In this document: piece after piece, positions 1 to 64,000 of the stretch
Numbering within the stretch: position 1 is the stretch's first letter
Layout of the letters: each line of letters starts with the position of its first letter
Assembly: GCA_046563655.1 (NCBI GenBank)
Contig: CM102285.1
Span: 13,144,001 to 13,208,000, forward strand
Origin: Yuukianura sp. NJ FZ-2021
Lineage: Eukaryota
Direction of reading: 5' to 3'
Length of the DNA stretch: 64,000 nucleotides
Made by a program: the position numbers and the translations under genes
The notes under the pieces: generated by a model
The model's input: the letters and a program-made list of their open reading frames with translations, nothing else
Databases searched by the model: none
What the model was told of the DNA's origin: nothing

Positions 1-195
1 TCCAAAGTATCCTTAAGCCATGTACTTTCAACAATTAAAAGAGCCCCCAAGTGAAGTGATGCTGGGATAAAATGTGGGGCAGAATGCTTCCAATTACTTT
101 ACTTTTTAGCCCCCCGAAATGGGAAATTGTTGTTGATTGTTGGTGGGAAGAAGAAGTACGAAGGTGGCGGGGGGCTAAGTTTTTGGATGGCGGAA

Positions 196-202
196 TATAA
201 AA
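196..202 (+). promoter_or_regulatory. TATA box of the Tweedle-like gene
   Basis: TATAAAA about 100 nt upstream of ATG 303 and about 30 nt upstream of an initiator-like TCATC (~231). Confidence 0.55.
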
Positions 203-302
203 GGACTTGGAGGCCTTCAAGCACGTTAAATCATCGCGGAATCACAAACTTACAAGCATCACATCTTGTTCTTCTTCAGTTGAACAAATCAATCGGATCA
301 AA

Positions 303-1283
303 ATGAAGACTCTTCTGGTAAGAAAATTCTTCTAAATTTTGAAAGATGAAAGATTTTGGAAGTTTTCAACAAACTATAACAAAATCTTTTACAAACTGAG
401 ATACGAAAATCCTCAAGATTCTGCAACTATTTGCGAAAATTAAACGGGATTAAACTTTTCAGATTTTAATTCGATTTGAGTCAAATTTTTTCAATTTTGT
501 ATTAAATGTTAAAATTTTGGAGAAATTTTCAAATTTTGAAACATTGTGTAAATGAAATGCATAAAGTAGAGGAACCATCGGAGTTTTTGTTCACAAAATC
601 CGAGATTTTTTGTTACACAAAATTAAAGCCGTTCAACAAAAAATTCAGAATAAACATCGAAAAATTATTTTGAAAAAGTTGTTTAAATCCAGTAAAGTCT
701 GAAAATGAACAAAATTTTCAAAATTTCATTTTAGGTAGTGGGAATGTTCCTGACCGTCGCTCGATTGGGAGAGTCACGACCTCAGTACTCCTACCCGGTC
801 CCACCTCCAGGCCCCACCAGGAACCCGTATGAAAATGAACAGCAAATAGATTCTCAAGGAATTGCCCCACCGGGTGGGTCTCTGTCAGTCCAATGCAGAC
901 GCCGAGAAGTATCCCCTGGAAACTACCAATTCAGTTGCGAAGGAGTAGATCCACATAAGATCACTTTGTCCTCCGAACACATCTTGTGGCTCCGTGGACC
1001 AGGAGGTGAAAACCAACAATTGGACATTGTTGTGCCCAACTACCGTGTTGAAGAGCTCATTCGAGCAGCCCTTAAGGCCTCCAAGGGCGGCTCCACCAAC
1101 ATCAACATTCTGCTCAAGAAGCCAGAGACGGTGTACGATGTCCAGGCACAAGATGGTGGCCAAGTACCAAATGCCAAGCCAAGCGTCAACCTCCAGTACG
1201 AACAAGTCCGAGAACCAATCAGCGTCCATTATCCAGTGGAACAGGCTTACAACCCTCTGTCTGGACCAATCAGAGAGCCTTAA
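303..1283 (+). CDS. Secreted Tweedle/DUF243-like cuticular protein, 2 exons (303-317, 735-1283)
   Basis: ATG AAG ACT CTT CTG|GTAAG...TTTTAG|GTA GTG splices in frame, giving the signal peptide MKTLLVVGMFLTVARLGES, then QYSYPVPPP. Blocks EHILWLRGP, TNINILLKKPE and AKPSVNLQY resemble the Tweedle blocks (IIFIKAP, TLIYVLVKKP, KPEVYFIKY). AATAAA at ~1370. Confidence 0.7.
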
Positions 1284-1784
1284 GTGGTCCGTCCTTGGGC
1301 TGCTCAGAATTCTCACAATTATTATTTTTTGCAATTTTCATTTACACTTCTTCCGTTTTCTCTTCATAAATAATAAAAACAGAACATTTTTATAATTAAA
1401 CCCAAAAACTCAAACAATTAACTTGTACGCTTCTTTCGGAAAAATTCTAACAACATTTTTCATATTTTCATCTTTATTCTCAACAAATGACCAGAATCTA
1501 AAAAACTAGTGAAAGTCAAAATTCGAAATTTTGAAACCTCTAATAGAAGTGATGGATTTTTGAAAACCACAGTGGATGCTAAACTCTTACGAAATTTTAG
1601 CACTAACCAATTTAGCATTTAAAATTTGAAATCAGGAAAAGAGCTATAAATTACCCAAGCTTTATTTGTTTCTTCTACGTTCGACTGTTTCTCGTTAACT
1701 TTGTAATATACCAGATAGGCAGTATTTTTAATCGTACAAGTTCTGCTGTTGTTAATTGATTACTTCAAATAAGACATACGTTTT

Positions 1785-4361
1785 TTAGTCCTCCCTCTTT
1801 GAAACGGGTTTGAATGCAATTTTCCGGGATTTGAGTCCGGACCAAATGTGTCGTTTCCAGTACCATGTCACGGCAATAAGCAATGGAAAGATGAGCAGGG
1901 CCTAAAAAAAGAAGAAAAAAGTATACAAACAAAGGTAGGGTCACAAGGAATGATGAATTTATGAAACGACTTTCAGGGGGACTCAAAACCAGCTCTTTTG
2001 GGGGGAAAAAGAATTGAAAGCATTATTTCAATCCATTATTTTCGGGGAAAGATGTGAAAGATAAGATGGACGAGATGCTCTGACACATTTATGACATAGG
2101 GAAGACATCGGAGACGTCTTCTTGCTGCGTTATGACTCCCAGAAGTCCAAGTATCTCCTAAGGAACGAATCAACTGAACATAAATTTTGAAAAAGGAAAG
2201 TGAAAGGAAACTGGGTAACATTTTGTCAAAAGCAATTCGTAAGTTCAGTGTTTCCTCTTGAGTCAAGGACGAAACCCAAAGGAAACACTATTTTCTCAAA
2301 ATGTTGTTCGAGACAGAGTAACTTAACATAACTTCAAAAAATAAATAAAAACAACTTTTACCGGTTCGTTACGCAACTTTTCGTCTCATCTTTGTACAGA
2401 ATCTCTCGTATGATCACGAAGTAATTCAGGATGATAAGGAAGGGAAACCCACCCCATTTAATCAACTTGAAATCTCATCCGTACTTTAAGGAAAAAAAAA
2501 CTTGGAAGTTGCATTACGTTATGGTTTTCGAAAGAGGAAGTAAAAGAATTATATGGGATGGGTTGTTGTTGTTGTCATTTTATGCAATCTAAATAACGCA
2601 CGACCCAGTGAATTACATATCTGTAAAAATCTAAGCATTTTGGGTTATAAAGAACTGAAAGTCGTGTCATAAATCAAATAGTTAAAGTCGACCTTTCCCA
2701 TTTCCCTCTTAAAAGCCTTTACTAAACAACTTATTATTGGCTTTTCTGCTGAATCTTTAGCGGTTATTACCTTAACTGTCCATCTCTTCCGGGTATCATG
2801 ATGAAATTCAGAAGACCATCGCAAAAAGGTAGAGACGTCTTTGGCCATTTGGCTGGCAGTGGCAACAGTTCCATCGGCGTATTCAACAACCTTGTGTAGA
2901 AAAGAACGTCAAGTTACTTATAAGTAGTTTTAATCAAAGTATATTCTATTTGAATCTGTAAGATTTTGTACCTCGTTGAATAGAGATTGAGCCATTGATA
3001 TCGCTCCTCCAGGAAAGTACGGATTATAGTATTGCCCATCCCGAATGATAACTCCAGCCGGAGCATCAACGTAGCCCGTAAGCAAATGAAAGATGTAGTC
3101 TTCTCCGCCATGACGAGCATTGACAATTAGAGACAAATCTGGTGGAAAGGCTCCGTTGTTGGCAAAACGAGCTGCCTCTTCATTGGCATAAGGACTTGGA
3201 AAGGTATCCGATAGTTTCCCTGGACGTTGAAACATGTTTCCTTCCTCATCCGGTCCATCAGTGACCTATAATTTACTTCGACTTTTTAGCAACTTTACAA
3301 GAGTATAAGGAAATGAAATCTGTTGTATGACGTGAACGTTGCTTACCATAATTTCTTCTGCTTCGGCCTTGGCTTCGGCTTCCGTATGTGTTTCTCCAAC
3401 CAAATGACGGTAGCACATAAATCGCATTGAATGACATGCAGCACAAACTTGTTTATAGACTTGGTAACCGCGTCGCATCGATGCATGATCCAAAGAATCG
3501 AAAATTCCACCATGGCTCCAAGGTAAATGCGGAGGGTGCGCTTGTAAATCGTTAGCAGAAACAGAGTTCTCGAGGCCTACCAAAATTACTACCCCGGTCG
3601 TTCCAGCGAGTCCAATTGAGCTCCAAAACTAAATAAACAGGAAATTCTTTGATTACATTGAAAGTACTTTATAGTATAACATATATAAGGTTAACTTACG
3701 AGCTTCTTAGAAGTACTGCTCTCACTCCAGCTAAAAGTCGACAGTTGTTTCTGTAAAACAAAAAATATGCAATTTTCGGCAGGAGTAAGGCAGAGGTGGC
3801 GTGTGTTAATCTCCCATATCCCCTCCGGTATCCCATCCAATTATTGTTGTTGCATTGTTGCAAGTTAGGTTAGGTTATGTTGTGCCCCAGCGTATCCAAA
3901 TCGGGCAACATTGGAACCACAACAATGGGAGGGGATACCGGATGGGATATGGACAATTAACACACGCCACCTCTGCCTTACTCCACCCCAATTTTCAACA
4001 TTCCTTGCAGACAAGGTCCGTATACTAGTGGTGATCCAAATACTAATTGTATTCCATAACTGATTAATGGCATAGTCGGCTGCTTATGTTCTCTTTTCTC
4101 ACAGCCGCAGCGCACCGTTACTTAACATATGATCTACCGCGTCTTCGCATCTTTATCGTACCAGGTTGCCTAACTGATCGCTTATTGCTAAAATACAAAC
4201 TGCATCAATACTTCACCCAACATCAGTATCATCTGTTTCATTGCATTCCCCTAAAATTTACACCAACTAAAATTAATCAAAAATCGAACCTGAGCACGGC
4301 CCAATCCATTCCGGGATGCTTGGATAGCCTTGGTCGAAAGCCTGCTCAAAATCCCAACCAT
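1785..4361 (-). CDS. CYC1: Cytochrome c1, heme protein, mitochondrial; exons 4361-4290, 3750-3700, 3628-3347, 3265-2972, 2890-2771, 1901-1785
   Basis: Heme motif [43 protein letters not shown] and C-terminal anchor [27 protein letters not shown]. All introns are GT-AG and phase 0. N-terminal presequence-like [17 protein letters not shown]. Confidence 0.97.
3778..3988. mobile_element. MITE in CYC1 intron 1, 8-bp TSD
   Basis: TIR GGAGTAAGGCAGAGGTGGCGTGTGTTAAT is perfectly inverted at 3956-3984 and extends imperfectly inward. Flanking direct repeat CAATTTTC (3770-3777, 3989-3996). Central GTTAGGTTAGGTT. Confidence 0.9.
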
Positions 4362-5689
4362 CGTTTTAGTATCCTGAATCCAGATGATTGCCCTTAATTA
4401 ACTGAACACCTCTTTGACCTCTAACGAAGAGAAAACTAATTGGTTGGCAGGATTGATCAAATTTATTTTGGATCGGGAGAACCCTACCCGGATGGATTTC
4501 GGATCTGGATTGAATTGCACTTGCTTTTGCAAAAACTCCAATCGTTCTTATTCAGAAGTTATGCGAATTCCGAGAATTTCGGAATTTGCTATGCGAAATA
4601 TCAGAAATTAAATTGGCCATTGCAAAATTTTGAAATTACTAAGAAACAGTAGGAATTAAAAATGGCAATTCGTAGTTAAGGGACCATTTGGCAATGGCAA
4701 TTCTAAAATTTAATCTCATTCAAAATTTAGACCAATTTTAATTTTCCCGCTTTTTCTTCTTTTTTTGACTTTGTCTCATCATCAATAAACTCTTCAGATA
4801 CATGTTTTGTACAATAGTAATTTCAAACTGATAGTTTTTAAACTGATTTAATTCGGAATTCTGAATATTCTCGTATTTTTGGAGTGGCGTAAAAATTCAT
4901 AATTAAAATTGTGCGATGACAATTTTTAATCATCGACAAACGATCATCTCATCCCCATTCAAGTGTTTCATTGTCAGCCAACGTCTCCAATAAATTTTCT
5001 GCCAAGAAAAAACTATAATAATGCAATGAAGGGTCCCTGCAAATCTTACAAAGTATTTTTTTCTATTTTTCAAAAAAAAAATTTCTGAAAAGATTTATTT
5101 CTAGAAACTAAACAATACGACGAGGGGATTTGTGCGTGCATCGAATTTAAAAAAAAAAAAAGAATTTGGAAGTAAAACACACAGCTTCCAAATCCAAATT
5201 AAGTTTTTAAATTAAAAATTAAGAATTTTATTCAGTCTCCAAAATTTTTGTGCACATGCAAGTTTTCATTTCTGCTAAATTCTTAATTTGCCAGAATTTG
5301 ATTTAAATGAAACTAACCAATCTAAGGTTAATAATTTTGAACATAAAACTATTCTGTTTGCTTTAGTTACAATGTTGGAAAGAGGTCACTAAAGGATTAA
5401 CTTTTTTTTTTAGAAATGTGTTTCTTTTGTTAAATTTTAGTAAAATCAAAAATTCCACAAGTTTAGGTTATTGCCTCCATACTTTTCACTGGGTATTTTA
5501 GGTTTCTAAGAATAAAGAAGGTCAGTAGGGTTAGGGATTTGTGCTTTGCGTTTTCTTTGAAGAGAATTTTGGTCTCAGAAGAGCTTCGGGCGCCAAAAAC
5601 CTCTTATTTTATTTTTACAAAAGTGTTGGTTTTGTGCAATTTCGGTGCCTTTCCCTCCCATTCGTCTTTGTCCTTTACGAAGGGAAGGA

Positions 5690-7760
5690 CGCGTCGTCAA
5701 TTTTTGTCCATCCTGGACGCCATTGAGAGACGAGCATGAGGGCATGCCGTCTCATGGGGCTCGTCCACGCTGTAAAGCGTTTGCATCAAGCGACGATTCT
5801 TCTGGACGGCGTCGTGTCATCGCTGTAAATCCTGATTCTGCATTTTCTCCAAAGGTAACAAAATTATTTTACGATTTTCGAAATTTTGTCAAGGTTTAGT
5901 TAAATTTCAAAACTAGAATTGCTGCGCTACTAGAAAGGAACTTAAATAGTAGTTGGAAGTGGCTTTGATTTAACGTAACTTTTGTAAACTGATTTCCGTT
6001 CGAAGCTGGACGACGACGTGCCAGAATCTAGTGTATGGACGAGTTTTTTTTCCCGAACGGTGTCGGTGTGACACCGTTCCGAAAAAAAACACATGAGCAG
6101 ATTCTCTTTTGTAAATTCATAAAATCAAATTGCTTACAAAAACTGTGGTAACCCCGAAATTGTAATGACAGGATTCTAACTTTTTATTTCTTTGTTTCAG
6201 GATTGAATGAATGGCGGTTGAAATCGTCTGGAGAAGCCACCACCATCATCTCGTCCAGAATTTAATCAACCGAATGCTTGTAAATTGACTTTCATCGGTT
6301 TTCACCATGGACTTCGTCTTCGCAACTCTATTACCTTCAGTCTTTTATCGAAGTCACTTTCGTCGTCTACGTTTAGGAATTACATAAAATATGCTTTCTG
6401 TACGGAAACCATTTCGAATCTTCTCTATTCTTTAATCAAATCAATTCCTTATTCTAAGGTAGTCATCTAAGCAAGCTGACGCTGAATTGTACTACTGTCT
6501 AACACTATTTCCAGTTTTCCTAAATTTTCTTTTATGCCGTGTTTGTTTTTGTCAGGTCTGTCACGAGAGCAATCTCTAGTAATGTAAAGGTTACAACTCT
6601 GATGTAACGCTTTTATTTTGTTCAGGTCAGTTATGAGAGGCAACTCTTTTCCGATTAATGTAAGTTACATTCTTTATGTAACGGATTATTTTGTTCAGGT
6701 CAGTTATGAGAGACAACTCTTTTTCTATTAATGTAAGTTACATTCTTTATGTAACGGATTATTTTGTTCAGGTCAGTTATGAGAGACAACTCTTTTTCTA
6801 TTAATGTAAGTTACATTCTTTATGTAACGTATTATTTTGTTCAGGTCAGTTATGAGAGACAACTCTTTTCCTATTAATGTAAGTTACATTCTTTATGTAA
6901 CGTATTATTTTGTTCAGGTCAGTTATGAGAGACAACTCTTTTTCTATTAATGTAAGTTACATTCTTTATGTAACGTATTATTTTGTTCAGGTCAGTTATG
7001 AGAGACAACTCTTTTCCTATTAATGTAAGTTACATTCTTTATGTAACGTATTATTTTGTTCAGGTCAGTTATGAGAGACAACTCTTTTTCTATTAATGTA
7101 AGTTACATTCTTTATGTAACGTATTATTTTGTTCAGGTCAGTTATGAGAGACAACTCTTTTTCTATTAATGTAAGTTACATTCTTTATGTAACGTATTAT
7201 TTTGTTCAGGTCAGTTATGAGAGAAATCTCTGTTAGTGTGAGGTTACATCAATTAATGTAGCACCTTATTTTGTTCAGGTCAGTTATGAGAAAAACTCTC
7301 TACATAACGTGTTTGTTTTGTTCAGGTCAGTTATAAGAGACATTTCTTTCTCTTTTAATGCAAGTTGCATCATTTTATGTAACGTCGTATTTTGTTCAGG
7401 TCAGTTTTGAGAGAAATCTTAATTATATCAATGTAACGTCGTATTTTGGTCAGGTCCGTTTCGAGTATACTCTCGACGTAAACACAATTTAGGTGGTATT
7501 TTGTTCAGGTCAGTTTTGAGAGACATCTCTTATTAATTATTCTATAGCTGTAATGTAAGTTTCGAAATTGGTCAGGTCAGTTTTGAGGAATGCCTCTTAA
7601 ATAGGGTGTTAATTTTAGTCAGGTCAGTGTGAAGAGAATTCTTAAACGAATCAACGACGAATCGTCTTCGTTTTGATCAGGTCAGTGTACCGGGAAAATT
7701 CCCGTAACGGAGTTAATTTTAAGGCTAAAAGTTAAGTCTGCATACGAATAAACACAAGAA
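5690..7760 (+). ncRNA. Candidate spliced long non-coding transcript (or solo-LTR-like element) carrying the structured array; boundaries approximate
   Basis: No convincing ORF. Clean intron AAG|GTAACA (5855)...TTCTAAC...TTTGTTTCAG (6200), GC-rich hairpins in the 5' part, AATAAA at 7747 and ~7936. Confidence 0.4.
6556..7723 (+). repeat. Tandem array of 18 units: 8 near-identical 73-nt units (6626-7209) flanked by diverged 43-74 nt units
   Basis: TCAG|GTC junctions after 6555, 6625, 6698, 6771, 6844, 6917, 6990, 7063, 7136, 7209, 7278, 7325, 7399, 7453, 7508, 7575, 7622 and 7680. Confidence 0.97.
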
Positions 7761-8631
7761 AAGAGATTTAGATGTTTCAATCTAAATCAACTTAAGATAT
7801 CATAGTTATCAAATGTTTTTAATTGTTTAGTTTTAATGTTAATTTTGCAATTAGTCTATTCGAAATCTTCCTGAAGATCCTTGATTAAAATTGGTTCTAT
7901 GAGGCAAATCTAAAATTTCCATAATTCTTTCTCTCAATAAAATTAAATGATTCATTTCAAAAATGGTTAAAAGTATTGTATAACGATTATGGCAATTAGT
8001 GAAAGTTCCCAATGAGGCTATCAAATCGTTTTGCGAACTTAATGTACCTACATGCTACAGAACTCCAGCTACCTTAAGTTCAACTACACAGTGCCACTGG
8101 CGAATCGCCACACTTTCATTAACATTCGAAAGATTAAAATCCGAACCTACATGCATTTTGTTCTGCAAATAATTTGTCATTTTTGCAATGAAATCGACTC
8201 TCCAGGAAAATGAAGTGGAGAAAGCACGAATTTAGTTTGGAGATTGAACGCTTGCATTTAAAAAAAAGTCTGTTAGAAAACAAAAATCAGAGTGCTTTGA
8301 GGTCAAAGGTCAGGATAAGTCCGACTTCTTTGTTCACTGGTTTTTTATTAGCAAAATTAAAATGTAGAATCTCGATAAAATTATATCATAAATAATAAAT
8401 AATTAAATTTAGTCGTAAATAACGTTCCGTAATTTTCATCCATGATCCAATACACGATGAGCAGCGACCTCCAAATTTAATTTTCATAATGACATCTTTT
8501 GGTAGCCATGTCCATGTTCAAGTTCATATATGCACCATACTGACACTAAAACAAAAGATAATTAATCATCATGAATTACTTCAACAATAATTTTTCATAT
8601 TCAAAAAAGTAAAAAGTGTATTCACAGTTGA

Positions 8632-11600
8632 TTACTTTTCTCGTTTCGTAGAAATGGAAGGGTTTCCCACTGGTTCGGGAGACTGCGGACCTGGAACAAT
8701 TTAACGAATTTTGGTTTAGAATTTCGTTTTGTTAAAACAAATCTTTTTGTAAATTAAAAACTTACTGGAATCAGATGAAGATGAAGGTGACAACTGGCTG
8801 TGACTGCTAGCAGAAGAATCGGCCAGTCGTGACTTCAGTTCTCGTTCGCGATACATCCGAGCTGTTTGCGAATACAGTAGTTCCTCTTGAACCAGTTTCC
8901 GAGCTTCTCGTTCCCTCTTGAGGTCAATGTTAATTCGGAAATTGCTGTCTTCCAATAGCGCCAACTTTTGTTCCAAATCTTTCTTGTCGTAAATCGGACT
9001 CTTCAGTGGAGTTCCACCGAGCGCCATTGATAATTCCATGTTATGTTTCAGTACACTGGACAACTTCAGCTGGAGTTCATCTCGCTCTTCCAGTAACTGA
9101 AAACAGTCATAAAGAAAGCAATAATAAATATCAATTTTCCTTCTTTCTTTTAACTTTCAATCTTCTTTTAAATAAAAATTCAAAACTTACCCTCGTAATT
9201 TCTACTGTAAGTTGGACACAACGTTTGTCTCGTTCATCAAGAGCGTAAATGAGACGCAGAAGCTCTTCCTGGATTTTCATGACCTTTGGATGAACGCCAG
9301 GATCTTTAGTAGCCGAATTGACCAGCATTGTGATTTCTTCCTGATATCGCTGATTCTCCATTTCCAGTCGCTTGATCCAATTTTTAAGAACAAAAGACTC
9401 TTCGTACGCTTTCATCTCCGAATTTTCAATTTCCGTTATCTTCGACTGCAGAAGTTCCATTTTTCGCTCCTTTTTGGCAATTTCGTCCTTCAGAGCTTCA
9501 ATCTCTTCTTTCAGCTTGGAAGCTTGTTGTTGTCCTTCTTGCGCTGGCAAAGTTTCAATTTTTACCAGCTCAGCATGCCTTAAAGCTTCTTCAACTTGTA
9601 TGGCCTTGGCTTCCAGCTCTGCTGTCAGTTTCTTAAATGCATCGACTTCAGATTTTAACCACGTCGCTTCCAGTTCAAGTTGTTCCTTAGCCTTAACTTC
9701 CCGTTCGAGCTCATGAATTTTACTTTGGAGTTCATCTGTAACCGTTTCAAGTTTAGATGAAAGTAGAGAGTTCTTCTCCAGCAGTTGATTCGTTTGATCC
9801 GACGCTGCTTTCAAAGAATTTTCGACGTTTAGCAGCTCTTCACATTTCGACGCAAGTTGTTGCTGGAGCATCAAGCATTCCGATTCGCGCAGTATTTCTT
9901 CTTCCTTGAGCTTATTTTGATACTCCTCCCGAGCCGTGTCCTTCGTATTCTTCCAAAGGTTCATCAGTCGCACTTTCTCACTGCGTAGGTGAACAGCTTC
10001 TTGCTTATAAGTTTCTGTTTGAATCTTCATATTGGTCAATTGTGTCCCCAGGTCACTGACCTCTTGATTCCTGAGATGATTGACCCGCGAGAGTCCTTCA
10101 ACTGCAGTGGAAATACTCTCTTCCTGAACGCTAAGCTTATTCAGAAGTTCTTGGATTTGATCTTCACTGGTGTTCAGCTGGACCCGATAGGATTCCTTCT
10201 CTTGCGTCAATTTTTCAATTTCGGTCGAACTAATTGATAAGTAATTCTGAATTGATTCAATTTGTTCTTTAGCCAAGGCGTTAAGCTCTTCTTGTTCCTG
10301 CCTGGTCACCTCACGCTCATGAGCCATAGTATCCAGTTCACTTTCAAGACGACTTATGCATTCGCTCTTGCTGTTGATGACTCCAGTGAGGTCAAGCTCC
10401 ATCTTTTCTTTGGTGTCAACATAAGACTGATAAGCAGCCATGAGCTGCTGAATTTCAAGGTTCTTGGCATGTACAGTTTCATTAATTTCGGTGGTTTTCG
10501 TTTCGACGCATGTCTGGATTTCCTGGAGCTCCGCTCGAAGATCTTGCAATTCTTCGTCTTTCTGATTTAAAAGGATTTCTAGCGATGATAATTTGGAAGT
10601 AGCCTGTTCTAAAGCGTTTTGGCTTTGAATTTCTTGCAATGATAGCCGTGTATTTAAATCTTCAAGGGCGTTACTCTCCTGTCGGAATGCAATTTCATCA
10701 GCTTCGCGTCTCCTGTGAAGGGTATCCAATTCAGCTTCCTTCCGCTGCAGCTCCGTTTCTTGCAATGAAATTTGTTTACGCAATTCTTCTACAGTTTCTG
10801 CATGCTTCTCCATTTCTGTGTGTTTGAAGCTGAGGTTGGACGATAAATATTCCGTATGCTTTTGATGTTCCTGAAGATCAGTTTCATAAACAAGAAGTGT
10901 GTTTCGGAGAGACTTTATTTCTTCCTCCATTTCTTGCAATTTTATTTCCTGAGGCAGTCTGGCACGAAGATGTTGCAGTTCTTGTTCCTTGTCGCGTAAA
11001 TCGTATGCATGAGAGGTGATTTCAATACGAAAATCTTCTAGCGTTTTATCCTTTTCGACCAATTCGTTTTCAAGCATGGCGATTTTGGAGACTAGATCGG
11101 AATTGCGGTCCTCGGCGGCGTCCAGGCGCTGACTCTGCTTCTCGAAGTTTTGCTTCCTCAATTCCTCAATGCAGCGATTCTGAAGGGTGACAAATTGACT
11201 GTGAGAGGCGTCGGGTGATGATGAAGGGGGACAATCTGTTTCGTCAGTTTCGGTATACTTGTCTAATTTGGGAATATAAATTGGATCGGTTTCGGAGTCT
11301 ACCATGTCAGCGATTTTTAATACATTTCTGGACAAATCAGCGACCGATGACGATTTTTCTTCATTCTTCGTTTCGCTAAGTTTTAGTTCCTCTGGCGCTG
11401 TTGTTGCAGTCGTCTTATAACGCTCTTGGTCTTCCAGTATTAGCTGTACGTCCTCGAGTTCTTTAACTTCCTGCGCAAGCATCTTCTTATAATTCTCTTC
11501 ATGACCTTTCAGCATTAGCTGTACGTCCTCCAGTTCTTTAACTTTCTGCGCAAGCATTTCTTCATAATCATTATGTTTTGACTGAAGTTCCTTCATTGCA

Positions 11601-12912
11601 GCTTTTGATGCTGTGGCGTCTTTGACTGCTGCTTTGGCGGCTATTTGGTATTTTTTCGCTTCACGTTCAACTTTTTCGAGTTGTTTGGCTTTTAGGTTCA
11701 CTTGTTCCTCAAATTCATCGCATCTTCTTTGAATCTCCATCAAGTCTTCATCTTTTGACAAAAGTTCGTCCTTGAAACGCTCTAATTCTTCTTTGAGTTG
11801 TTGATTATCAGTAGATTCTACTTCGCGAAGTTTGTACTCTTCAAATTCGGCTTGGAGTTTTTCATAATCCCGCGTAACCATTTGATATCCACCGATGATC
11901 TCGCTTTGCTGATCTTGCAGTTCTTTCAATTCAGCCTGTGCCTCAGCCAAAGCTCGAGCCATTCCTTCTCCGTCTTGTTCCAAACTATGAAATTGAGTCG
12001 GAAGACATTTTAGTAGATTTAGTTTAGTCTCGAGCAGCGATTCACCAGCATCAGTTCCGCTGCCACTATCATCTGGAGGTGCTGCAGGAAGATAAGTTTT
12101 AAAATGCGCAAGGAGGTCATCCAACACAAGGTTGACTTCTTCCATTTGTTCGTCTTTGGCGACAATGTTTACTTTCATGGCCTTCAAATCCGAGGATAGG
12201 GATGAGATTGATAAAGATTCTACGTTCTTCTCCAGAAGAATTGTTTCTAACTGATGCTTGACCTCTTTGCACTCTTCCTCTTTTTCGGACAGCGATTTCC
12301 GAGCGATAGCCAACTGCTCATTCAGGGAATTTACTTGCTCCTCAAGCTCAAAATCTTTCCCGCTTTGGGATGATGCTTTACTACTTGAGCTTTCCATTTC
12401 ACATGGCTTGATTTTTACAAACTTTTCGTCCTCGACGGCAGATTCTTCTGAACCGGTTGATAGGCTCATGAGTGAGATAGGCACTGCCGGGTGACCCTGA
12501 CTAGAACGAACGCTTGAAGTTTCGGCTGAATTGTCTTCATCTCCATGTCCAGTCGACTTGCCGTGGGAGGCTATAATTCATAAAAGTTGCATTACGTGTT
12601 TCGGTTGAAATGGAGCGAGAGAATGGAGTGAGAAGCTTTGTAACAGCCAAACAATGCATACCTTTTGAACGAGCTAATAGACTCATCAGACGTAACTTTT
12701 CAGCTTGCAAGGCTATATTCTCTTCACGAAGTTCTTCGAGGTCAAGGTCAACGTTTGGTGTGCTCTGTTAGAATACCATAAAACATAAGTTTGTAGTGTA
12801 CTAACTCTTTGACTCATCGCTTCATTCATCAGCGTTTCCTTACTTCGTGCAGAGGCTGAGGTTCATCAGGTGATAATTCAATGTCTTCCATAGCACCAAC
12901 CAGATCGTCCAT
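8632..12912 (-). CDS. Long coiled-coil golgin-like protein, lava lamp-like; exons 12912-12844, 12764-12662, 12570-9191, 9096-8766, 8690-8632
   Basis: 1117-aa E/K/Q/L-rich heptad ORF extended by frame-consistent GT-AG exons. An in-frame stop lies upstream of ATG 12912. The C-terminal segment LIYALDERDKRCVQLTVEITRLLEERDELQLKLS resembles the insect lava lamp C-terminal motif as I recall it. Likely 5' UTR exons extend to ~13500. Confidence 0.75.
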
Positions 12913-13724
12913 CACAGCAAGACCGTCTTTGGTCCTGAGCTAGCTACTCCCGATATGGAAAAACAACTGGAACACGGACCCTGAATTGTTCGACGCTGCT
13001 GGATCAGAAATTCACCACCACCACCACCTGTAATTAGCAATTCAAACAGCAAAATCATAACCAATACCAAGAACTGAAAAACCGATCTACATTATGCTTG
13101 AATATTTCGTTTACCAGACTGTTGTGCAAAACACCGAGCAGCTCCACTATCGCGTCAGTGTTCCAGTTTCCCTTTCCAGATGGCAAATAGGTTGGATCTA
13201 AATTAAAACAAAATTAAATCATGGAATGTAAAATTTCGAAAGAAAGAGCAATTCAATTGATTTGAGTGACACTGACAACATTTTTTGTTCTTTTAGGTAA
13301 TAAATTATTTTCTCGCATTTACCGCCATATTTATTTTGCAGTCTCAATTAAAGAACATCAAAATCGCAATAAAGAAGGCAGTTTAGTCAATTAAAAAAAC
13401 TACCTCAGTTAAGTGCCCCCTTTGTGTCGTCGCCTGTCAGACTTATCAACCAAATCAGTTTATAATTAGCTAACTACAATCATAACAGCTGTTCAAGTCC
13501 CGTTAATCGTTCAGTTAATCTTTTGTTGTTGTTTTTCTTTAATTTAAATTTGTTGACATTAGTGTTGAGGAAAGACGGAGTTGCATTTGTTGTGACCACC
13601 AGCGCCTGCCTGAATAGCAACAGGAATAATTCAGCACCCCACTTTTCGGAACGTAAGTTACCTACACTGTAGTACGTTAGTTAGGGAGTACCAAAAAATT
13701 TATTCTGGGATGAGGAATTGCTAA

Positions 13725-14610
13725 AGGCCTGTTTATACCGGACCACTGGATGGATTTTCCTTCCACTGGACTGCAATCCAGTCGTTCACACCAGATTTAA
13801 TCCGTCTGGATGGATCATCCAGAGAAAGTTGGGGTGGATTTTTTTTCCACTGGACTGGATTTCCATCGTTCACACCGAAAAATCCGTCCATGGAAATTTT
13901 TTCCACTGGATTTTCTTGTAATGTTGAGAGATGGGAGAAACGATCCAGACCAAAAGTTCACTCAGTTCAACTTTTGGTCTGGATTGATCATCAAATTTGC
14001 AGTGTGCCCCAATCACACATGGGAACTTTTGAGACAATAAGCTCGAATGACGAAACTAATCTCAAAAGTACAGTTTTTGGAATGTTAATTACTTTTTTAA
14101 ATAATTAGTCAAAGTAAATAGGTTGAATTACGCCTAACAACGTATCAACATTTAATTTAACCTACTAATACGAGGTTAGCGCTAACCTGAGAGTAACAAT
14201 TAATCTGTCATGTGCAAGTATTGCTAGTCCTTGTATGTATACTGAAAAAAATGTTCTGGTATAATTCGTATCATACGTTCTCTGAATCTTCAATATCTCC
14301 TGAGTCTTCCATTGTTAACTATAATTAGTTATTTTGATGTTCTCAGCTGTTGAAAACAGCAATTAACTCTTTGTTGACACATTTCAACTTTGAATGGAAA
14401 GGCAGGCGCCTTTCTGAAATCCAGGGTGGAAAAACAGCTTTCATACCGCGTCCCTGGATTTTTTTTCCACTGGATGGAAAATCCATCCATGGAAAAAAAA
14501 TCCACCCATCACTTTCCCCAAAATCTGGTATGAACGAGACAAATTTTTTCCACTGGACTGGACGTCCAGTGGAAGGAAAATCCATCCAGAGCTCCGGTAT
14601 AAACGGCCCT
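13725..14610. mobile_element. Non-autonomous PIF/Harbinger-like element (886 bp), TAA TSD
   Basis: Left AGGCCTGTTTATACCGGACCACTGGATGGATTTTCCTTCCACTGGAC vs right GTCCAGTGGAAGGAAAATCCATCCAGAGCTCCGGTATAAACGGCCCT. TAA on both sides (13722-24, 14611-13). Repeated subterminal TTTTCCACTGGA. No transposase ORF. Confidence 0.85.
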
Positions 14611-15197
14611 TAAGTCTCAGGACTCAGGAATACCTTCTTCTTGGTGAAAATATTTTCATGAGATAATTTTGCTACTTCAACCATAATTTGAATTGAAATT
14701 GGTGACAATTTTCGCGCCAAAACACTGACGATCTTTGTCTCATTCGGGAATTCCATTGGCGAGGCGCGAAATTGTATTTGATTTTCATATTTTGAAATCT
14801 CACAAAAATTAAAACAAAACAAACAAATAAAAATAAAATCATAAAGTTCTCTTCTTTTCAACTTCAACCGTTGAATTGAAGTTTCAACAAATATCAAAAT
14901 ACATAAATCGACGGTTGATTTTTAGACAATGGGTGTTTGACATTGTTGCATCCGAGTGTTTGTTTTGTTCAGGCGATTAGTCTGAAAGTTGAATGTCATT
15001 GACTGTACGGGACTCGTTGAGTTTTTCAGGTTGAAGTTCATAGGATAGACGTTTTTTTTTAATCGTGAGTCGTCGCCATCATACCAGCAGAAGAAGAAGG
15101 AACGTCAACGTTATTCAGGAATGCTGTTTAGTGACAGGAAGAGGAAGACGACACAAACTGTCAGCTGAACTCCGCTACTGTGACTGCAGTAATCACG

Positions 15198-18100
15198 ATG
15201 TCCAATATTAGTAAATCGGAGCGGATCAAGCAACTGAAGGAAGTTCTTAAAAAGAAGCATGATCAGGAAACCGAATTAAAGTTGAAGGCCACTACTGATC
15301 AAGCATTTAATAGATTCAGCAAGTACCGCCGTTCATGTGGTTCGGTGCAATCTTCAAGTACGTTAAATCTTACTTTTTTAACGTCTAACATATTTTACAT
15401 CACCTTTATTCGCCTGGTTAACTTATATCGATTAACATTTGTATGGCCAGATTACATCAAAAGAGCTGTGGCAATTTCTACTTCAAAAGACGACTCATTT
15501 CGAACCCCGGACCCATGTCGAGATCCATCATTGGATGTAAATTCCAACACAGTGACAATTATAGTTTGGGATTATAAGGACACGTTTACTCTTTTGTTTC
15601 TCAATTTCAGGGAATCAAAACGGGAAATGTCCATGAACTCGCTACATCATTCGAAAGTCACCAAGGCAAGTTGATACTGTGGATTCCAGAGTCTGTAATC
15701 CCCTTGTGGAAAGTCGTGCTAACCTAAATGACATGAACTCCTTCCATAACATGCTATGTACTATATGGTTGACTCTTTTTTTTCGCGCAGATCTTGGCCC
15801 TGGAAGATCTGCTGGTGTAGACCTCTCACTTCACTATTATGCACAAAAGCCAGATCACAAAAACTCCAGTTATTCGCCTAAGTTTCAATCAAAATCAAGC
15901 GACCAGTTGGCTGAAGGGAGGCAAAGTCCGACAACTTCTCGAAGACGCATACCATCCATTCTGAAACGGAAAGATGACAACCACTCATCTGTCGGAGCAA
16001 GCGTGTCTTTTGACCTCGACCCAACTATCTCCGATCCAATACCTCGAACAAAGAGTACCGACAGCAATATCAGCTGTGACACAGAGACTGGTTACTGGTC
16101 CGGAGGAGAAAATTTACCGTCCCGCATTCTAAAATCTCGAGTCAAAACTAAAGACGCCCAATACAATGGTAAGGGTACTTCAGATGGTTCCATGTAATTT
16201 GGTCGCAAGTAATAAGGTCGCAAACGCAAAGGTCGGCAAACCTAACCTAACCTTGGAAATAGAAATGAACCCTAACTGAAAGAAAATGCTCTACATTTGC
16301 CGACATCTGCGTTTGCGACCTTATTACTTGCGACCAAATTACATGCTACGCTTCAGATAACACATGATACTGAGCATTTTGTAGAATGTGGTGGTTAGTG
16401 ACTAATTCAAGTATTGTTATGCTTTTGCAGCAGATCAAAAGTCTATTCTCAAGGACCGCCGTGCGTCGTTAGGAAGCACCATTTCTCCTCCCGAATCCAC
16501 TCTTCATGGAATACTCAAACGGAAATTGTCATACGACAGTGCAACTATCCTGCACGGTGCTAACTCTTTTTCAACAAATTCGCTGGATTGTGTTACCAAC
16601 TCAGAACCAAAACCAATTCTCAAAAAGAAGTCAAGCTCCGAAGATTTGGATGAAGCTGAATGGACAAATCCAAAACCGATTCTCAAAAAACAAAGTCTCC
16701 GTGGGGACCACTCGCATTCTTCAAGTTCGGATGGCCTTGATGACAGTACTATTCGTCCAATTCTCAAGAAGTCAGTGCATTTAGAAGAGAAACCTCTACC
16801 CAACGAAGCAGCCTTCAGCAGCAGCAGTAGTGGTCGTGGGATATTAAAGCGAACTGGACGTAAAGGGTCTTCAAATTATTACTCAATGGAAGAATCCTTA
16901 CATTTCTCTTCAGACCGGTAAGCTGTCATGTTTTTTTCAATTTTTATTTTGTCATTTTTGTCGCTCCGATTAAGCACGGTTTACATTCTTCTTCTTCTTT
17001 TTCCCGGGACGGTTTTTACTCGCTTCCGCTTCCATGCAGTTATGTTAGTTTATTATTCAGCAGGTTAGCCGTGAATACTTTGATCATGACTTTGATTGTC
17101 ATTCACTTTTCTGTACATGAATATGCAATCTCAATACACAAATCATACGCATCAGATTCGCTAAATAATCAAAGCATGGATCAACCCGCACATTTCCCTA
17201 AAAATTATATGTTTTCTTCATTTTTCCTATTTTATAAAAATTCTTCCACTCGAGGGAAAACGCTGGGACAAAAAATATTTGTGGTTTTCATTTAAAGTTG
17301 AGCATAATTTGAGCAACAGTGTCTCTGTCTGCCTTTCCACTCCTTGCGTTGTCGTATGGTTGAATAAGCGGTGTTAAGTCTGAGGTCTATTTTGGTATCC
17401 CAACCTCGGTTTTCTTCCTGTTTCGAGCTTTAGGTGACAAAATTTCTGCTACTTTTTGTGTGATTCTTTCCTCTTCCAAGAAAGGAGTTTGGATCTTCTA
17501 ACTATTTATAGCGTACATTCTCAGAATCCCAGCAAAAATTTCATTCTTTCTTGTTTCAATTAACTTGAAGGAAAAACACGTATGGCATTTTATTAACTTT
17601 TAATGTAGTACGTCAAAAACGCTATGGTTTGCAAACGTAAGTAATCAAAATTTGATTATTTTTTGCAGAACTGAACCAGAGAATTGCGGATATTATGGGT
17701 ACGGTGTACGCCACGGATCACTGCCAAATCCTGAAAATGCCGTAGGAGATTTAAGCAACTTGACGTTTCAAATGGAAAAGAACATTGGACGCACGGACAG
17801 CGAAGAGGACATTATCTCGACGCTGACGGTGGCTGAAAAGCGATCAATTTTTATACAAATGGAGATGGAAAATGCTAAAGCCAGCAGCGTTCGAGTAGAA
17901 AAACGCCACGCGACTCAACCTGTGACACTTGATGAGATTGAAAAGGCCTCACAACTTATGAAACAACAAATTAGTACAATTCCAATCGAACAATTGAAAA
18001 GTAGTATCATGAAAGAAGAACCAAAACAACTTCTGGGGACCATGTTGGGAGAATTATGTGAACGGAAAAACAGTACAGATGCTGCAGTAGCTTCGTGTTC

Positions 18101-21100
18101 TACAGTGAAAAAATCTGGACCAATTCCGAGAAGTGCATCAATAGACAGCTCGACGCCTTTGTCACACTCAACAAATTTAGCAACAGGTAGATAAATTTCA
18201 TCAATTTTGCACAAGTTTTTTTTTACTACGTCGTGTGACAAAATGTGACACATCCTTGTGTTTTTTTTTGGTGTGTAAATTGCAAAAAGCTGTGTGTTTT
18301 TCTTTTAAGTTTTTCCTTTTGCACTGCTTTAAGGAAAGTCCATGACCTTGCTTGATGTGACTACGCTCAAGGCGACAGAATCAAATTCTCAAGAGGATCC
18401 GTCCAAATTAAGTGTCTGGGAACGAGTGGAAATGTTCAACGTTTTTACGTCTTCAGCGTCATCTTCGTTCTGTCGATCTCTCAAAAAACCTGTCACATCT
18501 AAACGCTTCCAGACGCAACCAATTACTGACCTTGAGCATCGCTATATCCAAAGCTGTAATTTCTCAGTTTTCATTTTTTTTACTTTTTTTTTTTGCGAAT
18601 TTTGCTTGTTTTTGGTTTTAATTTTTACGTTCTCCTTAACCTTCATGCATCACGTTTTATTGTCTTTTTTTTATTGCACATGCGTTTCTTATTTGTTTTT
18701 TAGAGTCATTTGCTGTGAAATGATGGCAATGATTGACATTATTTTTCCGCTCTAACGATGTACTGAAAATGATGATGTTCGCAACAGATTACAATTGACA
18801 GTGAATATGTGAATGACTTGTGTAGTAGAACTTGTCGAAGATGAGAAAAAATGTTTTTAAGGCTATCGTTACCATTAATCTCTTTTTCGCAATGTGAGAA
18901 ATGCGTCTCGAGCTAATCTGCTAATCGCTAAAGTATCTCGAAACTGAGAATGAGCAAGTACTACAAGTATTTTGTTTGCTATTATTTCAGGTGTTGGAAT
19001 TGGACCGCATGAAGTCAAAGCGAATGTTGTCGATGAATTTGAACTACTGCAAGCACCGAAGGGTAGCCGACGAGAAATAGACTGTGGCGAAGGTAATGGA
19101 CCTTACGTTTTACGTTTGCTTTACGTTACGTTTAATTCCGAAATGCATTTTTCACTCTTCTTTTTTCATTTGTTATTCTGCAGATTCATCTAAAGCTGCA
19201 CCTCCATCGAGCGAAGACGACGACGACGAAGGCAGCGACGGCGACATGCACGACAATCTACGCTGTCGAGGTGTTGCTTCGGTTAGTGCGTCTTCCAGTG
19301 ATGCTGACGACGAACAAGGCGTAATTGATGACCAGCAGGATCAAAGGTGAGTGAATATTGTTGTTTTCGTGTTTTTAAGCCAATTCGAACTTTGTAATTG
19401 TAATTCAACTAATTATTTTCATGGACAAATTGACCTTGACGCTTGTCTGAGGTGAGGGTTGGGCTGGAGAAATTATGTCTGTGCGATCTAAAATTATTGT
19501 GGTTTATAATAATAGTAATTTATTGTCTGACTGCACTGCAAGGTGTGTTTCTGTCCAAAAAAAAAAGTGGTGAAGGTTAATCGAAAAATCGATCGTTAAC
19601 GTGATGGACGCTATTTATTTTACGTTGTCTTTTGATACTAGGCTTAAAGGTTCCCGTGTGTGAGATTAAGTATAGCTACTGAGATTTTTTGCCAATTTTT
19701 TTAGTTCCAGCTTTTCGTGCTCTTATCCCTGTGTGTGACCTTTAGAAAAAGACAAACTCTGAATTCTGGAAGGAGATTGCGAGGGGATGATGAAAAGGTT
19801 GCCACTTGGCATATGGCTCTCAGTCCATACTTTCCTATTCTGTGGACAGATACTGCTAATTTTAACAATACAATTTGCGAAAAAGCAATATAAAAGTGAT
19901 CTTCTCAAGGCTACTTTTGCTTAGTGCGGTTGTGGTTGTGGTCTACCTTTTGTAGGAGAGGCGTTCCGTTCCAATGCTTCTAACAAAAGGAGACAATTTG
20001 TGCAAATAATGCCTTTTTTCGGAGGTTGTTCTGTTTGCGAATTGGTTCGTTTTCGAAAAAAAAGCTGCATTTTTAGAAACTTTTGAAAGAGAGCACACAA
20101 CAGGCAGTGTTGCGGTTTTGGAAATTGCAACTGTTGACTATTGCGACTCGAAATTCGCGAGTGGAAGGCTTATAGTCTTTGATGTAAAGTACTAAAAAGT
20201 GCTTGTGCTCCTTCCGTAGTACTTTTTTGCAAGTTCATTCCAAGTTGAATGCTCGTCTAGAGCACTAGAGACTAGGAACTGGTTCCAAGAATTTTGCAAA
20301 TCATGGAACAATACTGAGAAGTGCGCTCGCAAGTGACAAATAATTTGAGGGAGTAAATAGTAACTGTGCAATTGTGAAGTGAAGTTGTGAAGTGTTTTGT
20401 GTAACCAAGTTTGTGCATAATTGATGTGACTGTAAGCGTTGGTGTTAATTACTGTAATGGACTGGTGCGTAGGATTTTTGTAAAATCAAATTATTGAAAT
20501 AGTGTGACTTTTGCTAACTGATCTGTGTACTAAGATCAAAAGTTGTAAATGTCAAATGCAAAGTAAGGCTTGGGTGTGTACTTTTCTTGATTTTCAACAT
20601 CCCACGCCATCGAATCTTCACATCGCCATTTAAATTAGAGGTAGAGGGACATTTTAATTATTGACCAGGCGTAATCAAGTTGCTTTTCAATTCATGTATT
20701 GTTTTGAAAACACAAAAGACAAGTACTACTATACAAAAGTACCGTTTTGCTTTAACTTTTTTTGTGCTTTTGATGTTTTTCCTTGTATTGCATAATGCCA
20801 AGTGCTGCGGAACGAGTTAGTTTTATTGTTTGTAGGACAAAAACTGAGAGAGACGTGGTTAAAGTAAGAGATTTAAGTAGGACATTTTATGGGAAGTGAC
20901 GACGAGCTAAAGTGTTTAGCAACATTAATGCTAACTCTTTGTTGCAAAACGATAGGCAATAAGTATGGCTATGGGCTTATTATTGGAAGGCAGGGGTCGT
21001 GTGAATGTCGATTAGGATCTGGTGGCTGTTACAACGGTTCATTGGCTTTGCTGGTGGCTCTGTTTTGACGTTGAGAGTCCCATTTATTCGTCAGTGGGAG

Positions 21101-24100
21101 GTAGAATTTAAAAGATAGTCGATTCATTTGTTATTTGAAGAAGTTTGGAAAGAGACTAGAATTTGTTTCGTGGTTAGTTGGTCATTAAGGTACTTGGAAG
21201 TGCCGAGTCAGGAAAAGTGTCTTATATTATTGTCATTGACACTGTCTTCTTGACTTTAAATTAGTTTCATTGTTAGCAAGGGCTTGTCAGGATTCAGGAA
21301 CAAAAGAAATGAGGCTAAGGTTGGATAAGTTGACTAATGATTACAAAAGTCTTACTATTTCGTGCTTTTTGTTCGTGATTTGGCATTTTAACTAACTTTT
21401 TTTTTGGTTTTCAGTTTTTTGAAAAAGAGGGTGAAGAGTCCGACGTATGAAATTTCGGACATGGAGGTGGACGCTGGACTTTGTGAAAAAAGTGGAAACA
21501 TTGCGGCCAAAATTGCAGCTCTGAAGACGAACGGGGAAATGAACTGGAAGAAACGAATTTGCAAACCGATTATCAAAAATGTACTTGTGGATGATGAGCA
21601 TCGAAATATTGAAATTACGGCAAACAATAAGGTGAGTTGAAAATTACGTGGTTAAAAGCCGGTTGACTTTTGATGTAAAGCAATTGAGGTTTCTTTTTTC
21701 AATTGTTCTGTGGAGAAATTGAAATTTTTTTGTTCGGCGTTTCAGGACTCACCAAGTGTCATTGCAAATCGGCTTTCGCTTCTCACAAAATCACAAACGG
21801 GTTGGAAACAAAGAGTATCTGAAAATGATGCAACGGATTTAACCGTACAGTCCAAATTGGAAAAAGCAGGAAAATTGAAGGAAAGTTCAATTTTGTCTGA
21901 CAAAAAATCCAAGGCGTTGAATAATATTCTGACTCCAACGACATTTGCAAGTAAAGGAAATAAGACGCCAGCTCTGACTCAGGAACTGGAAAAACGCTTA
22001 AATGTTGTCAAGAAACTTCAACATCCACCGACAGCCTCTCCTGTTTCAAGTAAAACATGAATTTCGAATGCGATGCAAAAGATTTACTGAAAATTATTGA
22101 AATTGAAGGTCTATTGAAAATGTGTGCACAAGTTTTTATGAAAGTGTTTGTTTTTTGTTTTGTTGCAGGGTTAACAACTGCAGAAGTACCGACAGACGCT
22201 CAAGCAGTTCGCAACGTCAGCGTCAGCGAAATTGACACTGAAGCCTTTCGCAAGTTCTTTCCTTCACCAACTGAGATTTTCAGTGGCAGTCCATCCACCG
22301 TACCTCCAGTAAACTTTTCTCTAGATGATATTACGAGCACCAACAGACAGTTTCTGGGCGTGCGCAGGAACGTGCGGCTCAACCGAAATCATGCAGCAGT
22401 CCGAAATCCGATCAAATCCTTGGCATCTCGTCTTCCAGAACAGTCTTACACGGAACTTACACCGGAAGTGCGTGAAAAGGAACTCAAGAAACGCATTCAA
22501 GTTGAAAATCGTATGTAACCCAAGACCAAGAATAAAATTCTGTATTTTTCGCCTCTCTGCTTCCTATTCTGCGCCTCCGTATCTATCGTGTCCTAAATGT
22601 TGCTAACTAAAATCCTTTCTACGCCAAAATGTGTCTATCTGGTATTTCATTCGCATGCATGTTACTGTTCCTACTCGTATCATTTCTGTAGTATTTTCAA
22701 AAACTTAATTTCTTTTTAATTTGAAATTTCGACCCCCTACTTTTAGTTTCGAAAACGAGTCATTTGTCAGTGGAGGCATTAGCTGGGCTGGTGAGCAAAG
22801 AAGATTTTACAGCAGTTAAGTTAAAACGGGCAGAAAAAGAACCACGAAGCCAGGAAATTCCTTACCCAATGTTAATACGTATCAAAGGAAAACGTTTCGT
22901 GCAGAGTCGTCTTGTTCCGCCACTGGTGTCTAGTCTCAGTTCCGGTGATTGTTTTATTTTGATTACCAAAGACAAGGTGAGTTTTCTAAAGTTTTGTCGA
23001 CACTTCGTTCCATTTTATTACAACAATATTCGAAAAATTTTATTATCGTACGTATTTTTATCTTAGGTGTACCAATACATTGGCGAATTTTCAAATCGAA
23101 TGGAGAAAAACAAATTGGCGGACATTTTAACGCATTTATTGCAGAAACGAGATTTGGGAATTAAGTTGAACTCGCTCGCATCAGTAGTGACCATCGAGGC
23201 TCCATTTGCCATGGAAAGAGAAGATGTTAAGAATTTTTTCAAAGCGTTGGGAGGTGCGGAAATGGCATCGGAAGAAGCTGATGTTCTGGGAGACGCTGCT
23301 GATGAAGCGTACGAGTCCGGAGTCATACGAACAAATCGAGTTTTTGAAGTGGATCCAGTCAAAGAGCAACTGATTCCGTTGCTTGCTGATGGTGGATGGG
23401 GTTCTCAGCCGAAATATTCGATTTTGAAAGAGGATAAGGTAAAAAGCACGAGGAAATGTTTAGAGTAAATAACATGCTTTAATATTTGTGTTTGTGCTCT
23501 ATTTAGGTGTTGGTGTTTGACTTTGGATCTGAAATGTACGTCTGGTCTGGATGTCGAGCGGATCCGAACTTGAAAAGAACGGGTACTCTCCTGGCCCGTG
23601 AAATGTTTGAAGATTCGTACAACTTTTCAGAAGTTGGACACGAGTATAGTCCACTGGGACCTCAGTTGACTGGAGACAAACGACCAAATTGGTGCTGGTT
23701 CAAGCGCGTCACTCATCACATGGAACCGATTCTTTTCATTGAAAAGTTTTTCGACTGGCCGGACGAGAGCGGAAAATTAATAAGAGTTAAAACCATCAGC
23801 GAATCTAGTGGTGGGAAGGAGGGAGGATTTCACTTCACGCCGTGTGATGTGCAAGAAATGATGGATGCTGCAAATAGTATTGAAGATCCTGTTCTGGATT
23901 TGGAGGGATTCAACGTCTCTCGCGGAACGGAAGTTCATGATGAAAAGGTACCAGAAACAGCTTAAGAATTGTTTGGAATGCTTGATTGTTAAGTTTTTTT
24001 TTCTTTTGTCCAGGAACATCGGCACTACGTAATTACCACGCTGGAAGTTACCGCTTGGAGGATTTCAGAATTTTCCAAAACACCTATCGATGCTCAATCG

Positions 24101-25950
24101 CTGGGCCACTTTTACTCAACAGAGACTTACGTCGTTAGGTGGCACTACAGTGTAATGCAAACCGGGCGAGACTTGAAAGGAAATCAATCCAAACATGGCG
24201 GAGTTTTGGGTCGAGCTCGTACGGCATATTTCTTTTGGCATGGAAAAGATTCCAAAGCAACTGAACAAGGTAAAATATGCTTCCTGGATGCTGAATTGTT
24301 AACTCACACCGTTTACTTACGTTTTTGTACCACTTTGCAGGCACATCAGCTTTGATGACTGTTGAATTGGACGAAGAAAAGGGACCTCAAGTGAGTGATC
24401 TATTGATGACATTTTGAATTAATTATAACTTTCTCCGCGCTATGAATTGTCTACGAAAATCATTAAAAAATCCTTATGCGCAGGTCCGTGTCGTCCAAGG
24501 TCGAGAACCTCCAGCCTTCCTTGCCCTCTTCGATGGTCTGATGTTTATTCATTTAGGATCACCTGAAGAATGTGCCCAAAGAAGTAACTAACTTACTTTA
24601 AACGACCTGCTGAAATCAGGAAGCTTAATATATTCTTATCTATTATTAGATTTGCGTGTCTACGTAACAATGGGATGTTTGGACAAGGAAGGTCACTTCG
24701 TTGAAGTGTCTGCGGACCCGTCATCATTTAGAAGCCGAGGTTCATTTCTTGTTGTTGACAGGAGCAAAGGAAACTTTTGTCTTTGGCATGGCTGCCACAC
24801 CTCTCCCACAACCGAGAAGGTCATCTCATTGTTCTGAGTATTTATCCAGAAAATCTTGACATCTTGAATGTTAATGCAATGTATGCTTGATGTCATTAGA
24901 TTGCTCAAAAAGGTGCCAAATACATTTCAACCTCACCTTCGGAAATTGGCCTTCCGAAACCATTTCGTACTTTGGAAATGAGGGAAGGAGAAGAAACGAA
25001 GGAGGTCTGGGAGCGGCTTGGCCTCAAATCCGAAATGGAGTGGAGAGAGTCCTACACGTCGCTCCGAGCACAAGCAAACGGTTCTAGTCAAACTACTGTT
25101 TTTCAATTCACCACCCTCAACGGGATCTTCGAAGCACATCCACTTCTCAGTCCAAAGCGCAAAATGGACACTTTGCACTTATTTTCGGTTTTGCAAGAAG
25201 ATTTGTACAACGTACGGCAGCCTGGTGAGTTTGAGGAATCATTGCAGTAAATCTTCCGAATGCTAACAGATTTTGATTTTTCATTATATGTAGCTATCTT
25301 TTTGGTGACACACGGATCTGACGTTTGGTTGTGGCATGGATGGATTCCACGAGGAGATGAAGAAAACGAAAACACGTCAACTGGTAAGCAGCGAAATAGT
25401 GAATAACAGCTTTAAAAATTGTATTCGACAGCACATGCTGACCGATTCGTTCGTTTTCAGGATCTGGGGAGTATCGTTGGGCAGCCGAGCGGAAAGCAGC
25501 GCTTGACACTATTGTTAATCTGGTCAAACACAAGAATGGAAGAGGGTTCCTAGTCCACGCTGGACTGGAACCGCCGTTATTTCGCTGCCTCTTTCCATAC
25601 TGGTCAACAAATCAAGAAGCAAGAGAATGCAATCTCGCTGACGGCAAATTAGAAGATGGTGCTATATCCTTGTCGGCCGCATTAGAATTATTTAAGAAGA
25701 AAACTTACACGCTCCAAGAAATTCAAGAACGTCCAGAAGGGGTGGATCTACTTAGATTGGAAGATTATCTGTGTGACAGCGATTTTTTGGTGAGATTACG
25801 AATTTGGGAAAACTTTCAGGCGAAATAGTTGGAAAAACTTTAATAATTTTGTTTTGTTTTTAGAATCTTTTAAAAATGAGTCGCGACGATTTTGGAAAAT
25901 TACAACAATGGAGGAAGACTGAAATCAAGAAACAAGTTGGCCTTTTCTAA
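15198..25950 (+). CDS. SVIL: Supervillin (gelsolin repeats plus villin headpiece), more than 20 exons
   Basis: RFQTQPIT, LSVEALAGLVSKEDF, MLIRIKGKRFVQSRLV, SLSSGDCFIL, VLVFDFGSEMYVWSG, YFFWHG, VRVVQGREPPAF and terminal WRKTEIKKQVGLF*. The N-terminal exon set is less certain than the C-terminal half. Confidence 0.93.
16186..16350. mobile_element. MITE in supervillin intron, 8-bp TSD
   Basis: CATGTAATTTGGTCGCAAGTAATAAGGTCGCAAACGCA is perfectly inverted at the right end. CTTCAGAT at 16178-16185 and 16351-16358. Central AACCTAACCTAACC. Confidence 0.9.
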
Positions 25951-26283
25951 GCGGATTGAGGCAGAAATTCTAACCATTTTTATATTTTGCAACTGTTACA
26001 ATCTTTGTATCATATTTCATCTATAAGTTCTCTAACGTCTGTCTCAAACGCGATATTAACAACGCTGAGAATTGTTCAAATAAAACGGGAATTACAGAAA
26101 CCAGAAGTTCAATTTGAATCTCAACTTTTAGAAAATGAAAAATCGTTTAGTTCTAATTGAATTTTAAATTTAACTAAGATTAACCAAATTATTAAAGTTT
26201 ATTAAAGAGAAATTAAAGTCTAACACACTGTTTTTAACGGTTTTTAATAATTGGTTAAAGCAATTAACTAAATACGTTAATTG

Positions 26284-27809
26284 TGCGAATTTAGGAAAAA
26301 GTATGAAAGGAGAGATGCAAGGAATTAAATTGCGAATTTTTGGAGCATTTGATTCCCATAAGACAAGGGAAGGCGCCGCTGTTTGAGTGGAAAAAGTAAC
26401 AGGAGATTCTACAGCACGAGAAGGCTCCTCTCCCTCCTTTGCCGACAAGGGAAGCGAGTGTGGGAAGCGAGTAAAAAGTTGAGGTGGGCAGGGAGCCTTT
26501 GTGGGCCGTAGGATCCCCTTGCAGCTCCCTGCACTTTCAAAACTGACTCCTTTCTTCTCCATGTTAAATCTCTTTCAGAAAATTCAACAAAATCAAAAAC
26601 TTTAAAAATTCATAACTTTGGAATGGAAAGCGATAGGAAGCTAAACTCTTCACGCCTGAACTCAGAAAGACATGTAGAATTTTCTAAAATTTTAAAAAGG
26701 TACTCTAAAATTTTGAACAAATTTCGAAAAAATTGAAGGCACAGCCTTTAGGATTTTTTTGGCAAAAAATTTATTTAGCTCGTTTTTTGGCTTTTTAAAA
26801 TTTTGCAACGAATTAAGCGTGAGCCGAGCGGTATAATCGGTGAAATCACTGCAAATTGATTTTTGTTTTTAGAAATTTCTAAAAACGGAATTGTGCATTT
26901 GTTTGTGTGGAAGTGAAAAAGTTGAGCAGAAAAGTGAACACTTTTGAATGGATTAATCCCTCAACTTTTTCGTTCATTCAAACTTACTTCCATACAAAAC
27001 ATTTCAAAAATCAAAAAAGTTTCCAAATTCATTATCTCGGGAACGTAGTGAATTATTGAGGAGATCTCTTCACTGCTAAATTCAGAACAACCTACAGTAT
27101 TTTAAAAATTTTAAAAAAGATCAAAACCTAAAAGCTGTCAAAATTTTGATGCTGTGTTTTTTTTCTATACTTCTTGTTTTTTGTTTTTTAAAATTTTTGC
27201 ATCAAATTGTTTAGGACGATGTCGGATGACTAGATCCGAGCGCTGGAGCCACAGAAATCGCTGCAATGTTGAAATTTTTCGAAGTTAAAAACGACCGAAA
27301 AATGAGGGTGTTTGTGTGGGAGTGAAAAAGTTCAGTCGAAAAGTGAACACTTTTGAATGGATTGATCCCTCAACTTTTTCGTTCATTCAAACTTACTTCC
27401 ATACAAAACAGTTCAAAATTCAAAAACGTTTCAAAATTCATAACTCGGGAAGGGAATGCATTATTGCTTTCTGTTCACGAGATGTGAATTTTTAAAGTTT
27501 TTGATTTTTTGAAATTTTCTGAAAGAGATTTAACGTGGAGAAGTTGAGGAGTCTAGTTCGAAAGTGACCGGAGCTGCAAGGGTATCATACGGTCCAGAAA
27601 GGCTCCCTGTCCACTTCAACTTTTATTTTCCCACACTCGCTTCTCTCGTTGGCAAAGGAGGGAGAGGAGCCTTCTCGTGCTGTGGAATCTCCTGTCACTT
27701 CTTCCTCGCAACCAGCGGCGTCTTCCCTTGTCTTATGGGAATCAAATGCTCCAAAAATACGCAATTTATTCATGGAATCTCTCCTTTCATACTTTCTCCT
27801 AAATTCGCA
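26284..27809. mobile_element. Foldback-type non-autonomous element with ~330-bp imperfect inverted arms and ~407-bp internal direct repeats
   Basis: 26284-26615 is the reverse complement of ~27485-27809 (the ORF track shows AKEGEEPSRAVESPVT on both strands). The block TTTGTGTGG...TGAACACTTTTGAATGGATT...CATACAAAAC recurs at ~26903 and ~27310. No clear TSD. Confidence 0.8.
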
Positions 27810-28075
27810 AAGTGTTCCCCGTGAGAGGCGCAACGAATGCTTCATTTAAAAGCAAATCAAACTAAATCGTTAACCACTCGTTACTTCGCTCAAAAATTTT
27901 TAAAAATTTAAAAAATCATCTCTTCGTTCATTTTATCCCCAAAATTTGAAATAAAATATAAAACTGTCAACTTGGCAATGAATTCTGCAATTCCAACGCT
28001 TTTCGATTCACACAATGGGGAAATTATTTATTGAAAAAATGATTTATTTCTTGGGAAAATCGTTTTTGCTGTGAT

Positions 28076-28570
28076 TTAGAAGAATGGATGATCATTTTTG
28101 CTGGTTTTGACCAAATCGTCCATTGGTTGAATCACATCCCAATGCTCAACGATTTTTCCATTTGCCACTCGGAAGATATCGATGATTGCCAAGAACTTGC
28201 CCTCGTTCTCTGGATCTGGGAACTTGACATGGAGCCACACGAGGTCACCGTCAGCAGCAGCTCTTCGGATGTCCATTGTCTTCTTTGGACCAGTTGCCCA
28301 GTCAGCAATTGTTTGCTTTAATCCCTCCAGTCCGTCGACGGCCAGTGGATTGTGCTCAATGAAGCTTGGATCAAAGTACTTCTCTACGGCAGATACATCT
28401 TGGTCGCCCTAGAGGTCACAACGAGGTCACAATTACAATTTAATTCCAAAATTTTGAATTTAAAATGTCCAAACTTTCAAAGAAATTTTAAAACTTACGA
28501 AACACGCTTGGTACGCTGTCTTGACCAACTCCTTGTTCTTGTTTTCCAACTCTTTTTGCGCATCAGCCAT
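28076..28570 (-). CDS. SnoaL-like / NTF2-fold protein (134 aa) of bacterial type; exons 28570-28499, 28408-28076
   Basis: Spliced product MADAQKELENKNKELVKTAYQACF|GDQDVSAVEKYFDPSFIEHNPLAVDGLEGL...ADGDLVWLHV...DIFRVANGKIVEHWDVIQP...SKNDHPFF. GTAAGT...CTAG phase-0 intron. An additional 5' UTR intron lies at ~28706-28582. Confidence 0.9.
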
Positions 28571-28769
28571 TGTTGAAGATTCTAGAAAACGAAAATTGGG
28601 GTTCTTTTCCTTAAATTATGGTTAACTTTTGCAATTTACATCTATAAGAAGCCTACAAATTGCAGCAACTAACTATCTAAGATTACTGAAAATGTCAATA
28701 ACTTACTTTGTATAGTAAGATCCGTGATCCAAGAAGCTAAACACCCAGCTCACTCGAGACGTTCTTGGT

Positions 28770-28775
28770 AACTGA
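28770..28775 (-). promoter_or_regulatory. Arthropod-type initiator TCAGTT of the SnoaL-like gene
   Basis: Reverse-strand TCAGTT about 65 nt upstream of the GTAAGT donor at 28706. Confidence 0.5.
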
Positions 28776-30222
28776 CACAGATTAGCACAAACTCGTGAAG
28801 TTTTTAGCTTTTGTACAAAAGTTAAATTCAGTTGTAAGCTCTTATTTGCGTCAATCATTGTTTGCATTTTTCCCATCTTATCTTTCCAATGACCCCTTGT
28901 GAGAAGAGTATAATGTTGGAGGTCAACCGTGTGATGAGAGCTTTGAATTAATTACTTTAGGTTTAATTATGCAATTGATATTCTATTTTATGTCAGTCAA
29001 CCTTACATAATGCATTTTCCTCTCACAATCTTTTAGTTTTAGAAAACGTTCAAAATGCAAATACGTTTTATCATCACGTAGTCTGTAATAATATCAACAA
29101 GCATCATTCTTGGTTCTATTTCTGCAAGTGCAAATTATTTGCGCAGATTTCATCAGACGCTGAGGATGTTTGCAGGTCAATGCTAAGAAATTATCAGTAA
29201 AAATTGCGAACACGTCTGGATGAGTTTCCAAAGTGTAAGTTCCCGTTATGGCTTCTGTTTTGTGTTATCTTGTGTGAAAAGTCCTTCAGCTTTTAAACAC
29301 ACACCTACAAATAACGTCATTCAACTCTTCTGTGCTTAAAAGTTTAGTTTTAAAATAAAGTTTTTGGTTTTTGAAGAGAAAAGTAGTTTTTTCCATTGCT
29401 GTTTCTTCACGCCGCATGAAAAAAATATTATTTTTCCTATGCTGAAGCTGGCTTCAAAACCACAGAAAAAAGAATTTAATTTTTATGTGGCGTTTGGTTG
29501 TAGCAACAAAAAAAATCAAAGTTTTTAGCTTTCCAAATTTTTAAACTCAAGTTAATTGGGAAGTGAAAGTGAAACTAACCTTATCAAAGTGCTACAATCT
29601 AAAGCTAAATTTCGAAAATTGTTGACTTTTTGAAATTTTGAGAGGAAAAGTCAACAAATTCATCGAGACGAAGACTGAGAGCGTCTTGATTAGTATTCAT
29701 TGCTAAGACATTATCTTAAAAAATGTGACACACTTCTTCTGGATGGATGATGCTTTTGAAAGTAGCTTGTTTGCTTCTGTTTTGTGTAATCTTCTGTAAA
29801 ACATCCTTCAGATGATACAAAACACTTTTCAATAACTTCAAATTTACGAAGTCATTGATGTTAAAAGCATCGATGTACAAAGTAAACTTTTTCAATAGAA
29901 ATGAAGGTCAGCTAATCAAATTTCACCCTGCACTGTTGAGTTTTTAACGGAAGTTTGTGGTTTCATTAATTACAGTTGGAGCTACAAGTTTCTAATTATT
30001 TCATGGACAAAGTTCGAAAGGTCAGAACTTACAACTCTATTTGTCCATAAAATAAGTTGAAACGTTGATGTCACATTGTTAAGCCTATGTGACCAACTTA
30101 GTTTGTCTCGCTATAAATAAGGTATTCATGATTGACGACTGATTGTAATGCAATTAATTTATTGTAGCTACATGGAAAGCTTACTTTGTTGTCACAGACA
30201 TTTTGGCACAGTGTCCTTGGCG

Positions 30223-32486
<2,264 letters not shown>

Positions 32487-35318
32487 TCCGGCGAAGTCTG
32501 GAGTCTGCAAATTATAATACCCTCTAAAATCACCTGTTAATGAGCAAAAAAAATTGTTTAGTAACTCATAGTCATAGTTTTCAAATTAAGATCATTCCGC
32601 AGAAAAGTACTAAAAGAGTGCTGCTAAATTGCGTAAGCCAGTGCTTGGTTTAAGTTAGTTGCTATACACTGCCCAACATCCTCCAGCATGGAGACTAACG
32701 TGAAGCCAACTGCAAAAAATATTGGCTTACACCATGTACTGTTCCTGGAGGATTGGGTCAGTCTGCTACTCCTTGATAAAAGATTTTGCAGTAGCAAACG
32801 CATGTCATTTAATTAGCAAAATCGGAATCCCGTGTCCATCCAAAGTCAGTGCTCAAATTCAAAAACAAAAGCAGGAAAACGTTTCAGCAAATTAGATGTT
32901 TAAATGGAATTAAAGAAAAATCATAAATACAGCAAATGATATCGTACAAAAATGATTTTAAAAAAATTAGCCAAGCCTTAGCAAGAAAGTGTTTAGCTTA
33001 GCAAGATTAACGATAACGATATTCTTTTACAACATGTCGCTTGCAAATTGCAAGGTGCATTATTTGACTTCTTTCTAACAGAGAATTAAAATCTTCAGCT
33101 GCATAACTGTAAATTCCTTCAGCTTACCGAACAATGTTAGCTAGTAGTACGAACACAAAATGCTTGAATCAAATGGAAGATGAATACCGAAGCTTCTGTC
33201 TCGTCGTCTGTTACCACTGTTCCTATTTGACCCCTGGTTTGTCCGATCGGTACTCCTGTTGAACAAAGTAATTGAACACTATCGCCTAGCTATACTGCTA
33301 GTTAACAATTAATCTAATCTCCACAGTAAGAAAAAACACTTTAGTGTCAAGTGTCAGCTTACCGATAACTTTTGAAGTGTTTGTTTTGAAAATGAAAGCG
33401 ATAAAAATACCGCTACTCCAAACCGGTATCAGTATCTGTCGTCACGGTTCGGACGAAGAGTTCCGCCAGAAGATGGCACTCAGAACCAAAGCATCGTAGC
33501 ACCTTATGAGGTTTACACTAATATATGATTTGTTTAAGATATTAATTAATTTCGCTAATTAATAGTGTAGTTACCTCACGATTATTTAAGACATGTCCAG
33601 AACTGGGCCCAGTGAAGAATCTTAAATCAAAGTTAAGAAAACTTTATAGTTTTTCAGACATCCGTGACTGAGATATTTCGTTCGTTGAAGAGTTTCGTTA
33701 ATTGTCCATTTTTTCTAACTTTGTTTCCTTTGATCATTGTAAATTTTGAAAATGAAAAAACTGAAAATTTATAGTGAGCAAGAATGCAGTTAATCGTTGG
33801 TTTTTGAAGGGCTGTAGTTCCGTAGCGTGTAATTTCGATTTCTTTGGATCACCATCTGGGCCCTTGAAGGTAAGAAACAGAATTCATGATTCGGAGTAAT
33901 TATGAGATGCTGCTGGATGGATGCCCGTCTTTTTTCTGGATTCTGACATGAGAGACATGCAGTCTACTTGGTCCTTGGATTTCCACTTTTTACTAAGAAA
34001 AAGAGGCGGATCTCCCTTCCAGAATTCCTCAAGTGGAGCATTCCACAGAAGTCTATCAATTTGGAAGGAGAAGCTTAGAGTGTAATTGGGCTTCTCACAA
34101 GATCAGGAATTCCTGAGAGATCATCCTTCACCTGTTCACTGGATAATGTTAAATCAGGGTCCCCCTGCACCCTTAGCTCTTCCATCATCTTCATCTTTCT
34201 TCTGCATCACCCAAAAATGGATATAAATCAAAGTCAACAATCATGGTTACGTTTTTTGATGAGGCTTTTGAAACAGAAGAACGCTAATGTAAATTCCTCA
34301 ACTTCAAAAAACAAAGCATCTTGAATAGGTTCAAAATTTATAATTTAAAATCCGAAAATTAATCAAGGTAGCAGAAGTGAATTTTAAGCGATTCAAAAAA
34401 TTTTTGGAATTTGAAAAGTGGTCTGAAGGTCGCTACTATACTGAAAAATTCAAAAATTCACCCATTCTACGATTTCCTGTGAAAATTTACAAACTTGCTG
34501 AATTTCACCAACTTTTCAAAACAGCTTTCATAATTTCTCAAAAAGTTGAAAAGATTTGCGGGTATGTCTTTCCAAGCCTGTTTTTTTTTTGTATCCAAAA
34601 TGACAATTTGTTATTCTAAAATTCAGTTTTAATCGACCAGTGATTTTAATCAGATTTTTTGAATGAATAGACAACAAAAGGGAACCGTGACGTCCCATGG
34701 GGGGACTCTTGTGATATCTTCTTGTGTGAGATCAAAGTGATGATCTCCCTTGCTATTCAAATCTCTAAAAATTTAAAAGTTTTTAAAATTTTCAAATCTT
34801 GTTCCAAAATCTGTCATTTCCATCACCCAAAATTATCCATCTGCTTCAGAAATCCTTTCAGAAACGAAGAAATCATAACTTACTTTTCTAAAATTGGCAG
34901 TTGAAGGTTTATTTAATGGAGAAGCGGTGATATTCAAAGGAATGGAGCAGGAAATTAATCCGTTGTACTTGTTCATGGTCCCCTTGGCTGTTCTAACTCC
35001 TATTTTGACTTGAACGAACACAGTGGAGATGTCACGACTTTTGTTAGTCTAACCTAACCTAGTTATCAAGAATAGGAGACTAAAAAGAGACGAGTTATTT
35101 AAGAAAACAAATAAATCGGGGTTTGTTTCTCCAAAATCCAAGATTAAAGGGTTGAGAAACCGCTTTTCACAACGGAGGTTTCAAAAGCGCTAAATGCTTT
35201 TCTCTTTCATCATTGCCGCTAATTCGGAGAACCCAAATGGGCGCATCTTACTGAATAGCTTAAAATTTAGCTTAAGAATTGAATAATTTGATAATTATTT
35301 TTAATCCACGAAAATAAA

Positions 35319-35354
35319 TATTTACTAAATACAGCTAGCTGTATTTAGTAAATA
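35319..35354. repeat. Perfect 36-bp palindrome
   Basis: TATTTACTAAATACAGCT|AGCTGTATTTAGTAAATA. Confidence 0.95.
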
Positions 35355-38300
35355 GCTGCAGCTATGAAATAATTTTCGATTGGCACTGTTTTTCCCTCCG
35401 GAAACTGAAATAGCATATAAATTCACCATCCATTTATAAGTTTTTAGTTAAATGGCTGCGTGACAATGACAAACATGAACATTTTAAACATGTAACTTTG
35501 TTTTTTTCAAAATTTTGAATATTTCATGTTGAAATTGAAAAATCTAGTACTCCCTTCAAAAATTCAAACCTATACGACGTTTGCCTTTCACCTTTGGCCA
35601 ATTTCACAAACTTTCGTAAAAAGCTACATCCACTGAGTTATCAGTGGATAGTTTTCTATTAATTGAAGATTTTGGAAATTCTTGTTAATCGAATTGAAAT
35701 TTTGGAAAGTTTGAAATCGATTTTTTTCCAAGAGGAATGAAGCGTGTGGTTGGACTGATTATGGCCTGGAGGGATTTGGATGATCTGCTGGAGTTTGGCC
35801 ACGGTTCAGCGTGGACTGCTGCGCTTGCTCAAACATCTTCCAGGAAAGATATGGAAGATTTTTGGCAATATCCAGCGATAACCCGCTCAGAGTTTAAAAT
35901 GAAGTTTAAAATAACGCTGTCCTAAGCGCTGTTTCAGCACTGAATCTGATTCCAAGTTTTGATAAAAGGGCGGGCGGTTGAGAGTTGGAAGTTTTGAAAT
36001 TCAGTTTTTAAAATCCTTTTGAAGTGTGAAATGAGTTCGTAATGATGATCGTAATCAAGCGGTCGCATTGTTTGGACTCAATCAAATGACAATGGTAGGC
36101 ACGATAGTAATAAATCCTTTTAGGCACGTTCCACTTTGGAGGGCCCTCAGCGCCGCCGCGGTGGTGGTGATGCCTTTGCGAAGGAAGACTTTCATCTTCT
36201 CGACTTCGAGAGGAAGAAGATGAAGCAGATAAAAAACTCAATCACACAATTGACTATTCTTAGACTTGGGATGAGAAAACATTGACACTCTTAAGAATCT
36301 TAAGACTCATCAACACTAACCATTGTTCTTTCTAATTACTACACTACGAATCAGCACAAGAGAACAAATTATAACCGACGCAGGTTTCAAATCACAACGG
36401 AATGACTCGTTCAGAAACTTAGAAAAATCGCTCCATTGTCTTCTTTTTTCTAATCCCGTTGCTCAATTCGCTTTTTATAAGTCGGAGGAGGTTGCTTTTG
36501 TAAGTTGAAATCAAATCGCTGTGTGAGGTTTGGAATCGATTGAAGTTAGATTTTTAAAAGGGCATAAATTTTTTAAAAGCTTTAAAAAGTTGAATGAATT
36601 TGAGTGAATGCGTATAGTGTTATTTCAAATACTTCAAGAAAGGGAAAAACTGAGGCTGAGGAAAAAGGAACACGGCGAAACTGAAAAATTAAAACTTGAT
36701 TAATAACAAAATTTAGAGGAAAAAATTTCTTCACAACTTTTTTTTTGCTTTTTGTGAAAGTAATGCTGGAGTGGGAGAAAATATTTTGCTGTAGACTCAT
36801 AAGCTGAAGCTGGTTGGTTGGCAGATTTAATTAGAAATGTGATTGATTTTGGGTGGGACTTGGAGATGTGAAAGTTGTAGCTCGGAGGTGAAAGTTGAAG
36901 GGGGCGATGGAGCTACAATGGAGCTTTGCCTAGCTTGATTTGAAGAAGAAATTAATTTGGGCGCGTTGTGTTCAAATATTTGGTTTGGTGTCTCTAGGCC
37001 TCCTCTGCAGCGATGGATCTGCAGCGATTGTACAGTTAAAGGCTGCTGCTGAAGTTGATTTGCTGAGGGGAGAAAGGCGGAGGGAAGTTGCCCTGGGAGT
37101 GAAAGCAGGGAGAAAGGCGGATGATTTTGAAAAGAAGGAGAGGCTTCCTGTCTCTGCCGAACAATTCTTCCAGCCTCCTCTAGGCACCACCGACTCAGCC
37201 CTGACACGCTGGAGGGTGGAAACTTTTGGCTCCGAAGAAATTCCCCGGATTTTTCAGGGTGGGTGCGGCGATGAAGTGGCGTCTTTCTACTGTTACCCGG
37301 GCATCTTAGTCAACTTCGGTCGTCGTCAGTTCCACCGAAGGCAAAGGACTCCCGGCATCCTTTGAGCCTCCTTCTTCCTCCATCCGGGCATTTCCTTCCA
37401 GGCTCCAATTTGAGCCAAAACGGATTTTGTGAACAAAGGAATAACTAAAAAGACTTTCTCTCCAACAAAGTTACAGGGCTTCAAAACAGTCAAGAAACGC
37501 CAGAATTCAGATTTTGATCTTCAACAAGTTTTAAAATTTGAAATTCAAAAAACACACAAACTTTCAACAATTTCTCTCCCAAGTACTTTTTAGTTCTGAA
37601 ACCCGTCCAGTGCCAAGCTGGATTGGTTTACCAATTGTGGTGTTGACCGAAAACCGGTTGGACTTCCCACCAGTACCTCGTGTAGACCCACCAGCAAAAC
37701 GGCGGGGTGTAGCCACCACCATCAAAGTGGCGGAGTCCTTCCGTACTCCGCTGCAAGTCATCGCTGTTGGCCCCATGACATGTCATTTCTAGCGCTGGAC
37801 TCCAACGCTTGGCAGGTAAAATGCAAGAGTTCCAAAACTAATTTAAATATGTATTTTACTAAACCAAATTCATATAATTTTCCATATGACCCCTAACTTT
37901 CTCGTGGACAAATTTTTTTCGCACATTTTTTGACCAATCAGGAACTGTTTTTCACCTGAAAGTGACATTTCAAAACATTAACAAAGGCGTTTCTGTAGTT
38001 GAAGGGGCTAAAAACCATGTTTGTGATTTTGGCCAGAGGTTAAGGTCAACTATGCTTGAAATTTACCCCTTTGAGGACACAGATTACTCTTGCTCACGGT
38101 CGATTGAACTTGAAAAGTGTTTGTCAGAGTGTGTGGTTTAGTTTGTTCCCTCGGATTTACAAAAAATTCGTTCCGAAAATCCGGGAATTGTCCTCTCCTT
38201 TAGTCATCTATCAACACACGAGTCTTTATTACCACTACAAAGGGGCCCTTCTAACCTTGGCATGGAATTGACAAATGAACAAGGCAGATGAACATGTTTT

Positions 38301-41300
38301 GTCAACTTTTACTTGTGTCACTTCCCTTGTTCTCTGCTTAAGTTTCAATTTCAATTTTAAACGTAGGCACACGAGGAGGATATTAAATTGAAGTTGGTCC
38401 AAACAAAGTAACTAACTTCCTCGTGTCGCTTGTTTTTGAAACCTCTGAGAGAGGGGTGAAGGGATGCATATTTAGTGGCTTTCCATGTCAAATCCCTCTT
38501 CAAATTCAAAAAAGTACGGAGACTGGAGGCACCCACTTGCATAAATTGAAAAGTCCGCTTTTCTTTGAAGTACTTTTTTTCAGGTTCAAAGTGGAACTCT
38601 GTGTGTCATTTGGGCTTTAGGAAAGTGGTTCCCACTGTGTCGCTTTCTTTTGTCATCGTAATTTAAATGACTGTTGATGAAAAGTGGGGTGAAGAGGCGC
38701 TTAACTCAAACCTCACTATTCTTTAAGCTAGTACATAGTTTATCAAAAAAAAATTGGATTTTGAATCCAAAAAAAAAAACAGTGAAAACAGTCGCCTAAA
38801 GATTGGCAAATTTGAGGACTTTCACTTTTGGAGAAAAAAAAACTTAAAAGTCGTACATTTTTTGTAAAAAATTTTGTTAGCCACTTTCACCTTACTAAGC
38901 ATACAGATTGGACGAATGGACATCAAATTATGTAATGCATTCAGAAAAGATTTTTTTTTAGAAATTTCAATATTTTTTTTCAAATTTTGGTTGGATTTTT
39001 GAAAAAAAGCAGAGTTAATCAAAGCGTGATTGATTTTTGTGACTGTGGTTTGCCCTTGTGGTTAAAAAAACAGAATAAGTGAGGGTAAGTCAAGAGGGTT
39101 GATGGTTTTGGGTTCATGTCATTTTAGCCCCATTGGAAAAGAAAGCTTAAGGGCTCTATTTCTAGTGCCAGACTCCCTTTAATGTGACTAAGGGCCTTCA
39201 AATGATGAGAAAATCAGTGGAGATGGTCCCTTTGAAGAGGAGACATGTGACTGCCAAGAGCAACTTTCATTAAAAACTGAATTTAAAAATAACATGAAGA
39301 GGAGGGAGAAAGTGGGAGAAAGCTTTTCATTTTTTTGAAGGACCAAATATTCCAAATATTGTTTCGCGGAGTTTGGCTGTAAGTTAAGGGTCGGTTGCTT
39401 CCCATTGTGCTAAGTTAGGTTGAAACTGATCAAGTAAACGAGTAGAGTAGGTTACAAGTGCCTTACTTCAACCTATGATATGATTCACTACTGAATCTTT
39501 TGCGGTGACCCTCAAGTCCCCTGAGACCACTTTTTCTATTCAAAGGGCCCCTCACACGCCTCTCGTCGCTCATCACGAAGTCTGTGACGCAAGTTCATTT
39601 AATTGACGCCCTATCAAAATAATTGACAGGACGACAGCGCTACTGCGAAATTTGAACTTACACCAGTACTGTCAATTATTGATCATGATGATCACCAAAA
39701 TTCGGTTTAAAAGTCTTTACTAAAGAGGAATTTATAGTGCATTGTTAGACACAGATCTGTGAAAGTTCTAAATCTCTCATGTCAAAATTTCTTAAAATTT
39801 TCTCAACGGCCAATCTCGATTGGAGGATTGCGATCGGGAAGACTTGTGATTGGCTTAGCACCAACACGGAAGATGAAGATGATGTTTTTGGCATTGTGTT
39901 GTATTGTTGTTGCTCTTTTGACGGAAGTTATTGCAGATTTGGAATTCCGGAAGGAAAAGGAGGCTGTTGCTCCCTTGTTGTGTCAATCTGTGAATCCTGT
40001 TCCTTTGATTTGGTAATTACACAAGAAGCATCTTTCCTCTCCTGTCATCTTTTGTTCTCTGATCCCAATACCTAAAAAAGTCCATTCCATTTTAGAATTG
40101 AATCCAGAATGGTAATTTTATAGAGATGTGGATCCAGTTGATATTTGTAAAAGGGATTTGGAAGCTTCAGAAGAAAAAGCCTTGACAGTATTATTTTCTC
40201 CCCTTTGTAACCTAAAGTAGGCCTCCCAGGCTTATCATCTTCATCATCCCAAAACCAAAAATAGAATGCATCATCTTCTCATAGTCAACCAACACAGGAA
40301 CCAAATTACGTCAAATGGACCTACTGTCTCCCCACCAAAGGATTTTTAATTCCAATTTGAAAAAGAAAACGAGCGAAAAAGTGTTTTTGAAAAGTGGTAA
40401 AGTTTTTGAAAAATGCATCATGCTTTTTTTCCTTTTGAATAGAAAGTCAAGATGGTTGACAAATTGCTAAAGAAGCACAACCCACGCTCAAAATGAATCT
40501 TTGTTGTACTTATTGATGAATCAGAACAATGGAACTGTTTCTTTGATTTTATATTTGGATTGAGAGTAATAAGTTTTTCCTGGATGGATCCGCTCCAAGT
40601 ATATCCCAGTATGTACTAAAAAGCGGCTTTTCATGTCTGATTCTGCCCAGAGCGTCACCATCTGCCAACATCTTCATTCCATTTCCCATCCATCGTCTCT
40701 TATTTACTCAAAATACAACGAGATTCATAAACCCTCTGCCTAAACTCTAACAAATAATAACCGAAAAATGTCCACCCAAAGTTCCCACGAGTTTCCTTTC
40801 CCAAAAAATGTCGAAACGATTTTCTAAAAGTGCTAAAAAGAACAAATTAATTTGAAAATGACTAACACATAAGAATTTTTTTTGCTTTTTAGATATTCAG
40901 TCAAGAAATACTTCACAGGAACTATCCAAAAGTATCGAATTTACTTTCAGCTAAGGAAAAAAATTGAACGCAATGAAAATCAAAACTCAGTGCAAAAAAG
41001 TAAAATGCCGCACACAATTTATCTTGTTTCTGTAGAATGGGAACAAGATCTTCATCAGTTTTCGATCTAACACATGATATAGTAGTAATTTATAACTCCT
41101 TTTAAATAAGAAATTTCAATAGGAACCAAAATCCAAATCTTCGTTTCAAGTTTGACAATTTTTGCAAAATTTCACGCCCATTAAATTTTTCAAATTCCAA
41201 AGCAAGTTTACTGGGCATTATCTCCTAGTTTTCTTATGACCGATTGCGTTTTCTCACTTAAAAAGTAAATTGAATTTGTACAATTTTTTGTTCTCTAACT

Positions 41301-44300
41301 TTTGTAGAGAGATTTTTTTTTTCGTAAGAATACAGTCTTAAAAATTGTTAAATGCAATTAGGCTGATCTCGTTTGAGCTTTTTTACGAAGAGGACATATT
41401 TAGGCAAAGTCTTAATTTGTCAAGTTGTCTTCTCAGACAAGGATAATTTGTCACGCTCCATGACTCCATTCTCAACTAAAAAATCCCAACTTGGATTTCA
41501 AAATCTAAAGAACTGTCCCATTCAAATCCGTCTTTTTACGGCACAGTTTGTTACCAAATTTGGCTGTCAACACTTTTCAAAAGAACCGAGAAACGACTGA
41601 CGTCCTCCGTCTAAGAAATTTTTCTTCTTCAAAGGCCGTTGACATTGAGACGACAAGAAGAAAAAAGGCGGCGGCGGTAGCTTCTGTTCTGTCAAAAATG
41701 GATTCACTTAAATTTTCTAAACAGAAAAACTGTTTTGTGTTTTGATTTTGAAACGGACGATTTGAGACTCCAGATTTGTTTTGACTTGGAATGCTTCTTT
41801 CCTGCTTGTGATTTTTCTTCGGCGATGCTTCCAGCCCTTTGAAATTCCAAAAAGTTCAGTTTTTTGAAGTTTCGGAGAAAGTCGGATGTTTCCGGAGAAA
41901 GTGGAAGTATCGACCGGTGGAGAAGTGAAAGTGGATTGTGTGATTCCAGAGAAAGTTGGAAGAAGTAGAAAATGTTGGAAGTTTATTCCCTGCTGTATAC
42001 TACGTGAAGCTCTGCCCAAATCAACCCTCTCCTGCCTTGTTCATTATCCTTATTTCCTATCCATTTATTCATGCATACGAGATTCCATTTTGAAGTTGAA
42101 GATTTTGAAATTTCCCTCCGGCTTTTCTCCGTCTCTCTCTTCTTCAAAAAGATGATGTTCCCCGTTTTCCATTTAGAAAAGCAACAGAGCTTACTTTCTA
42201 ATGTTATTATTACAGAAATATAGAAAATATTTCAGTTTCTACTCTAAAATCAACTCTTACTTTAAAAGCTTCCGGAGTTGATCTCCCTGTTTTTAAATTT
42301 TTGAAAAAGAAAACAATTTTGAAAAGTATTTTGACTCTACAAAGGTTTTCAATTGAAATTTTGACAGTATTATAAACATCATTATCATAAAGATCTTTAG
42401 ACACTCTGGTAGAAGCTTTTTCTGCGTTTTTCAATCCTTTGAGTACCAAAAACTTTGAAAATAATGGAATTTTGTAGTTGAACAGGATTTTGTTTTGTCT
42501 TTTCTAAAGTTTCTTTGTTGAAAATAATCGATCTTTGGATTAAGTTTCAAACAGCGAAAAAAAATCAAATAGAAAATGGATTGCTTCAATCTCTACCTGT
42601 TTCAAAGTTTTCAATTTAGAAAAAGTGTATTGATTTTAAATCCCTCTTTTCAAAACATTCAACAAAGAGAGGGAAGATTTGATCCGTTTTTGCTTTTGAA
42701 AAAAGTAAGCTAGAGTGGATAAGGTCAACTTTCAGGTCAAGCGTTTTGATCTCCGGTTTTCAAAATTTCAAAAGAAAAACAAACTCGAGAGAAAATTTTG
42801 AAAAAGTGAAAGACAGCTAGAACGAACCTGAGTAAGATTTTAGTTGAGCTTATTTTTCAGTTTAGTTTTATGAAGAAATTATGCTGGAGAGGAGTTTGTA
42901 ACGAGCAACTTCGAACTGATTTCTTTTTAAGAATTTTTAGGAAGTCTTTTTTCAAAATTTTGAATTCGTGTCACGGATTTTGAGGGAAATGGAGGGGACA
43001 ACCAGTAATTAAAACGAAGGTTTTGGTAATGGATACTTTGTGACTGAGAACAAGAAGAACTCAACGTTTTTTCTTCTTGAAGGAAATGGAGGCAGTTTTT
43101 GAAAAGTTGAAAGCTCGCGTCATCCCTCCGTACGCCCTGTCTTGTGCAAATTAAACTTCAAGAAAACAGACGCTGATGACTGTAAAAGTTCTAAAGTGTA
43201 CTTAATTCTGGACACGTTCCTTCTTAATCCTGCGTCCGCTCTTATTCCTTTGTCATCGTTTTTTGAAAGTATGAGCAGTGCCTTGTAAGCTAATAAAGAC
43301 AGTCGTTGTGGTGTCAATTGCCTCCCTGACTTCACTACATAAGTGACCACCTTCCGTACCTTTTTTCTGGGTTTTGAAGAATTAAGTGAATCCGTTTTCA
43401 AAGTAATATGAGGCATAAGGCCATAATTATTGGGCTTAGGGCATCACGTACATGAGCTTCTGAGACGCTGTAATTATCACATACCTCCTCTCTAAGCTTA
43501 AAAAAATCTGAAACAAAAAGTTTCTGAAATGTTTCAAAATCATAAAACTTATGAAACTGTACCTTGGATTCTCAAATTTTAAAACAAAAATTGAAAAATG
43601 TGAATTTTTTGAAACAATTTGGAAATATAAAGTAAATAAGGAAAAAGCAGGTGAAAGTCGTTGCAGTTTTTGTGCCGAGGGTCACGTGAGTCATTTCTAA
43701 TTTAAAATAAATTGGGTCACGGTTTAAACAAGCCTGGTGTTTTCACGGTTTTTAAAACAGAGACACGGTGCTTGGGGGCGGTGTTGCCTAAAAGTTGTCT
43801 CGTGGGTAATTCAAAGTTAGGGGAGACACATAGGCAGGGAAAGTGGTAAAAGTTAACGGAGCGTATCGTCATTTCAGTTGATGACTCTTTCAGAACTATT
43901 TTCTGGTTGAATTGGTAAACAAATTGAAAATTGGTCACAAAGTGAGTTTTTGAGGGATCGAAGGAAAGTGGGAAGGGCGGCAGAGATGGTTTTTCTCAAG
44001 TTCAAATTACATTTTCCCTCTTCCTTTTTTTCCTGGAACAAACTGTACTTTCTACAAAGCAAAACTTTCTTCTAAAGCCAACTTTTACTTTCTCCTCTTC
44101 TTGTAACCAAGAGAACTCGAGGTACTTCAGCCTTACTTCAACCAGAGAAAATTCGATTACAAACGGCAGCAACCATAAAGCACTGCCTGGCAGAATAGTT
44201 AGAGTTCCATGGCTTGCTTCTCTAAAAGTTTTTGAAATGTTCTTAATTTGGAAGAAAAGTCACGCTGCAAAGTTTGTTAAAGTAGTAATTAAGTTAGTAA

Positions 44301-47300
44301 ATGAAGGTGTAAACACGTAGAGGTTTCTTAACCGCGAATTGACAAAGTTTTGAACAATGAGAGCCGCAAAGTCATAACACTTTGTCTCTGTCTTTGATGT
44401 TTATTACCGACAGTTGTCATTCGACTGTTAAAGAAGTGACAACCTTTTGTATGTTCAGTTTTTCAAAAAATTACACAAAATTAAAATGGAAAGACTGAGA
44501 CAAACTCGGAATAACAATGAAATGAAAATAAAATGCAAATCATAAATTTCGAAAAGAAGAGAAAACGATCTTGAACTTTCACGAAAATTTTATTTTTATC
44601 CGCTCCCCCGAGAAAAAATTATACGGCGTCTTTGTTGTCCTAGTTTTTAACTTTCTCCGAAAAGAGCAGTTTACGTTTTCAAAGACCCATCTCTGTATAG
44701 ATGCAATATTGGTTTTACTCGAAAGGTCACGGAGGTCACTCGGCGGGGTTAAAGACTCTGCTGTAGTAAACGTTGAAGTAGCAAAACCAGTCTGGACATG
44801 CTAGCAGAACAGCATGAACAAACGCTGAAGCAGCGCTCACCTTAGTTGTTGTTGGTCCATGAATAATTTTTAAAGAGGCTCCTCATGGAATGCACATTAT
44901 TTTCACAGCAGCCATGATTACTTGTAATTTACAGCAACTTTACAATAACATTCCATTTGGATCATGGAGAGAACAAAGGAACCGTATCTTAACAATAGTA
45001 CAACACACAAGGGCAGACTTAAGAGTCTCCAAATTGCATAAAATTCCAATCAAAATTACACAACTAAAAAGTCTTACATCAACTTACAATTTTCAATTAA
45101 AACTGATTTCGGAACAAAATTTTTAGCGCAAGGCTCACGTCCGGATCTGCATTATCGAAAAAATTTTGTTGAAAGTTAACGTTTTCTGAAAAAATTTTCA
45201 ATGAGTTCTTGAATTTGAAGTGAATTTGTGCTTTTAGATCAGAAAAATTTTGGTTGGCTCTGGAAAACAAGGAGAAGAAAATTAAAAAGCTCCAAAATTT
45301 TAAATCTTTCAATTCCATAATTCCAAGAAAATCTGAAAATCCAAAATTCTGATTCTTGGGGTTGATTTTTTTTATTTTAAGATCTTGAAGCCTTCTTGAT
45401 GTTCTTTGTTACACAAAATTTTGAACAAAAAATTGTTTTTGATCAGTGATGATTTATTTGATTGCGGTTGGTTAAAACAATGATTCAAGTTTTTTTTGTT
45501 CCTCGTGATTTGACTGCTCTTCTACCAGAGACTCATCATTTTTTTTTTCAAAAAGTTGTTTGTATGAAAATGCTTTAGTGTGCTAACCTGTAGCAAAGCG
45601 AGCTTACGAGAAATTAAGGTTGATTACAATTATTCATGGGCCGAAGTAATTGTTCAAGGGAGTCCAACAATTGGGCGGCAGCGGTCTGTCCGTATACTGT
45701 CCGTCGGTAGAAGTTCTTTTTTACATGATTAAAGTGGGGCTGAGGCAAGCACAAGCTGAAATCAAAATGATGCTGTGCTGTGGACCACTTTGGACAGAGA
45801 AGCAGTAGGATTTATATCATCAAAATATTTAGAAAAGATGCTCATCTTTTAAAAAAAAGCTGAAGTTAAGGAGGTGTGTGCGGTTCAAAAGAAACGACCG
45901 ACGGCGGACGGTCACGCCTACAACACAGTGCCTGAAACAGGCTTCCAACACAGGTCACGATCCAAAATACTTCCAGAGGTTGATGAACATTATGGAAAAA
46001 ATTATGAAAAAGTTTCAAAAAAAATGGAAGCTTTAAGAACAGACATTAGTCTTGGCCTGACGCTCCCCCCAGGGGGAACGATCAACCAGTTCAGATGCAA
46101 AGTGATTTTTACAAAGTTATGCACATCGGTTTTACATTACGTTTTTTAGTAAAGTTTTGAATAGGGTAGGTTAATTTTAAAAGTTAGGCTATTAGTTAGA
46201 TTTTTAAGCAAAAGTTAGGTTTTGGTTACGCTGACAGGTTAGGGTAACACCTTCCTCATCAGCAGATCTTGAATCTGGAGAAGCTTAGAAGCTTCCATCA
46301 TCTGTCGTAATCTGTTGATCTTTGTCTTAAGGGCTCTCAGTGGATCTTCTGAATTCAAAATCCGAAAGATACCAAGATGATTAGGTTATGTTTTTGAGAC
46401 TTCTACGACTTTTAACATTAGAGTTTATGCATTCCAAGTTTTTGTTGCATTCGGAAGATGATTCATTCCTCCTCCCTGGACCAGATTTCCGTCTTTGATT
46501 AGACCTCTTCTGCCCAATTATTCATGATCTTAAGCCACCACGTGTGGGCGGGCGTTCTGCAGTCGGAAATTATATGGTTGAAAACAGGATTCAAAAGTTG
46601 AAGGAAATAAATCTTCAGAGCCCTTACCTTCTTATAAGGGCTCCCCTTTATAAGTTTTAAATCAAATCAAGAGCCAAAAGCTTGGACTAAGGTAGACTTC
46701 GGATTTGGAACACGCAAGAATTTTTTATTTTTGAAAAAGGGCCCTCCGTTCCGCGTTCCTAAAATTTAAGGACTGTAATAATGGAGGGAGTAACTATTGA
46801 GAGCAGGAGAAGCTTATGGATCATTTGTAAGATGGGTTTTGGACAAAGCAAAGGAAAGCTGCTAATGCGACACAGATCGAATCAGAGGAGATTTAAATCT
46901 TTTTTCAAAAACCAAATTTTGAAATGAGTTTTGAAAGTAATCAATCTTTGGAAGACTTAATGGTATTTTCTAAATTCTAAAATGTCTTAAGTTTAAGTTT
47001 GTGTTTAGAAAATTGTTGTGGAAGGTCATAAGAGTCCATTTATCTTTGGATTGAATTTTTGAATTGTAAAAAGATTAACATTAGGATCATTTCTCATCTT
47101 CCAGTCTAAACATGTCAACTGCGTGAAATGAATACGAAAAATGTTAATGTTAAATAATTTTTTTTAAATAAAAATGTGAGAAGAACTGAAATGGCAAAAG
47201 TTTAGAGAAACTCGTCAAAAAGAGACGAAGAAAAATATTTTTCATTGTGTAACAAATTAGTTCTGACTTTAGCTTAGTTTTGTTGTAGCTTTATCCTATT

Positions 47301-50300
47301 TTGAAGTTGGATGGTTTTAAAATCGTTACGATTTAAAAATTCGAAAATGGCTCGCATTGCGCACTCGCTGTCAAGAATTAGAAGTTAGAAATTTAACATC
47401 ATCCTAAAAGTTATACCTTTAAAAATCGAATTCACCTGCTTTCTCTTTGTGTCCTAAAAAGGTTTCAATTTGATTAAAAGGAAAAGCACAAAGGCGAAAT
47501 CCTTCGGCTTTTTTTTAAACAAAGCCAGTTTCCGTGCTAACTTTCCATACCGTACAACTCTAACATTTTTCAAAGCAAAATCTACTTCAGTTGGAACTTT
47601 CTCTTTGTTACTTTTTTTGTTTCCTGATCTCCCCGAGATTCGGGAGAGTGTGATGGTTTGGTTACCCTGGTTGGCAGGTAATCCAATCCCTCTTTGGTCC
47701 ATTTCTAATTGAATTGAAATGGATCTCATCTGCTCACACGAGGACAGACGCTCCTGTGCAGCTTTTCCCAACTGTATACAAAAGACGTGCCATGATTCAT
47801 TTGGTTCTGGAAGATGAGCTAATTATTACATTTGTTCTTTTGGTTAGTCCAGAGAACAATGAAAACTAACAATTGTTGGCCAAAAATGAACAATCCACTT
47901 CCCCACTAAACTTATTCCGAAAAGCCTAATGTTATAATGAGATTCAGCTTAGGAAATTCATGAACTTGGAAAGACCAAAAGTAAATAACATACTGCTCAT
48001 TTTGACCCAAAATTCAGGAAATTCAAACAAAATCTGTTTCAGTTTGCACTCGAATTTTGGAGATTCTGACAAAATCTGCTTCGTTTGTTCACTTTTGGAT
48101 TTTTCCAGAATTCTGGAAATCCAGTAGTTGCTAGATTTTACCAAAAAAAATTTTGGACTAGAATTCAGGAAATTGCTTCCGTAAGCTGGAAATGAAACTG
48201 GGGACCGCTCCAGGCGTTGGAACTTGTCATAAATGACACTAATAAATTACTGGACATAATAGCACCTCTGTGTCTCTCTTTTGAAATGTCTCTCCTAGGA
48301 TTCTAGAAACCTAAAAGCTAAGTTTAGTCTTGAAGGCAAAAGACTTTGTTCTAAAAATGAGTTTCCAGTGTTCTGAAATGGAGGAGATGAAACGTGTTCT
48401 AGTTTTTTAAGCTTTCAGAAAAGTTTCATGTCAGAAGTTCAAAGATCAATAGAGTATGGATTTCCTTTTGTAAAAAGTTTTTGAAACTGATCTTTTGCTT
48501 GCTTTTTCCTTCAGAAAAAGATACGTTTTAAGTCAATAATCTTAACTCAAAAATTGAGGGTTGAAATTGTGCTGATCCTATGACATTAAACCGATTATGT
48601 TCCAGCGCTTTTTCCACTTTGGAAAGTGTATGAAATTGGATCTCAAAATGATCATGGGCGGAGAAATTTTTTTGGAGTACTTTACTAATAGCGGTAATGC
48701 AATATTGGAAACTTTTGAAACAGAAGAAATTTGTTGTAAAGTGTTATTTTTTCTCCCAATTTTGATCAAAATTTCACCTTTTCTTGGAAAGTTTTAGGGT
48801 TAGGCCCAAAGTTCAAATTATTTCCAAATCGTGATGTTTTTTTCTTATTTCTAAAATTTTATGGGGGGATAAAGAGGTCAAAAAAGGAGAAAATCCGGAG
48901 GCGGATCTTTTGAAGCAAAAAGTAAGCTTCAGAAGGAGCGCTGGACTTTCTCAGAGGTCAAGTCAAGAGGTCAAAGTCGTGATGAGGGTCTGCTTTTGAT
49001 TGCAGTACGCGTGCCCAGGCACACCGTCGTCGTCCTCACAAGTTGAAATTTCATATTAAACTGAAAGTTGGAAGGATAAATCAGAGGTAGAAGCATCACG
49101 TTTCATAATAACAGGGAGGCTCACTTCACAATCGCTTTATACTCGTTGGAAAAAGAAACAAGTTTTGAGAGTCTGCAGCAAGAGATGATGATGATCTTGC
49201 TTCAACTTGAGATTTTTTGTTACTTAAGACTCAAATTCTTCATAAAAAAGAAATTCTTGAAGTTTTTAGTAATTATAGTGCAGAGGAGAAGGGAGAAGTA
49301 GCAGACAAGTCGACTACTTCTTGTAGTAAAAAGCAACTTATGATAACTTACAAAAAGTCAATTTTTATGGGATTTTAAATACGGGGTTTGTGGTTTTGGT
49401 TTAAAAAGGAAAAGAGAGGGTTGAATTTGAACTTTAGGATTCAAGTACCCACTTAAGTATTTCACACTTTAAATAATCATTTTTTCCTAATTCAAGTTTT
49501 TTTGGAAGTTGAAAGAATTTTGAAATATGAAAATTTTCCTTGTTAGTTTTGTGGTTTCCTTGTAGAGTGTGAGATTAATTAACTTTTGTGTTTTTAAAGT
49601 GGATTGAGATGCAATTTCCGTCATGGACTGGATTGTGTACTGCACTACCAGAGTGATTGACAGGAAATTTAAGTTTTGCCGCAAGCACAGTTGTTCCAAA
49701 TACGAGTAGTGATAAGGGAAGCATCTAGCTACAATTCTCGCTAACAAAATCAATTTCAAATTTGCACAAAATTTACACTTTCATTTTCTTGTAACTTCCA
49801 AACTGGGCAAAAACTTTAAATCGAACATCACAAATTTTAGGTAAACCGTCGACAAATCTACTTTCTCCGGTATTTAATTGAATCAGTTTAGTACTCAGTT
49901 CTATGTTCTAAAAATTGCAATTTATCATTTTTGCTTAATCAAATTTGCTTTTGGATATTTATTAACAGCTTTCTCTTTTCAAGTTTTGCGAGTGAAAGTG
50001 TAGGAGTAAAACGTCACTGACTAAAATCTATTTCCAAAATATTCTTCTTTTATGATTGAAAGTTGCTTCACCAGTCTGAGCAATGGCTTTTTTTGAATGG
50101 TCACGGTACATTTTAAAACCAAATCTGAAATCTGAACTTAAATAATCGAGAAATGAGAAATGTAGAACTCGGTGTTTGTCGGATTCCGAAGTCTGGTTTG
50201 TTTCCGGATGGATTGGGCTAGGGAAAAGGCTGATGTTGCTGGGGAGAAAGTTATGACGGAAAACTCTGCGGGAGATATGAATCCAAGTTCTGGAGCTCTT

Positions 50301-53300
50301 GGGTAGTAAAACAAAAAGTTTTCCGGGTAAAAGCCCCTGTCTGCTGCCAGATCCAAGGGAAAGTCGCCCCAGGCCACTTTCTCCAGCTTCGCTTCTTCCA
50401 GCAGAACCTCAATTCCCAAATGTCCTTTTGGATTTTACCCAAAATTCTCATTTCATATCTGCACACTAATGTAAAAGGCTCGTAATTGTGATTCCCATGC
50501 TATAGTGTTTTACACTTTAACATTATTTCCTAATCTAACGTAGCATAAATGTAGTTAATTTTTAGATAAATTACGGCTATTCTATTTTAGCACTACCTAG
50601 TTTTACAAGCAAAATTTCCTGCTGTAACTCCATTCTAATCCAAATCCATGCTAATTTCGGCAAAGTCTAGCGACAAAAATTTCATAAAAATAGGCTTAAC
50701 GCCACTGCACTAAATTTGCAATATGATTATGGTCAAAGCGTTATTAAAAGTTTTCTGAGGGGTGCTTTCCGATTTGAAATTATTTTTCAAAAATTTCGAA
50801 TTGGAATTTGTCAAATTTTGATTTTTTGCCTAAATTAAGCTCCCAGAATTTGTATCCTCGGTGGCTGTGGGATTTGGATCTTTTGAAAAAGCGTTCTTGT
50901 TTGAAGCAAAGCCTTCGGGCGGGCTAGAGTGGGAAAAGGGGGAAAGCTCTTGGGTGCTTCTATTGTTTGTTTCGAACAGGGAAGGAGGGTCTCAGCCGAA
51001 TTTCTAATGCGGATTGGCCCAGGGCAACTCCAAGAACCTACGCTAACCACCAACCCTTCCCCCACCTCAGCCTCAATCGAACCCACCACAGCCAGCATCT
51101 CCAAGATTTGCACAAAACATAAATTCATCTGCATTTTCCTTCCCAGAGAAGCTGAGGGAGCCACAAAAGCCCAAGATGGAAGATTATTTTAAAAAAATCG
51201 AATTTTAAATTTTGTGAAGTTGAATAAGGAATGCGGGCTGAGTGACCACGCCTTTTGTTCTGGAGGAGAGGTCAAAGTGTCAGAGTTGGACCAAAAATCT
51301 CATGAATCAAAGTACCGAGAAAGTCTATCGGAAGGAGTAGCCTTCTATGAGTTGCTGCTCCTTCAGATGATAGTCTTCGTGATCATCACATTAAATTGAT
51401 TGAGATCTTTTGGATCCTCCATTACTCTTGTCTTGAACGGACCAAATGGTTGCATGACTAAGGAAGGAAATTTTGAATTTTGAATTCACCTAGAAATGGT
51501 TACACACCTCCTCAAACTAACTTTTTTTTAAGTTTTAGAAAATCCTGCCACTTATTTAGAAATTATTGAAACCAATCTTCAATTTTTGAAAAAGTCACGA
51601 AAGGGAGCCTGAGCACAGAAGAGATTGATTTCAGAGGGAAGCGTCAATTATGTTGGACTTTTCAAAAGAAATGAAATGCAACCCTCAAAATTTAAAACAA
51701 AAGAGGACGAGGGTAGTAATTAGAACAAAGAAGCTTGAAAAGCTGTTTTGAAATTTCAAAATTTCAAAAAAGTTAAAAACAGAATGCTAAAGTATAAGTT
51801 GCTATCTGACGCTTCCAAATCCAACCACAGTGCAAAACTTTTCACATAAAAATGCTGATTCCTACATCAATTTCTGGAAAGCCTATGAATGGCGTAGAAA
51901 TTATTTCAATAAAACTTTCTCTTTCAATTTTGCTAAAAGTAAAAACGTAAAAAAAAATTCAAGATTTTGATTGCAAAAGCAATTAAAAGTTGCTAAATTG
52001 AAAAACTAAGTTGCTGAAAACAGTTGTTGATAATTTTTCTTACGGGAAGCTCTGTCCACGTAGAATCTGGTTTTTTCGTTCACTTTTGTTGGTTTCGTGC
52101 TGGTTTTAAATTAAAGGAGTCGCTTTCAAAGGACCATGTTAGAGAAGAATGGAATAATAGAATAGTAAATAATAATGTGAAGATTTGTGAGGATCCCTAC
52201 TATTATCATGTACACCAATTTCGTATCAAGCATCTGCCACAAACAGCATCTTCACCAGATCCAGCGAGATCCAAATTTAGCTCCAGTTTTTTCAAAATTG
52301 GTCTCCTTTTGTTCAAAATTCAAACATCATATCATTATATTCTTGTGAACATGACCTCACCATCCTCTAAATCTTCACAAAATGATCTCTTCGATCAATC
52401 CTCAATCAAAATTTCAAAATTTGGATTTCTTATGTCGTAAACCTCTACTGACGTTTTCAGTTGTAATTAAATTTATAATTTTTGAACATAAATCGAAATT
52501 GCTTCTGCAAAATTTCAATGCCGACAGATTGCAAATGGAATTCTAAGAACCATGGAGTGAAAAATGTTGCAGACTACACAAAATCCAAACAGGAAGCTGA
52601 CTTTTAAACGCTTGAGTATAATTTATACTTGCGTTTTTGGAAGTAGCAAGTTACGACATGCACCACCAAACGTTATTACCTCATCTACATTTCTAAATAG
52701 GAGTAAATTGAATGAACGCTCCCTTTTTAAAATTTTCCTTCTTGACGATTCACATAAAATGTATCATTAAAAATTAAGCATTTTTGGATCCATTGTAATT
52801 TGGTAATTTCTTCAATAGACTCTTTAGTACTTTTGGTTCCTTGCTGTCAATCACTGGAGGCTACAATTGAGTGTAAAAAGGACTTTGAAGAAATTTAAGG
52901 CTCTTTTGAACAGAAAAGATGCAGATGGTGAAGCCTCTCCTCAAAAATTTAGATGAATTATTTGTGAGTGAGTGATGAATTTGTCATGACATGGAGATTA
53001 AGTTCCATATGATTATGGTTGACTGTTATTAAAATAATAGTTTTGGCTCAATTACAATTTCGAAAAAAGACTATAAGAGAGCGGACGACTATGAGGAACT
53101 ATTTGTTGCAAAATCCAAAAGTCTATAACTTTTGTAACTTTAACACAAGTACAGAGTCTAACAACGGTGAATTACTGAGACCTCCGGCCTTAATAGGATA
53201 ATTTATGACCCCATTTCCCCTGCACTTAAACTCTCTGAGAAGCTCCCTCGGAGGCAAAACACCAAAAACAAAATTTACAGCGCATTGAATTAACAAAATG

Positions 53301-54050
53301 GAAATTTCAAAAGTTGACTTTTTGATATGCTCACAACAACTTTGAAGTTTGATTACCGTGAAACTTCGCCTTTTCAACTCAAATTATTATGCTAAAGTTT
53401 CCAAATTATAAAACAAAAACTAAAAAGTCAAATCATCAGTTAATTGACACTGCAATTGCAAACCCCCCACATGAAATATATTTTTTTTCAAATATTTTAG
53501 CTAAGCCGCCGATTGAAATTCTTTCGAAGTAAATCGTTATTGTAAACTTAAAATTAGTTGTCGGTTGCTCTGAAATGATTTTTTAGTTCAACTGAATTTT
53601 TTTTTGTAGCGAGTCAAATTCAAATTTCAATTTGCAAAAATTATTGAAATTATGAAATTCGACTGTCCTACGACGTTTTTTCAAACAAGAATGGAATTTT
53701 GTGAAAATTTTCGGTGGCTGTCTCAATTTTATTGATGACCGGAGGGTGATGATCTTTTGGCGGTTTCTGATTGTTGGTGGCTGTTGTGTTGACAGTTGTT
53801 TGATTGGCCCGTGGACTTTCCTATTACTGGTGGGTTGCTGAATCTTTATGCGAAGTATGTATGGTTAGGTTGTTGTTTAGGTTAATATACTTTGTACAAC
53901 TTTGTAGTGCAGGAAGTTAGTGTAGTAGAAGGGGTTGATTAAGAAGTTGAACGAATTGTGCTGAGGGGTTGTTGATGGTGAGGGATTTTTAGCCGTAAGG
54001 ACTCTCCTTTCTCACTTGTGTTCCTCTCTGCTTTTTTTTTGAGTAAAAGT

Positions 54051-54443
54051 TCAGTGTTTTCTGTCTCCCGGCCTTTTACTCGGTGAGGCAACTCAAGGGA
54101 CGACGGTGGTCGTGAGTTCTGTTCCTGCCAAATTCCAAGTACTTTTTTCGTGAGCTGAGCATCAGAGAGGCAGTTGTGGTCAGACAGAGCGTCGGCGGCT
54201 GGACAAAGACTCTGATCTTAGTCATTTGTGGAAGAGAAAGTCCTAGGGGCAGAAGGCAATCAGACGAGTCCCTCGAGACATCAGCCCAATTGTCATTGAC
54301 GAGGACGTGGGTGGGGCCAGTATTGTTTTCAAATGGTTCTCCAGTGGGAGACCACCGGTGGTGGAGACGTCAAGTTCCACATCCCACCCAACTTTCTCCA
54401 TCAACCAGACCATCACCACCATCACAACACTTTCAAAATGATG
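54051..54443 (+). other. Candidate alternative first exon ending in ATG ATG|GTGAGT
   Basis: TCAGT initiator-like sequence at ~54052, a relatively GC-rich leader, CAAA-ATG context at 54438 and a consensus donor GTGAGT at 54444. Confidence 0.45.
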
Positions 54444-56237
54444 GTGAGTTTTGTCATTTATGTTTTTATAGCTCAAAATGGAATCTGAAAGAAACCTAAA
54501 ACAGATTCATCAGTTAACCGTTTAAAAATTTTTGGAATTTGAATTTGCTAAAGCAGATTCTTAACAGATCACATTCTGCCATTTTCTTTAGTAAAACTCA
54601 AATAATACGGATTGTAATGAAAAAAAAATCCCTGAGAGCACTGAATTTTTCAAATTTTTAGAATCTACAAGTCAATGCGCTTGTTGAAGCGAGTGAAAAA
54701 TATTGTTCTCATTGTATTAACGTAGAAATAAGAAAAAAAAATCAAGAATTTCAAAATCCTACCGTAGATGTTTTTAGAGTGAAATTCGGATTGAGTGATA
54801 AAAAATACAGTTTAGCAAATTCAATTTTGGCAATTTAATTCCAATTGCCTCGTGGGAATTAGCGGTGTTGTGGTTTAGATTTCTTTTGTTAAGTGAAAAG
54901 AAATGAAAGCAGCGTAATTGGAAAAGTGTCAACATGGTTTTTGGAAATGACCAAATCTTTTAGTTAAATCTTTGAATTCAAAAGTGTGACTCTGTGCATG
55001 ATGCTGTCCGTTGGATTGACATTTGCACAAAAGTTCCCCATGGGGTTGACAGCCCATAAATTGCCAAAATCTGACTAATTTCCTTCTGGCCACTGCACGG
55101 ATTTAAAGTACTCATTCAAAAAAGCATTTCTAAGAGACTTTGTACTTACTTCCGCCTTAATACTCATCTCTGCGCAGTTTCAATAATTGAATGAGCACAA
55201 AGTCTTAAGTGAGCTCTTTTGATCATCTTCTGATTTATTGAGAACAAATTCTTGGGAATAGAGCACACCAGGGAGCCAAGAATTTAATTTAAAAAAGGTT
55301 TGCAAAAACAACTTAAATCAAATTTCTCAACAGATTCTAAGAGCTTGTCACTTTTTGTGTAATTGGCGTCTTTTGTTTTGCTTAAACGGTTTTTCAAACA
55401 GAGTTTACGAAAACGGAGAGGTCTAATTTGAAGAAAGTCATTTTTTGTATTAAAAATTGAAATTGAAGATGATTTGGTGTTTAAAGTGAGTTCAAAATTG
55501 TATTGTGTGACTTGTGACTTTTGGTGTTTAAGCGGAGTCTTTTGTGGTCCAGTTGAACAAAAGGATGTGAGTGAGTGATGATTTTAAAGGAGTGAATTGG
55601 AAGATGAGGAAGCCTGTGGAGAGATGTATCATTTAAAAAAAATGTTTAAAAATTTTTTTAGTTTCTGTTCAAATGGAAAATATGGAACCACGTTGAGGAA
55701 GACGCGGTGCTACGCAGAGTTCTTTTTTCGAAAACGTATTCAATCAATCCTGTGAATTTTCGTTTTCACACCCTATGGAGTGACCAAGATACGCCTTAGA
55801 TTGGAAGTTTTTAGTTAGAAAATGAGTTTTTCAATTCAAAAAAAAAATTCAAAAATTTTCAGAGACATTGACTTTCCTGCTAACTAAACTACTAAAGTGC
55901 AAATATTCGAAATTTCCAAAAACCAACATTTACGCTGGTTGATATTTTGTGTTGAATTTTCCAGAGAAATTTGTAATTGGAAAGTTCATATATCGCAATT
56001 GAGTCGAGTCTAGTTCATAAAGATCTTCGTCCTTTGAATATTGTTCAAAATTCGTTAGGTATTATACAAAAGTAAGGCTAGCGGAGAACATAATAACGTT
56101 TTCACATTAGGTTGGCTGGGCTATAGTTAGGTTAACAAATTTTAGATCATCATACCCGTATAACATAACATAAGACTCGAAATTTATTCCTGGAATTTTC
56201 AGTTTTTGATTGTGTGGTCTGTTGGTTACAATTCCAC

Positions 56238-56396
56238 TTTCTTTTGGAGAACATTTGATTAGATTTTTAGAACAAGATTCTTTTTCCAAAAAAATTGAAT
56301 TCAATTCTGGTTTTCTTTTGGAGAACATTTGATTAGATTTTTAGAACAAGATTCTTTTTCCAAAAAAATTGAATTCAATTCTGGTTTTCTTGGAGA
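56238..56396. repeat. Recent tandem duplication, 74-bp period, ~2.1 copies
   Basis: TTTCTTTTGGAGAACATTTGATTAG...AATTCTGGT repeated at 56238 and 56312. Confidence 0.92.
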
Positions 56397-59355
56397 AACT
56401 TTAGGAGGCCTTAAGAGTTGTAAGGGACGCCGTGCGGACAGCGTCTGACTGGCAGGGGGGTTGAGCCCTTATTCCATCCAAGTCCCCCCTGCTAAGCACA
56501 GTGACTGGAGATCTCTGGATGTGTCATTCATTAAGGCATCTTCCAGCCGCAAAGACTTTAAACAAAGTTAGAAGCCTCCGCTCATCATTCACCTGAAACA
56601 AAAAAATGAGGAGAAAAGTTAGGATTTTGCATGTTAAAATTGTTTGTTACTTTGAACAGTTTGATTTACAGCATCTCTCATCTTTTTCTTAACAATGAGG
56701 AAGAAAAAATCGGAAGAAGATTTCGATTCTTCCGTTAATTTCCGTAAAGAAAGAGGACAAGAGACGAATTAGTCACAGGCTTCAGCACAACAATGGAAAC
56801 AGAAAGAACACTCTTTTTTGTACACATTTACAATGTGGTCTTTCTAATTTTGTGGAAATTTGAAAAGAATGATAATAAGACAAGGTCTTCTTCCTCGTAC
56901 AGAATTCAAATTTGAATTTTTACCGTGTCAAGTTTCAAAATTTTGATAAATTTTAATTTCACAAGTTCAACAAAGTACCGCTACCGGAAAATTCTCTTAA
57001 ATTCCACATTTCCTGTATCACCTCAACTCAAATTCTCGAATTTTAAAAAGTGAAAGTTGTAGAATTTTTCTTACCCGATTTTGGAAGTTTAAAATTGAAA
57101 TTTTGTAAAACACGGAGATTTGTGAAAGTTGAAGTTTCTTCGGCGGCAGAGGAAGTAACTGTGGAAGTGATCTCCCTCTACCACCAACAGAAACAAGATT
57201 CTCCACTTCCTATGAACATCCCAGTGCTAAAGTATCTTCCTTGTTGTAGCGGTTGATGCTGAGTCCTGGGATGCTGCTGGGATCTTTTGAATCTCTGTTC
57301 CTAGATGGAACAGTTCGACGAGATCAATGCTCTGCGCCTATTCCGAAACTTCTTCTGCAGAATCCCAGTTCCGATTTTCCTCGACTCGCAGTCTTCCCCG
57401 AAATCGATTCCAACAAAAAACAAAATTTCATCCCCCTTCAATTCTTGACTTTCACTCGAGAGGGATGAAACGTGCAGCGTCTGTTGAGATTTTCATCCCC
57501 CAATTCCAACTTTCACACCTTCTCAAAATTTTGCTTCCGCTTTTTTCTTTATCTACACTAAAAAAGTGCGAATTTTTTTTTCAAAAAATAACATTGTGTC
57601 GACTGTCTTATGAAAAAATTGTTTACGAATTAATATTTTGAGTAACTTTGTGTAGGGCTTTTCTGAAGTAAAATTTTTTGGTGTAACAAAATTATCATGG
57701 CATGTGAGACACGTAAAGTCCTTGACGTGAGTTATGTTCGTGAAGATCACGAGCATCTTGCTCTGCTTTTGACTTCAGAAAAAATGAAGCTCAGCCTCTC
57801 AGAGCTTTTGTGATACACGCCCCAATACCATAACTATAACAAAACATATAATGCATTATTTGTAATTAATTAATTGATTCAGCCAACAAAAAGAATACAC
57901 AAAAGTAGCTTAATTGAAGTTTACTATAAAACTTCGGAGTACTTAAAAAGTTCAGGAAACATTTACTCCATGCTTTCCTTTTTTGAAAAAAAGTGAATTT
58001 AAGTTTTTGAAAACAATTTCAGAACTGAATGGAGCCATAAATCCTTCACTAACTCGACCTACATGTCACTCCTCCAATCGTTTCCAAATGTTCATTACTT
58101 CTTTTTTGTATTTGAGCTTTCAAATTTTGAAAAAGTGAACAATCAGGTAGACACATTACGACATGAAATGAAACTTCAAAAAACAATGGAATTGAACAAC
58201 AATGGAAACCTTAAAACTTCACTTTTTAAAGTTTCTCCTTGATCTGTTGATCACAAAAATCAACATCCCACATTTCGTGCATTTTTTCTTGCTTTGGAAA
58301 TTGCATAAAAAGAACAAAAGAACAAGATCAGTTTACTACTTCAGCTAAAAGTTGCATAAAAACGTAAGGCGTGAGCTGTGTGCGTGTTTTCCTTGCATAT
58401 TGCGCAACTTAAAATTCAAAATTTTAGATCAATTTGAAGTCAAAATTGTCCAAAAATTTTCAATTTGGCTGAGGACGTTGAGCCCTTTGATTATTAAAAA
58501 AAAGGTGTTAAGTAGTAGAGAAGATGAAGAAGCGTCTTCCACGGCGCGCTTGCGCTTGGTTTAAAGTGTTGTTGATCCAAGATGACTTGGGGATGTTAGT
58601 TTTAACAATAGACTTAATCAACAAAATTATGAGGAACCAATTTTCAAAAAGAAAAATTGAAATTACGAAGAAAAAAAGATGAACTAATTCTTGAAGTTGC
58701 TGAGGTGTAAAATTATTTAGCTCCTCTCAATGAAATCACGGGTGAAGGAGATGAAAATGAAGTAATGAAGCATACGTACACTAATTGGCAGTAAAAATTT
58801 AGAAAACCTGATTTTGAAAAAATATATTTGCTCGTTAAAACCGAGCACCGAAAAACTTGTTTTTCGAAATTGAAAATTGGAATGAAAGGAGTTGGAAGAA
58901 GCAGTTGAGTTAGTGGATAGTGGAAATTGAAGCATTAAAATCCTTGCAAATGACGCTAATAAATTATGGTTGCGGAAATTCATGGTCCTTGTAGAATCAA
59001 TTGACATTTGGAGAAACTGGATCTGTGCACAGCATGATAAAATTCATTGATTCCTAGAAACAAACAAACAATTTTGAATTAAACAAGAATCCGGGATCAA
59101 AATGTCCAATTTGCAATGCTAGGTGACCAGACGCACAAAAAATGCTGACTACACGCTAAAAAACGATCATGTAAGCCAACTTTTTTTTGAGAAGCATCAA
59201 TTCTATTGTTGTAAAAATTTCAACAACTGGATGCTACTGCGCATGCTGTTGGACAGCTTGGACTAGTACTGACACTGAGCATCTCTTCTCGTAACCAAGA
59301 TTCACCTGTGCTGTGCAACGTAGAGTTGCAGGGGAGATTGTGTCTGACGTTAGTT

Positions 59356-59642
59356 TTGGTCCATGCCATTGCTTCGATTAGAAATGTTCCGAATTGAATT
59401 CTTTCGAAAACTAATTGTTTCGAACCGCTCATTTTATGCCTAAACCTAACTTATAGTGTAGCCTAAAAGTTTTAGGCTAAAACAACATAACTAACCTAAA
59501 ATTCTAATCCAAATTCACCTAGTCCAAGCTTTAAACCATAAACAATTTGCTCTAAACCATAAAAAATTTCTGTTTCGAAACAATTATTTTGTGAAAGAAT
59601 TCGCATTCGAAACAATCTAATCGAAACAATGGCGTGTTCCCG
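59356..59642. mobile_element. Older MITE with imperfect TIRs and CCTAA-rich centre
   Basis: GCCATTGCTTCGATTAGA...TCTAATCGAAACAATGGC inverted, extending ~65 bp. Flanks CGTTAGTT / CGTTAGCT (8 bp, one mismatch). Internal CCTAAACCTAAC and CTAACCTAA. Confidence 0.75.
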
Positions 59643-62087
59643 CGTTAGCTTTGGTATATTCGGTCCAACAGGTGGGTTGATGGGCTCTGTCGAGAGTCAA
59701 GGTCTTCCAAAGCTACTTTTTTTGTACAGATCCTGGGAACAGATTATCTCCCACTCCCAACTATTCAATTGTTGTTCCCGGGGGTTGAATCTTGACTGCT
59801 CCAACGTATACAACAATGACGAACTGACATGGACCATGCACTTGGACTTGGTTATAGAAGCTCTCTTCCAAGAACTGGGCTTGGTCCACTCTTCAGAGGC
59901 TTCATTATCCCCCCACTGGATGGGATGCTCCTGGCAGCTCCTCCTTAGGAATTATTCCTGCAAGTAAAAAGAAAATCTTAGAATTAGAAACGATTTTTTA
60001 GTAAGGAGCAACGAGTATTTCTCAAGGGCTTTTAGGTTTGTTGCCCCATGGCGTCTCTACGCCTCGAGTCCAAAAGTATCGTATACACTCTGAAATTCTC
60101 TCAGAAAGAACAAAAGAGCCTAGGGATATTATGATATTTGTGTGAGACAACCATGCGGTCAATGGCATTGCCCAACCAATAATGAATCACGCCTCACTGG
60201 TGCTGTAAAGTTGTCAGTTTGAACCAAGAAAAATTTAATTATTCAACCAATTGACTGTGGCAACTTTACAAGAAAGATCTTAACTTGACTTATGAGAGAT
60301 CAACTTAAAAGTTGTACAGGAACCAAAGATCTCAATCTACCAATATTATTCACGAAGTCTTGGTTGGAAAATGCCTCTTACAGAGTCACGATTGTGACTG
60401 TAATTTTCGACATTATGGTTAGCTCATGACGCGCCGAACTGTCGATTTCTAAAATTCGATTTTTTTTTTGTTCTCAGAATTCGACTTTAGTATAAAAAAG
60501 TTTCGTTACTTAAAAATTTCTTTGAAAATGATCTGCTAAAGGGAAAGCAAATCTTTGGATTTCATCGTACTGTAACCTGTCAACTCCGGACGAGGTTGAC
60601 AGCTTGTAATTAAATGCCCCTAAAAGCATCGCGTTTCCTACTCTCGTAAGATGAGATCATTCTCTTGTGAATTTATGCGCAAGATAAGTACCTTGTGAAT
60701 TAATTTGTCGGTGTACTTTTGAGTGTTTACATTACTGGCTGTTGAACATTTTCGTCAAGAATGTAGTAAGTTACTGGCGATTCGATTCGTTCGTTACTGC
60801 TCAGCTCACTCTCAAGTTTGGAGACCATATGTCTGTGAAATGCCAGAATATATTATTAGTTATATAGAAAAGACATGTGAATCGAAATGTAGATTTTGGC
60901 TTCACTGATTGCTTTTGGTGATGATGGTGAAGATTATGCCAGTGATTGTTAGTGGTGGTTTGGTGGGAGAGTTGAGGTGGATGAAGTGGACGAGGGATGA
61001 AATCTCTGGACATAGACAGGTAGATTTTTTCGTTTGCCCGGCCATGGTTTAGCTTTAGCATTGTTGGTCCCCTGGCATTTTGTCTGTGAGGGACAAAGCA
61101 AAGGTATGAATCTCTGCTAGTTCTTCCAACTAAAAAGTTATACACCCTGGATAGAATTTGTGCTGTCTCACCTGAGACTTTCCTTTTTTGTTTATCCTCT
61201 TGGGCTAGGCAGTAACTGAAAAAAAAAGATTTTCAACCACCGAGACTCATTATTTAGTGTACCCTCCCTAAGAAAGACTTACGAAGAAAAAAAACTGAAG
61301 CCCCCTCCATATCCTTCTAACCAACAACAGTCTCCTCACTAAGAAAGTCAGTCCAATAATCCGTGTGTCTTGTTCTAAAACATCCTCAGGAAAGTGGTCT
61401 CCTTTCTTTATGACGGTTCTGCTAAAAACAAGTGCACAAAAAATTTACATTCCTGGAGGCCATTTTGGAATTCAATTTCTTAAAAATTTTGAATAGTGAA
61501 CTTACGTTTTCAAATTCAATTACCTTCCAAGTGTACAAAACCCAAACCCCCCTGAAATCGCTGCAAAAGTGTCCATGACAGTTGAGAGTTTCGTTTGAAG
61601 TTCTTGTTCTTCCACAAAGTGCTGCAAGGAAAGTGGACGTCCGTCGACAATTAATCGATTAACAAAGTAATTAGTAATTGCAATTTGCAAATTCCAAAAT
61701 TGTAAACACGAAAGTTTTGTTTTGATTGAAAAATTTGAAAATTGTTGATCAAAATCCCGCTCAAAAGTGTCAGGTGCTGTTGTTTACATTTTTGAATTTT
61801 TGACACGGCGGGAAAAACGTCGGATTTCTCTTTTTTTGTGATTTGGAGAAATCCAAACGTCGGATTTTCCCGAAAAACGTTCAATTTTTTGGTTCGGGGG
61901 TTCGTGTCACATCTTCGTCCAAAGGTCAAGGTCATCTACTTATACTCATCTACCACTGTTCTGAACAATCAATCACGACGTTGGAAGGATTAGGCAGCTA
62001 ATCGTGGCTGCAGAAGAATCAATGTTCTGGAGAATCAACCTCAACGTAATTTCTTTCGTTTCTTCTTGACAATCTTCACTTTACATC

Positions 62088-62876
62088 ATGAAATGTGACA
62101 TGGCGGCTGGGTCAACAGCAACAATGAGTCCATTAGATACCAACGGAGTCACAAGTAGTCACAGTCATGGAAGACCAAGGAGTATCGACATGGACCATGA
62201 CGATTCAAATCCACACAGTGACCCGTTGTCCATCAGCCCGATGCACGACACCAGCGAACCTCTGATGTCAACCACCGTCCTCATCCACCGTGGAGATGAC
62301 ATGGACAGTTGTCATACCTCTCCCGACAATCGGTCCGGTGACGTCACCATGGACATGACCCCAATGACCGCAGTGGAATCCATTGATACTCCTGATGGCT
62401 CTGTGCTTGTCCATCATCATCAACTTCATCACCACGCCCAAGCTCCTCACGTCCATGACATTGATGCTGATGCGCATCAGTTACATCAGCCTCCGAGCCT
62501 TGTGGTCACAACTGTTGGATCAAATGGAACCATCCCTGGTCTCAATGGCCCAATCGTCACGACGAGTAACGGCCAAATGATGACAACGACAACAGAGGCC
62601 ATCACGGCTACAACTGAAAACGGCGTTCAGCAAGTGATACCCGAGGGCACGGTTGTGCTGATGTCAATTGTGCCCAAGGCCGAGTCGCTGGACGAAATGG
62701 ACGACGGAGATACAGATAGAGAAATGTTGCCGCGAAAGCAGCAGTTGACGGCAACGGTTATCCAGGGAACTGCAAATGGCGAAGACGTTGAAGGGGTGAC
62801 ATTCATCATTCAGCCAACCAGTTCCGATGACATTAATCATCACGAGAGTAACGGCGAAGACGACGGCGTGGGTGAT
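62088..62876 (+). CDS. First coding exon of a large gene continuing beyond the window; low-complexity His/Thr/Asp-rich N-terminus, possibly a transcription factor
   Basis: 263 open codons with coding-like GC content from ATG 62088 to the donor GAT|GTTAGT. No recognisable domain. Confidence 0.7.
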
Positions 62877-64000
62877 GTTAGTTTTTTTTTTTTCGTTTTT
62901 CGATTTTTGAATATTGTTTGTTGTGGGCTATTCAAACGTTGACCTTATTCGGGCCCCACGTTCTAGGGACCTACTAAACTCAATTCTCTTTCAAATGCCC
63001 TTCAGCAGCCTTTGACAATGAGTTCAAGTTCATTGTCAGGAACCCTTGCTTTCAAGTGTAGGAAAACATGAAAAGTTTCTTTTTGTGTCAATTGATACCG
63101 AAGGTCACTTCATTTCCCTAAGCCGGTGGTTCCTTTAAGTCTTCCGGGACACAATTTTACAACATTTGTCGCTTTGTCAATGTCGCCGAGAATTTCTAAG
63201 TGCTAAAATCCAAAATTGCTCAGTTTGCATAAGTTCGACGCTGCTCAAAAAATTTTATCAAAAAATTCTCCAGTTAGAATTTTTACCCAAGCTGACACAT
63301 TTGCTATTTCTCTGCAATCCGGCACTCCGGGTAGTAACATAACATAAGCCACAGAATTGGGTGGCTAATTTTTGAAAATTCATACCGTATCATACGCATA
63401 CCATAACCATATGTATCAGAATTTGTAAATTTTTTGAAAGTTCGTACCGCACCATACCATTGGCATTTATAAATTTTTGAAAACCCGGGTAACCCAAAGC
63501 GGTACCCGTCTTTAAGGCTGACACTTTTTGTACCGCAGAACGAAGGGGTTGAAATTTGAAAAGTATTTTTCGTCTGAAAGCTAAAAGGTGTTTCTGGTCT
63601 GTTGTAAAAGTAAAGCCCTTGTTGACGCGGGACTAAAATGATTGTCAGGGATTTTATTATGGTCATTCACAGAATTCTGTTTTTATCCCTACGTTTTTCC
63701 TTGTGTGATATTTTTTTGAATACCAACTGCATAGGAATGTAGAATAGGTTAAGGCACTGTCTGTCTCGTTTTATTGTTCTTCGGGTAGAACAAGAAACTG
63801 AAGGCTTTTAATAAGTTTTTTTTTAAAGAGGACTCGGGACAGGGACGGTTTTTTGACGAACAATGGAAAGGAGTGACTTTTGAAAATTTTCAAATTTCTC
63901 CCAAGTGACCATTTCCCTAGGTTGTAAAAACTGCCATTTTAATTACCATCCGCCTTAACTTTGTTGGTAGTAAGACCATGTTAATTATAAGAATAGGATC

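Follow-up and report, generated by a model that had tools for sequence, protein, structure and literature searches.

How is a tract of DNA to be read in which one apparent intron follows directly upon another, with no exon between them? Such a tract lies at the centre of the features listed in Table 1, which are given in coordinates of the 64-kb window, that is, the whole stretch of DNA analysed. Its 18 units run head-to-tail over ~1.2 kb of an arthropod-like animal genome, and each begins with GT and ends with AG (18/18). When the boundaries and junctions were re-derived, they agreed with the 18 back-to-back, mini-intron-like units with zero-length exons described in an earlier note. The unit start was also described correctly, as it reads GTCAGT in 16/18 units, with the variants GTCTGT in unit 1 and GTCCGT in unit 14. 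Two details require amendment. The statement that every junction is AG/GT holds for the entry and all 17 internal junctions, each of which reads TCAG/GT, whereas the array exit reads TTTTAAG/GC. Similarly, the diverged units had been given as 47-74 nt long; the upper bound stands, but the shortest unit measures 43 nt.

Table 1. Features of the array and of its putative host gene (positions in the window; a slash marks an apparent splice junction)
Feature	Position	Strand	Remarks
Putative exon 1	5520-5854	+	GC-richer (0.43-0.45); no protein homologue; start uncertain; GGTCAGTA at 5520-5527
Putative intron 1	5855-6200	+	AAAG/GTAACA ... TTTGTTTCAG
Putative exon 2 of non-coding host	6201-6458	+	GC 0.39
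Putative intron (97 nt) just before the array	6459-6555	+	AAG/GTAGTC ... TTTTTGTCAG; placed from sequence signals
Decayed leftmost unit	6510-6555	+	AG/GT junction lost; 3' part of the putative 97-nt intron; placed by alignment to unit 11
Array of 18 abutting intron-like units	6556-7723	+	Junctions TCAG/GTCHGT (H = A, T or C) at the entry and 17 internal sites
Unit 1	6556-6625	+	70 nt; diverged; starts GTCTGT
Core, units 2-9	6626-7209	+	Eight units of 73 nt, starting at 6626, 6699, 6772, 6845, 6918, 6991, 7064 and 7137
Units 10-18	7210-7723	+	Increasingly diverged; 69, 47, 74, 54, 55, 67, 47, 58 and 43 nt, starting at 7210, 7279, 7326, 7400, 7454, 7509, 7576, 7623 and 7681; recurrent words are junction k-mers only (TCAGGTCAGT seven times)
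Putative short terminal exon	7724-7770	+	AATAAA at 7747-7752; 3' end predicted from sequence

Units 3-9 are almost the same in sequence, and this near-identity points to recent amplification. Tandem Repeats Finder assigns 6602-7299 a period of 73, with 9.6 copies and 94% matches. Allowing up to one mismatch, TCAGGTCAGT occurs 19 times in the window, 18 of them on the + strand at 6552-7686, against a shuffle expectation of 3.58 for the whole window (0/100 shuffles held as many). A profile of the junction returned no further copies in the window with nhmmer at E up to 10, and the array is a single-locus feature within these 64 kb. It continues further to the left as a decayed unit at 6510-6555. 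Alignment of this remnant to unit 11 gives z = 4.5 (0/500 shuffles equal); it carries CCAGTTTT in place of the expected GTCAGTTTT, and sits within a GT...AG interval downstream of exon-like sequence.

Each unit presents the signals of an intron in their usual order and spacing, from a donor-like start through a branch-like TAAC and T-rich tract to a closing CAG. The TAAC is found 16-18 nt before the unit end in 13/18 units, and TAAT at 22 nt in 2/18, so that the TAAC or TAAT previously noted as typical at about 15-22 nt is present in 15/18. A branch-like TRAY together with a T-rich tract 15-40 nt before the AG, taken as the criterion for a U2-type intron, is likewise found in 15/18; units 14, 16 and 17 have no TRAY at a suitable place. 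A U-rich tract is kept in every unit, with T invariant at -8 and -7, and CAG/GTCAGT agrees with 8/9 positions of the general donor consensus, although its C at +3 departs from the local introns, as described below. Introns of CYC1, whose exon-intron reading is backed by a Pfam match, measure 71, 81 and 81 nt, confirming the earlier comparison of the 73-nt core with neighbouring introns of 71-81 nt. Seven introns of the window could be placed with confidence, at 66-236 nt, and the core length falls within the 66-90 nt spanned by six of them (66, 68, 71, 81, 81 and 90 nt). Among the units, 12/18 are 67-74 nt long. The remaining 6/18, at 43-58 nt, fall below the smallest of the placed introns (66 nt, in a sample of only seven), a point against reading them as introns.

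The explanation favoured here, to which we assign a little less than an even chance, is that one short spliceosomal intron was amplified in tandem within a small, apparently non-coding + strand gene, from which the copies could be removed stepwise. Such a gene would comprise exon 1 (ending at 5854), exon 2, the 97-nt intron, the array and a mini terminal exon, as set out in Table 1. Because no exon lies between the units and the excision of any one of them would re-form the same AG/GU junction, the array could be removed unit by unit in the 5' to 3' direction, or several units at a time, and the same mature RNA would result at any copy number. Were removal sequential and co-transcriptional, every donor would be needed, which would explain conservation in each copy. 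Acceptors would be redundant in such a ladder, and erasure alone does not account for their conservation. The first duplication probably proceeded via the AG/G microhomology at both intron ends, with later copies arising by unequal exchange. A further version, possible though rather doubtful, holds that 18 abutting mini-introns, each maintained individually, and one decayed copy lie in a non-coding gene of which repeated splicing, or ~18 excised hairpin RNAs, would be the product. On this version the locus would represent recursive splicing at the scale of a minimal intron, originating in the exact tandem duplication of an intron. It might serve to supply short structured RNAs in number, to load or delay the spliceosome, or to sequester U1 and U2AF in a regulated manner.

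A host of this kind is plausible. GC content is 0.39-0.45 at 5450-6500 versus 0.24-0.31 in the preceding intergenic DNA, and the AATAAA starts 24 nt 3' of the last AG of the array. No open reading frames of at least 70 amino acids overlap 6471-8715 on either strand. Putative exon 2 holds a 79-codon open frame that has neither a Met nor a true homologue, and the upstream open frames gave no Pfam match and no true homologue. Two homologue matches to these frames were set aside on finding them to be repeat proteins that sum weak matches. Folding of the putative host exons is unremarkable (z-scores of -1.5 and -1.2). The earlier proposal of a non-coding host built of consecutive introns finds partial support, in the anatomy of the units, their core length, the plausible host and the poly(A) signal.

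The pattern of conservation inside the array speaks for this reading in some respects and against it in others. In its favour, the 11 diverged junctions agree without exception (11/11) at positions -8, -7, -4 to -1, +1 to +3, +5, +6 and +12, and identity declines to 1-8/11 beyond about -14 and +22. An alignment-free k-mer count over 7269-7723 also returned junction words as the only recurring words. The earlier observation that interiors drift while the junction survives is thus upheld, with 12 fixed positions and unit lengths of 43-74 nt, and the conserved block runs unbroken between about -13 and +15 (~28 nt), to which the hairpin discussed below is added. Against the reading, C occupies +3 in 18/18 units, as opposed to 0/7 of the confidently placed local introns and 0/4 more placed by eye, all of which have A or G. 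Had the donor been selected for U1 pairing alone, A or G would be expected to have replaced this C here and there in the array. The T at -4 never changes either, whereas that position is variable among real acceptors of the window. Additionally, units 1-10 and 12 have a second hairpin whose 3' arm includes the UAAC, and binding of U2 would be hindered there. A plain splice-site reading does not accommodate the invariant +3 C and -4 T, the lack of TT at -5/-6 or two natural variants of the donor hexamer.

Constraint where splicing requires none, as at +3 and -4, would suit a different function. On the main rival account, which is held with considerable doubt, the array may remain unspliced as the repeat module within a non-coding RNA, and its 18 motifs resembling joined 3' and 5' splice sites, each with a hairpin, would form a multivalent platform or sink. 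Either U1 snRNP and U2AF or a different sequence-specific RNA-binding protein could be bound, in a manner comparable to the hsr-omega and PNCTR/PTBP1 arrays. A continuous conserved block with a conserved hairpin would suit a single binding module, and the succession of unique exons, 3' tandem repeats and a poly(A) signal is as described for hsr-omega (10.1101/695486). The repeats of that Drosophila locus are reported to have units of 220-278 bp in a block of more than 5 kb, and to diverge rapidly while retaining a 5' splice site-like nonamer, ATAGGTAGG, which is reportedly hnRNP-bound (10.1101/695486). The present array is likewise a 3', locus-specific tandem repeat of a putative non-coding transcript, with a short motif kept and the rest diverging. 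However, its units (43-74 nt) and extent (1.2 kb) are smaller, its motif adds acceptor, branch-like and hairpin parts, and none of the six matches to the nonamer in the window, at up to one mismatch, falls within it. The full and well-spaced set of intron signals, including the UAAC at 16-18 nt in 13/18 units, would moreover be superfluous in such a platform, as would the agreement of unit length with local intron size.

The hairpin itself is present in every unit at +9 to +24, with 4-6 bp and compensatory changes. Stems vary by unit, pairing GAGAG with CUCUU, UCGAG with CUCGA, GAGG with CCUC, or CGGGA with UCCCG. Windows from +7 to +27 in the 11 diverged units have a mean minimum free energy of -4.1 kcal/mol, against a background of -0.89 kcal/mol, a value reached by 0/100,000 resamples of background windows when compared with the units; restricted to the six most diverged units, the comparison gives P = 1e-5. 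In 6/11 diverged units this is the most stable 21-nt window. Given the starts of 12 units aligned without gaps, RNAalifold predicted 0 pairs because the hairpin register shifts by 1-2 nt between units, and the hairpin was assessed by energy tests instead. Folding is also stronger on the + strand, at -51.9 (+) versus -41.8 kcal/mol (-) for the hairpin windows and -136.2 versus -114.0 kcal/mol for whole distinct units. Retention of the hairpin through compensatory changes supports selection on a single-stranded, + strand nucleic acid.

These observations bear on whether the array acts instead as DNA, offering 18 binding sites to a transcription factor or insulator protein. Its junctions include AGGTCA, which we take to be a nuclear-receptor half-site, at 16/18 positions, as well as TCAGTT, presumably an arthropod initiator-like word. 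The sites are regularly spaced at 43-74 bp, and the array is located between convergent and divergent genes. Nonetheless, a DNA element is very unlikely, as the compensatory changes and the asymmetry of folding between strands point to a single-stranded molecule, and a ~28-nt block with a hairpin exceeds the site of one factor.

Short, repeated and structured units might also be expected of a polycistronic small-RNA precursor processed by a non-splicing route, whether miRNA-like, snoRNA-like or ribozyme-processed. Such a precursor is scarcely to be expected here. Rfam models were compared with 5000-9000 (E up to 10); none matched within the array, and two chance-level snoRNA matches lay outside it. 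ARAGORN found no tRNA, and inspection by eye found no C/D, H/ACA or hammerhead core. In the minimum-free-energy folds of units 2-9, which contain stems of 4-7 bp, both terminal bases are left unpaired, and these units are therefore not mirtron-like.

Several known systems share individual features with the array. The alternative exon of C. elegans uaf-1 carries about ten matches to UUUUCAG/R, thought to bind splicing factor and not to be used. It resembles the array in reiterating a splice-site consensus, but consists of acceptors only, in an exon of a splicing-factor gene, without donor or hairpin. The introns that carry SNORD115 and SNORD116 are separated by short exons. According to the account in PMC11608373, dozens of these tandemly repeated introns occupy the non-coding host transcript SNHG14, each with a box C/D snoRNA, whereas the array has zero-length exons and no snoRNA-like match. 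The 37-bp minisatellite of human F7 intron 7, as described in PMC1557585, offers donor sites only, in repeats that lie inside one ordinary intron.

The closest parallel to the junction is found in the ratchet points of Drosophila, where an acceptor adjoins a donor (AG/GT), splicing regenerates the donor, and conservation is higher in the flanks than in the rest of the intron around them (10.1101/006163). The earlier note had rightly given AG/GT as the signature of these recursive sites and their kilobase spacing, for the segments described there measure 2,596-63,580 bp within very long introns (10.1101/006163). The array shares the juxtaposed AG/GT at its entry and 17 internal junctions, but its tandem units span 43-74 nt. 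In addition, TT occupies -5/-6 in 196/197 of the reported Drosophila ratchet points (10.1101/006163) and in 0/18 array junctions, where -6 is mostly G. The array further differs in having C at +3. Elsewhere in the 64 kb, both strands included, YAG/GTNAGT occurs at only two sites; one of these, a ratchet-like site at 30993 on the - strand, proved on inspection to be the start of a coding exon.

With respect to origin, an intron can arise when an AGGT-containing segment is duplicated in tandem, and splicing then hides the duplication (PMC3265369, PMC4974935). Here too, a repeat unit bounded by AG/GT would itself be a spliceable intron. The duplications described in these reports are single, lie in coding exons and leave one copy in the mRNA, whereas the array has 18 copies, a whole unit that is intron-like, no exon copy and an apparently non-coding host. 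A full-text literature search with several phrases for exon-less, abutting minimal introns found no such case, and a search on the junction 10-mers apparently returned, among the matches listed, nothing on splicing or repeat arrays. If the units are spliced, minimal introns would here stand in a naturally occurring array without intervening exons, and the locus would provide a test bed for intron definition near the lower size limit, in which recursive splicing could be examined without long introns. It would also permit a test of intron multiplication by exact tandem duplication through AG/G end microhomology, the reciprocal of the microhomology-mediated intron loss described in PMC3698931. 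If instead the units are retained, splice-site mimics would have been assembled into a compact RNA scaffold based on repeats, in a little-studied animal lineage.

Lastly, it is to be asked whether the array has any function of its own, or is a neutral minisatellite (VNTR) derived from a duplicated intronic or intergenic segment, with its likeness to splice junctions merely inherited. Near-identical core units (94% matches) and the lost junction of the leftmost unit would be in keeping with such an origin, as would the failure to find a homologous array elsewhere. The earlier note had proposed a search for further arrays of this kind, which in the window gave no further copy. When metagenomes were scanned for pairs of junction words separated by 35-65 nt, 59 loci emerged, none like the array; motif positions were checked in 59/59, and 24 loci were read, one of them (L021) in full. 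These loci proved to be CRISPR arrays with the word in their repeat, unrelated mini- or microsatellites, and a duplicated coding exon. Natural variation also accords with a minisatellite, as donor hexamers are struck. Contigs of runs X1-X4 (type marked 'DNA?') were compared over 5400-8400, none of them spanning the array. Among the differences listed, six fall within 7195-7723 and two of these alter donor hexamers: 7510 T>G, which turns the donor GT into GG and is the sole allele in run X3, and 7329 A>G in organism B. The number of copies also seems to vary from one organism to another. This is a rough estimate, which compares the eight 73-nt core units of the window with run X4, where two 103-nt cyclic contigs have a depth of ~11.5 and the baseline is 6-8. 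Nevertheless, a neutral minisatellite is unlikely. Decay has been uneven, with 12 positions fixed in 11/11 diverged junctions amid interiors changing over 43-74 nt, and the hairpin is kept with differing stem sequences; both argue against it, since neutral decay predicts neither. Outside the array, the contigs of the four runs agree with the flanks and with a cyclic contig of period 73, the only joint being a haplotype at 5955-6162. This segment of putative intron 1, which includes a hairpin element with a 20-bp perfect stem at 6045-6089, is replaced in other haplotypes by 19 other letters.

The array comprises 18 units arranged head to tail at 6556–7723 and numbered 5' to 3', all of which end in AG and 16 of which begin with GTCAGT (GTCTGT in unit 1, GTCCGT in unit 14). 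Since units start with GT and end with AG, TCAG|GT is read at the entry to the array and at each of its 17 internal junctions; the array exits through TTTTAAG|GC, and an extra, decayed unit with a lost junction occupies 6510–6555. Allowing at most one mismatch, the 64-kb window contains 19 occurrences of TCAGGTCAGT, 18 of which fall on the + strand from 6552 to 7686, against a shuffle expectation of 3.58 (19 was reached in 0 of 100 shuffles). Tandem Repeats Finder reports a period of 73 over 6602–7299, with 9.6 copies and 94% matches. Motif counts, boundaries and the junction readout confirm the 18-unit array as the earlier note described it. A junction-profile search found no further copy of the junction elsewhere in the 64 kb, and Rfam and ARAGORN returned no matches on the array. 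Beyond the array, GTCAGT by itself is present at 15 + strand sites.

Units 3–9 are nearly the same, and units 1, 2 and 10–18 have diverged. In an ungapped comparison, with + positions counted from the unit start and − positions before it, the 11 diverged junctions are all identical at −8, −7, −4 to −1, +1 to +3, +5, +6 and +12; past about −14 and +22, identity drops to 1–8 of 11. Since anchoring on the junction could bias this comparison, an alignment-free word count was added, in which the only words recurring at least four times within 7269–7723 are junction words (TCAGGTCAGT seven times). Counting back from the unit end, 13 of the 18 units have TAAC at 16–18 nt and two further ones have TAAT at 22 nt; neither is found at such spacing in units 14, 16 and 17.

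Every unit also has the potential to form a hairpin of 4–6 bp spanning roughly +9 to +24. Over +7 to +27, the 11 diverged units average a minimum free energy of −4.1 kcal/mol, compared with −0.89 for 21-nt windows drawn at random from the 64 kb; when sets of 11 such windows were resampled 100,000 times, none gave an energy this low. Taken alone, the six most diverged units give P = 1e-5. In 6 of the 11, no other 21-nt window is as stable as the hairpin, which is outdone only by a second hairpin in units 1, 2 and 10 and is weak in units 12 and 17. Letters change and pairing stays (GAGAG/CTCTT, TCGAG/CTCGA, GAGG/CCTC, CGGGA/TCCCG), with a stem register that moves 1–2 nt from unit to unit, which is why RNAalifold predicted no pairs from the ungapped alignment. 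Predicted folding favours the + over the − strand, both for the hairpin windows (−51.9 versus −41.8 kcal/mol) and for whole distinct units (−136.2 versus −114.0 kcal/mol), lending modest support to a + strand RNA. Uneven conservation and the hairpin together are less readily explained by a neutral minisatellite, an unlikely account of the array, by a binding array acting at the DNA level, which is improbable, and by a small-RNA precursor processed by a non-splicing route, which is very improbable.

Local introns provide a reference, seven placed with confidence and four more picked by eye among alternatives (Table). The 73-nt core unit length falls within their sizes, and six units of 43–58 nt are below the shortest placed intron. 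Position +3 is C in 18/18 units versus A or G in all 11 local introns (confident and by eye), and −4 is T in all array junctions, a position that varies in real acceptors. The proposal of a recursive-splicing ladder, small-RNA polycistron or U1/U2AF decoy is partly supported: anatomy, spacing and core length are intron-like, and the invariant C and T do not match a plain splice-site reading.

Table. Features of the array, its neighbourhood and the local introns.
Feature	Position	Strand	Length (nt)	Sequence or basis
Cytochrome c1 (CYC1)	about 2645–3700	−		
Plausible donor	5854/5855	+		AAAG|GTAACA, read from sequence
Plausible acceptor	6200/6201	+		TTTCAG|G, read from sequence
Plausible donor	6458/6459	+		TAAG|GTAGTC, read from sequence
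Units 1 to 18			70, 73 (x8), 69, 47, 74, 54, 55, 67, 47, 58, 43	
AATAAA	7747–7752			begins 24 nt past array end
Long coiled-coil ORF	9131–12577	−		
CYC1 introns (3)			71, 81, 81	GTAAGT, GTAAGC, GTACAA
Supervillin-like gene introns (4)			236, 90, 68, 66	GTATGT, GTGAGT, GTAAAA, GTACCA
Introns chosen by eye (4)				GTAAGT, GTAATG, GTACTT, GTAGAT

Judged from sequence, involvement of the splicing machinery is the most economical reading, because 3'- and 5'-splice-site-like halves adjoin, the branch-like motif is correctly spaced and core unit length equals local intron size. The favoured, though tentative, reading is a mini-intron that was amplified in tandem within a non-coding gene on the + strand. 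Excision of any unit would restore AG|GU, so that the array would be erased at any copy number, and co-transcriptional removal from 5' to 3' would require each donor, which would explain donor retention. Such an array would plausibly originate in exact intron duplication via AG|G microhomology at both ends, the reciprocal of microhomology-mediated intron loss as given in the accessible text of PMC3698931, and akin to intron birth from tandem duplication of AGGT segments in the accessible text of PMC3265369 and PMC4974935. Erasure alone does not account for the fixed bases at +3 (C) and −4 (T), for the hairpin's conservation or for the retained redundant acceptors. With these features the main rival, a multivalent platform of splice-site mimics that stays unspliced, is still a contender; this rather unlikely arrangement can be likened to the hsr-omega repeats and their nonamer, as the available portion of 10.1101/695486 presents them. 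The array junctions resemble Drosophila ratchet points, yet miss two of their features: in the available portion of 10.1101/006163, ratchet-point segments span 2,596–63,580 bp and carry TT at −5/−6 in 196/197, whereas array segments span 43–74 nt and carry it in 0/18 junctions. If spliced, the array would be a novel form of both recursive splicing and duplication-born introns. Full-text phrase searches of the non-subscription literature found no account of short introns abutting in an array.

Contigs of sequencing runs labelled 'DNA?', aligned to 5400–8400, bear out the flanking sequence, which has single-copy depth. A related organism (B) yields two 103-nt contigs, the size to which a 73-nt cycle should collapse at k = 31; with a depth of about 11.5 against a baseline of 6–8, they suggest, as a rough estimate, some three core copies there, compared with eight core units of 73 nt in the window. 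Across 7195–7723 there are at least six differences from the window, two of those listed falling in donor hexamers: organism B carries 7329 A>G, and run X3 has as its sole allele 7510 T>G, which abolishes a GT. Searching metagenomes for pairs of junction words spaced 35–65 nt apart gave 59 loci (motif positions examined in all 59; 24 sequences read, L021 in full), among which no homologue of the array was found; they were rejected as CRISPR arrays, unrelated satellites and a duplicated coding exon. The CRISPR-like arrays L026/L057, L033, L046 and L053 have a period of about 72 nt and a repeat containing the junction 12-mer TTCAGGTCAGTT, a coincidental match. At 56238–56391 a 74-nt unit, unrelated in sequence to the array, is duplicated in tandem (2.1 copies, 100% match).

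The protein of the supervillin-like gene is 41–44% identical to beetle and springtail proteins, from which we infer an arthropod-like source lineage. Between CYC1 and the coiled-coil ORF, GC content is 0.39–0.45 at 5450–6500, compared with 0.24–0.31 in the preceding DNA. Open frames in this block are without Pfam match or true homologue, two protein matches for upstream frames having been rejected as repeat proteins adding up weak matches, and no ORF of at least 70 aa overlaps 6471–8715 on either strand. The putative exon 2 (6201–6458) holds a 79-codon stop-free frame without Met, with two in-frame TGA immediately upstream; were the array removed, it would run three more codons into the putative terminal exon (7724–7735) before TAA. 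The frame lacks a true homologue and is probably non-coding. GGTCAGTA, which makes up the 3' half of the junction motif, stands at 5520–5527, after AAG and close to where the GC-richer block begins; it may be there by chance, or be a donor or an initiator-like start.

A 208-bp segment at 5955–6162, replaced by 19 different letters in other haplotypes (runs X1–X3), appears to be a small polymorphic insertion within the putative first intron. It holds a 20-bp inverted repeat (6045–6089; 90% complementary, 5-nt loop) with a T-run and an A-run at its flanks, and is perhaps a MITE-like element. A larger inverted repeat at 3759–4007, just upstream of the CYC1 start, has two 103-nt arms (81% complementary) 43 nt apart. 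At 13685–14666, overlapping ORFs on both strands have peptide words in common that recur, among them FFPLD and FHWTG, which suggests a dispersed or tandem repeat.

Follow-up and report, generated by a model that had tools for sequence, protein, structure and literature searches.

The locus raises the question of what has kept a tandem array of short units recognisable, and whether the thing kept is an RNA structure, a linear motif, or neither. The array occupies 1.15 kb of the window, by which we mean the whole 64-kb stretch of DNA that was analysed. It consists of 18 tandem units, each opening at the G of a GTC that directly follows a T-rich tract and CAG (Table 1; in motifs a slash marks this junction). 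The explanation that we favour, tentatively and with slightly less than even confidence, is that the array represents a multivalent set of 18 crippled splice-site ("mini-intron") modules, which account for the bulk of the last exon in an apparently noncoding RNA.

Table 1. Coordinates of the array, its candidate hairpins and the host transcript in the window
Feature	Position	Strand	Description
Unit starts, U1-U9	6556, 6626, 6699, 6772, 6845, 6918, 6991, 7064, 7137	+	
Unit starts, U10-U18	7210, 7279, 7326, 7400, 7454, 7509, 7576, 7623, 7681	+	
U1, diverged left edge	6556..6625	+	70 nt; core GTCTGT; stem 1 GAGA-gcaa-TCTC; stem 2 of 6 bp (6590-6595/6603-6608)
Homogenised block U2-U9	6626..7209	+	8 units of 73 nt; period 73, 9.6 copies, 94% matches
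Diverged tail U10-U18	7210..7725	+	unit lengths 69, 47, 74, 54, 55, 67, 47, 58, ~45
Linear core, one example	6685..6712	+	aTTTTGtTCAG/GTCAGTt.tgAGAG; recurs at 18/18 junctions
Stem 1, core copies U3-U9	e.g. 6709-6712/6717-6720	+	AGAG-acaa-CTCT; 5 pairs if G-U allowed
Stem 1, U12	7335-7340/7349-7354	+	AAGAGA-catttctt-TCTCTT, 6 bp
Stem 1, U14	7461-7465/7472-7476	+	TCGAG-tatact-CTCGA, 5 bp
Stem 1, U16	7585-7588/7593-7596	+	GAGG-aatg-CCTC, 4 bp; missing from predicted MFE fold
Stem 1, U17	7632-7635/7640-7643	+	AAGA-gaat-TCTT, 4 bp; missing from predicted MFE fold
Stem 1, U18	7691-7695/7700-7704	+	CGGGA-aaat-TCCCG, 5 bp; the sole stem with arms unrelated in sequence to the rest
Stem 2, core copies U2-U9	e.g. 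6737..6755	+	GTTACAT-tcttt-ATGTAAC, 7 bp; TAAC within the 3' arm
Stem 2, U10	7243-7249/7256-7262	+	GTTACAT / ATGTAGC, one U-G
Stem 2, U12	7364-7370/7377-7383	+	GTTGCAT / ATGTAAC, one G-U
Upstream exon, 3' end	5816..5854	+	37 letters of one X4 contig, continuing directly at ~6201
Intron, GT..AG	5855..6200	+	joined out in cDNA-like X4 contigs (joint 5852->6199; GT..AG ends after a shift of +2)
Last exon seen, holding the whole array	6201..7905	+	overlapping X4 contigs; contig extent, not the true 3' end

The spacing of the units is regular (47-74 nt) and none is skipped. Units U3-U9 differ from each other at two positions only (offsets 26 and 59), in an alternating pattern typical of unequal crossing-over. 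This pattern is what one would expect of a near-neutral minisatellite residing in a noncoding transcript. Such a repeat would descend from one ancestor, its GA-run/CT-run palindromes would pair in any register, and its apparent conservation would stem from recent duplication and gene conversion, together with a young haplotype block. We consider this rival explanation somewhat unlikely, and the evidence on both sides is given below as it arises.

The core formed by the junction and its flanks resembles a polypyrimidine tract and a 3' splice site joined directly to a 5' splice site whose position +3 is C. The pattern YAGGTCNGT has 20 matches in the 64-kb window compared to 1.55 expected, and none of 100 shuffled sequences reaches this number. 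Eighteen of the 20 matches fall within 6553-7686; the other two (24481 on the + strand and 30985 on the - strand) resemble the usual acceptor sites of coding exons. AGGTCA occurs in 16 of the 18 units, its sixth letter being A, T or C among units. In many units, TAAC is found 15-19 nt upstream of the AG. Among the 12 distinct units, columns outside the anchor, namely the T tract and offsets 7-14, are kept as well.

Every tail unit (U10-U18) retains TCAG/GTCNGT, whereas the remainder is mostly unalignable from U13 onward. In U13-U18 the core columns have identical letters in 5-6 of six units, compared to 3-4 of six in most other columns, and the sequence beyond is near random. The eight anchoring columns are identical by construction; the adjacent T tract and offsets 7-12 are not. 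A neutral minisatellite would decay evenly across the unit, but these old copies, with lengths varying from 47 to 67 nt, keep the core although the rest has diverged beyond alignment. What is most constrained is the linear motif rather than any structure.

Within the 64-kb window, a search with the covariance model yielded no further copy of the module; the best remaining match, at 14959, reached 15.6 bits over 16 nt. The 19-letter core, used in a metagenome scan, produced 12 loci with one match each and no array, which is consistent with chance. Rfam 15 had no matches at the gathering score over the window; with E relaxed to 10, the region 5600-8000 gave none inside the array and two weak matches of snoRNA models outside it.

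The array appears to be transcribed on the + strand. The contigs of run X4 behave like cDNA because of the joint at 5855-6200 (GT..AG) and a second joint with CT..AC ends at 8546-8635, which corresponds to an intron of the neighbouring - strand gene; the run is labelled "DNA?", its cDNA nature is deduced from these two joints and one loose end, and no run is recorded as RNA. The X4 contigs cover 6199-6378, 6349-6542, 6514-6639 and 7197-7905 and are colinear with the genome. Units U1 and U10-U18 are read through and retained, and none of the assembled joints falls within the array, although contigs reveal neither the RNA level nor rare spliced forms. Tandem copies of a splice-signal repeat are thus situated inside an exon and stay in the processed RNA, provided that X4 indeed derives from RNA. 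The longest open reading frame found in a scan of the spliced transcript is 44 aa. The array-bearing RNA would be spliced, transcribed from the + strand, and apparently noncoding. Since the array is transcribed on this strand and retained in cDNA-like contigs, a role at the RNA level is possible. PAS-like hexamers are present at 7747, 7884, 7936 and 7942. Run X4 has no cover over 5933-6154 and 7931-8374.

The resemblance to splice sites suggests that the units might be real tandem mini-introns or recursive splice sites (GU...UAAC...T tract...CAG, 47-74 nt) removed singly or in blocks, which would make the region an alternatively or recursively spliced one and not a retained exon. Indeed, the units begin with GT and end with a T-rich tract and CAG, many of them with TAAC at the above distance from the AG; the real introns in the window are of about 65-95 nt, plus one of 346 nt; and the juxtaposition of acceptor and donor is like that of recursive sites in Drosophila. 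However, U1 and U10-U18 are read through in the same run in which 5855-6200 is joined out. All 18 units have C at +3, whereas all six real donors read in the window have a purine there (two of these donors are backed by X4 joints and four were deduced from continuity of open reading frames); the donor half thus departs from the consensus expected of a recursive site. No real intron read in the window is as short as the shortest units (47 nt). Recursive splice sites are known from long introns rather than as tandem series spaced 47-74 nt apart, whereas the array is located in an exon and its removal is not observed in the contigs, with the same reservation about rare spliced forms. We therefore regard splicing of the units as improbable, and return to modules that are retained.

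The hairpins were the basis of a preliminary description of this DNA, which claimed that they are conserved by compensatory change. All six stem-1 hairpins listed there are present, letter for letter and at the places given. In 17 of the 18 units, a Watson-Crick stem begins at offset 8-12 and spans at least 4 bp; in U13 it has 3 bp, and more if G-U pairs are allowed. At random places of the window with the matching offset, stems of at least 4 bp occur in 15.5% of cases and those of at least 5 bp in 5.2%. Because the background is only 15.5%, the recurrence in nine of the ten diverged units is far above independent chance. Simulation of uniform neutral descent gives 1.65 units on average, and none of 200,000 draws reaches nine. 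Still, most of the excess is due to shared descent of GAGAG...CTCT, and the arms are GA and CT runs able to pair in several registers.

The distribution of changes within the units points in the other direction. In the five units that align without indels, the arms of stem 1 have changed at 5 of 50 positions, compared to 9 of 20 in the loop (Fisher p=0.002), although the units are related and the events are not independent. By the same count, changes affect 5 of 45 positions at offsets 1-9 and 13 of 25 downstream of the hairpin. Thus the loop varies like the downstream sequence, yet the 3' arm beyond the loop is kept like the core, which is not what a minisatellite would be expected to show. 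Structural selection on stem 1 itself is a possibility that we take seriously, but on balance doubt.

Stem 2 was confirmed in U2-U9, U10 and U12, and the variants in U10 and U12 each create one G-U pair on the + strand, as had been described. However, changes in this stem are three single-sided ones (including a polymorphism at 6607 in U1) and no two-sided ones. Stem 2 is absent from U11 and U13-U16, being present only where the units can still be aligned. That it is under structural selection seems quite unlikely at best.

Compensatory evolution of the hairpins is weakly supported. Covariation no greater than in shuffles had been named beforehand as the outcome speaking against it, and this is what the unbiased MAFFT alignment of 14 units gives (0.119 compared to 0.111, with 125 of 500 shuffles reaching this value). 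In the same alignment 86.1% of cells are paired, compared to 84.3 +/- 1.1 in shuffles (60 of 500 reach), two pairs have two-sided changes, compared to 1.1 in shuffles (130 of 500 reach), and the RNAalifold consensus contains no pairs. In the model-fitted alignment, which leans to structure, 88.7% of cells pair, compared to 80.3% in shuffles (none of 500 reach), and four pairs have two-sided changes, compared to 1.5 (6 of 500 reach). Four held-out units scored 1.9 to 10.6 bits higher with the structured model than with a sequence-only model.

Swapping of stem partners among the 12 distinct units yields P=0.026 for the summed stem length and P=0.005 for the count of stems of at least 4 bp, but this signal is driven by one or two edge units. 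Without U18 the values are 0.29 and 0.05, without both U18 and U14 they are 0.64 and 0.13, and with G-U pairs allowed, 0.43 and 0.07. Most 5' halves pair equally well with foreign 3' halves, and a fraction of 0.61 of the off-diagonal pairings reaches at least 4 bp. The folding energies of the units are like those of shuffles on both strands, with no strand asymmetry (mean MFE z: + strand, -0.76; - strand, -0.85); on the + strand, z falls to -2 or lower in two of the 13 units (U12, -2.79, and U18, -2.82). Common pairing with foreign partners, covariation at the level of shuffles, the empty consensus and ordinary folding energies all agree with a minisatellite. Thus the stems exist, their arms are kept over the loop, and the structure-fitted alignment exceeds shuffles, but the claim of compensatory change is not borne out by the unbiased alignment. 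More generally, caution is due with short stems in tandem repeats when their arms are runs of purines and pyrimidines: they seem compensatory to the eye, but this impression results mostly from shared descent and freedom of register.

Haplotypes were also compared. The tail differs by 0.85%, compared to 4-10% in the flanks. In the X4 contig 7197-7905 there are six differences and no gaps per 709 nt. The flank 6349-6542 has 8-10 differences and 9-17 gaps per 194 nt, the flank 8413-8545 has eight differences per 133 nt, and the flank 7940-8346 (run X1) has 30 differences and 20 gaps per 407 nt. A tail 5-10 times less divergent than its flanks is not predicted for a neutral repeat. However, the low diversity could be an effect of local genealogy among few haplotypes, and the block of low diversity reaches 7939, past the array. 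The core is not inviolable either: an X2 contig carries 7510 T>G, changing GT to GG in U15, and both X4 and X5 carry 7329 A>G. One more variant of X4, 7339 G>A, breaks a G-C pair of stem 1 in U12. Variants striking both the core and a stem again suit the minisatellite.

The preliminary description had also preferred selection on RNA structure, as in a multivalent protein-binding scaffold, to a neutral minisatellite. The case against a freely decaying minisatellite gains from the core being kept where the rest is unalignable and from the low diversity of the tail; + strand transcription with retention allows a role at the RNA level, and the arms of stem 1 are kept although its loop varies. The structural part loses from the results on the unbiased alignment, the lack of a consensus fold, and the constraint being mainly on the linear motif.

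The same linear motif could be read at the level of DNA, as a homotypic cluster of transcription factor sites (AGGTCA half-sites of nuclear receptors, GAGAG sites, palindromes) that would serve as an enhancer, silencer or boundary element, with incidental transcription. The invariant letters include AGGTC, AGGTCA itself is frequent, most cores are flanked by GAGAG or its complement, and palindromes suit either strand, in line with the similar folding z-scores on both. However, it is the final letter of the half-site that varies (A, T or C among units, G for the 7329 variant), and the 5' extension seems unlike the known extended half-sites of monomeric receptors. A factor reading the palindrome would preserve its sequence, whereas the arms differ among U14, U16, U17 and U18. 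Finally, cells that are not Watson-Crick pairs favour G-U on the + strand, 11 to 2, although the alignment was fitted on that strand and the units share ancestry. We consider regulation at the DNA level to be hardly probable.

Under our preferred reading of retained splice-site modules, each module consists of a T-rich tract and CAG, resembling a 3' splice site, abutting GUCNGU, resembling a 5' splice site and always having the disfavoured C at +3. The next element is a purine run, pairing with a pyrimidine run into a hairpin of 4-6 bp, and the less diverged modules have a second hairpin covering UAAC. The modules would be kept in the RNA rather than spliced out, and jointly might serve as a multivalent platform for U2AF-like, U1 snRNP-like and SF1-like factors or for one dedicated RNA-binding protein. 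The putative outcome is that the RNA is retained in the nucleus, that the factors are sequestered locally, or both. Recognition would proceed mainly via the invariant linear core, with a putative role of stem 1 in setting the motif context. The core was also considered as a platform presenting single-stranded RNA, but this idea was abandoned, as its predicted accessibility is average (P(unpaired) of 0.4-0.7 compared to the array mean of 0.44).

In a stronger version of this model, C at +3 would be obligatory and the 4-6 bp hairpins would be structurally selected. The RNA would capture early components of the spliceosome (U2AF-, U1- or SF1-like) while remaining unspliced, titrating them or anchoring itself in the nucleus, and a second expressed locus with the module would exist. 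We think that this version is unlikely.

Several known systems are similar to the array in some respects, the nearest being the repeats of Gomafu and the uaf-1 exon. Ratchet points, or zero-nucleotide recursive sites, also have a polypyrimidine tract and CAG directly abutting GU. However, they are single, occur in very long insect introns, carry a consensus donor (purine at +3) and do not outlast splicing, whereas the array is dense, tandem, retained in cDNA-like contigs and has C at +3. The A-repeat of Xist likewise combines a conserved sequence with a short hairpin in tandem short modules, a layout presumed to serve multivalent recruitment of proteins. The likeness is in the modular design; there is no sequence relation, and the structural support for the array is much weaker.

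The alternative exon of uaf-1 in C. elegans reportedly has about ten copies of UUUUCAG/R, which are said to keep the mature RNA nuclear. In both cases acceptor-like motifs are repeated within an exon and are not used as splice sites. On the other hand, the uaf-1 exon belongs to a protein-coding gene of a splicing factor, whereas the host transcript of the array has no long open reading frame, and here each acceptor-like motif is fused to a donor-like one. A Caenorhabditis-type reading of the array, with U2AF binding UUUUCAG/R, was discarded, as TTTTCAGR is not enriched in the window (14 matches compared to 19.8 expected). The U2AF of that nematode does read UUUUCAG/R (PMC2762039).

The tandem UACUAAC repeats of Gomafu/MIAT bind SF1 (PMC3116199). 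Again, this is a noncoding RNA with exonic tandem splice signals that are retained unused and provide many sites for a splicing factor. However, the repeats of Gomafu/MIAT are branch points, whereas the array repeats the acceptor/donor-like junction T tract-CAG/GUCNGU. The array also differs in having 18 copies at regular distances of 47-74 nt, a homogenised centre and a hairpin per copy.

5' splice-site motifs in terminal exons and lncRNAs lead to nuclear or chromatin retention via U1 snRNP (PMC4380460; bioRxiv 10.1101/310433). In the former, export is blocked by a 5' splice-site motif situated in the terminal exon, and the motif is sensitive to the structure around it. The common feature is a donor-like motif in the last exon with no productive splicing after it. 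However, those are single consensus copies in mammalian RNAs, whereas the array has 18 copies whose C at +3 is a mismatch to the usual consensus. The search motif printed in PMC4380460 is [C/A]AGGU[C/A]AG, which, taken literally, would include CAGGUCAG.

If functional, the array would be a compact natural RNA presenting many copies of a complete but disabled pair of splice sites. With it, the few noncoding exons known to compete with introns for splicing factors, Gomafu and the uaf-1 exon among them, would gain a further member. The array would, moreover, be a clean system for studying how a donor-like site stays unused by way of its C at +3 and the hairpin next to it.

Some other readings were considered and set aside. 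The units are too short for spliced-leader RNA genes, the piRNA upstream motif GTTTCA is absent, and the stems are too short for miRNA hairpins. Introner insertions were dismissed, as the units are retained in cDNA-like contigs. Boxes of snoRNAs, Helitron ends and miRNA sponges were put aside as well. In the neighbourhood, Pfam had no match for an ORF of 1148 aa or for the multi-exon gene at 23-25 kb; among the seven neighbouring ORFs searched, the only identification was cytochrome c1 (2933-3628, - strand).

A transcribed, retained and sequence-constrained array of modules resembling splice sites is the more notable feature of this region, rather than compensatory change in its hairpins. The array consists of 18 head-to-tail units (U1-U18), each opened by GTCNGT directly behind a T-rich tract and CAG. 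In order from U1 to U18, the units measure 70, 73 (eight times), 69, 47, 74, 54, 55, 67, 47, 58 and approximately 45 nt; Tandem Repeats Finder assigns to the central part a 73-nt period with 9.6 copies and 94% matches. Since U3-U9 differ from each other at two positions only (offsets 26 and 59, counted from the first G of the unit), the centre of the array has been homogenised recently, in the manner of a minisatellite. On the right-hand side, U10-U18 are old, diverged units, and from U13 onward the sequence outside the conserved columns is essentially unalignable. The motif YAGGTCNGT has 20 matches in the 64-kb window, 18 of them at array junctions (1.55 expected; none of 100 shuffles reaches 20). 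Our alignment is anchored on this motif, which makes eight columns identical by construction; non-anchor columns are conserved as well, namely the adjoining T tract and offsets 7-14 (T.TGAGAG). A near-neutral minisatellite, one rival explanation, has the homogenised centre on its side and the conserved columns of the old units against it. Most core units (the homogenised block U2-U9) have an ATG at offset 8-10 (6633-7236) that opens a frame of 30-32 aa reaching the next unit; these frames rotate between units, as 73 is not divisible by 3, and are probably meaningless.

Among four sequencing runs compared with the window, X4 is cDNA-like, and we infer that it represents RNA. One X4 contig crosses a GT..AG interval upstream of the array, overlapping X4 contigs extend from this junction to 6639, and a 709-nt X4 contig is colinear with the genome over the right-hand units. 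The exon that holds the array therefore follows a + strand intron, and the cDNA-like contigs retain U1 and U10-U18, although contigs show neither RNA ends nor the absence of rare spliced forms. The spliced transcript contains no ORF longer than 44 aa. Hexamers resembling polyadenylation signals (PAS) occur 3' of the array at 7747, 7884, 7936 and 7942. Run X5, from another study and with a second organism label, has contigs over both array flanks and two pieces of core units, thus the array is not restricted to one data set. Contigs of X1, X2 and X4 share with the window a 36-nt segment comprising the end of one unit and the start of the next, with unrelated sequence on either side; thus at least one further locus, also in the cDNA-like run, carries the module.

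Features of the array and its surroundings (window coordinates; X1, X2 and X4 are sequencing runs)
Position	Feature	Details
2933-3628 (- strand)	Two ORF pieces matching Pfam Cytochrom_C1	E 5e-42 and 1e-20
~3780-3990	Large inverted repeat in the interval from the cytochrome c1 gene to the transcript with the array	Arms ~60 nt, short spacer
5854 -> 6201	X4 contig junction	GT..AG interval; intron 5855-6200
5955-6162	Insertion/deletion polymorphism within the intron; looks like a small foldback insertion	X1 and X2 contigs have 19 other letters for 208 bases; long inverted repeat at ~6044-6089, T8/A8 ends
6349-6542	X4 contigs	8-10 differences in 194 nt, 9-17 gaps
6514-6639	X4 contig	5 differences in 126 nt
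6553-7725	Array, U1-U18	
6602-7299	Central array, Tandem Repeats Finder	
7197-7905	X4 contig	6 differences in 709 nt, 0 gaps
7266-7969	X1 contig	1 difference
7292-7810	X2 contig	1 difference
7389-7424	Segment shared with otherwise unrelated contigs	X1, X2, X4
7646-7673	Predicted longer hairpin, U17 second half	AAACGA...TCGTTT, inner ACGA/TCGT
7708-7740	Predicted longer hairpin, U18 second half	U/A-rich 8-bp stem
7940-8346	X1 contig	30 differences in 407 nt, 20 gaps
8413-8545	X4 contig	8 differences in 133 nt
8545 -> 8636	X4 contig junction, neighbouring - strand gene	CT..AC interval
8690	X4 loose end	Exon edge
9134-12577 (- strand)	Open frame, 1148 aa	No Pfam match
56238-56391	Perfect tandem duplication, sequence unrelated to the array	74-nt unit, 2.1 copies, 100% identity

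The array motif TCAG|GTCNGT resembles an acceptor-like tract fused with a donor-like hexamer. In the donor-like half, position +3 is C in all 18 units and +4 is variable, whereas a purine occupies +3 in all six real donors readable in the window (GTAACA and GTAATC, supported by X4 junctions; GTAAAA, GTACCA, GTGAGT and GTAAGC, deduced from ORF continuity). Thus the units are intron-shaped, yet unlike working introns; the shape agrees with the rival explanation that they are mini-introns that are truly spliced, and the C at +3 disagrees with it. Caenorhabditis-like acceptors were ruled out, TTTTCAGR having 14 matches in the window versus 19.8 expected.

Most likely, the array is a platform of pseudo-splice sites on a noncoding RNA. 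The retained modules would jointly bind readers of splice signals or one dedicated protein, which could keep the RNA in the nucleus or titrate these factors locally. There are precedents for such a mechanism. The C. elegans uaf-1 exon contains the acceptor consensus in repeated copies. Gomafu is described as carrying tandem branch-point repeats bound by SF1 (PMC3116199). A 5' splice-site motif in a terminal exon is reported to block export, probably via U1 snRNP, and to be sensitive to nearby secondary structure (PMC4380460), and U1 motifs are presented as driving chromatin retention of noncoding RNAs (bioRxiv 10.1101/310433).

The preliminary description listed six forms of a short hairpin soon after GTCAGT (stem 1, AGAG-acaa-CTCT in the core) and two variants of a second stem, all of which are present in the sequence exactly as listed. 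It does not mention the longer hairpins predicted in the second halves of the last two units, U17 and U18. In 17 of the 18 units, a Watson-Crick stem of 4 bp or more, enclosing a loop of 3-8 nt, starts at offset 8-12; the exception, U13, has 3 bp, or 5-6 bp with G-U pairs. At random places of the window, the same offset yields stems of at least 4, 5 and 6 bp in 15.5%, 5.2% and 1.8% of cases. Nine of ten diverged units keep at least 4 bp, versus 1.65 expected (none of 200,000 draws reaches 9) under uniform random substitution from a core copy at the observed divergence of each unit, a null that cannot tell conserved structure from conserved sequence, as most units retain GAGAG...CTCT. The hairpin occurs in the minimum free energy or centroid fold of 8 of 13 folded units.

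Strand-specific evidence bears on another rival, a cluster of sites acting at the DNA level. The mean folding z-score of the units against shuffles is -0.76 for the + strand and -0.85 for the - strand; of the + strand values, just those of U12 and U18 lie beyond -2. Non-Watson-Crick cells on the + strand are G-U in 11 cases versus A-C in 2, many of these cells being one inherited pair in an alignment fitted on that strand.

The hairpins had been claimed to be maintained by compensatory change, and tests aimed at compensation itself gave a mixed outcome. In the unbiased MAFFT alignment, which comprises 14 units, 86.1% of cells pair versus 84.3 +/- 1.1 in shuffles (60 of 500 do as well), covariation scores 0.119 versus 0.111 (125 of 500), and RNAalifold predicts no pairs; these checks, of the kind that the preliminary description proposed, leave compensatory evolution unsupported. 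In a register-free swap, the 5' half of each of 12 distinct units was combined with all the 3' halves. Most halves can replace one another, since the purine and pyrimidine runs pair in registers 31, 33 and 35. Permutation gave P=0.026 for summed stem length and 0.005 for the count of units with at least 4 bp, becoming 0.29 and 0.05 without U18, 0.64 and 0.13 without U18 and U14, and 0.43 and 0.07 with G-U allowed. The arms of U18 alone pair exclusively with each other (5 bp with their own partner, 0 bp with the 11 other 3' halves).

A covariance model trained on nine typical units and used to align all 18 gave 88.7% pairing versus 80.3% in shuffles (0 of 500 reach it), four pairs with two-sided changes versus 1.5 (6 of 500), and a covariation score of 0.436 versus 0.269 (0 of 500); however, this alignment is fitted to structure, and related sequences can exceed all shuffles without any structure. 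Held-out units score higher with the structured than with the sequence-only model (U14, 23.8 versus 19.9 bits; U18, 22.6 versus 12.0; U16, 20.3 versus 18.4; U17, 20.2 versus 14.7), a gain not due to structure alone, as the training units also differ by ~12-15 bits. The positive tests lean either on a single unit at the array edge or on an alignment fitted to structure.

Five units can be aligned with the core free of indels, and in these, changes affect 5 of 50 arm positions versus 9 of 20 loop positions (p=0.002), 5 of 45 at offsets 1-9, and 13 of 25 in the five columns 3' of the hairpin. The 3' arm is therefore a conserved island past a variable loop, a pattern that conservation simply fading away from the core would not produce; a hairpin fits it, and two separate linear motifs fit it too. 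Stem 1 thus shows some signs of selection, the arms being steadier than the loop and the stem keeping its offset in units with altered arms. Formal covariation in the unbiased alignment does not support compensatory change.

The second stem, GTTACAT-tcttt-ATGTAAC, has 6 bp in U1, 7 bp in U2-U9, and 7 bp including one G-U in each of U10 and U12; U11 and U13-U16 lack it, and their longest stems, 0-4 bp, are at background level. Its variants are single-sided transitions and none is two-sided, so the compensation proposed for it is not observed. A variant, 6607 A>G, creates a U-G pair in this stem of U1.

The diverged tail of the array and ~230 nt beyond form a low-diversity block, which is suggestive of constraint, falling short of proof with the few haplotypes available; assembly of contigs may mask isolated variants in these divergence figures. 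The variant 7329 A>G falls on the variable position (N) in GTCNGT, in the X2 contig 7510 T>G abolishes the GT of U15, 7339 G>A disrupts a G-C pair of the U12 stem, and the variants at 6570, 6600, 6601 and 7343 are in loops. Directly downstream, in sharp contrast to the adjoining block (7197-7939), two deeply diverged haplotypes occur within one sample (depths 57 and 150), and under the second organism label the form present is the divergent one.

Follow-up and report, generated by a model that had tools for sequence, protein, structure and literature searches.

The window, by which we mean the whole 64,000-nucleotide stretch of DNA analysed here, carries on its minus strand a gene for a 134-aa SnoaL-like protein. 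We consider it likely that this is a functional arthropod nuclear gene, descended from prokaryote-type SnoaL_2 proteins of the COG4922/3g0k-like kind and acquired long ago by horizontal transfer. An earlier note on this DNA had proposed an old transfer that is now expressed, and this proposal is supported by the embedding of the gene among host genes, by spliced contigs in one of the sequencing runs (X4), by a saturated synonymous divergence (pS) and by the retention of nearly all of the residues conserved in the family. Apart from the start site that had been proposed for it, the observation was confirmed as real.

The gene occurs as a single copy within the 64-kb window and has three exons overall, two of them coding. 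Its parts, in the direction of transcription, are:

28707-29448, minus strand: non-coding first exon, at least 742 nt; record 18 of X4 is colinear with it, with 22 other letters and 3 gaps.
28582-28706, minus strand: 5' UTR intron, 125 nt, GTAAGT..TAG, GC 0.30.
28499-28581, minus strand: exon with the ATG, 11 nt of 5' UTR plus the first 24 codons; matched by the 84-nt central segment of X4 record 18.
28570-28499, minus strand: coding exon A, 24 aa, with the ATG at 28570-28568.
28409-28498, minus strand: coding intron, 90 nt, GTAAGT..TAG, phase 0, GC 0.27.
28408-28076, minus strand: coding exon B, 110 aa (28408-28079) plus the stop codon TAA (28078-28076), holding nearly the entire SnoaL_2 domain.
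28027-28075, minus strand: 3' UTR with two AATAAA signals (28048-28043 and 28032-28027), read from the sequence.

A 134-aa protein with a particular set of motifs had been described from this locus, and both translation and Pfam bear this out. The HNP..DG, GDLVWLH and DIFRVANGKIVEHWDVIQ motifs are all encoded by exon B, which by itself matches Pfam SnoaL_2 (PF12680; E 5.6e-13, 49.8 bits for a cut-off of 27) and Pfam SnoaL (PF07366; E 1e-10, 41.9 bits for a cut-off of 28.4). The gene product matched none of the NCBIfam families, and Rfam and tRNA scans of the 64-kb window returned no matches. The GC3 of the SnoaL coding sequence is 0.54, and that of an orthologue described below is 0.52, vs. 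0.35-0.44 (pooled 0.39) in eight neighbouring host exon pieces; this higher GC3 could result from codon usage tied to expression or be left over from the donor.

The expression evidence for the SnoaL gene is confined to X4 contigs that skip introns. All five sequencing runs (X1-X5) are recorded as 'DNA?', and X4 was made from the same sample as X1-X3. We infer that X4 is RNA-derived, from the intron-skipping joints present in two genes and from the near-zero depth, in X4, of an intergenic repeat on which the DNA runs pile up. One X4 contig of 1096 nt (record 18) reads 29448-28707, 28581-28498 and 28407-28135. In it the coding intron is spliced out with the joint 28407->28498 (cut +1) and the 5' UTR intron with the joint 28581->28707, in agreement with the one coding and one 5' UTR intron predicted in the earlier note. 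Contigs from the same run skip eight further introns in the neighbouring M17 gene, all CT..AC-bounded, i.e. GT..AG on the minus strand. The introns of the SnoaL gene (90 and 125 nt, GC 0.27-0.30) match those of the M17 gene (64-100 nt, GC 0.25-0.35) and are thus host-like in both size and composition.

The proposal that transcription starts at an arthropod initiator, TCAGT, at 28775 found no support. The motif does occur, at 28775-28771 on the minus strand, and it lies within the long first exon; the start is not supported because the spliced X4 contig passes unbroken through it and continues about 670 nt farther upstream, to 29448. It should be noted that contigs cannot reveal transcript starts, and that 29448 is the end of a contig rather than a mapped start. 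Near the 5' end of the first exon are a TATA-like ATAAAAAT at 29486-29479 and a TTCAGC at 29446-29441 (minus strand). The first exon holds upstream ATGs, and the three minus-strand ORFs found in 28707-29448 had no Pfam match. Three readings of this segment are conceivable: the 5' UTR may simply be long, assembly may have joined a separate upstream non-coding RNA to the transcript, or the M17 gene may be read through at a low level.

The SnoaL gene lies between animal genes, with the following features on either side:

21500-25947, plus strand: supervillin-like gene, delimited by tblastn HSPs; downstream of the SnoaL gene and convergent with it.
26284-27809, unstranded: repeated element, about 1.5 kb long, in the gap where the SnoaL and supervillin 3' ends face each other; outside the SnoaL gene.
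30200-32585, minus strand: M17 aminopeptidase gene, NPEPL1-like; upstream of, and co-oriented with, the SnoaL gene.

The placement of the SnoaL gene between SVIL and NPEPL1 was therefore correct, both flanks having been found. The supervillin-like segment at 23507-23965 (plus strand) gave 10 matches; those with a name come from two beetles and from two species of Orchesella (41-44% identity). Over the supervillin gene, mean identity was 38.2% to Orchesella (652-738 summed bits) and about 35% to beetles (572-578 bits). The host is thus an animal with a supervillin nearest to that of hexapods and marginally closer to Orchesella than to beetles, none of the named relatives being close; the margin is too small for the host to be called a springtail. 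On the other side, Pdase_M17_N2 is matched at 31650-32006 (minus strand, E 3.4e-6), the NTDAEGRL exon lies at 30843-31004, and the M17 gene has at least eight spliced introns with X4 joints between 30326 and 32092. The intergenic element at 26284-27809 has terminal inverted repeats of about 350 nt that are 83-92% complementary (I1-I4) and an internal 167-nt direct repeat, and is of the foldback or MITE-like type. Its word depth in the DNA runs X1 and X2 reaches thousands, vs. about 200-300 elsewhere, so that it belongs to a high-copy family in this genome. Elsewhere in the window, two exons of cytochrome c1 lie within 2933-3628 (minus strand; Cytochrom_C1 E 5e-42 and 1e-20), an ordinary nuclear gene, and 9134-12577 (minus strand) holds an unbroken open frame of 1148 aa without a Pfam match, within a stretch of strong AT skew (-0.28).

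Bacterial contamination or a chimeric assembly was considered as the source of the gene and rejected on three counts: its host flanks, its spliced introns and its coverage in the DNA runs. No observation in favour of contamination was found. It had been argued previously that the introns and flanking genes speak against contamination, and the data agree on each point: the gene is flanked by host genes on either side, its two GT..AG introns are spliced in contigs and host-like, and introns and flanks are AT-rich. In addition, X1 and X2 cover 30 of 30 bins of the 8 kb around the gene, and X5, which stems from another organism and another study, gives the gene a low depth of 2-4. Contamination is thus scarcely credible as an explanation.

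Members of the family in what is probably another eukaryotic genome provided a further point of comparison. L001 is a 5086-bp metagenome contig that carries two tandem SnoaL copies at 963-2706. Copy 1 encodes 134 aa, is predicted to contain two 71-nt GT..AG introns and shares 81.3% identity with the window protein (109/134). Copy 2, referred to as P0123, has an uninterrupted coding sequence for 136 aa and is 65.7% identical (88/134); among the HMMER matches listed, it was the sole close match of the window protein. Three features of L001 suggest that it is eukaryote-like: only 37% of its sequence falls in ORFs of at least 100 aa and its GC is no more than 0.39 (medians over 80 metagenome loci: 96.5% and 0.60, respectively), and it also holds a 154-aa EF-hand ORF whose N-terminus is hydrophobic. 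Similarity between L001 and the window is limited to the SnoaL gene, with no shared synteny beyond the gene edges. The tree presented below places the L001 duplication before the split from the window lineage, yet there is one copy in the window's 64 kb. The first intron lies after codon 21 in L001 copy 1 and after codon 24 in the window gene, a shift of 9 nt, and the second intron of L001 copy 1 has no counterpart in the window gene.

The comparison with L001 copy 1 also allowed selection to be estimated, dN/dS having been suggested as a check. We give pN/pS in its place, since pS exceeds the saturation limit: pN is 0.114 and pS 0.844, for a pN/pS of about 0.13. Synonymous sites are thus saturated while replacement changes are strongly suppressed, and the SnoaL gene is under purifying selection. 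At the level of individual residues, 19 columns are conserved to at least 80% across 586 non-animal rows, and the window protein retains 17 of them, including His43-Asn44-Pro45, Gly78-Asp79, Asp101, Phe103-Arg104, Glu112-His113-Trp114-Asp115 and Gln118; the two departures are Phe for Tyr at position 40 and Glu for Gln at position 42. With these 17 identical columns, the protein carries the COG4922/3g0k-like motif set QHNP..G, GD.V, D.FR and EHWD..Q.

Could the gene nevertheless be an expressed but decaying or functionless relic of a transfer? Two observations lean that way. The upstream ATGs of the first exon would hamper translation if this exon were the main 5' UTR, and in about half of the X1/X2 DNA depth the coding intron takes another form. 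In this second form (joint 28420->28492), 71 nt are deleted or replaced; its contig depth is 98.9 in X1 and 143.6 in X2, where the total depth at the locus is about 230-240. If it were a pure deletion, the 19 nt left over would be unspliceable and would throw the frame out; a heterozygous variant and a null allele are both conceivable. Against decay stand the intact frame, the low pN/pS maintained over a saturated divergence, the 17 conserved residues and the tandem paralogue in L001, which is likewise intact. A relic is therefore very improbable, and we favour a gene that is under constraint.

The distribution of the family is broad in bacteria and sparse in eukaryotes. Among the matches listed in a first search, 8 of 120 proteins carried an organism name and all eight were bacterial. 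In the GTDB species-representative bacterial and archaeal genomes, at least 604 stretches fit the search patterns and at least 553 of them encode relatives. Named bacterial relatives amount to 91 rows from at least 10 phyla, the best being Bacteroidota such as Flavobacterium, at about 50% identity. A HMMER search of 1.84 billion cluster representatives gave 2421 matches at E<=1e-3, of which the best 150 were considered and 20 of these looked up; the only named eukaryotes among the 20 were the springtail Orchesella dallaii and the oomycete Globisporangium splendens. A profile search added one diatom, Seminavis robusta, among the best 120 of 216 matches. Orchesella dallaii is thus the only named animal with this family among the inspected matches in the protein databases, compared with at least 553 bacterial relatives, in keeping with the earlier statement that this is not a standard metazoan gene. 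A Protein Atlas search with the Orchesella domain returned bacteria-dominated clusters only, which we treat as a lead.

Ranking of 595 domain rows by the window protein pointed in the same direction. After its own group, the best rows were P0002, which has a signal-peptide-like N-terminus (129 bits), and Flavobacterium (128 bits, 49.6% identity), while Orchesella ranked 119th (102 bits) and the oomycete 184th. The nearest proteins outside the window protein's own group are thus bacterial, at about 50% identity; most close relatives are metagenome proteins, and they are called bacterial on the strength of the named minority, of signal peptides and of the coding density of contigs. Judged by a crude hydropathy rule, a signal-peptide-like N-terminus is present in 115 of 139 single-domain homologues that begin with Met. 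It is missing from the window protein and from both L001 copies, which start directly at helix 1.

The Orchesella dallaii protein, P0127, is built differently: it has 509 aa, a hydrophobic N-terminus and two SnoaL domains. Together with P0222, P0224, P0294 and P0295 it forms a sister subfamily in which one or two SnoaL domains are joined to Gly/Pro/Gln/Ser-rich low-complexity regions. P0222, P0224, P0294 and P0295 resemble the Orchesella protein in their low-complexity N-terminal parts. The N-termini of P0127 and P0294 are hydrophobic and those of the other three are cut off. A YGPPG..PGQPL motif is common to P0127, P0294 and P0295, and all five proteins end in HPFF or PQPFF at the C-terminus, as does the window protein.

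An IQ-TREE analysis of 61 rows and 133 columns (LG+C20+F+G4) gave tight animal groups. The 535 domain rows outside this tree are mostly bacterial-type proteins without an organism name, together with extra named bacterial rows. The window group (the window protein, both L001 copies and P0137) is monophyletic at 100/97, the Orchesella group (six rows) is monophyletic at 100/99, and the two are joined at 86/82. The oomycete proteins form a separate clade at 100/100 that does not join the animals in the free tree, and the diatom domains sit elsewhere on very long branches. The backbone among the bacterial clades is a polytomy, and the tree places the animal group inside no particular bacterial clade. 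Taken together, these groupings show an animal group that is tight and deeply diverged from everything else. The maximum likelihood phylogeny proposed in the earlier note therefore delivered in part: it recovered the animal groups and, its backbone being a polytomy, singled out neither a donor nor a number of acquisitions. AU tests rejected neither of the two alternative groupings tried: a single clade of animals plus oomycete gave a p-AU of 0.666, the constrained tree being 4.57 lnL better, and a clade of the window group plus Bacteroidota gave a p-AU of 0.353, this grouping having been picked after the tree was seen.

These data bear on two further accounts of how the gene came to be in an arthropod. 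The first is that the arthropod copy came from another eukaryote that already held the bacterial gene (such as an oomycete, a fungus, or a protist taken as prey or living as a symbiont), or that several eukaryotes share one acquisition. The AU result for animals plus oomycete is compatible with this route, as is the presence of the family in Globisporangium and in the diatom Seminavis; in addition, the signal-bearing proteins P0205 and P0268, whose sequences look eukaryote-like, adjoin the window group in a FastTree analysis, which again serves as a lead. However, the free tree sets the oomycete clade apart from the animals and the diatom domains on long branches elsewhere, and by BLAST the best bacterial rows match the window protein at 128-129 bits, well above the 83-92 bits of the oomycete rows. 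On balance we rate a eukaryotic intermediary as unlikely.

The second account is that of an ancient eukaryotic gene, inherited vertically and lost from nearly all animals. The presence of the gene in at least two arthropod groups (window/L001 and Orchesella), which join in the tree, speaks for such a history, as does the deep divergence, with its saturated dS. The distribution is nonetheless extremely patchy, with one named animal species among the inspected matches, and bacterial relatives are more similar to the window protein than is the Orchesella protein. Moreover, intron positions differ between orthologues that are 81% identical, and one paralogue has no coding intron, a pattern that fits a formerly intronless gene. 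Vertical inheritance thus seems decidedly improbable. Transfer from bacteria to animals remains our preferred reading, and its direction is suggested by the combination of a family that is broad in bacteria, patchy in eukaryotes and unstable in its intron pattern.

To consider what the transferred gene might do, we turned to the fold. The intronless paralogue P0123 was modelled as a stand-in for the window protein. The model (pLDDT 90.4, pTM 0.86) is an alpha+beta cone with helices H5-25, H29-35 and H52-63 and five strands. Foldseek with this model gave 397 PDB matches at E<=1e-3, the matches listed being of the NTF2 type; 3g0k came first, followed by TsrD, putative polyketide cyclases, limonene epoxide hydrolases and SnoaL. 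Membership of the SnoaL-like family and the NTF2 fold, both asserted in the earlier note, are thus upheld by Pfam and by the paralogue model. The 'polyketide cyclase' part of that assignment is a family label, as no polyketide-synthase family occurs among 62 ORFs neighbouring bacterial homologues at 26 loci. No conserved partner gene was found beside the bacterial homologues either (62 of 76 ORFs, 26 loci): the neighbours are heterogeneous and include rhodanese/PSP1, LysR, Rrf2, MerR, NmrA-like, cupin, RidA, dioxygenase, MFS and other proteins.

The closest solved relative is 3g0k (Saro_2880) from Novosphingobium aromaticivorans, with a profile E of 1.8e-29, a Foldseek E of 3e-10, a TM of 0.73/0.77 and 31% identity to the modelled paralogue. 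It aligns with the family profile in the DIFRV..G.IVEHWDVIQ region and the C-terminal tail, and reads QHS and GDHV where the profile has HNP and GDLVW. It differs from the window protein in being bacterial, about 30% identical and 148 aa long, with some 20 residues ahead of the aligned domain. 3g0k was deposited as a 'putative membrane protein' and a 'protein of unknown function with a cystatin-like fold', and gives no mechanism because its function was never established. In the COG4922/3g0k-like subfamily as a whole, labelled 'predicted SnoaL-like aldol condensation-catalyzing enzyme' by JGI, a signal peptide or a hydrophobic segment of the lipoprotein type is typical at the N-terminus, though not universal, and the window protein lacks one.

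Two better-known enzymes share the fold. SnoaL itself (1sjw, the nogalamycin polyketide cyclase) belongs to the same Pfam families and has the same NTF2 cone (TM 0.64/0.61 to the P0123 model). Related ester cyclases are AclR, SnoL, IdmH and TsrD, SnoL and AclR being only distant in profile comparisons (E 5e-3 to 6e-5). In SnoaL, a His-x-Asp dyad of the last strand serves in catalysis; the window protein contains an H113-x-D115 pair. True SnoaL polyketide cyclases are encoded in, and act within, an aromatic polyketide cluster, in contrast to the window gene with its supervillin-like and M17 flanks; the window has no polyketide gene cluster. Limonene-1,2-epoxide hydrolase (1nww, 1nu3) also has this fold (TM about 0.64), with a weak profile match (E 5e-4) and less than 20% identity; it is a small stand-alone enzyme with a hydrophobic small-molecule substrate and a buried Asp/Arg.

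Our best inference from these comparisons is that the SnoaL protein would be a cytosolic small-molecule enzyme performing acid/base chemistry on a hydrophobic substrate, a pure ligand-binding role being also possible. In the history that we propose, an intronless ancestral copy would have passed from bacteria to an animal, and introns would have been gained and shifted after the transfer. The protein would act in the cytosol as a small NTF2-cone enzyme holding a hydrophobic small molecule in its pocket, with acid/base catalysis possibly provided by His43, Asp79, Asp101/Arg104 and Glu112-His113-x-Asp115. The reaction might be of the cyclase, isomerase or epoxide-hydrolase type, and the substrate would likely be a microbial or dietary secondary metabolite.

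A more specific scenario can be put forward tentatively, although we regard it as rather doubtful. A single ancient acquisition of a bacterial secreted SnoaL_2 protein might have occurred in an ancestor common to the window lineage and springtails. The arthropod family would then have split into a cytosolic form of 134-136 aa without a signal peptide (window, L001) and a secreted form fused to low-complexity regions and sometimes tandem-duplicated within the protein (P0127, P0222, P0224, P0294 and P0295). The cytosolic branch would record the birth of introns in a formerly intronless gene.

Microbial gene transfers into arthropods are known in the hundreds, and this type of event is therefore well known in itself. 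For the SnoaL family, no earlier report of transfer into animals was found in the literature searched: the titles and abstracts available to us contained none for SnoaL/COG4922 in arthropods, insects or metazoa. SnoaL is likewise absent from two supplementary files of the Folsomia candida genome paper, from two supplementary files of the Orchesella cincta genome paper (PMC4987106) and from the text of the O. dallaii genome paper (PMC12693562). According to passages of that paper, bacterial or fungal gene transfers into springtails include the beta-lactam biosynthesis genes of Folsomia candida, which are expressed (PMC12693562). On this description, these too are genes of microbial small-molecule metabolism that became fixed in arthropod genomes, although they belong to a different gene family.

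The present case is unusually clean: the transcripts are spliced, a second, eukaryote-like genome carries both an orthologue and a paralogue, and the gene is under purifying selection. The missing signal peptide would mean that the cellular address of the SnoaL protein has changed. The differing intron sets of close orthologues offer a natural experiment on the origin and movement of introns in what appears to be a formerly intronless gene. Lastly, should the protein turn out to be an enzyme with microbial metabolites as its substrates, it would be one more instance of arthropods of soil and detritus borrowing microbial chemistry.
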